This document shows, in pieces, positions 1 through 30,556 of a stretch of 30,556 nt of DNA. How positions within the stretch are numbered: the stretch's first letter is position 1; each line of letters opens with the position of its first letter. Below the pieces are notes generated by a model. That model did not search any database. It was not told the origin of the DNA and saw nothing but the letters and a program-made list of their open reading frames with translations. The DNA comes from a virus. Taxonomy: Duplodnaviria; Caudoviricetes. Location of the stretch: IMG/VR virus record IMGVR_UViG_3300020045_007403, positions 1-30,556 of that record, one strand, 5' to 3'. Made by a program: the position numbers and the translations under genes.

Positions 1-1
1 A

Positions 2-1720
2 AATGGCACCGACACACTCATTGAGTGGAACGATGGTCAATCACGCACGTACAACGCTCATCGTGCGAATTCCACGTATAGCAGGACGGGCGACACGTTC
101 AGAATCCTTGCGGACGGGAATCCGAACGTGATTGGAGAGTTCCAAAATGCAGACCTCGATACCCCGCTTGCAGACGCCGACGCTTTGGAGGTAGCGTTGC
201 AGGGTTTTTTTAGCGGTGCGGTCTCTGGCGGCTTAGTGGCTACCATGACCATTGCAGAATTGCAGGCTGCAATCGCAGCCGAATCGCTAGGCGACTACAT
301 TCTAGGCACTATCAAGGTTTCCGACGCCGGCGACCGTGGCTTGTACCTTACCGTCACAAGCGCATCAACCGTTTCCCTTGAGGGGAATGCTCTCATGTTA
401 AATGCTGTGTTTGGGGGGCAAACGGCGGGGGATGATAGCGACATTGAGACGTTGACGGGAATTGCCCCACAGACCCCATTTTTCGGGCAATGGACACCAG
501 CATTGGTTGGAATGGGAATAATCTATTCTGCACAATCAGGCACCTTCACCGATGGCGAACCAATAAGCAACGGAATTGGGTGGACCGGGGTGTTGATTAC
601 GGATGATGCGGGAACAACGCTATTGTGTTACCAAACATCAACTGGTGAGCCACTTCCGCTCAATGGTCAGACAATCACTGGCGGAACATCGGGGGAAACT
701 GCAACGGTTGACTATTCTTTAAATAACAATCTAGGTGTGGTTGTTACGTGGACAGACACTGCACAGCCAGAGCTTGGGCCGCTACATTACCAACTGGTCG
801 ACTTTCTTGAAATGGACGGAACCGACCCCGCCACCAACACGGCGGCCTACACCGTCCTACCACGTGGAGCCGAAAATTACGGCTACATCGAAGTCAGCCG
901 ACCAGTCAAGTTCAATGTCGCATTGGGCCTCATTACAATGATCGACGGCGGCGGAATCAAGGTTATCAATGATGCAGGATATGCACCCGCATTGTACGGT
1001 TTGCCATTCGGTAGCCCTGCATATTCACAAGTGCTGATCGACAACGGGCAGATGTACTATTACAACTCATTGGGAGCCTCCCACGCCAATATCAAAATTG
1101 CGTCGGGCGGTCAATTGGGCCAAAATTCCACAATTGGGGCGGGTGCGTATCTTGAGAACATTGAACTTGAGCCGAACGCAGTTTTGCAAGCAAGCATCGC
1201 GGCGGATCAATCACTCAAAAATGTCACGGTCAAAAATGGTGTTTTGTACACCGGCAAAACCGTCACCGACCTTGTGGAGAGCTACCAACAGATTACGGAA
1301 TCGGATGCTGTCACAGAGAATGTAACTACGCCACAATTCGACAATTTGGGAAAGCGGGTCACAACGCTTGTAATCCCCTCTGGACTTGTTGGGATTGGTG
1401 CTGGATTTGAAATCCTCGCAGCCGCTCCTGCTGGGTATTACTACTCGGACATTGTCGTGACCGCAATCAGGGCGGCGGGGGATGCTTACACCTCCCAACC
1501 GATGTACATTTCGAGAGATTTGATAACACCTGTAAGCATATTGTCAACAATGGGCACAACAGGCACGACGGAGGCCGTTTGTCAGTTCCAAATCGCTGGC
1601 ACGGGTGAAGACAACGAAGCTGCGCTGGGGGTGTATATCAACACCGACTCGTATGCTGATCCAGTTGGCGGCACAGGTACGCTTACCGTGATCTGCAAAT
1701 ACCACTTGATTGCGATCTGA
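2..1720 (+). CDS. Putative virion structural (tail/fibre-like) protein, 5'-truncated by window edge
   Basis: The frame of ORF 128..1720 is open from base 2 (NGTDTLIEWNDGQ...), so the true start lies outside the window. G/T/A-rich acidic beta-type composition with motif GQTITGGTSGETATV; followed by a terminator. Confidence 0.6.
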   Translation, partial: NGTDTLIEWNDGQSRTYNAHRANSTYSRTGDTFRILADGNPNVIGEFQNADLDTPLADADALEVALQGFFSGAVSGGLVATMTIAELQAAIAAESLGDYILGTIKVSDAGDRGLYLTVTSASTVSLEGNALMLNAVFGGQTAGDDSDIETLTGIAPQTPFFGQWTPALVGMGIIYSAQSGTFTDGEPISNGIGWTGVLITDDAGTTLLCYQTSTGEPLPLNGQTITGGTSGETATVDYSLNNNLGVVVTWTDTAQPELGPLHYQLVDFLEMDGTDPATNTAAYTVLPRGAENYGYIEVSRPVKFNVALGLITMIDGGGIKVINDAGYAPALYGLPFGSPAYSQVLIDNGQMYYYNSLGASHANIKIASGGQLGQNSTIGAGAYLENIELEPNAVLQASIAADQSLKNVTVKNGVLYTGKTVTDLVESYQQITESDAVTENVTTPQFDNLGKRVTTLVIPSGLVGIGAGFEILAAAPAGYYYSDIVVTAIRAAGDAYTSQPMYISRDLITPVSILSTMGTTGTTEAVCQFQIAGTGEDNEAALGVYINTDSYADPVGGTGTLTVICKYHLIAI

Positions 1721-1737
1721 TCCAATCTCGATGAATG

Positions 1738-1767
1738 AAAAACGGCTCCTTAATCGGGGCCGTTTTT
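1738..1767. terminator. Bidirectional intrinsic terminator
   Basis: AAAAACGGCTCC-ttaatc-GGGGCCGTTTTT between convergent genes. Confidence 0.85.
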
Positions 1768-1800
1768 GTTGGCGTAAAATTGGAATAATACCGCCTGTGA
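1738..1800 (-). ncRNA. Candidate ~60-nt small RNA (hairpin + terminator)
   Basis: Minus strand: TATATTTG box (1808-1801), then hairpin GGC(G)GTA/TACGCC (1795-1771) with loop TTATTCCAATTT, then the terminator. No ORF. Confidence 0.45.
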
Positions 1801-1808
1801 CAAATATA
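1801..1808 (-). promoter_or_regulatory. Bacteroidota sigma-70 -7 box (TATATTTG)
   Basis: Exact TAnnTTTG in AT-rich intergenic DNA just after the stop of 1819..2061. Confidence 0.6.
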
Positions 1809-1818
1809 GGAATATTTT

Positions 1819-2061
1819 TTAGAAGTCGTCAATCACGACGGTGCCAACGCCGCCTTCATCGGTCGTGATCCTGATGCACTCGGTCGTGATCTTATCAACC
1901 TCTTTGGTCGCCGCTTCTTCACTTTCGCCCGACGCGAAGATGTTGCCCTCGACAACAACGTGAAACAGCTTTCCTTCGTCGTCGTTTTGGACTTCGATGG
2001 CCGTGCCGGGTCGCATCCAAAGAGCTTGCCCTTTTTTGTTTTTGATCCAAATCATTATCAT
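1819..2061 (-). CDS. Hypothetical protein (80 aa)
   Basis: ATGA overlap with the upstream gene; protein-like composition. Confidence 0.75.
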   Translation of the reverse strand: MIMIWIKNKKGQALWMRPGTAIEVQNDDEGKLFHVVVEGNIFASGESEEAATKEVDKITTECIRITTDEGGVGTVVIDDF

Positions 2062-2450
2062 TTTTTCAGTGCTTTAATTTCATGCTCTAATCCAGAAATG
2101 CGCTTATCAAGCTCGTGACTTCGCTCTCTGTCCTCCTTTGACTCAGAAGCAAACCCGTCAAATGCCTTTTGTGTATGCGATTCGAGCTTGTCAAATTTGG
2201 CGGCGATGTCGTTTTGGAGCTTGTCCCTAGCTGCGACTCTAGCGGCATTTTCATCCTTCCATTGCTGTTCGCGGATGGCATCTTGTTTGTCTCTATACTT
2301 TGTGGCACGGCGGTCAAAAAAGACAGCGCAACCAAGACAAAACGCAGATACGCAAACCAAGATTGCAAATCCAAAGCCGAAGCCATTTCCGCTTGTGGGC
2401 GATTGCTTGAATGCCTCGCTGATAAGCCTCTGTACCGTGATGCTGTCCAT
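2058..2450 (-). CDS. Single-TM membrane protein with C-terminal coiled coil (holin/XhlA-like candidate)
   Basis: Hydrophobic FGFGFAILVCVSAFCLGCAVFF followed by a charged heptad-like tail ending RISGLEHEIKALKK. Confidence 0.6.
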   Translation of the reverse strand: MDSITVQRLISEAFKQSPTSGNGFGFGFAILVCVSAFCLGCAVFFDRRATKYRDKQDAIREQQWKDENAARVAARDKLQNDIAAKFDKLESHTQKAFDGFASESKEDRERSHELDKRISGLEHEIKALKK

Positions 2451-2547
2451 GAATCGCTTTGATTTACTGCAAATATGCTATTTTTATCGCCCATTGGGAT
2501 GCTAATTTTACTACAATCTATGTAATTCCTTACATCGCAAATATAAC

Positions 2548-2575
2548 AAAGAAAGGGCGATCCTTGAACCGCCCT
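2548..2575 (-). terminator. Intrinsic terminator after 2604 gene
   Basis: Minus strand AGGGCGGT-tcaagg-ATCGCCCT followed by TTCTTT; a TATATTTG box (2545-2538) follows directly. Confidence 0.65.
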
Positions 2576-2603
2576 CCCAAAATTCCACCTAAACATGCAA
2601 AAG

Positions 2604-3179
2604 TTACCGCTTTCTCTGCAAATAAGCACCATTCGGCTTAAATTCTGTGACCTCAATCATTGTGATCGGATCGAAGTATTTGAATTGCTGTGTTGGTTTG
2701 GGTTCTTCGATTCCGGTTGGGATTTGGCAGGTTGTTAGGTCTAAGAGGATTTCTGATAGCTCTTCTTGGTGTGATGTTGTGGTTTTTACAAGAATCTCCA
2801 CATCGTTTCCCTCCGCTCCACAAACAACGACTTGTGAGTTGCCAATTACCGAAAATTCCACGACCAATGCCATTCCTGCCATTCCGGACGGTGGCAAAAT
2901 AGCGCAAGTGTCCCAAATCATGTAATCGCAAAATGTCGTAATTTGAACAGAAAACAGAGCATTGTTGGGAGAATTCAGAAAAAAGTGACCGTCGAAATTG
3001 TCCGGCAATTCCCATGCAACACACCCATCCGCAGGACATTGTGTGCATCGTGGTTGAATGTTGCCAATATTGGCCGTGTCCATCACAATTGGCGAACATA
3101 TCGAATCATAGCCACATTGCCCAAAAACCAAATATGCCAATGCAAGAACAAACAGGGTGATTAATACAGCTTTTTTCAT
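2604..3179 (-). CDS. Secreted Cys-rich protein with Sec signal peptide and possible degenerate T9SS C-terminal domain
   Basis: MKKAVLITLFVLALAYLVFG|QC signal peptide; C-terminus TGIEE...KYFD...EV...PNGAYLQRKR. Alternative start at 3191. Confidence 0.7.
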   Translation of the reverse strand: MKKAVLITLFVLALAYLVFGQCGYDSICSPIVMDTANIGNIQPRCTQCPADGCVAWELPDNFDGHFFLNSPNNALFSVQITTFCDYMIWDTCAILPPSGMAGMALVVEFSVIGNSQVVVCGAEGNDVEILVKTTTSHQEELSEILLDLTTCQIPTGIEEPKPTQQFKYFDPITMIEVTEFKPNGAYLQRKR

Positions 3180-3183
3180 GGAA

Positions 3184-4266
3184 TTAGGCATATAGTGACC
3201 ATTTCGCCAAAGTGGCGATAAATATCAATCTGATTGATTCTAGGGCCGCAACCGTTACAGATGAAGCCAAGTTTGAACCCGCTGCGCCCGAATCGAAAAA
3301 CAAAGTATTCGCAGCCATTTCATTGGTAATTGAGATCACAGCACCATCAGCCGCAACCGTGGAAATGACTTCAATCGTGCCATTTGCTTCGGCTCCATCA
3401 ATGCCATCGGTACCACCATTGACAACACCAAATCCCAATGCAGACGAAACCGCGCTGCCTGTGTCTACGGTTGTAAGCGGATATGTAGCAGATGCGCCAC
3501 GACCATCAGGCACGATTACGGTTACGACATTTGTAGCCACCGACGCATCGTATAGATGCTCAAGTGCTGCGTATCGGGCCTGAATGTCAAGTTTCAAGCC
3601 TGTTGCTACGGCGTTGTTTCCGGGCGTTCCCGTGTACGTATATGACCCTAGAAATATCGTGCCAGCACCTTCATCCACGTAAGCCTCGACGGTACCGCTT
3701 GCGCCACTTGCTGAAATTGTGACGCTTCCAGTTGCTTTCGTTTCGCCTGTGTAGTACTTCACAGCGACCGACGTGGACAACATAGGCAATGTAGCAGACG
3801 TAATAATCGTGTGATCGGGCCGCGTCGGTAATTCAACCCTTGGATTTGAATCGACTATTTTCCAAGCACCGCCAACGAGCATGTAGGTAGCGAACATCGT
3901 AGAATCTGTGAGCATGAACCCGACGGCCCCGCCTAATTGGATATTCAGGTAAAAGCCCAATTCGGGTTCAATTTGGATCGTGTCACCGTTGACGAATGGG
4001 TAAATTCCTGTGTTCGTGATTGCTGTAATCGTTCCAACGGATGAAATACCACGCGCTTTGATCCAATTCCATTTACCGCGACGCTCGACCTCCAATGTAG
4101 TAGATGGCATCGTGAATGTCTGATAATCGGCGGGCGACTTCCAGCCTGCATTAGCAATCTGTGCTTGTGTTTGGAAATTCGCGGCGGTCAATGGTGTAGT
4201 ACCTGCGAATGTCGCAAGTAACGCCCTGATGGCTATCGTTTCCGCTTGAGTTAGTTCAGACTGCAT
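3184..4266 (-). CDS. Putative virion structural protein (360 aa)
   Basis: T/G/A/S-rich beta-type sequence including KATGSVTISASGASGTV; own TAnnTTTG box 4 nt upstream of the ATG. Confidence 0.6.
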   Translation of the reverse strand: MQSELTQAETIAIRALLATFAGTTPLTAANFQTQAQIANAGWKSPADYQTFTMPSTTLEVERRGKWNWIKARGISSVGTITAITNTGIYPFVNGDTIQIEPELGFYLNIQLGGAVGFMLTDSTMFATYMLVGGAWKIVDSNPRVELPTRPDHTIITSATLPMLSTSVAVKYYTGETKATGSVTISASGASGTVEAYVDEGAGTIFLGSYTYTGTPGNNAVATGLKLDIQARYAALEHLYDASVATNVVTVIVPDGRGASATYPLTTVDTGSAVSSALGFGVVNGGTDGIDGAEANGTIEVISTVAADGAVISITNEMAANTLFFDSGAAGSNLASSVTVAALESIRLIFIATLAKWSLYA

Positions 4267-4270
4267 AGGC

Positions 4271-4278
4271 CAAATATA
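4271..4278 (-). promoter_or_regulatory. -7 box abutting start codon (leaderless-type)
   Basis: TATATTTG-GCCT-ATG(4266). Confidence 0.7.
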
Positions 4279-4313
4279 GCAATTTTAGACAAAATCATCT
4301 TCGAGGCTTTGGA

Positions 4314-4553
4314 TCATCGCAATCTATCCTCCATTCTTTCCTTCATCCTGCATTCGGTTTCGGCTCTACGTTGGGGCAATTCAGCGTACTTTGCTGCAAG
4401 GTCGGGGTAATGAGGCCGCTCGTAGTTCACTAGCGTTGCCCGTGGTTTGAGCTGAACGGGCTTGTAGCCGTGGCGATCAAAGTGTATATGGATTGCCGCC
4501 GTTGCGTACAAATAGGCCAAAAACAGGTAAGCGGTGGGTAATGATGATTTCAT
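4314..4553 (-). CDS. Hypothetical protein with N-terminal hydrophobic segment
   Basis: Start overlaps the upstream stop; last gene of a tightly coupled operon. Confidence 0.6.
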   Translation of the reverse strand: MKSSLPTAYLFLAYLYATAAIHIHFDRHGYKPVQLKPRATLVNYERPHYPDLAAKYAELPQRRAETECRMKERMEDRLR

Positions 4554-4768
4554 TTATTTTCTAGTGTGAAAATGTATTCCCCCATTTCGGATATGATTTT
4601 CCTCAATCTTCTCACCTCTTCGTTGTATTTCTCCTTTTCAAACCTCGAATACGGTCCATCAAACTTCTCGCAACTGCAATCCTCTATGTCATTGGAGTGG
4701 GCAACGGAGTAGCAGCCGGGAACAAGAACCTTTCCAATTTCGGAATCGTGGACGTATCTGCATCTCAT
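4550..4768 (-). CDS. Small Cys-containing hypothetical protein (72 aa)
   Basis: Start reassigned to ATG 4768 (ATGA overlap with 4765 stop): MRCRYVHDSEIGKVLVPGCY...DCSC. Confidence 0.7.
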   Translation of the reverse strand: MRCRYVHDSEIGKVLVPGCYSVAHSNDIEDCSCEKFDGPYSRFEKEKYNEEVRRLRKIISEMGEYIFTLENK

Positions 4769-5124
4769 TTCGGTCTGATTAGTAGCCATTCCTGCAAATA
4801 TTGCTCTTCTTGTGCTGGAGTCTTTGTAGAAACAAGGCAATCCTCTGAGTCGGCAACGGGCCGCCAAAAACACCCGTCGGTTCCAATTTCTAGTTGAGCC
4901 TTTTCGCAAAGATTGTCGAGGGCGGCGGCGATCACAGAAACCCTTGACCTATACCACGATTCCTTTTCCTCCGAGCCTGTTATTTTGCCCGAATTTGGGT
5001 TGTGAAATTCTCTCCTATCGGGGCCATGTTCGGCAACGTGGTCGAAAGCTTCCACCATTTCCTTTGCAAATTCCCACTCAGCAAGCAACTCCCCTGCTGT
5101 TGGGTTTTCATCAATTGGTTTCAT
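4765..5124 (-). CDS. Hypothetical protein (119 aa)
   Basis: ATGA-coupled on both sides. Confidence 0.7.
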   Translation of the reverse strand: MKPIDENPTAGELLAEWEFAKEMVEAFDHVAEHGPDRREFHNPNSGKITGSEEKESWYRSRVSVIAAALDNLCEKAQLEIGTDGCFWRPVADSEDCLVSTKTPAQEEQYLQEWLLIRPK

Positions 5125-5381
5125 AGCATCACTTTTACTTGATAAGCCTCATAATCGTACAGGTTGCATGAATAATGCTCCATTCCCTCAGTGACTAGGT
5201 AATGAATTGGCTTGCGATCAGATACCCTTTCGCTAGTCCATGTCCATTTCCCACCCTCCGATCTTTCGGGCAATGTAACGACCTCAACCTTTATTCCAAC
5301 ACCCATTTCATACTCATAATGGATGTCACCAACTTTAATTTCCTCGACAATTACATTGCCTTTTGTGTATGTTTTTCCCAT
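5121..5381 (-). CDS. Hypothetical protein (86 aa)
   Basis: Tightly packed in the operon; protein-like composition. Confidence 0.75.
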   Translation of the reverse strand: MGKTYTKGNVIVEEIKVGDIHYEYEMGVGIKVEVVTLPERSEGGKWTWTSERVSDRKPIHYLVTEGMEHYSCNLYDYEAYQVKVML

Positions 5382-5382
5382 A

Positions 5383-5997
5383 TCAATCTTGTTTTAGTGT
5401 TTCTTTCTGCCTTTGTGCAAGCTCCCACGCCATGAATGCCATTGCCGCACCAAATTCAGACGCTTGCTGAATTGTCATCATGCTATAATTCCCACGGCAG
5501 GTAATCTTCAATGATCGAGACTCGTTCGGCTCCCAAATTTCGCGAATAGTAATATGCTGATCCTTTTCGCACCGCTCCAAAAGGACGGAGCGGAGGGATT
5601 TGATCTTGTCCTGTGCCCAAGTAATGTCTTTTGCAGCAGCCTCGCGGTAAGGGCAATAATCGCCATCGGTGGGAGTTTCGAGAAATTTGGCATTCTTTCG
5701 AGTTTGCTTTAATAGCATTCGCAATTCCCCCCAAAGCTCTGCGATGGTTGGGGTTGGTGCCGCTTCTTTTGGCATTCTTGACTTTGGAATTTGTGGCGAT
5801 TTTCCCCACCACGGGCAATTATAGCAAATGGGAATGTCGCTACCAATGGCATCTAGGCTGCTTTGCGTACGCTCCAAAATCAAATCCATGTCTTTGATTG
5901 GGTCAAGCGTGGCCCTAATTAATTCCCTGCGTCCATCAACCACAAGGTAGAAGCTTCCAACCGTGTGCATTACTTCAAGTACGAATTCAACTTTCAT
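5383..5997 (-). CDS. Hypothetical protein (204 aa)
   Basis: ATGA overlap with the upstream gene; CYNC motif. Confidence 0.7.
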   Translation of the reverse strand: MKVEFVLEVMHTVGSFYLVVDGRRELIRATLDPIKDMDLILERTQSSLDAIGSDIPICYNCPWWGKSPQIPKSRMPKEAAPTPTIAELWGELRMLLKQTRKNAKFLETPTDGDYCPYREAAAKDITWAQDKIKSLRSVLLERCEKDQHITIREIWEPNESRSLKITCRGNYSMMTIQQASEFGAAMAFMAWELAQRQKETLKQD

Positions 5998-6353
5998 ACC
6001 GCTTGCCCTCCCTTCCAGTTTTCGAGGGCAATTTCAGCAACCATTTGGGGCGTGTCTGCAATTTGCTCGTGTTCAGAATCATCATTCCAATCCCTGATCG
6101 TTTCCAACGCCTCCACCAACTCCCTAGAGTCGAGGCGAAGGAGGCAATAAAACAGCTCAACAACAAGGTCGTCACATGTTTCGTGGAATAAAGACGAGTG
6201 CCCCATAATGAGTATTTCCCAAGCGGGTGAATTGCCGCCCTTTCGCTTAATGAGCGGTATCAGCGTATTTGGGAGTTGCACAACCTGTCTGGTATCCGGA
6301 CAAAGCCTCTCGCACTCTGCGAGGACGGCTTGCATTTTTTGTGGTGTTTTCAT
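5994..6353 (-). CDS. Hypothetical protein (119 aa)
   Basis: Start reassigned to MKTPQK at 6353 (ATGA overlap with 6350 stop). Confidence 0.7.
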   Translation of the reverse strand: MKTPQKMQAVLAECERLCPDTRQVVQLPNTLIPLIKRKGGNSPAWEILIMGHSSLFHETCDDLVVELFYCLLRLDSRELVEALETIRDWNDDSEHEQIADTPQMVAEIALENWKGGQAV

Positions 6354-6610
6354 TTCGATTCGATTAAAAAAGCCTCTTGAGCAAACTTGAAGACAGGATT
6401 GTAAAGATCGGTTTCCTCCGAATAAACAAGGGTTACGGCTCCCTGAAAGCATATTAGTTTGAAGTTTCGTTCGGGGTCAAATGTCAGCGTAAATCCGTCA
6501 GTGATGTACCAATCTGAATCCCTCAATAATTTTTTGCTAAACTCCAACACTGCTATTCGCCTTTCTCGTCTGTCTAGACCCCGCATGCTTTTACCTGCTT
6601 GCTTACCCAT
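6350..6610 (-). CDS. Hypothetical protein (86 aa)
   Basis: Start reassigned to MGKQAG at 6610, an 8-nt overlap with the end of the upstream gene. Confidence 0.65.
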   Translation of the reverse strand: MGKQAGKSMRGLDRRERRIAVLEFSKKLLRDSDWYITDGFTLTFDPERNFKLICFQGAVTLVYSEETDLYNPVFKFAQEAFLIESK

Positions 6611-7460
6611 TTCCGTCCCCCTTTCCTTGTGGCTGCAAAGCCCGTTGGTTCCATTTTTCAATACACTTTTCTTTAGCCCATTCAAGAGATTGGCTAATAA
6701 CGCCCACCTTCTTTGATGTACAACACCCGAACGTCTTGCACTTGATTTCGTACGCCCGCTTCTCTGTCCACTCGTTGCCGAATTGATACATATCAATGTC
6801 CTTTCCCCCACAAAACGGGCAAGGCAGCAACCCGTTTTCATCCCTTTCCTCGATCGCGGGGGATTCCGCCAACCCATCAATTTTGCAATCTTCGCATGGG
6901 CGAACTTGCAAAACTTCACCTGAAACAACGGGGCAATCATCGTGTCCATACTTACATCCATGCTCTTTACAGCAATGCGCTGCATGAACGCCAATCTTCC
7001 TGTCTGTTTTTTCCGCTTGTGATACGGGCGGTGTGGATAGTAGGAGGTCTTTGGCAGTTGTTTTGAAACTGGTGATGGCTTGGTAGGCATCGCCATAGTC
7101 TGCTGTGCTTGCGTTTGCGACCTCGTTGACAAATGCCCTTAGCCGCTCGTTGTCGGCTTTGAGGGTTGTAATTTTGTCCTCTGATGCACAAAGAAGGTCA
7201 ACACCTCCCTGCACCATTGATTCTTTCAGGCTTACCAACCTTTTGAGTTCGGTAATCTCTGCATCCTTGGCGGCAATCTCCCTTGCGTGGTTTTCCCGCT
7301 CGACATGAACCGCAAGCCTTACATGGTCGGCAACCTCCGAAGCTGCGTAGGTATTCATGGCTACAATTGCTTTATGGTAGGCAACCATTGAGGGCGGCCT
7401 GCCATAAGTCCATCGCTTGCGCTCCGTAGTGGTAATAAGGTGCTTTTCTTGCTCTGTCAT
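6603..7460 (-). CDS. Multi-domain early protein with C-terminal Lar (restriction alleviation)-family Zn domain
   Basis: C-terminal LLPCPFCGG...IKCKTFGC...EKWNQRA is the Lar-family pattern; central HCCKEHGCKYGHDDCPV..PCEDC; N-terminal coiled coil. Confidence 0.7.
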   Translation of the reverse strand: MTEQEKHLITTTERKRWTYGRPPSMVAYHKAIVAMNTYAASEVADHVRLAVHVERENHAREIAAKDAEITELKRLVSLKESMVQGGVDLLCASEDKITTLKADNERLRAFVNEVANASTADYGDAYQAITSFKTTAKDLLLSTPPVSQAEKTDRKIGVHAAHCCKEHGCKYGHDDCPVVSGEVLQVRPCEDCKIDGLAESPAIEERDENGLLPCPFCGGKDIDMYQFGNEWTEKRAYEIKCKTFGCCTSKKVGVISQSLEWAKEKCIEKWNQRALQPQGKGDGNG

Positions 7461-7476
7461 AAACTTCCAATTTCCA

Positions 7477-7498
7477 CAAATATAGACAAAATATTAAT
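7477..7498 (-). promoter_or_regulatory. ATTAATATT-N5-TATATTTG promoter
   Basis: Minus strand ATTAATATTttgtcTATATTTG, overlapping the terL stop and 16 nt upstream of ATG 7460. Confidence 0.75.
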
Positions 7499-9323
7499 AC
7501 GTGCAGCGGATTCGCTGAATTTCTTCAAATCTTTCTTTTTGGGATGGCGAAAGGAGCAATCTGATTACAACATCGATGAAATAAAACACCATGGCGGCGG
7601 CATCTGCTTCATTTGGGCTGCGATTTCCAAGCTCTTTAATGAATATTTCCTTTGGTGTCATACCCATGCGTTTATTTTCCGATTGCTTGTAAACACGGCT
7701 TGTAAGTTGGATTTGCATATCAGTATCTGGCGGAAATGCGATCTGATATTCTGGATGTCGGGTCGCGTCTCCCAATCTTCCCCACGCGCATGTTATCCTA
7801 TTGGTGTAAGAAATTCCTGTGGAATATGCTGGCAAATCCGCAACATGGTTGTATTTCTTTTCGGATTCGGGCGTGTTTGGCCTCGGATTTAGGTCGAAAA
7901 TTGCCTGCACACCAGGAGCCTCGTTGCCCCTGAATTTGTAAATGATCGCATTTGGAAAGGCTGCACTGAATGCCGAAATGAAATCGGCACCGCCAATGGC
8001 ATCCACCGAAATAGGGATTTCATCAGCACGGCAATTCCATCTATCCCATAAAACTTTCTCGACCCACATCGCAATGCTCACGCCGTTTGCGCCACTTTTC
8101 CATCCATCTCCGTCCTTTGTTGGGTCTAATGTCCCTTTGTCGATCATCCATTGCTTTATTTTTTCATCTGAAAACTTGACATCGGCACCGCCAATCTTTG
8201 ACTTTTCGCCAAAATATCCCCTCTCCCAAACAGGCATGATTACATTGTCGTCGTTTCCGCCCTGTGCTGTGTCAAGCCCAACGGCAAGCGGAATCGTTTG
8301 TGGTTGCTTGTTTTGGTCTTGCAAAATCCTCCATCGGGCCAAACATTCCTTGTACGGAATGCCTTTGAAAATCTGCAAAATCTGATCCACAAGCGAGGCT
8401 GTCATTTCGCCATCAAGCATTGCCAATCTCCACTCGGTCGGCATTGCTTGCAGCTTTGCAAGATATACAAGGTCGTTTCTAAGGTATGCGTTGTCTTTTA
8501 GTGTCGCCTTTATGTAGGTTCGCGAGACGGTCATAAATGATCCACCCAATGGCCTTCCTGTGACAGGATGAAATTCGAGTTCTTGCGGCTCTTCAAAGAA
8601 ATATTCCTGATTGTCGAGGCTCAAAACGTGCAGCAATTCACCGTATTTTGGTCTTAGTGGCTTTTGGTTGTGATCCCTGAAATTAGGATCAACCCACGGC
8701 GCAATAGGCTTGATTATCCACAACCCCTCATGCGTTATCGGTGGATTGAAGGTGAAAATGGTCTTTATTTTTGACTGTTTTGACTTTACAATTTTGCCAT
8801 TTTTGAATTCGGCTGGCTTGCGATTCCATGCCATCAACAATCGCACGATGTTTTCAGGAAATGCTGTGGCCTCGTCGATGATGACTTGCTGAAACTGCCT
8901 GCCTTGATATTTTTGCCAGTCCTTTTTCGGGTGCTGAAGGTGTCCTAGTGTGATCTTTTTGGCTACTACCTGTGTTGGCTTTTTGCTTTCATCTTTGAAC
9001 CGGATCACAACACCGCCGTAGATATTTTCGGCACCGACCAACTTTGTGAACACGTTCACAATTTCCTCATGTTGGGAGAACTCCCTTCTAAGAATCAGTG
9101 TCGTTTCGGCTTGCGTCAAAGCAATGCAAGCAGCAGCGAAAGTTTTTCCGCCCCCGACCCCGCCACCATAAAAGATAATGTCGGCTTTGGAGTCAACCAA
9201 TGCCATTTGTGGCGTGTACTTATCAGGAAATTCGGGGTCTTGTGGCGACCAAATCGGTCTACGTCGCTTCTTTTCGGTAAGAATCGCTATTTTCCTTAGT
9301 TTCTGTTCCTTCGTGGGGCTCAT
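7494..9323 (-). CDS. terL: Terminase large subunit
   Basis: Walker A YGGGVGGGKT, Walker B VIIDEAT, motif TFNPP, RNase H-like VGLDTAQGGNDD and C-terminal RSPNEADA. Confidence 0.93.
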   Translation of the reverse strand: MSPTKEQKLRKIAILTEKKRRRPIWSPQDPEFPDKYTPQMALVDSKADIIFYGGGVGGGKTFAAACIALTQAETTLILRREFSQHEEIVNVFTKLVGAENIYGGVVIRFKDESKKPTQVVAKKITLGHLQHPKKDWQKYQGRQFQQVIIDEATAFPENIVRLLMAWNRKPAEFKNGKIVKSKQSKIKTIFTFNPPITHEGLWIIKPIAPWVDPNFRDHNQKPLRPKYGELLHVLSLDNQEYFFEEPQELEFHPVTGRPLGGSFMTVSRTYIKATLKDNAYLRNDLVYLAKLQAMPTEWRLAMLDGEMTASLVDQILQIFKGIPYKECLARWRILQDQNKQPQTIPLAVGLDTAQGGNDDNVIMPVWERGYFGEKSKIGGADVKFSDEKIKQWMIDKGTLDPTKDGDGWKSGANGVSIAMWVEKVLWDRWNCRADEIPISVDAIGGADFISAFSAAFPNAIIYKFRGNEAPGVQAIFDLNPRPNTPESEKKYNHVADLPAYSTGISYTNRITCAWGRLGDATRHPEYQIAFPPDTDMQIQLTSRVYKQSENKRMGMTPKEIFIKELGNRSPNEADAAAMVFYFIDVVIRLLLSPSQKERFEEIQRIRCTY

Positions 9324-9703
9324 TCATCGCCTTCCAGCTTGGCTAGTTCATTATCTAGCTCTTCATCCGTGAAGCTATCAAATGATTCTACATTGCGCTG
9401 CTCAACTTGTGTACGTTCGATGTAACCCCGATCCTTTGCCTGCGTCTTGAGCATGAAAATTATCATCGTGTCGCTCCCCTCCTGCACTCGCTTATGCGCC
9501 ATCGATTCAACAAAATCCATCTTAGTTTCCTTCACCTCCTTGACCCTTGCAGCGTATTCAAGATCATCCTGCATCCATTTACGGTGCGTTTCCCTGCTCA
9601 CTCCACAAGCATTCGCCGCCGTGGTGACGATGCCCAATGACTTTTCGAGTGCCGCCAGCATTGCCGCCTTGCGAGTTGCTGTTGATGTCTCGTTACCTCC
9701 CAT
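9320..9703 (-). CDS. terS: Terminase small subunit (HTH)
   Basis: AMLAALEKSLGIVTTA..CGVSRETHRKW HTH and IIFMLKTQAKDRGYIER motif; ATGA-coupled to terL. Confidence 0.85.
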   Translation of the reverse strand: MGGNETSTATRKAAMLAALEKSLGIVTTAANACGVSRETHRKWMQDDLEYAARVKEVKETKMDFVESMAHKRVQEGSDTMIIFMLKTQAKDRGYIERTQVEQRNVESFDSFTDEELDNELAKLEGDE

Positions 9704-9706
9704 TGC

Positions 9707-10468
9707 TTACTTCTTTTTGAATGCCTTCCAATCGACAAAATGATGATACCGACCGAAACGAATTACCGTTTTTGTATACTGTGGCCATACAGCCTCTAGC
9801 ATTTTTGCCTTGAGTAACTTTTTTTTAGGGTCATTACCTTTGTAAAGATCATCCTGATTGCCACCTTTCATTTTTTGACCCGTATCAACCTTGTCGGCAA
9901 GGTAATAAACACAGCTTGCGGTTTTGCCTCCATTATGAAGAACCTGAAGATTTAAGTCTATATCCTCATTGTACTTCAATCTCCACCTATACGGTAGATT
10001 GTTTTTTATCAACATTGCAGAGTATACATGGCAATTAGCCTTAAATGGTTTTTTGGGAACCCTTACGCAAAAATTCGGTTCTTCAAATCCGCAAATGTCT
10101 ATTTCATTCTTTTCAGTGTATTGCTCTACGTATCTAAGCGCAGGCTTTATGTCTTTGATCTTTAGCCTCTTGCCATTAATCCATTTCATCCACCTAATGA
10201 TATTATCATCGAATAACCAGTGATGACTATGTCCGTGCTGTTTTGAGTGCTCCCAGCAATAGTTTCTTGCTGGATAGCTACCTAGCCCTAAATTCGAGAA
10301 TGGCAACACCAAGACAATACCATCTCCCAAAGCCTTTTGGTAGCTATGTGCCTCTTGCGGCTCAACGGCTATTAAGTAATCTAGACCGCAAGATTGAAAC
10401 AGTTTTGCGGTAAGTGGTTTGTCTGCCCTGCCTTTTGATATGATATAGATCGGGAACTTAGTTTCCAT
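9707..10468 (-). CDS. GREB1/TAGT-like DNA glycosyltransferase (GT-A fold)
   Basis: PIYIISKGRA start, AVEPQE, ARNYCWEHS, HWLFDDNI (DxD-like), RWRLKYNEDIDLNLQVL and MKGGN motifs. Confidence 0.82.
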   Translation of the reverse strand: METKFPIYIISKGRADKPLTAKLFQSCGLDYLIAVEPQEAHSYQKALGDGIVLVLPFSNLGLGSYPARNYCWEHSKQHGHSHHWLFDDNIIRWMKWINGKRLKIKDIKPALRYVEQYTEKNEIDICGFEEPNFCVRVPKKPFKANCHVYSAMLIKNNLPYRWRLKYNEDIDLNLQVLHNGGKTASCVYYLADKVDTGQKMKGGNQDDLYKGNDPKKKLLKAKMLEAVWPQYTKTVIRFGRYHHFVDWKAFKKK

Positions 10469-11075
10469 AGGTTTCAGATAGGTTTACTTGCCATACCGAC
10501 CCAGCCCCTCCATTTGTTTTTTTATATTTTATATCTGGCAATCTTTCATTAAGAAATTCAGCCCCTAGTTCGGGGGTATCAAAGATAAAAACTATTTTGT
10601 GCAAGTTGCTTGCCATTCCCATTGGGTCAAATTCCTCATTCAAATTCAATTCATCTTCATTCATTGAATTGACATCGTGCCCATCCGCCCATTTCGGAGC
10701 ATCCAGTCCCCACTCTCCCAACTCCAAAGCGTCCCAATCCTTGCCGACCAGCTCCCAATCCCATTCACCAAATCCGACATTGTCCTTGATGATGAATTCC
10801 CGCTGTTGATCCTCTGTCAAGTCGTCTGCCATGATGATCGGTACTTCTTTCAATCCAAGTTCCTTACAGGCTTTCAGGCGCATATTGCCGCCAAGCACAA
10901 CCATGTCAGCATTGACCACGATAGGCCGCAGCTCCATCATTTTAGGAAAATTACGGATTGATTCGCACAATTTACGAAACCGTTCATCTTTGATCACTCT
11001 AGGATTGTTCGGATTCGCTTTTATGCTGCCAATTTTTGCCAATGTCCGGCCCAATGTCATGTCTTTTTCGCTCAT
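10458..11075 (-). CDS. ParB/Srx N-terminal domain protein
   Basis: IKANPNNPRVIKD..KLCESI..RPIVVN..VLGGNMRLKA..EFIIKDNVGFGEWD. Start reassigned to MSEKD at 11075. Confidence 0.88.
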   Translation of the reverse strand: MSEKDMTLGRTLAKIGSIKANPNNPRVIKDERFRKLCESIRNFPKMMELRPIVVNADMVVLGGNMRLKACKELGLKEVPIIMADDLTEDQQREFIIKDNVGFGEWDWELVGKDWDALELGEWGLDAPKWADGHDVNSMNEDELNLNEEFDPMGMASNLHKIVFIFDTPELGAEFLNERLPDIKYKKTNGGAGSVWQVNLSETYGN

Positions 11076-11076
11076 A

Positions 11077-11175
11077 TCAATCGTTTTCGTGCGCTTGGCT
11101 GCCTTCAAATCCATTCGAGACGTAGTAACGACAGAAAGCATCCTGCTTGCCCGTAAGCGTCTTATTTTCGCTCAT
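11077..11175 (-). pseudogene. Truncated N-terminal fragment of a second terminase small subunit (Terminase_2-type)
   Basis: Translated by hand: MSENKTLTGKQDAFCRYYVSNGFEGSQAHEND*. It matches the LTxKQxxFCxxY...NxTQA start of Terminase_2 TerS and is ATGA-coupled to the upstream gene. Confidence 0.65.
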
Positions 11176-11336
11176 TTCAACCTCCTACTAATTTCGTGCA
11201 CCAATTCAATCTCTGATACCTTCATGGCCACAAGTCCACGATAGTAATCATCTCTGCCGTTCACCGTTAACCGCCCGTCGTACAGCTTCTTGAGCTTGCG
11301 ATAGACGTGGTCTGGCATTTGTTGCTTTGTGCTCAT
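11172..11336 (-). CDS. Hypothetical protein (54 aa)
   Basis: MSTKQQ start with ATGA overlap. Confidence 0.6.
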   Translation of the reverse strand: MSTKQQMPDHVYRKLKKLYDGRLTVNGRDDYYRGLVAMKVSEIELVHEISRRLK

Positions 11337-11665
11337 TTGCTTACCCTCCGTTTCCATTTGGTTTTAAGATGGATTTTGCCGCAAATGCAATTGTATGGCA
11401 CAAGGTTGTATCCGCTTCGGGTGGTGTTGATCGCAGTGGCGCATCGTTGCGCACAGCCCGTATTTGGGTACGTTTGCTTCAATGGTGTCGGGCACCACTT
11501 TGTTTTCTTTTTCCCGTTTTTCAGAAAATCGTTTACCCTATTGACTGAGAATGACTCATGGGATAAAACAGCAAGCCACCCGCCAAAACATCTTTTGGTA
11601 AGCTCGCCTTTTGAAAAGTGTTGTAGCATTGACCTACGTGTCTGAATACCGTCGTACATACTCAT
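11333..11665 (-). CDS. Hypothetical protein with C-terminal Zn-ribbon-like motif
   Basis: Start MSMYD at 11665 (ATGA overlap); PYNCICGKIHLKTK. Confidence 0.65.
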   Translation of the reverse strand: MSMYDGIQTRRSMLQHFSKGELTKRCFGGWLAVLSHESFSVNRVNDFLKNGKKKTKWCPTPLKQTYPNTGCAQRCATAINTTRSGYNLVPYNCICGKIHLKTKWKRRVSK

Positions 11666-11952
11666 TTCCAAATCCCCCTTTCCTGAATCGGTCGCGGTGG
11701 TCGCTGCCTGATTCCGTCCCATTCAAAGTGTTTTTCCATCTTTTCCAAATTGAGCAACCCGCCATGTCTCCCATCCTCAAATCTCGCTGCATCGGTCGGG
11801 GTCGTGTTTCGAGTCCACCAAGCCGCACGAATTGTCTTCCATCGTGCATCGGATTCATGCTGCCCAATCTTGTATTTCATTGAGCGCATCAGCAACCAAG
11901 GCCAAACAATGAAACACAATCCCAAAACGACAATCGAATACGTGCTAATCAT
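11662..11952 (-). CDS. Membrane-anchored hypothetical protein
   Basis: MISTYSIVVLGLCFIVWPWLL N-terminal TM; start reassigned to 11952. Confidence 0.6.
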   Translation of the reverse strand: MISTYSIVVLGLCFIVWPWLLMRSMKYKIGQHESDARWKTIRAAWWTRNTTPTDAARFEDGRHGGLLNLEKMEKHFEWDGIRQRPPRPIQERGIWK

Positions 11953-12067
11953 TTCGATCCCTCCTATCTTCGTGATCCCAACATTGACCCGACAGCATCG
12001 CCATGACAAGCCACAAGAATGCAGCGAATGCCAAGATTGAGACGAATCCAATTGCAAGGTATTTCAT
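11945..12067 (-). CDS. Small single-TM protein (40 aa), below ORF-track cutoff
   Basis: MKYLAIGFVSILAFAAFLWLVMAMLSGQCWDHEDRRDRND*; TAATG overlap with the upstream stop; fills the gap exactly. Confidence 0.6.
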   Translation of the reverse strand: MKYLAIGFVSILAFAAFLWLVMAMLSGQCWDHEDRRDRND

Positions 12068-12294
12068 TAGTTCAGTCCGATTTCACAAAAAAACCTTCCA
12101 TCAATTTCGATCAGGCCACCAACACGAACCCTCTTTGCATTGCGATCAGCTACAAATACCATCAATATCGGCAACCCGTTACATTTCGGGCCTTTGCAGT
12201 TGCAGCCCATCGACAAAAGAGATTTCAGGCGACAATTGCGCCCGATCAGCTTTTCGATCGGCTTAACGGCTTTCAGTTGGTCTAATTCGCTCAT
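12067..12294 (-). CDS. Small Cys-containing hypothetical protein
   Basis: ATGA overlap; CNCKGPKC. Confidence 0.6.
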   Translation of the reverse strand: MSELDQLKAVKPIEKLIGRNCRLKSLLSMGCNCKGPKCNGLPILMVFVADRNAKRVRVGGLIEIDGRFFCEIGLN

Positions 12295-12509
12295 GGCTTC
12301 GGATCGAGTTTAGTTTTCGCGTGGAAAGTGGCGGTATGGTATGAAGTGCCGCCCACAATCGTGGTTCCAATGTCGGCCCCGTCTTGTAGCCAATCCAGCT
12401 TCGCAAGCTCATCCATCGCTTTCTCGACTTGCGCCTTGTTGTTGCCTCTTATCGTGACTTCCATGTGCATCGCTTCCAATTTACACAAAGTTAACGGAAT
12501 TTTTGACAA
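12291..12509 (-). CDS. Hypothetical protein (~72 aa, start uncertain)
   Basis: Fills the operon gap; alternative ATG starts slightly downstream. Confidence 0.55.
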   Translation of the reverse strand: MSKIPLTLCKLEAMHMEVTIRGNNKAQVEKAMDELAKLDWLQDGADIGTTIVGGTSYHTATFHAKTKLDPKP

Positions 12510-12933
12510 AAAGCGGATGCGCTTCGTTGAGTGCTGTGCATTTTGCTAGGAATCCTGCCTTTTCGGATTCGGGAAACTTTGTACTTTTCGGAATTCTGGC
12601 AAGTGTTTCGATTGACCATTGCAAATCGTCTTGCTTATCACGTGGCGGATTTTCGCCTTTTCCGATTGTCGGAATTGGCATAAGCTCCGAAAAATCAAAC
12701 GGTTCCGCATTTTCCAAAGCAATCTCGATAGCCGATCTTTCATCCAAGATTTCGTGGTTTTGCCTTGCAACAAATTCGACCTGTTGAATCGTGCATCCTC
12801 GCCTGTGGAATGATCCCAATCTTCGCCCAATCTCACAATGGGTTGAATATTTCGTAGGATTTTTTGCTTTCAATAGTTCTTCTAGGATGAACTGATTGAG
12901 CGGTTTCTGTGTTTTTCTTCTAAAGTGTCCCAT
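12481..12933 (-). CDS. Hypothetical protein (150 aa)
   Basis: A-rich upstream region, in operon. Confidence 0.65.
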   Translation of the reverse strand: MGHFRRKTQKPLNQFILEELLKAKNPTKYSTHCEIGRRLGSFHRRGCTIQQVEFVARQNHEILDERSAIEIALENAEPFDFSELMPIPTIGKGENPPRDKQDDLQWSIETLARIPKSTKFPESEKAGFLAKCTALNEAHPLFVKNSVNFV

Positions 12934-12952
12934 AAACTATATTTTTAGGTGT

Positions 12953-13531
12953 TCAAAATAATTCAAGTTGTGGTATTCTTATTTTGGTTGTGGCGATTTT
13001 TGGCACAGCATCCCAATTGCCGCCACGTCCAAAGGCCACCACGTTGGTAAGCCGTTTCAAAAATTCTGTTTTTAGCCAATCTGAATCGACCCTATTCTTG
13101 TGAAGGCGAGGCGCATTCTTTGTCTCTTTGTAGCTCAATCGCTGATACGTCTCTGATTGTTTGATCCAATAGACTTCGATAAGACCAGCATATTCAGGTA
13201 TGTCATCCAATGACAATAGCCCAATAGGTGTACAAAACCAAAAGTAATTTGGTATCCATAGTCCTTTTTCAAACTTACGGGCCGCCATGCGCTCGTGCTT
13301 ACTGCCATGATTTTGGTGGTATTCCCGTTTATTGAAATCGGCCTTAAAATCCGACCTGCTAGTTTTTATCTCAAGTTCATGACAAAATCCTGTCTTAGTA
13401 ATTGCAGCAACATCGGCCTCCCAGTTGTGGGGAAGAACTAGATTTGGAGCAATTGGGCAACATCGCTTTTCTTGTCTAAACGTCTGCATAACAATGCGCT
13501 CAATGTCCGTTGCTGTTGCTATTTTTTCCAT
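12953..13531 (-). CDS. MmcB-like PD-(D/E)xK nuclease-fold protein
   Basis: WEADVAAI..HELEIKTSRSDFKADF..PNYFWFCTP..IPEYAGLI..APRLH. Start reassigned to MEKIAT at 13531. Confidence 0.75.
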   Translation of the reverse strand: MEKIATATDIERIVMQTFRQEKRCCPIAPNLVLPHNWEADVAAITKTGFCHELEIKTSRSDFKADFNKREYHQNHGSKHERMAARKFEKGLWIPNYFWFCTPIGLLSLDDIPEYAGLIEVYWIKQSETYQRLSYKETKNAPRLHKNRVDSDWLKTEFLKRLTNVVAFGRGGNWDAVPKIATTKIRIPQLELF

Positions 13532-13538
13532 CAAATAA

Positions 13539-14459
13539 TCAATTTTCGTGCGTTTCCTCAATTTCAAATTCTTTCCAATGCTCAAAATAGGCATCGAAAA
13601 CAGCACAGCGGGCGCATTCATGGATGCTTGGAATTGCTGTGATTGGTGGAATATTTGTGGATCCGGCCCGCAATTGTCGTGTGATTTTCGTCTGTGTTTC
13701 GGTTCTGATCCGGTTTATTTCATCAGGATTTCGAGTTGAAAGCATCCCATCAACAACATTGGGCCAATCTGGAAAGGCTTCATAGTACTCGACTTTGAAG
13801 ATTTTCAACTCACGATCTCGCATCTTTGATTCATCCCAATCGGGTCTATTTTTCAGGATTTCAACCATTTCAGCGATCATTTGCATAGCTGCGGCCTTTT
13901 CATCAGCGTTCGAAGTGTGCCAAAAACGATAGCGCCAATTTGAAGCCATTGCCGTGTTTTTGCGCATCAAAAGCGTGTGTTTGGCGATATTTGGCCATTC
14001 TCGATGAATCGCCTCGATAGGTTCTCCAAAGAATGCATTTCCGCCTGTGTTTTGGGGTAATTCTAGGGGTTCTGGTTTGTTTTTTAGGATTTCCAAGACC
14101 ATTTTTTGAACCGAATGCTCAATGTCTTCGAGGTACATTTTCGGGAAAAGTCGCCTGTTGTTGGCAAAATCAGATTGGCAATCTTTCGCAGCGTTGCGCA
14201 TTGCGTCGCCAATCTGTCGAGGCGTAAGGGTTGCATATTTGCGCATCATGGACATCATTAGCGAAACTTCCTCTGTGGATTGTTCGCGGCCCTGAATATC
14301 TTGCGCCTTGACAACAACCCTTTCAAGCTCAATCCATTTTGCTACCAATGAAGCTGCAATCTGCCATTCTGATTCCTTTTGCTCCCTGATCGGCTGCATC
14401 GGCTCAAACGCCTGAATTCCTGTTGAATTCGATGACTGTACTAAGTTGTGATTTTCCAT
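13539..14459 (-). CDS. Hypothetical protein, positionally a helicase loader/replication accessory
   Basis: Directly downstream of the YdaU-type initiator; function inferred from synteny only. Confidence 0.55.
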   Translation of the reverse strand: MENHNLVQSSNSTGIQAFEPMQPIREQKESEWQIAASLVAKWIELERVVVKAQDIQGREQSTEEVSLMMSMMRKYATLTPRQIGDAMRNAAKDCQSDFANNRRLFPKMYLEDIEHSVQKMVLEILKNKPEPLELPQNTGGNAFFGEPIEAIHREWPNIAKHTLLMRKNTAMASNWRYRFWHTSNADEKAAAMQMIAEMVEILKNRPDWDESKMRDRELKIFKVEYYEAFPDWPNVVDGMLSTRNPDEINRIRTETQTKITRQLRAGSTNIPPITAIPSIHECARCAVFDAYFEHWKEFEIEETHEN

Positions 14460-15327
14460 CCTGTTTTCCTCCTTTTGCGTTTTCTACTTTGATTTGAACA
14501 TTCAGCCAATCCGTTTTCCATTCATCGCCATCCAACCAATTTTGCGGCTGTGGGATGAATTGCGTACCTGTGCCTAGTCGGGTGTGGTATGCCATGAAAT
14601 CACCGGCACGAACTCGCAACAACTTTGCAGCCTCGACAAATGACATTGACATTGGCGGTGCATTCATTCGGCTCAAGCACGAAGCATAAGCAGTCTCAAG
14701 CGGTCGCGGTTTTCCTTGCCTTAGCGAATAGACTGATTGGAAGTTTCGGGCCTCGGTTGCTGCATCGAATTTCGGTTCTCGCATTCCCCCCTGCACCCCC
14801 CTGTTTTCTACTTCAATTTCATCTTCATTATCATTTTCATTTTCATATTCAGTTAGCATGCTTTTAGCATGGGTTTGAGCATGTACTTTAGCATGGTTTT
14901 TAGCATCAATTAGATTTTCTACCAATTCTCCATTTTCGGAAAAAACCGCCGCCCGTTTTCTTTCTCGGTCGTTTTCCCATCGAATATCCGCCGCTCGTTT
15001 GGCCCTTGACTTGTTTTCCGCGGTTTTTTCCAAAGAAACGACGCGCTCAATTTCGAGACGTTTGTTTGAATAATTGGATGCTAAGTCGATGCTAAACTTA
15101 TGCTCAAGCAATGCTTGGAGCATGCTACAAGCATCGGTGTCGGAGCTATCAATTCCGGCCAATCGGCAAACGGTTTTGAACTTTGAAGGGAACGGCCCAT
15201 TGACCCACTGATGCGCAAGCAGGCGAATGTACATACCGACCTCGGTAGGCTCCATGATCGCGGTGCTACTAATGAAGTCATTGGCATAAAAGAGGAAAGC
15301 GGGGCGGTTTTCTTTGCTCATGGTCAA
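14404..15327 (-). CDS. YdaU/DUF1376-family replication initiator
   Basis: RPAFLFYANDFISST..EVGMYIRLLAHQW..NKRLEIE N-terminus, acidic ENENDNEDE linker, C-terminal FIPQPQNWL; internal iterons. Confidence 0.82.
   Translation of the reverse strand: MTMSKENRPAFLFYANDFISSTAIMEPTEVGMYIRLLAHQWVNGPFPSKFKTVCRLAGIDSSDTDACSMLQALLEHKFSIDLASNYSNKRLEIERVVSLEKTAENKSRAKRAADIRWENDRERKRAAVFSENGELVENLIDAKNHAKVHAQTHAKSMLTEYENENDNEDEIEVENRGVQGGMREPKFDAATEARNFQSVYSLRQGKPRPLETAYASCLSRMNAPPMSMSFVEAAKLLRVRAGDFMAYHTRLGTGTQFIPQPQNWLDGDEWKTDWLNVQIKVENAKGGKQDGKSQLSTVIEFNRNSGV
14852..14906 (+). repeat. Iteron array A (5 x AGCAT core, consensus TTTAGCATG)
   Basis: AGCAT at 14855, 14866, 14878, 14890, 14902, next to the AT-rich tract 14815-14850. 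Confidence 0.75.
15078..15126 (-). repeat. Iteron array B (5 x ATGCT, exact 11-bp period)
   Basis: ATGCT at 15078, 15089, 15100, 15111, 15122; reverse complement of the array A core. Confidence 0.7.
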
Positions 15328-15812
15328 AATGGTAAGTCGTCACCAGATTCGGTTGTTGCACTTGAATAATGTGTATTGTTTTCTTTCATGGCTTCCATTT
15401 CTGCGGCATCTGCATCCTCTTTCCAATTCGGGTTTTTATCCTCATAATGCTCGCAAGCTGTCGGCATCCTCATAACACCATCTTCACCCCAATTGGCTAT
15501 AAAATGCTCAAAACCAGACTTCTTTGCTTCAAGCCGATATGAATAGAGCTGCATATCCTTGTGAAATTTGCAGTGAAAATAGGTATAGGTTGGGCCATCG
15601 TCCTCCCTGTGTTCATCCCATCCATCGTGAACGATGAGCCTATGAATTACATTGCTTTCTTGGTGTGCTTCCAGGTGCTTGCAATGTTTTAGACATAAAT
15701 GGTGGTTGTTTGGGTTTGAGCTGCATTTAGGCTCGTGGCTTACTGCATGATGCAGCCGTTTATACACCGTCTTGCAAAAATCGCATTCATGCGCTTTAAT
15801 TTCCTTTGGCAT
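15324..15812 (-). CDS. Cys/His-rich putative Zn-binding protein ending in DDLPF
   Basis: Start MPKEIK at 15812 with GGAGG upstream; CDFC..HEPKC..HLCLKHCKHL; SSB-like acidic DDLPF tail. Confidence 0.7.
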   Translation of the reverse strand: MPKEIKAHECDFCKTVYKRLHHAVSHEPKCSSNPNNHHLCLKHCKHLEAHQESNVIHRLIVHDGWDEHREDDGPTYTYFHCKFHKDMQLYSYRLEAKKSGFEHFIANWGEDGVMRMPTACEHYEDKNPNWKEDADAAEMEAMKENNTHYSSATTESGDDLPF

Positions 15813-15821
15813 ATTTCCTCC

Positions 15822-15906
15822 AAAAAATAACCCCAATCAGGGCTATGGCGGTAGCACCTAAAAGGGGTATTTCATTGAAATCGACCGCCATCGATTGAAT
15901 TATTTC
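15822..15906 (-). ncRNA. Structured leader: two hairpins with complementary loops, the second followed by a U-tract
   Basis: AATCGA-TGGCGG-TCGATT and ACCCC..AGG.GCTA-CCGCCA-TAGC.CCT..GGGGT-TATTTTTT; TAGGTTTG box at 15918-15911. Confidence 0.65.
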
Positions 15907-15915
15907 AACACAAAC

Positions 15916-16365
15916 CTACAAATTTTCAGGCACTTTTGCAACCTGTTTTGCTTTTTCAAGCCGCTCCAAATCGGCATCAATTCGGGCCTGAATTACATCT
16001 GGCGACTCAGTTCCTTCAATGAATGCCTTTCTTTTTGGAGTCAAGCAATCTCGAAATGCGATCCCAAAGTACGATTCGATATGCAACTGCAAGCATTTCG
16101 GAGTATGCAACGGCGCACGATCATACGGGCAATAAAGCAGCGCATATACCTGCATTCGCTTATATGCTTCGCGTTTCATCGTTTTTTCCGCCCATTCGAT
16201 TGAATCGCAGGACGTGACAAACGAACGCACGTTGTTTTCGTGCAAGTGCGTCCCCTCTCCCAATCTTGTTAGCAGGTCGCTAAGGCGATCCGTCGGGTCG
16301 ATCGGTACATTATTGGTGTTCGGGCCTTTCTTTCCCGTGGTCACACCCCTTTTTAATATTCCCAT
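15916..16365 (-). CDS. Hypothetical protein, first gene of leftward arm (possible regulator)
   Basis: Divergent from recT; TATTTTTG box 5 nt upstream of the ATG. Confidence 0.65.
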   Translation of the reverse strand: MGILKRGVTTGKKGPNTNNVPIDPTDRLSDLLTRLGEGTHLHENNVRSFVTSCDSIEWAEKTMKREAYKRMQVYALLYCPYDRAPLHTPKCLQLHIESYFGIAFRDCLTPKRKAFIEGTESPDVIQARIDADLERLEKAKQVAKVPENL

Positions 16366-16444
16366 TGCTGCAAAAATAATAAATTAATATTGTATTACTA
16401 GAATTATTTTTGTGTTATGTTTGCAGAAATAAAATTGGAAGTTT
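16366..16444. promoter_or_regulatory. Divergent promoter region
   Basis: Very AT-rich; TATTTTTG (minus, 16378-16371), TATGTTTG (plus, 16416-16423), ATTAATATT at 16383-16391. Confidence 0.75.
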
Positions 16445-17341
16445 ATGAGTACTGCAAAAACAGAGGTTGCGAAAGCGGCCCAAAATTCGACATTGCCACA
16501 AGTCAAGAAACTGAGCGACTTCGAAAAGTTGCTCGTTCCTTATCAATTGAAGATTGAGCAGGTTGCCCCGAAAAAGGGATTGCAAGCTGCAAGAATCGTA
16601 AACATGGCGGCTCAAATCATTTGGATGAATCCAAAGTTGCATAATTGTTCACCGCAATCAATACTTGCAGCCGTGATGCAAGCGGCCATGAATGGCTTGA
16701 ATCCAAGTCCTCAATTTCAGGAGGTTTACTTCATCCCCTATGGCGATCAATGCCAACTACAGCTTGGCTATCGTGGCTATATCAAACTTTGTAGCAAGTC
16801 GGCAATGGTGCAAGCATTCAGGGCTGATGCTGTCTATGAGGGCGATGAATTTGAATTTGAGCTAGGGATGAATTACGATTTGAAGCACAAGCCCGGCCCG
16901 AACTACGGCGATGCAAAAAAGGTAACTCATGCCTATGCAATTGCCTATATGAACTCTGGAAAACAGCAATTCGTTGTTTTGCCGAAGATCAGGCTTGAGC
17001 GTCTGCGGGTCAAAAACAAAATGCAGCAAGCAAATCCAAGCGGCGCATGGGCTACGGATTACGATCAAATGGCGATTGCAAAGGCATTCAAGCAACTATT
17101 GAAATTCATTCCTTTGGAGGATGAATACCGTTCGGCAACCTTCATTGACGAAAACATTGCCTCTTTGGATCAGGTCAATGCAAATGGCGATGTCGAGTAC
17201 AACTATGAACAATCTACGGAATTCACACCCGTCGAAATCCTCAAAAACGAGACTGAATTGACCGAGGATCAGAAAAACCAAGCGGCATTAGAGGCACAAT
17301 TGGCAAAAGAGGCGGGTACACTACCGTTTGATAAGCAATGA
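16445..17341 (+). CDS. recT: RecT-family single-strand annealing recombinase
   Basis: NPKLHNCSPQSILAAVMQAA..GLNP..YFIPYG..QLQLGYRGYIKL..VYEGDEF..WATDYDQMAIAK. Confidence 0.93.
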   Translation: MSTAKTEVAKAAQNSTLPQVKKLSDFEKLLVPYQLKIEQVAPKKGLQAARIVNMAAQIIWMNPKLHNCSPQSILAAVMQAAMNGLNPSPQFQEVYFIPYGDQCQLQLGYRGYIKLCSKSAMVQAFRADAVYEGDEFEFELGMNYDLKHKPGPNYGDAKKVTHAYAIAYMNSGKQQFVVLPKIRLERLRVKNKMQQANPSGAWATDYDQMAIAKAFKQLLKFIPLEDEYRSATFIDENIASLDQVNANGDVEYNYEQSTEFTPVEILKNETELTEDQKNQAALEAQLAKEAGTLPFDKQ

Positions 17342-18237
17342 GCCTCGACCACGAAGCCCGAAAACTAACCATTGGAGCCTCTGAAATTGCGGCTGTCCTT
17401 GGTCTAAATGAGTGGATGTCTCCCTTGGATGTCTGGGAAATCAAAACAGGACGTAAGCCGCCATTTGAGGGCAATGCGCATACCGAAAGGGGAAATTTGC
17501 AAGAGCCGATGATACTAGATTGGCTGCAAAGGGAGTTGGGTCGAAGGATTGCAACCGATTGCCCAAGCATACTTCATTCGGGTGGACTTGCAAGCGCAAC
17601 GCCTGATGGGTTTGTTTTGATTTCAGACAAAAACATAGCTGTTGAGCATTGGGTGGGCGGGCCAATTGTGGATGACACCGAGGCGATTTGGGAGCTTTAC
17701 AAGACGGATCAATCACTATTTTCGCTTGAACTCTGCGAGGCAAAATCAACCCTAAAAACCGTCAATGACATCAGCGAAGTGCCTCATTTTTGGCTTCAAT
17801 GTCAGTGGCAAATGATGTGTACGGGCTTGAAAAAGTGTCATTTGGCGTTGTTTGGGCCAATGGTGAGCAATTACCAACGATTCGAGATCACGTACAATGA
17901 GCCGTTCATGTTGGAAAAGCTGAAAGAAGCTGAATTGTGGTGGGAAAAGCATATTGTTGGAGATGTGCGACCTGATCCGATCAATGAGGCCGACATTCTC
18001 AATCTATACCCACAAGACGACGGTACAAGCATTGTAGCGGTTGATTCACTGTATCGGGCGATCACTCAGCACACAGCATTGAAGGCGCGCGCAAAGGACA
18101 TTCAGTCAGCTATTGATCCGATTCGTGAAAGCATTGTGTTGGCAATCGGCAAAGCTGAAAAGGTGCGATATAATGGTCGTGTGGTTGCTTCGTACAAGAC
18201 TGATTCTCGCGGTGTTAGGACGTTTAGGACTTACTGA
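17338..18237 (+). CDS. YqaJ-like viral recombinase exonuclease
   Basis: IGASEIAAVLGLNEWMSPLDVWEIKTG, RGNLQEP, SATPDG, EAKS, QCQWQM; ATGA-coupled to recT. Confidence 0.92.
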   Translation: MSLDHEARKLTIGASEIAAVLGLNEWMSPLDVWEIKTGRKPPFEGNAHTERGNLQEPMILDWLQRELGRRIATDCPSILHSGGLASATPDGFVLISDKNIAVEHWVGGPIVDDTEAIWELYKTDQSLFSLELCEAKSTLKTVNDISEVPHFWLQCQWQMMCTGLKKCHLALFGPMVSNYQRFEITYNEPFMLEKLKEAELWWEKHIVGDVRPDPINEADILNLYPQDDGTSIVAVDSLYRAITQHTALKARAKDIQSAIDPIRESIVLAIGKAEKVRYNGRVVASYKTDSRGVRTFRTY

Positions 18238-18238
18238 A

Positions 18239-18445
18239 ATGATCCACGAAACCTACTCCGAGCTATCCGCAAGGCGGCGACCGCTCGTGACTGAAATCAA
18301 GCGATTACAAGCCCAATTAGATGAATGGGATGCGCCCATGATCGAGGCAATGGCCGCGAGTTACCCAATCAAGGGTTATGCTGATCCAATGGGCTATGCA
18401 AAATTGGTATTGAAAAAGGAACACAAAAAGCACGATCCGAAATAA
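18239..18445 (+). CDS. Hypothetical protein (68 aa)
   Basis: Start reassigned to MIHETY at 18239, 1 nt after the exonuclease stop. Confidence 0.65.
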   Translation: MIHETYSELSARRRPLVTEIKRLQAQLDEWDAPMIEAMAASYPIKGYADPMGYAKLVLKKEHKKHDPK

Positions 18446-18458
18446 TTTGGAAAGAAAC

Positions 18459-18488
18459 TTGATTTGATTAATATTTTGTTTATATTTG
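18459..18488 (+). promoter_or_regulatory. TTG-N19-TATATTTG promoter with ATTAATATT
   Basis: TTG 18459-61, ATTAATATT 18467-75, TATATTTG 18481-88. Confidence 0.75.
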
Positions 18489-18523
18489 TAGCGGTTTAAT
18501 TATTTCACCTAAAATCTACGAAA

Positions 18524-18814
18524 ATGGAAAGAGGATTAGCAGAATATCAAGCCGATCAACAACGATTGGATGAACTACAAGATGCAGCCGATGCAGCCAA
18601 TGTCGAACGTGAAAAGGCTATTTTGCAGCCGTTTTTTGATTGGCTTTGTGTGCAAATGCCAGAGGCAATGGTCGGGTCGAAAATATGGCACGACTACACA
18701 AATGCCTTTTTCACGGTGGACACCACATACATATCTGTTGAAGGCGATCAGTGCGTTTCAGACGATTGCAAAGCTGTTTGGGCTTGGATTTACGAAAGAT
18801 TTACCAACGCTTAA
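18524..18814 (+). CDS. Hypothetical protein (96 aa)
   Basis: Own promoter, A-rich start context, hairpin downstream. Confidence 0.75.
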   Translation: MERGLAEYQADQQRLDELQDAADAANVEREKAILQPFFDWLCVQMPEAMVGSKIWHDYTNAFFTVDTTYISVEGDQCVSDDCKAVWAWIYERFTNA

Positions 18815-18817
18815 CAC

Positions 18818-18848
18818 CAAAGCCCATCTGCGGGCTTTGTTTTTGTTT
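18818..18848 (+). terminator. Intrinsic terminator
   Basis: CAAAGCCC-atctgc-GGGCTTTG then TTTTTGTTT. Confidence 0.65.
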
Positions 18849-18854
18849 ATGATT

Positions 18855-19148
18855 ATGGAAAGGAATTATTCACACTATACAAAATGGGAAGATTGGCAAA
18901 ACGGCATGTATTCGATGGATTGCAAGTACAAGGCATTGTATATTGGCCGTGCGGAAAGGCTGCTTTCAAATCCGCACGATTTTGCAATTGCTTGTGAGGC
19001 GGTTGTTAAGAATTGGCCGATTTCTACGGCCTATAATCTCACAAATCCTGAATGCAATCGAAATGCGTGGCTTGGTCAGGCGGCTTGGAAAGTTGTGGAC
19101 GGCGATGAAATTGATCAACTTGACGGTCTTGACGAATCAGAAAACTAA
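18855..19148 (+). CDS. Conserved phage hypothetical protein (WEDxxNGM...NRxAWLGQAA family), apparently C-truncated
   Basis: HYTKWEDWQNGMY..F..VVKNWPIS..NLTN..NRNAWLGQAA; start at 18855 or 18849, not 18570. Confidence 0.65.
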   Translation: MERNYSHYTKWEDWQNGMYSMDCKYKALYIGRAERLLSNPHDFAIACEAVVKNWPISTAYNLTNPECNRNAWLGQAAWKVVDGDEIDQLDGLDESEN

Positions 19149-19178
19149 TTTGTTCTAATTCTATTTTTTCCATAATCC

Positions 19179-19204
19179 GAGGGCCATTTGCGGCCCTCTT
19201 TCAT
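19179..19204 (+). terminator. Intrinsic terminator
   Basis: GAGGGCC-atttgc-GGCCCTC followed by a T-rich tract. Confidence 0.7.
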
Positions 19205-19219
19205 TTGCTATATTTGTAC

Positions 19220-20923
19220 ATGCACATCTTCGACCTTACGCAGCCGATTCAAGACCGCCTCAGATACGGCGGCATTCCGATTGCTCCGAGGGTATGGCTT
19301 ACGGTCAATGCCCTTGAGATACTGCCAAACGGTACATTTGGCACGAACTACAAAACGTACCGATTCGAGGTCACAAATCGGTTGATGGAAATGCCAACGA
19401 TCTCAATTGAGCGGTCACGGTGGCCTGATGATTGGGAATTTTCCACAAGGTCTATTGAATGCCAATTGAAATTCGTCAATACAGATCGGTTATTTGCGGT
19501 TGCACAGGATGGCTCCAAACTACGGGCGCAAGACATCGAACAGGCAATCGTGGACATCTATGCAGATGTTGGCGGTACTCAAATTAATTGGTTTTCGGGG
19601 CGTGTAAATGGCAGACCACAAGAAACGGCGGGCGTTACTACGTTCACGGTCGTTGGGTATCTGTGGGAGGCAATCCGCAAGCCTGTGAGGTATGAGAATT
19701 TTGGCAACGTCTTAGGAAAAACACAATCCGTATATGGTGGAAATTCGGGCTTTTACGCCAATCCTGTGCATATAGATTGTGTTGGCCAACATTTCTGCGT
19801 GTTTCATGGATTGGTTGCATTTAGCGGCGGCGGTCAATCACAACCACGATACAAGAAAACAGGCGGTGACATTGAGCTAATATCGATGCGCTTGGGCAAT
19901 GCAATGAAATTGGGCAAATACACGATCAAATTCAATTCACACGCCGGATATACGATCACAGGCCCCGACAACATCCCATACTCAGGAAACCGACATCGTG
20001 GTACTGATCCAAATTCGCCAATTCAGATTGATCCGGGTTTTTGGTATGGTGGGAGCGGCAAGGGATGCGAAATCGAGTTTTTCGTGTCGTGGACTGCCTA
20101 CGGCAATGGTATTGCTATGGCATATCATTTGCTAGAGAAAGCACTTTTGGATAATTGGGGTGCATTACCCGGCTCAACATCTGCACAATTGGACGTGGAT
20201 GCTTTCAGAATTTGGGCTAGGCGTTTTGCAAGTTTCCCGATTCACGTAAGTGAAACAAATCTTGATAATTCGGTGTACGATGGCAATTCATCGAATAGAC
20301 CACTTGAGTATGCTACGCTTGTTCAAAAGATACTTTCCCATTATCAATGCGCACTTACGATTCTGCCTGATGGTACGATTTCAATTTCAGGTCCGTACAT
20401 GGATGATTTACCGTCGTGGCCACACACGACCGTAGAGGCGATTACCGAAAATATAACCCTGAATGGAGGTGAAACGATCAACTACGTCACAATAAACTAT
20501 GGATCCGACATCGACGGTGGCTTTGCGGAGCCATTGGTTAGAAACTTGAATGCAGGCGCAATTCAGCGAGTAGAAAAGACATTTTCATTGCCATATATCA
20601 AAGCGGGTGTCGGTCGTGAGCATGCTCAATGGTGGCTTGTGATGGTAATTCGCAGGTTTTTGAGAGACCAAACACTTGTAAAATACAAGGTAGAGGCTGG
20701 ACATGGCTTGCTATTGGCGGCGGGTGATCGGATTAAGGTTCAATCAAACATTTTGCCCGTAATTGATCAGAATTGCGAGATAATTTCAGTTTCGCGGTCG
20801 GTCGGATTTGAAGCCGATGGATCATATAGGGAGGCAGAAATAATGGCGGCAATGGTGCAAGATGGTGAAGGCGAGGCGGCCGTGATTGGGGTTGCTATTG
20901 TTGGGGAGGTTGCCATTTATTGA
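19220..20923 (+). CDS. Putative tail tip/hub protein
   Basis: WFSGRV..FTVVGYL N-terminal hub-like segment and LLLAAGDRIKVQS..EIISVSRS C-terminal hub-like segment. Start reassigned to ATG 19220 after TATATTTG-TAC. Confidence 0.6.
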   Translation: MHIFDLTQPIQDRLRYGGIPIAPRVWLTVNALEILPNGTFGTNYKTYRFEVTNRLMEMPTISIERSRWPDDWEFSTRSIECQLKFVNTDRLFAVAQDGSKLRAQDIEQAIVDIYADVGGTQINWFSGRVNGRPQETAGVTTFTVVGYLWEAIRKPVRYENFGNVLGKTQSVYGGNSGFYANPVHIDCVGQHFCVFHGLVAFSGGGQSQPRYKKTGGDIELISMRLGNAMKLGKYTIKFNSHAGYTITGPDNIPYSGNRHRGTDPNSPIQIDPGFWYGGSGKGCEIEFFVSWTAYGNGIAMAYHLLEKALLDNWGALPGSTSAQLDVDAFRIWARRFASFPIHVSETNLDNSVYDGNSSNRPLEYATLVQKILSHYQCALTILPDGTISISGPYMDDLPSWPHTTVEAITENITLNGGETINYVTINYGSDIDGGFAEPLVRNLNAGAIQRVEKTFSLPYIKAGVGREHAQWWLVMVIRRFLRDQTLVKYKVEAGHGLLLAAGDRIKVQSNILPVIDQNCEIISVSRSVGFEADGSYREAEIMAAMVQDGEGEAAVIGVAIVGEVAIY

Positions 20924-20947
20924 AAATATTATTTTCCCTTGCTTTGT

Positions 20948-20969
20948 ATTAATATTCTATCTATATTTG
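20948..20969 (+). promoter_or_regulatory. ATTAATATT-N5-TATATTTG promoter
   Basis: ATTAATATTctatcTATATTTG upstream of the SAM-fold gene. Confidence 0.75.
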
Positions 20970-21008
20970 CAGCAATCCCTAAGGTTGGGGTGGAAAAATT
21001 TGCACAAA

Positions 21009-21596
21009 ATGAAAATAGACATGTCATTTATTCCAGATGGCGAATCAGGGAATTGGAAGGTTTCAACATTTATCGTGCCCGAAAACGATTTTTCACAAGG
21101 ATTGTCAGCTCTCAACTCGGGTCGAAGCGTCCCCGCAGGCACTTACAAATCTCTAACAAGGGGTGGAAAAGTAATCATGAGCAATACGCCCGACGAAATC
21201 AGGGACTTTTACCACTTTGTGAACAGGGCGCACGGCTCTGTGCTTATCAATGGGCTTGGCTTGGGTTGCGTAGTCAAGGCATTGCTTGAAAAACAAGGCA
21301 TTTCCAAAGTGACCGTGATCGAGCAAAGCCAAGACGTTATTTCATTGGTTGCGCCACACTTCGGTGATCCAAGACTGGTAATTGTCCATGCAAATGCTTT
21401 CGACTATTCGCCTCCAAAAGGAGAGATTTTCCAATTCGTTTGGCATGACATTTGGGACGACATTTGCTCCGACAACTTGAAAGAAATGGCAACCCTGCAT
21501 AGGAAATACGGCAAAAGGGCTGGTTATCAAGATTCTTGGGCAAAAGGGCTTTGTCAAAGGCAAAAACGCCAATCGTCGCACGTATTCAGATTTTAA
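21009..21596 (+). CDS. Class I SAM-binding fold protein (spermidine synthase/methyltransferase-like)
   Basis: IMSNTPDE, VLINGLGLG (motif I), VTVIEQSQDVISLV, HANAF, VWHDIW. Start reassigned to 21009. Confidence 0.8.
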   Translation: MKIDMSFIPDGESGNWKVSTFIVPENDFSQGLSALNSGRSVPAGTYKSLTRGGKVIMSNTPDEIRDFYHFVNRAHGSVLINGLGLGCVVKALLEKQGISKVTVIEQSQDVISLVAPHFGDPRLVIVHANAFDYSPPKGEIFQFVWHDIWDDICSDNLKEMATLHRKYGKRAGYQDSWAKGLCQRQKRQSSHVFRF

Positions 21597-21624
21597 GGCA
21601 GTTTCGCAAATTCTGTCCCAAAGG

Positions 21625-21650
21625 AAAAGCCCGATTCGTTGGGCTTTTTC
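21625..21650 (+). terminator. Intrinsic terminator (UUCG loop)
   Basis: AAAAGCCCGA-TTCG-TTGGGCTTTTT. Confidence 0.85.
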
Positions 21651-21677
21651 GTTTACGCCAATTCGCTAACTTTGGGA

Positions 21678-23204
21678 ATGCTTATTGATTCAGGAAAACG
21701 GCTCATTCTTACGCATCCGCATACGGGACGCACGTTTTTTGTAGGCGATACATTGAACATTCTGGACTGTTGGCAAGCTACTCATGCTTACAAGAATGCG
21801 CTTGAATACGGTTCTACCTATGCAAATGATGGCGGGATTTGTTGGAATCCCGGATCGTACCGAAACAATGAACCAACCGCACTAGACCACCTGATGCACC
21901 ATGAGCCTGTTTGTGGTATGAGCGGCGGCGAGGGCGACTACATTGGGCCTACTGTTGGTGGTGGTGGATTTCCATTCATTACCCCAAATTATGCCCAATA
22001 CAGTGCCGATTTTGGCGGTGAAATCAATTCACAACACGATTCATTTGCACTAGGAATTGATTTTCGTTTTCTATCGGAGGCGGAATTTTCGACCGCCTTT
22101 CTAGGATTCAATTCACTTGGAAGCGGTATCGGAGCAAGGGCGCAACGGCTTAGATTTGTGCTTTGGGAGATGTCAACCCCGACCGTACAGAATCCACAAG
22201 TCGTTGCCGATATTTTCTTCAACTATGGCTATTATGTTGGTATTCCGGGCGCAACGCCACCATTTCCATACATGATTGACCTATCAATGCCAGACGGGGC
22301 GGCGGGTGAAATCAACCAATATCTGATCGTTGACAAAATCAAAGCGGCTTTACGGAAGTCTGGAAGCTCGCAATGTCGGCTCCAATGTATCTATGAATTG
22401 CCCAAATCCTCGACGGGCGGTGCGTGGCCTGTGAACTTTTCATCCTGCTTTGCAGAGCCGATAGTTCATCCAAATTCAGGTGTTGAATATCAATCTTGGG
22501 GCTTGCTTGCGGTCACAATGACGCATTTTAGGAGCGAGACATACACAAACCCAACAGGCGGCGCAATTGGCCCAAATGGACGCATTCAAACGGCTTTTCC
22601 TGTTGTTCCTGAACAAGTCATGGGCCAAAATTCAGGCGGGCTGTTGTTTGCAGATTTGTTCCAAATGGGACGGGCGGCGGTCGGTGTTTCGTGGCCGTCT
22701 GTGATTCAGGGAAAAAGGAGTTTTGGCGGCTTGAATCGGATTGTTTTAGGCGATACGGCACGCTATCAGCAAGGCACACAATGGGCATACGACGATCATG
22801 CAAGCCAAATCCTAGACATTCGTTGCCAATTACCTAGCAATGCAACCCGCTTTACACTAAACACCCTAGTAAAATACCAAAACACAAACGGCGGCTTGCA
22901 CACGATCAAGTTTGAGATCGAACGCGAAACGGCAAATAACGTGATTGGACAAACCCTATACACTGCCTCGTTTAGCACCAATCTAGCACCAACATGGGTA
23001 TGGGTTGACGGTGCATTAGACCCGCTGATGTTGCCAATTTCGGCAAATGTTGAGCATATCCGACTGAAAGTCACGGTCACTAAGTCAATTCCGAGGGCTA
23101 CAAATTGGGGCTTTCCGATTTTTGCGCCCGATATTTATCCACCACAGCCATGCTCATCTATTGCTTGGGATGGTGTTGGAACGATATATTTGGCGTTTAG
23201 ATAA
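21678..23204 (+). CDS. Putative tail/virion protein
   Basis: Long G/P/aromatic-rich ORF directly upstream of the tape measure gene; start reassigned to ATG 21678 after TAACTTTG-GGA. Confidence 0.55.
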   Translation: MLIDSGKRLILTHPHTGRTFFVGDTLNILDCWQATHAYKNALEYGSTYANDGGICWNPGSYRNNEPTALDHLMHHEPVCGMSGGEGDYIGPTVGGGGFPFITPNYAQYSADFGGEINSQHDSFALGIDFRFLSEAEFSTAFLGFNSLGSGIGARAQRLRFVLWEMSTPTVQNPQVVADIFFNYGYYVGIPGATPPFPYMIDLSMPDGAAGEINQYLIVDKIKAALRKSGSSQCRLQCIYELPKSSTGGAWPVNFSSCFAEPIVHPNSGVEYQSWGLLAVTMTHFRSETYTNPTGGAIGPNGRIQTAFPVVPEQVMGQNSGGLLFADLFQMGRAAVGVSWPSVIQGKRSFGGLNRIVLGDTARYQQGTQWAYDDHASQILDIRCQLPSNATRFTLNTLVKYQNTNGGLHTIKFEIERETANNVIGQTLYTASFSTNLAPTWVWVDGALDPLMLPISANVEHIRLKVTVTKSIPRATNWGFPIFAPDIYPPQPCSSIAWDGVGTIYLAFR

Positions 23205-23239
23205 TCGACAAATGTGAGATTTGCAAAAGTTCCTAGGGG

Positions 23240-23278
23240 AAATAAAAAGTCCCCAGTGCTGAAACACTATTGGGGACT
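23240..23278 (-). terminator. Hairpin with U-tract on minus strand
   Basis: Minus AGTCCCCA..AGTG-tttcag-CACT-GGGGACT-TTTTATTT. Confidence 0.55.
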
Positions 23279-23370
23279 CTTAAATATCGTTCTTCAAAAT
23301 TAGGAAAAACTAGATTATATGCCAATGTGGTAGGGATGTTTCTTGCCCGTGGAAAAACGACGGTTTTTGA

Positions 23371-23416
23371 AGTCCTAAAAATAGCATTTAGGACTACTTT
23401 TAGGACTTTTAAGACT
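23371..23416. repeat. TTTAGGACT repeat cluster (1 inverted + 3 direct)
   Basis: AGTCCTAAA 23371-79; TTTAGGACT 23387-95 and 23399-407; TTTAAGACT 23408-16. Confidence 0.75.
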
Positions 23417-23442
23417 CAAGCGAAAATGACTATCTTTGACCT

Positions 23443-26247
23443 ATGGCAGATTTGGCGTTAGTTTTTAGTCAAAGTGGAGCGGGTGCAATGATTGCAGACA
23501 TGGATCGCGTCGTGTCCAGAATGCAAGCAATGGCACAATCGACCATTGATGCTGCAAATGCGGCCTCTGGCAGTCGTGGAATTCCTGCAATAAACAAAGC
23601 AATTGACAAACTACCAGCCGCCACAGGGTCTATTGACCACTTCAAAGACGAACTCGAAAGGCTCAAAAACCAATTCAAGGCAACGGGTAGCGCAATCGAA
23701 AGGGCGCATATTGGGCCTCAAATAGCTGCACTGGAGCGGCAAATAGAGCATGCAAATTCCGCAATCCCACAGGCCACAAAGTCAATGGGATCGGCATTTA
23801 AGGACTTTGCAACCCAAACAATGGCAACCTTTGGCCCGATTGCAATTGCAACAACGGTTGTGGCGTTTGGGAAAAAGTCGGTCGAGGCATTTGCGGAATT
23901 TGAGACGGGATTAAATTCGTTGTCGGCAATTACGGGTGCTGTTGGTGCTGATCTCAAATTCTTTTCAGACGAAGCAAAACGGATTGGAGAAACAACAACA
24001 ATAGGTGCAACGGATGCTGTCAGGGCGTTTGAACTAATTGGATCAGCAAAACCCGAATTGCTCAAATCCAAAGAAGCACTAGCAAGCGTAACAAATGAGG
24101 CAATCAAATTAGCAGAGGCAAGCGGCATGAGTTTGCCAGATGCGGCGGCATCAGCTGTCGGTGCATTGAATCAGTATGGAGCGGCGGCGGATCAGGCAGG
24201 TAGATTTGTGAACGTGTTGGCGGCGGGCGCATTAGAGGGGGCAAGCCCAATTCAGGCAAGTACGCAAGCACTTGAGCAATTCGGATCAGTTGCCAATGGG
24301 TTCAATGTTTCGATTGAAGAATCAATTGCCCTCGTTCAAACATTGGCGGATAAGAACAAAATGGGAGCCGAAGCAGGCACGGCATTGCGAAATGTTTTGC
24401 TGAAAATGCAGACCATAAAAGCCCTTGATAGAAAGGCTGTTGAGGATTTGGAGCGGCTTGGTGTGAACATGGATTTAGTGTCGAATGCGGCCCTTCCCGT
24501 AGCTGACCGATTGGAGGAACTAAAGAAGATCGGCGGCGATGCTACTGCAATGATGCACGTTTTCGGCACCGAAAATATCAATGCTGCGAACATTTTGCTC
24601 ACAAATACGGAGCGATTCGAGGGACTTACGAAGGCAATCACGGGCACGAATGCAGCCACAAAGCAACAGGCAACCCAAACGCAAGGACTTGCAGCCTCAT
24701 GGAAAAAGATTCAAAACCAGATTCAGAATGTAATGATCGAAATCGGTGCCGCGATTGCTCCGGTGCTTCGTGAAATTACAGATGGGTTTGCGCCTGCTTT
24801 CAAGATTGTGAAGGAGTTGTTTTTGACCATTTACACGCCAATGTATGAAGTGATTAAGTCCTTTGGCGGATTGTTCACGGCATTGGGTTTGGCAAGCGGT
24901 GAAGGCAATAAATTTGTAGGTGTTGTGAAGGTGTTGGCGGGTGCGATTGAGTTTCTGACATTGCCGACTCGCATTATTTACAAGGTTTTGGGCGGAATTG
25001 TCGAGGTCGTGACATGGGTTGTTGAAAAATTCATGTCTGCTAGGGATGCAGTTTATGGATTTGCCGAAGGAATACCCGGCGCAACAACGGCCCTGAAAGT
25101 TTTGGAGGGTGTGATCAAATTTACGCTTGCTCCTTTGCTTTTACTCAAGGACGCATGGGATTATTTGTTTGGTGCAAAGGCGGCTCCGGTTGATTCGAAA
25201 CTTAGTGCAGAGGTCAAACAGTTGACGAATTTTGCTAAGGAATTAGGAGGCACACAAGCCCAAATTGATCAATTCCAAGCGGGTTTGAAGCAAGCGGATT
25301 TCGTTGGATTGACGCACGATCAAACCATAAAGAAGCTCACAAGCGATTTCATTAGGTGGAAAGCTGCGAATGAGGATGCAACCAAGGCGGTACTAGCTGC
25401 AATCCCACCAACGGAGGATTTGGCCGGCACGATGGCAGATTTGACCGTAAAAACAGGCCCAGCGGCGGGTTCTATTGATTTCTTTAATCAAAAATTGCAA
25501 GAATTACAGGCGGCATTTTCGGCAACGGGATCGGATATGCAACGGAATTCGATAGGTAAAGAGATTGAAAAGGTTGAATTCCAATTGCTTAGATTTTCGG
25601 CTGTTGTCGATGAAATGAAGGCCAAAACAGGCGGTATCGGTGGGCTTGTGAAGGATGCGGGCGCATTGCCATTGCCAACGATGGAAGAATTCGACATGGA
25701 TGCAATGATGTCGAATCTTGAATCAGGCCTACCAAGGGTAACGGCATTTGGGGCGGCAATGACCAAAGTATTCGAGGATTTGAGCGTGTCGGTAAAAAAT
25801 GCAATGGTCTCAATGGCTGCGGATGTTGCTTTCAATATTGGTGAGGCGATTGGTAGCGGTGGCTCAATTGGTGACGTTTTTAAGGCAGCTTTGCGAGAAT
25901 TAGCCGTAATGGTTCCTAAAATGGTCGGTATGGCAATGTTGAATCAGGCCGCAACCGTACCTAGTCCTGCATCGTTGCCATTGGCAATTGCGGGATTAGC
26001 CCTAATCGGTGCATCAGGCATTATATCAGGTGCATTCAAAGCATCAGATGCAAAGAAAGCGGCGGCGGCGGCTCCGAATATTGGAGAAAACAGCGTACCG
26101 CAACCAAATAGGCGCGGTTTGGAGAGTTTTGGAAATGAGGAACAATCGGCTCAAAAGTTCATTCTAAAATTCGATAGCGGCGAAGAGTTTAGATTTCACC
26201 GTGAAATTCAGAGGGGCCAAATTCGGGAAGGTCGGAAGCATGGCTAA
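23443..26247 (+). CDS. Tail tape measure protein (TP901-family core)
   Basis: 934 aa, Ala/Gly-rich and helical; FETGLNSLSAITGA..GETT..A..NVLAAGA..GAEAGTALRNVL; hydrophobic central region. Confidence 0.93.
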   Translation: MADLALVFSQSGAGAMIADMDRVVSRMQAMAQSTIDAANAASGSRGIPAINKAIDKLPAATGSIDHFKDELERLKNQFKATGSAIERAHIGPQIAALERQIEHANSAIPQATKSMGSAFKDFATQTMATFGPIAIATTVVAFGKKSVEAFAEFETGLNSLSAITGAVGADLKFFSDEAKRIGETTTIGATDAVRAFELIGSAKPELLKSKEALASVTNEAIKLAEASGMSLPDAAASAVGALNQYGAAADQAGRFVNVLAAGALEGASPIQASTQALEQFGSVANGFNVSIEESIALVQTLADKNKMGAEAGTALRNVLLKMQTIKALDRKAVEDLERLGVNMDLVSNAALPVADRLEELKKIGGDATAMMHVFGTENINAANILLTNTERFEGLTKAITGTNAATKQQATQTQGLAASWKKIQNQIQNVMIEIGAAIAPVLREITDGFAPAFKIVKELFLTIYTPMYEVIKSFGGLFTALGLASGEGNKFVGVVKVLAGAIEFLTLPTRIIYKVLGGIVEVVTWVVEKFMSARDAVYGFAEGIPGATTALKVLEGVIKFTLAPLLLLKDAWDYLFGAKAAPVDSKLSAEVKQLTNFAKELGGTQAQIDQFQAGLKQADFVGLTHDQTIKKLTSDFIRWKAANEDATKAVLAAIPPTEDLAGTMADLTVKTGPAAGSIDFFNQKLQELQAAFSATGSDMQRNSIGKEIEKVEFQLLRFSAVVDEMKAKTGGIGGLVKDAGALPLPTMEEFDMDAMMSNLESGLPRVTAFGAAMTKVFEDLSVSVKNAMVSMAADVAFNIGEAIGSGGSIGDVFKAALRELAVMVPKMVGMAMLNQAATVPSPASLPLAIAGLALIGASGIISGAFKASDAKKAAAAAPNIGENSVPQPNRRGLESFGNEEQSAQKFILKFDSGEEFRFHREIQRGQIREGRKHG

Positions 26248-26272
26248 TTTATTCCAAAAATAAAACCAACAA

Positions 26273-26297
26273 AAAACCCGCCTTGTGAGCGGGTTTT
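26273..26297. terminator. Bidirectional intrinsic terminator
   Basis: AAAACCCGC-cttgtga-GCGGGTTTT between the convergent TMP and tail-tube genes. Confidence 0.85.
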
Positions 26298-26315
26298 CCT
26301 TTTCTTGAGGTGCGA

Positions 26316-27305
26316 TTAGGCACGCATGTAGGCGGGCCACCCGTACCACATATCCCGAATCTCGGTAGGCTGTGCAGCGCCTGAATAATTCGGATTCGTG
26401 TAGGTTGTCGAGTTCGCAATGTAGATCACAAGCAAAGCCGTATTCGACCTTGCGGTTGCGGTCGAGAAAGTCAATGTAGATGTTGCAAAGGCCAATTCTG
26501 CATCCGATACCTGTACGCCGTCAATAGATGCACGAATCAGGTGCGTGTGATAGTCGGTCAACTGCGTGTAAGACGTTCCGATTGGTAACGCTACGGGCGT
26601 GGTTGCGCTCAAATATGAAGCGTTTCCAGTACCTAGCACGACGGTCGTTTCGTTGCCATCCCAGTTCGTGTTGATGTCCGTTCCTGCATTGTCGTACCAT
26701 CCTTCGACAAAGATCGATTGGCCGTTGTTGGCCTGATCAACGATGTAGATTTCGGTTGACTCGCTTGAAAGCTCAACAGGGAAATACCTTTCGCCTGATT
26801 CCTTGGTGTTCCCTGTGAGTGTCTTCAGTGTCGCCTGAACATTCATAATCAGCACCTCCGTTGCACAGGCACCCGTACTTGGATTGTATGCTTTCAAAAG
26901 CAAGTGGCCGCCCGTCGCGTAGGTCGGTGCCGTTACCAGTGTGGCGTTGTTTGTGGCTGCGGATTGGGTTTGTCCGATCAGTGCCCTGAATGATCCCAAT
27001 GAATTGCCATTGAAATTCACGGTGAATGGATCAAGTTTCAGGCCAAACGTCCTCTTTACGGGCGTTTTTCCACCCCCCATTGAAGTGACATCAGACACAG
27101 GTGACAATGACATATCGCCAAGATCAACCATGTCGCAAAAGTTTCCGATGAACTTGCGAACCTTCGTCGGCCATGAGATTCCACAATACCCATCCGTTGC
27201 ACCTACGGTTGAGGGCGCACGTTCAGGGATGAAGTGAACCGACATTTTCCAGTGATCGCCTGCGTAGATGCCTGCGTATTGTTCCAACCAACGTGAATTT
27301 GCCAT
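26316..27305 (-). CDS. Putative major tail tube protein with C-terminal extension
   Basis: Last gene of the neck operon, followed by a terminator; T/G/A-rich; position-based call. Confidence 0.55.
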   Translation of the reverse strand: MANSRWLEQYAGIYAGDHWKMSVHFIPERAPSTVGATDGYCGISWPTKVRKFIGNFCDMVDLGDMSLSPVSDVTSMGGGKTPVKRTFGLKLDPFTVNFNGNSLGSFRALIGQTQSAATNNATLVTAPTYATGGHLLLKAYNPSTGACATEVLIMNVQATLKTLTGNTKESGERYFPVELSSESTEIYIVDQANNGQSIFVEGWYDNAGTDINTNWDGNETTVVLGTGNASYLSATTPVALPIGTSYTQLTDYHTHLIRASIDGVQVSDAELAFATSTLTFSTATARSNTALLVIYIANSTTYTNPNYSGAAQPTEIRDMWYGWPAYMRA

Positions 27306-27313
27306 AATTTCTT

Positions 27314-28258
27314 CTAATTATTTACTGCGAAAATAGTGAATTTCAATGTCATTTCGTTATAGGTCGTGTCTGTTTTTTCAAAATAGATTTCTCCATTGTC
27401 TACGATGTCAAATTCACCGCAACCCGTATCGGTGTCGGTGCCGTTGATTCTTGACAATTGAACACCGACAAAATCAACACCCTTGAAAGTGAGTGTGTAT
27501 AACTGCTCTGTCCACGTGTGTTTCCTGAATGCCTCCAAAACGATCCCAGCCATTTGGTTCATTTCATCCGAATACCCCTGATCATTACCCCTGCTTGAAC
27601 CCCGCATTTTTACGAACAATTTGCAACTAATTGAATAGTTGCGGGTTGCCTTGAGTGGTTCACCTCCGATGTCGAGATTTGCAATCAGGATTGTGTTGTT
27701 ATTTGCATTGCTTGCTTTGTGGTTTTCAATTGGCAATACCTGAAACCGATCACGACCACCGCTTTGAATTGAAAGCGATTGAATTGCGGCTTGCAAAAAT
27801 AGCTTGATTTCCGCCCTAAGTCCCCGCCTTGTGAACATTCCCCATCCCGAAATTGCAGACGAAAGATAGGTGTAAGTGACTGCCAAAGACTCCCAAACGA
27901 GCAATCCGGTTGCATCTGATCCGGTACGTGTGACCCTATGTTGGAAGTAGTTTCGAAGATTCGGATCGTAGGTAATCGCCTGTGCATTTACCAATGTCCA
28001 CAATGTCCAAGCTGTCCATGTCGTGTTATCCGTAGAATGCCTGAATTCAATCGTGTAAGTTCGGGTTGCGCTTGTGCCTGCGACATTTTCACCGATTGCA
28101 GAAATTGACGCGAATTGCTCAAAGAATGATGTTGATAACGTGTGAACGTCTCCAATTGCCGACAGTGCAATGATCGGGTTTTTACGCACCAATCCCTGTG
28201 CTTGCGAACTTGCAAGCCTTTGGATTTGCCAATTTTCCGATGAAGATGTACTACTCAT
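27314..28258 (-). CDS. Putative tail completion/terminator protein with extra N-terminal domain
   Basis: Lies between the neck gene and the putative tube gene; N-half has EFRHSTDNTTWTAW..YFQHRVT. Confidence 0.5.
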   Translation of the reverse strand: MSSTSSSENWQIQRLASSQAQGLVRKNPIIALSAIGDVHTLSTSFFEQFASISAIGENVAGTSATRTYTIEFRHSTDNTTWTAWTLWTLVNAQAITYDPNLRNYFQHRVTRTGSDATGLLVWESLAVTYTYLSSAISGWGMFTRRGLRAEIKLFLQAAIQSLSIQSGGRDRFQVLPIENHKASNANNNTILIANLDIGGEPLKATRNYSISCKLFVKMRGSSRGNDQGYSDEMNQMAGIVLEAFRKHTWTEQLYTLTFKGVDFVGVQLSRINGTDTDTGCGEFDIVDNGEIYFEKTDTTYNEMTLKFTIFAVNN

Positions 28259-28707
28259 TCGCCGTACAATGGATGGTATTTGTAAATCCTGCCTGAATTT
28301 ATCTCATTGATCGCAAGCTCGAATTCATCTTTTGCGCCTTTGTACAAGTACGGAAACAGGCGACGGCGTACCGAATCAATGTAGGTCATTCCAAAACGGC
28401 GCATCGAATAGACCGCAACATCCCCTGCGTAGGGAGCGATTGATTGGGTTTGCATGACCGCCCATTCGGATTCGCTGATTTTCTTAAAGCTGAATGATCG
28501 TGCCAAATTTCCAGACCTACGGCCAATATCTACGGCAACTGATCCAATTTGTGAAGGATTCCCGAAATTCAATTCGTGATCCTTCAATTCGCCCGCTGCC
28601 TTGATTGCCATGTCACGACCGATGTTTTGAATGAGCTTTTTCACCTCAGAAAACGAGGCAATCTTGCGCATCAAAGCAGCATTGTGGACTGTGACAATGT
28701 TTGCCAT
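28255..28707 (-). CDS. Putative neck protein (HK97 gp10-like)
   Basis: RRSGNLARSF..APYA motif; start MANIV at 28707 (TAATG overlap). Confidence 0.55.
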   Translation of the reverse strand: MANIVTVHNAALMRKIASFSEVKKLIQNIGRDMAIKAAGELKDHELNFGNPSQIGSVAVDIGRRSGNLARSFSFKKISESEWAVMQTQSIAPYAGDVAVYSMRRFGMTYIDSVRRRLFPYLYKGAKDEFELAINEINSGRIYKYHPLYGE

Positions 28708-29129
28708 TAGGCCCGCATTGTGTAGTAAGGGGTGACGTAACAAGCCTCGGTGCCTGCGCGGGCAACGGTCAATGAGGTATCGAACGAGAATGATCCAAAT
28801 TCCTCGTTCGTCTCACAAACAACCGTATCGCGGGTCCAAACGAGCAACCGGTTCACGGCGGTAACATCGCCGGCTCCGTATTCTACCTGAAAATCCATCG
28901 TGATTCTTGCGCCGGCTGGAATTACAACGTTGCCCGGAAAGAAAACTATACCGGCGGCACCGGCGGCTACGGTTTCGGTTGCTCCTTTCCATGCTTTCAG
29001 AATCGGATTCCCAACACCAACAGGGTATGTTGGCGCAAGCTGCAAAATAGATGATCCGGTGCCATACGTGCCTGCGTAGGAACTGTTGGATTCTGAAATA
29101 TCAATCGTTTTTGTGAGTGTCTTTGCCAT
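28707..29129 (-). CDS. Putative head closure protein
   Basis: 140-aa beta-rich protein in neck operon order. Confidence 0.45.
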   Translation of the reverse strand: MAKTLTKTIDISESNSSYAGTYGTGSSILQLAPTYPVGVGNPILKAWKGATETVAAGAAGIVFFPGNVVIPAGARITMDFQVEYGAGDVTAVNRLLVWTRDTVVCETNEEFGSFSFDTSLTVARAGTEACYVTPYYTMRA

Positions 29130-29131
29130 TT

Positions 29132-29617
29132 TCAGTAGATATTTGGATAAGCGTAAGGATCAATGTTTTGAACAAATGCGGTGTCGGAAAAGCCGACGGT
29201 TGCGGCTTGGTAGTATTGTGAATCGATGGATAATTTTTGCCATTCAAGCCCCGCCAACTTGAAATAATTGTTCATTTTGGTATTCATTTCGGCCCTGTTT
29301 ATACCCAAATTCGGCTCTACGGGCATATTTACAGAGCTTTCTAGGTCCAATTTGAGTAAACGATACCCAATCGCGTAGAGCATTGCTTGTGTAGCGATTG
29401 GATATTGGGCGGCGGTCAATGAGGCCGCAACGATTCCAGCCTCCAGAAGTATCGCTACTGCGTAATCGTACTCAGCACCAACCACATTTACAAGCGAATT
29501 GGCAATATGAAAATCTATCGCGGCGGCTGTCCATCTACCAAATTGGTTCGCCATGCCATCACTTATTGTGAGAGCATCTAGTATTTGCGTTCCTGTTGGT
29601 TCAACTAATGCTGGCAT
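29132..29617 (-). CDS. Putative head-tail adaptor protein
   Basis: 161-aa helical protein, first after the terminator; position-based call. Confidence 0.5.
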   Translation of the reverse strand: MPALVEPTGTQILDALTISDGMANQFGRWTAAAIDFHIANSLVNVVGAEYDYAVAILLEAGIVAASLTAAQYPIATQAMLYAIGYRLLKLDLESSVNMPVEPNLGINRAEMNTKMNNYFKLAGLEWQKLSIDSQYYQAATVGFSDTAFVQNIDPYAYPNIY

Positions 29618-29625
29618 ATTTTAAG

Positions 29626-29661
29626 AAAAAGGCCCGCCCATTTCCACGGACGGGCCTTTTT
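29626..29661. terminator. Intrinsic terminator/attenuator
   Basis: AAAAAGGCCCG...CGGGCCTTTTT between the 29680 gene and the neck genes. Confidence 0.8.
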
Positions 29662-29679
29662 TATTCAAATGAAATGAGC

Positions 29680-30516
29680 TTACAAGATGCAAATTCCCTG
29701 AACGGTTGACGTGCAACCATTTTCGGTAGTTGTGCCATCGGCTTGCAGGGCCGTGATAGTGACCGTATCGGCAGTACAAGCAACCTTGTAACCACCCGCC
29801 GCAACAGTTCCACCAAGTGCAACAGTCATAACAACAGCCGTTGACGATGTAGATGCACCAGTGACAGTGACCGTACGAACACCCCCAACAAGCGCCCCCG
29901 TGGCGATCTTTGCACCGACCAAGATGCCGCCCGCAACATCTGGAAGGGTGTACGCCCTTGCAGCGGTGTTGGTATTGGCAAGCGTGGACGTGAACGTGTT
30001 GGCGTCGTTTTTCAGATTGACCTTAAACAATGTCAAGCCAGCCACCCCGCCCGTTGCATCTTTGGCCGTAGAGCTGATCTTCAATCCAAGGTCGGTATCA
30101 TCCGCAATCGTGCCGTTGCGATCTTGGAAAGTGTACGTGCGAGCGGCTGTGTTTGAGTTCGTGAAAAACGAAATGAAAGTGCCAAGCACGTTCAGGAAGT
30201 TGTGTTTGAACAAAGTCAGTCCGACATATCCGCCTGATGCGTCCTTTTCAGAGGTCAATTGCGCACCAGCCTCTGCATCTGCCGCATTGACCGCCGCCTG
30301 AACGGCTGCATAGCTTTGGGTTGTGACCCACTTTTGCTTGACAGCCCTTGCGCCCTGTGGCAATCCCTCATAATGGAGGACGGTCAATACCGCCGTTCCT
30401 GTTGTGAGGTTGTCGCTAGATGTCATTCCAACAATATCCTTGGAATCCACCGATTGCAGACTGTTTGCGGGCGTTGCGCCGTCAATTGTCGTAACCGTAA
30501 GTGTGACTCTTGCCAT
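29680..30516 (-). CDS. Putative head decoration/fibre protein with internal duplication
   Basis: Two copies of KDAxGGxxGLTLFKxNxxN..TF.S...NxNTAARxYTxxD, 61 aa apart; T/A/G-rich. Confidence 0.6.
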   Translation of the reverse strand: MARVTLTVTTIDGATPANSLQSVDSKDIVGMTSSDNLTTGTAVLTVLHYEGLPQGARAVKQKWVTTQSYAAVQAAVNAADAEAGAQLTSEKDASGGYVGLTLFKHNFLNVLGTFISFFTNSNTAARTYTFQDRNGTIADDTDLGLKISSTAKDATGGVAGLTLFKVNLKNDANTFTSTLANTNTAARAYTLPDVAGGILVGAKIATGALVGGVRTVTVTGASTSSTAVVMTVALGGTVAAGGYKVACTADTVTITALQADGTTTENGCTSTVQGICIL

Positions 30517-30556
30517 TATTTTCCTTTGCCCTCGGTTTTGGGTTCAACAACTTCTT

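What the first reader, a model, noticed from the sequence alone, without database searches (positions are those of the whole stretch)
1738..1808. Candidate trans-acting small RNA whose loop is antisense to the initiation regions of two early operons
Seen: on the minus strand a TATATTTG box is followed by a hairpin (1795-1771) and a terminator, giving a ~60-nt ORF-less unit. It contains UUCCAAUUUUA, mostly in the loop. This is an 11/11 complement of UAAAAUUGGAA, ending 4 nt upstream of the recT ATG (16430-16440). It also gives 9 Watson-Crick pairs plus 1 GU with the leader of the Lar-domain operon (7465-7474). Known: Bacteroidota largely initiate without SD and depend on unstructured A-rich upstream sequence; P1 c4 and P4 CI are precedents for phage antisense RNAs. 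Inference: an RNA made from the late/lysis region, from its own promoter or as a 3'UTR, could silence recombination and anti-restriction operons. I do not recognise it as a known family.
Basis: partly seen in the sequence, partly recalled or inferred. Interest (0 to 1): 0.8.

Follow-up and report, generated by a model that had tools for sequence, protein, structure and literature searches.

The report
Candidate anti-leader small RNA, Bacteroidota phage
An uncultured phage, likely of Bacteroidota, has a 59-base gene-free unit between a promoter-like box and a terminator-like hairpin; its predicted open loop is the exact complement of a short tag just before the start codons of three phage genes, so it likely makes a small RNA that would damp their translation together, though no transcript and no copy in related phages was found.

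Summary
Observation confirmed and extended. The TATATTTG box (1808-1801) is the best held-out match to the phage's own promoter profile; a 4-bp hairpin with a 17-nt open loop and a terminator follow, with no ORF. These rank top 3 of 39 starts; 2 of 131 loop shuffles match the best energy, 0 of 131 the top-three sum. The tag keeps a fixed distance to the AUG, not to the promoter, which favours an RNA-level role. Against: pairing is weak (-6.5 to -9.5 kcal/mol); only 7-8 nt of the 7460 and 12470 sites are likely transcribed from their own boxes; 2 of 3 other box-terminator units also give 9-nt leader matches; two relatives show no such unit; no RNA data; 'late/lysis' timing is unsupported. Best reading (0.55): trans-acting antisense RNA acting as a delayed brake on early genes. 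Not a C4, GibS or FopS member. Closest layout in print: Cluster K start-associated sequences, whose single inverted copy lies in a predicted hairpin loop in Adephagia (my fold). This scan noted similar elements before on other DNA.

The parts
1801..1808 (-). Bacteroidota-type -7 promoter box TATATTTG (predicted)
   Evidence: 8 copies in the window against a shuffle mean of 0.99 (max 5 in 100); this site ranks 9th genome-wide and first among held-out sites with a profile built from 9 other sites; fits TAHHTTTG (PMC6847099)
1809..1832 (-). AT-rich spacer and TTG at 1832-1830, 21 nt before the box (-33-like element, predicted)
   Evidence: sequence; the TTG-N19-21 spacing rule is recalled, not from a call
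1738..1796 (-). predicted small RNA, about 59 nt, no ORF inside
   Evidence: start inferred from 4-5 nt box-to-start spacing and from four window genes whose ATG lies 3-5 nt after the box; no ATG-started frame on the minus strand within the unit (six-frame translation); no Rfam hit at E<=5
1771..1795 (-). 5' hairpin: 4-bp GC stem, 17-nt open loop (1791-1775)
   Evidence: loop bases U13-A17 unpaired at 0.79-1.0; loop stays open in a read-through transcript
1775..1785 (-). candidate seed UUCCAAUUUUA
1738..1767 (.). terminator-like hairpin with U tracts on both strands, between convergent genes
   Evidence: -14.3 (minus) and -18.0 (plus) kcal/mol; not listed by the stricter scanner
16430..16440 (+). 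target site 1 in the recT leader (11 nt), 4 nt before ATG 16445; promoter box 16416-16423 or 16405-16412
   Evidence: recT PF03837 and yqaJ PF09588 downstream
7465..7473 (-). target site 2 in the leader of gene 7460-6603 (C-terminal Lar domain); box 7484-7477; shares 17 identical nt with the recT leader through the ATG
12474..12482 (-). target site 3, 3 nt before ATG 12470 (59-aa gene of unknown function); box TAACTTTG 12493-12486; overlaps the stop codon of the upstream gene
   Evidence: this box is not among the top 25 profile scores
1819..2061 (-). upstream gene (78-80 aa, no relatives found); read-through from it would carry the hairpin as a 3' UTR
2..1720 (+). convergent gene (572 aa or more, no family hit) ending at the shared terminator

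Best explanation
The unit likely makes a 59-nt trans-acting antisense RNA whose predicted open loop would pair with the AUUGGAA tag at the 5' ends of three phage mRNAs (recT-yqaJ, the Lar-domain operon, gene 12470) and would block ribosome loading there. Shown: box, hairpin, terminator-like structure, complementarity, tag position. Inferred: host sigma-A polymerase transcribes it from about 1796; the unpaired UCC of the loop nucleates on GGAA 2-4 nt before the AUG; the weak 4-bp stem may then open so that the 5' arm pairs across or just past the AUG (predicted for recT and 12470). Bacteroidota initiate without Shine-Dalgarno pairing and need an unstructured start region, so the duplex would repress. 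As the RNA uses the same promoter type as its targets, it would work as a delayed brake that builds up during infection (read-through from the 2450-2061 operon could add to it), not as a late-promoter switch.
For: Promoter is the best held-out site. Tagged leaders rank 1-3 of 39 starts and 1-3 of 10 modelled 5' ends, -9.4, -6.5, -9.5 against -5.2 next. Loop shuffles: 2 of 131 reach the best energy, 0 of 131 the top-three sum. 0 of 6882 intergenic windows of two relatives reach 9 nt on all three tags or 11 nt on one. The loop matches the only leader word shared by three transcribed leaders. The tag lies 4, 4, 3, 2, 3 nt before the ATG but 10, 5, 5, 15, 2 nt after the box in the five good cases, three in the window and two in relatives. 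The core ATTGGAA recurs at 3 of 101 starts in relatives, one of them a doubtful ORF; 59 of 5000 shuffles give 2 or more. Precedents read: GibS and FopS repress SD-less Bacteroides mRNAs at the start region (PMC7366714, PMC11697453, passages); C4 loops occlude ribosome-binding sites (PMC5320573, passages); structure near the start tunes initiation in Flavobacterium (PMC6847099).
Against: No transcript data. No homologue of the RNA found: strict pattern 0 in metagenomes and one coding-region match in viral contigs; loose pattern 0 of 127 matches with a terminator, from 6 of 64 parts scanned. Two relatives (RecT 52% and 49%) have no ORF-less unit at the probably syntenic place, although another structured leader is plainly conserved in the same two. 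None of 27 RecT loci examined shows the tag in its leader. Seeds are short and AU-rich; 7460 gives only -5.5 to -6.5 kcal/mol from its own start. The loop does not cover the last 4-5 nt shared by the recT and 7460 leaders. 2 of the 3 other box-terminator units also hold a 9-nt complement to a leader, one of them to two leaders. The 12470 leader entered the target set because it carries the tag. The Bacteroides paper suggests AU-rich sRNAs may need extended seeds.
Confidence: 0.55

Rival explanations
1. Chance complement. The tags come from a promoter-leader cassette copied between genes by recombination; the unit is a terminator region with a promoter-like box, or a small RNA with another (for example host) target.
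For: recT and 7460 leaders are identical for 17 nt, beyond what the loop covers. The same gene carries different leaders in two relatives, and G001 has its own 13-nt word in two leaders with no more than an 8-nt complement elsewhere. About 0.7-1.7% of controls reach 11 nt, and there are four box-terminator units to try. Two more copies of the 9-mer lie inside coding sequence.
Against: The match hits the one three-leader word, sits in the open loop, and 0 of 131 loop shuffles reach the combined energy. A strong promoter box pointing into a terminator 60 nt away still needs a purpose.
Confidence: 0.28
2. The tag is a binding site for a protein: a DNA operator at the start of transcription, with an inverted copy controlling the 1808 promoter, or an RNA site for a translational repressor.
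For: All three tags and the inverted copy lie 3-15 nt downstream of a promoter box. Pope et al. left open whether SAS tags bind RNA or protein.
Against: The word is not palindromic; spacing is tight to the ATG and loose to the box; no DNA-binding regulator was identified among 41 ORFs, and the gene divergent from recT gave no usable hit. The contig is probably partial, so a regulator could lie outside it.
Confidence: 0.1
3. The hairpin works in cis as a 3' UTR element of the 2450-2061 operon, or read-through from the plus strand displays the tag itself in a loop as a decoy for a tag-binding protein.
For: The hairpin folds the same way in a read-through transcript; the mirror stem exists on the plus strand by symmetry.
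Against: The plus-strand terminator lies before the tag copy and is the stronger one (-18.0 kcal/mol), and the predicted plus-strand fold does not form this hairpin; a dedicated promoter box is not needed for a 3' UTR element.
Confidence: 0.07

Closest known systems
Start-associated sequences (SAS) of Cluster K mycobacteriophages (PMC3203893, passages and section 15 part 1 of 2 read; PMC11373665, passages)
   Same: A private, non-palindromic tag a few bases before start codons of non-structural genes, in one orientation, with a single inverted copy away from gene starts (4 of 6 phages in the paper). In Adephagia that copy folds into the 10-nt loop of a long hairpin between genes 92 and 93 (-33.7 kcal/mol, z -4.65).
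   Different: SAS is 13 bp, contains a Shine-Dalgarno core and has 11-19 copies; here the tag is 7-10 nt, has three copies, in an SD-less host group. The papers propose no antisense RNA and say the role is unknown. Pixie shows no inverted copy in the 33 kb examined.
C4 antisense RNA of phages P1 and P7 (PMC5320573, passages; P4 CI RNA recalled only)
   Same: Phage RNA whose loops pair with short sites at ribosome-binding regions of phage mRNA.
   Different: C4 has three stem-loops and two pairing loops and is cut from a longer transcript by RNase P; this unit has one seed loop, its own predicted promoter and terminator, and targets 5.7-14.7 kb away in three transcription units. No Rfam match.
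GibS and FopS sRNAs of Bacteroides thetaiotaomicron (PMC7366714, PMC11697453, passages)
   Same: Short RNAs ending in an intrinsic terminator that pair with the start region of SD-less mRNAs; FopS are sigma-A driven and hit the first gene of several operons.
   Different: Host-encoded, with long single-stranded 5' seeds (30-50 nt for GibS) and metabolic targets; here phage-encoded with a 7-11 nt seed in a hairpin loop. No sequence match in Rfam.
Lambda OOP and P22 Sar RNAs (PMC12197685, parts 1-2 of 6 read)
   Same: Small phage RNAs that repress a phage gene by pairing.
   Different: They are antisense to one overlapping target; this unit overlaps none of its predicted targets.

Membership tests
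C4 antisense RNA | match to the Rfam model | tested here: not met
   no hit at 1738-1808 at E<=5 among 4227 families
C4 antisense RNA | three stem-loops with two pairing loops (a', b') | tested here: not met
   one seed hairpin plus terminator; definition from PMC5320573
C4 antisense RNA | RNase P processing from a longer transcript | not testable with these tools
   no RNA data; an own promoter box argues for a primary transcript
C4 antisense RNA | loop pairs with the initiation region of phage mRNA | tested here: inconclusive
   predicted only
GibS/FopS | R1 seed and family model | tested here: not met
   no Rfam hit; the paper says the FopS structure was deposited in Rfam; whether release 15 holds it was not checked
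GibS/FopS | long single-stranded 5' seed followed by a terminator | tested here: not met
   terminator present, but the seed is a 17-nt loop closed by a 5' stem
Trans-encoded base-pairing sRNA (class) | own promoter, terminator, no ORF, distant from targets | tested here: met
   by sequence only
Trans-encoded base-pairing sRNA (class) | discrete expressed RNA that changes target output | not testable with these tools
   no sequencing runs could be examined
Trans-encoded base-pairing sRNA (class) | seed conserved or covarying with targets | tested here: inconclusive
   no homologue found; relatives reached are only 46-52% identical in RecT and partial
SAS of Cluster K phages | asymmetric tag 3-7 bp before starts of non-structural genes, single inverted intergenic copy | tested here: met
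   three tags 3-4 nt before ATG and one inverted copy; two further sense copies inside genes
SAS of Cluster K phages | 13-bp consensus with SD core, 11-19 copies | tested here: not met
   different word, three start-linked copies
cis-antisense RNAs (OOP, Sar) | transcribed opposite the target | tested here: not met
   targets lie 5.7-14.7 kb away

The most novel reading that the evidence does not exclude
Phages mark chosen early transcripts with a private address tag at the start codon and encode one small RNA that shows the mirror of the tag in a loop, switching several unlinked operons off together without a repressor protein. In Bacteroidota the tag replaces the missing Shine-Dalgarno site as the handle. 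The same logic would explain the start-associated sequences of Cluster K mycobacteriophages, where the single inverted copy in Adephagia is predicted to sit in a hairpin loop.
Probability: 0.35. Interest if true: 0.78.

Novelty: new variant of a known kind. Interest (0 to 1): 0.52.

Why it matters
Trans-acting phage RNAs that control several of the phage's own operons are hardly documented, and my paper searches (open-access library only, listings seen) showed none for Bacteroidota phages. If true, it shows how a phage times early-gene shut-off in a host group that lacks Shine-Dalgarno pairing, and gives a 59-nt scaffold for knock-down in Bacteroidota. The comparison also yields a direct test, in a cultured phage, of a question open since 2011: what SAS tags do. 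This particular case is weaker than that idea, because it has three short targets and no conservation.

Tried and rejected
Relatives through the neighbouring genes: the 80-aa protein has no relative; the 130-aa protein has 21 relatives but no viral contig was confirmed; terminase scans of viral and genome contigs found none; RecT alignment in genome contigs found none; cultured phages gave only 32% RecT matches and chance DNA hits. Leader-word scan: 5 viral matches, none sharing genes with the window. Loose RNA pattern: 121 loci, unrelated, none with a terminator. Sequencing runs could not be examined, so expression is untested. SD role for GGAAG rejected: only 2-3 nt from the ATG (spacing rule recalled). 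A mirror RNA for G001's own two-leader word: best non-coding site is 8 nt at G001:38683 in a structured 3' region; I ran no null for it and judge 8 nt to be within chance. Pairing of the RNA's 5' arm with the replication leader (7 nt, net -3.7 kcal/mol): not supported. The sigma-70 scanner does not cover this promoter type. Rows left out: L154, L161, L162 and L002-L015 were not in the RecT leader check. In one search three starts were provisional (12467 for 12470, and TTG starts later replaced), and 7 of 39 gave no duplex. The 7-mer core was chosen after seeing the relatives, two L145 starts were added by hand, and the G002 box is non-canonical; one search corrects for three 7-mers only. My energies are RNAup-like sums from ViennaRNA, not IntaRNA. 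Supplements were not read; Fig. S3 of PMC3203893 lists the inverted SAS sites.

Full report
Setting. The window is a whole 30,556-base virus record with terminase, tape measure, RecT and YqaJ genes. The host is inferred to be Bacteroidota from the promoter box: TATATTTG occurs 8 times against a shuffle mean of 0.99, mostly just before genes, and TAnnTTTG is the sigma-A -7 box of that phylum (PMC9723704, passages; PMC6847099, section 14). No integrase, repressor or lysis gene was identified among 41 ORFs; the record is probably partial.

The unit. On the minus strand the box at 1808-1801 follows the stop of gene 2061-1819. A profile built from 9 other boxes ranks it 9th in the genome and first among held-out sites. 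With 4-5 nt between box and start the RNA begins at 1796 or 1795, so the hairpin starts at its first or second base. The fold is a 4-bp GC stem with a 17-nt loop, a 3-nt linker and a terminator-like hairpin with U tracts on both strands. The hairpin alone is weak (z -2.0). No Rfam family matches.

The tag. AAATTGGAA occurs 6 times against 1.14 expected (0 of 100 shuffles reach 6): once inverted in the loop, three times in leaders directly after a promoter box (recT, 7460, 12470) and twice inside coding sequence. The recT and 7460 leaders are identical for 17 nt through the ATG. With modelled starts, 7460 and 12470 offer 8 or 7 pairing bases and recT all 11.

Is it chance? An RNAup-like score puts the three tagged leaders first among 39 starts (-8.9, -8.0, -6.4; next -5.8) and first among 10 promoter-driven 5' ends (-9.4, -6.5, -9.5; next -5.2). 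Shuffling only the loop, 2 of 131 reach the best energy and 0 of 131 the top-three sum. By longest match, 66 and 83 of 5000 shuffles (hairpin, loop) reach 11 nt; 11 and 167 of 5000 reach 9 nt in three leaders; 210, 291 and 65 of 30,530 genome windows reach 11 nt, two 9-nt and three 9-nt matches, counts that include this site and promoter-box matches. 0 of 6882 intergenic windows from relatives match all three tags at 9 nt, 19 at 8 nt. There are four box-plus-terminator units in the window, and two of the other three also hold a 9-nt complement to a leader, one to two leaders. So the match is unusual at roughly the 1-5% level after allowing for four tries, not overwhelming.

Relatives. A RecT alignment reached three phages that share several genes: G001 (42.8 kb, terminal repeats, completeness estimate 51%), G002 (19.8 kb, 23%) and L145 (4.3 kb). 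None of 27 RecT loci examined has the tag before recT. The core ATTGGAA does occur 2-3 nt before the ATG of other genes in L145 and G002, and before one doubtful ORF in G001 (3 of 101 starts; 59 of 5000 shuffles give 2 or more). Across the five good cases the gap to the ATG is 2-4 nt and the gap to the box 2-15 nt, which fits a site that matters on the mRNA. At the place that probably corresponds to the RNA, after the homologue of gene 3191-2604 and small genes, G001 and G002 have a terminator and then a promoter for a protein gene, with no ORF-less unit; the synteny is weak (E 3e-4 for the 130-aa gene, none for the 80-aa gene). A different structured leader is clearly conserved in the same two phages, so conserved RNA can be seen at this distance; this counts against an old, group-wide RNA. 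Pattern scans found no homologue.

Mechanism. The likeliest reading is a trans-acting antisense RNA. The most exposed loop bases (UCCA, unpaired 0.79-1.0) face GGAA of the tag. After this contact the short stem can open; predicted duplexes extend over the AUG of 12470 and into the first codons of recT (net -9.9 kcal/mol by co-folding). Initiation in Bacteroidota is SD-independent and tuned by local structure, and GibS and FopS repress such mRNAs by pairing at the start region. Because the RNA and its targets use the same box, timing would come from accumulation, not from a late promoter. All steps after complementarity are inferred.

Comparison. It works like C4 and like GibS/FopS but belongs to neither (see membership tests). 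The closest layout in print is the SAS of Cluster K mycobacteriophages: a start-linked tag with a single inverted copy of unknown role (still unexplained in 2024). Earlier notes of this scan describe many similar tag-and-mirror elements in other phages, some with reported covariation; I could not check their DNA and do not count them as support.

Verdict. A real, well-formed candidate small-RNA gene with a modestly significant, well-placed complement to three phage leaders; antisense function 0.55, chance 0.28, protein site 0.10, cis or decoy role 0.07. New variant of a known kind; interest 0.52.

Noticed in passing
window 15812-15918 (-); G001:23040-23165 (-); G002:11470-11597 (-): Conserved structured leader before the replication operon in three phages: promoter box, about 95-115 nt with two alternative sets of stems, a small hairpin and U tract, then an identical TTTTTTGGAGGAAATATG with an SD-like GGAGG that is unusual for Bacteroidota. 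3 of 12 consensus pairs change on both sides. Looks like a two-state switch or attenuator; no Rfam hit. The real start of ORF 15836-15324 is probably the ATG at its end. In the window it also holds a 9-nt complement to a word shared by the leaders of 18524 and 12933.
   Followed up: partly
L178:30662-30714 (Adephagia JF704105, about 58,660-58,715): The single inverted SAS copy sits in the 10-nt loop of a long predicted hairpin (z -4.65) between genes 92 and 93, next to a second strong hairpin.
   Followed up: partly
G001:31304-31945 (-): Promoter box followed by about 500 nt with only a doubtful 52-aa ORF, then a tRNA with a TTA (stop-reading) anticodon; no Rfam hit at gathering score.
   Followed up: no
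G001:38476-38794 (+): About 320 nt of highly structured non-coding sequence after a gene whose leader shares a 13-nt word with another leader; holds the best (8-nt) complement to that word.
   Followed up: partly
window 23185-23430: Intergenic region between two plus-strand genes with opposing promoter boxes (23185 +, 23302 -), a hairpin with a U tract on the minus strand, and repeated GTCCTAAA words in both orientations.
   Followed up: partly
window 4266, 16365, 19220, 23443: Four genes have an ATG 3-5 nt after a promoter box, so are probably leaderless, a high share for Bacteroidota (5.5% in PMC9723704); the same is seen in relatives.
   Followed up: no
window 9707-11141 and 21009-21596: TET-associated glycosyltransferase family gene (PF20691) beside a ParB-like gene upstream of the terminases, and a methyltransferase: possible DNA modification system.
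   Followed up: no
L020:1477-1510: Unrelated viral contig with the full 16-nt recT/7460 leader word in what may be a gene start.
   Followed up: no
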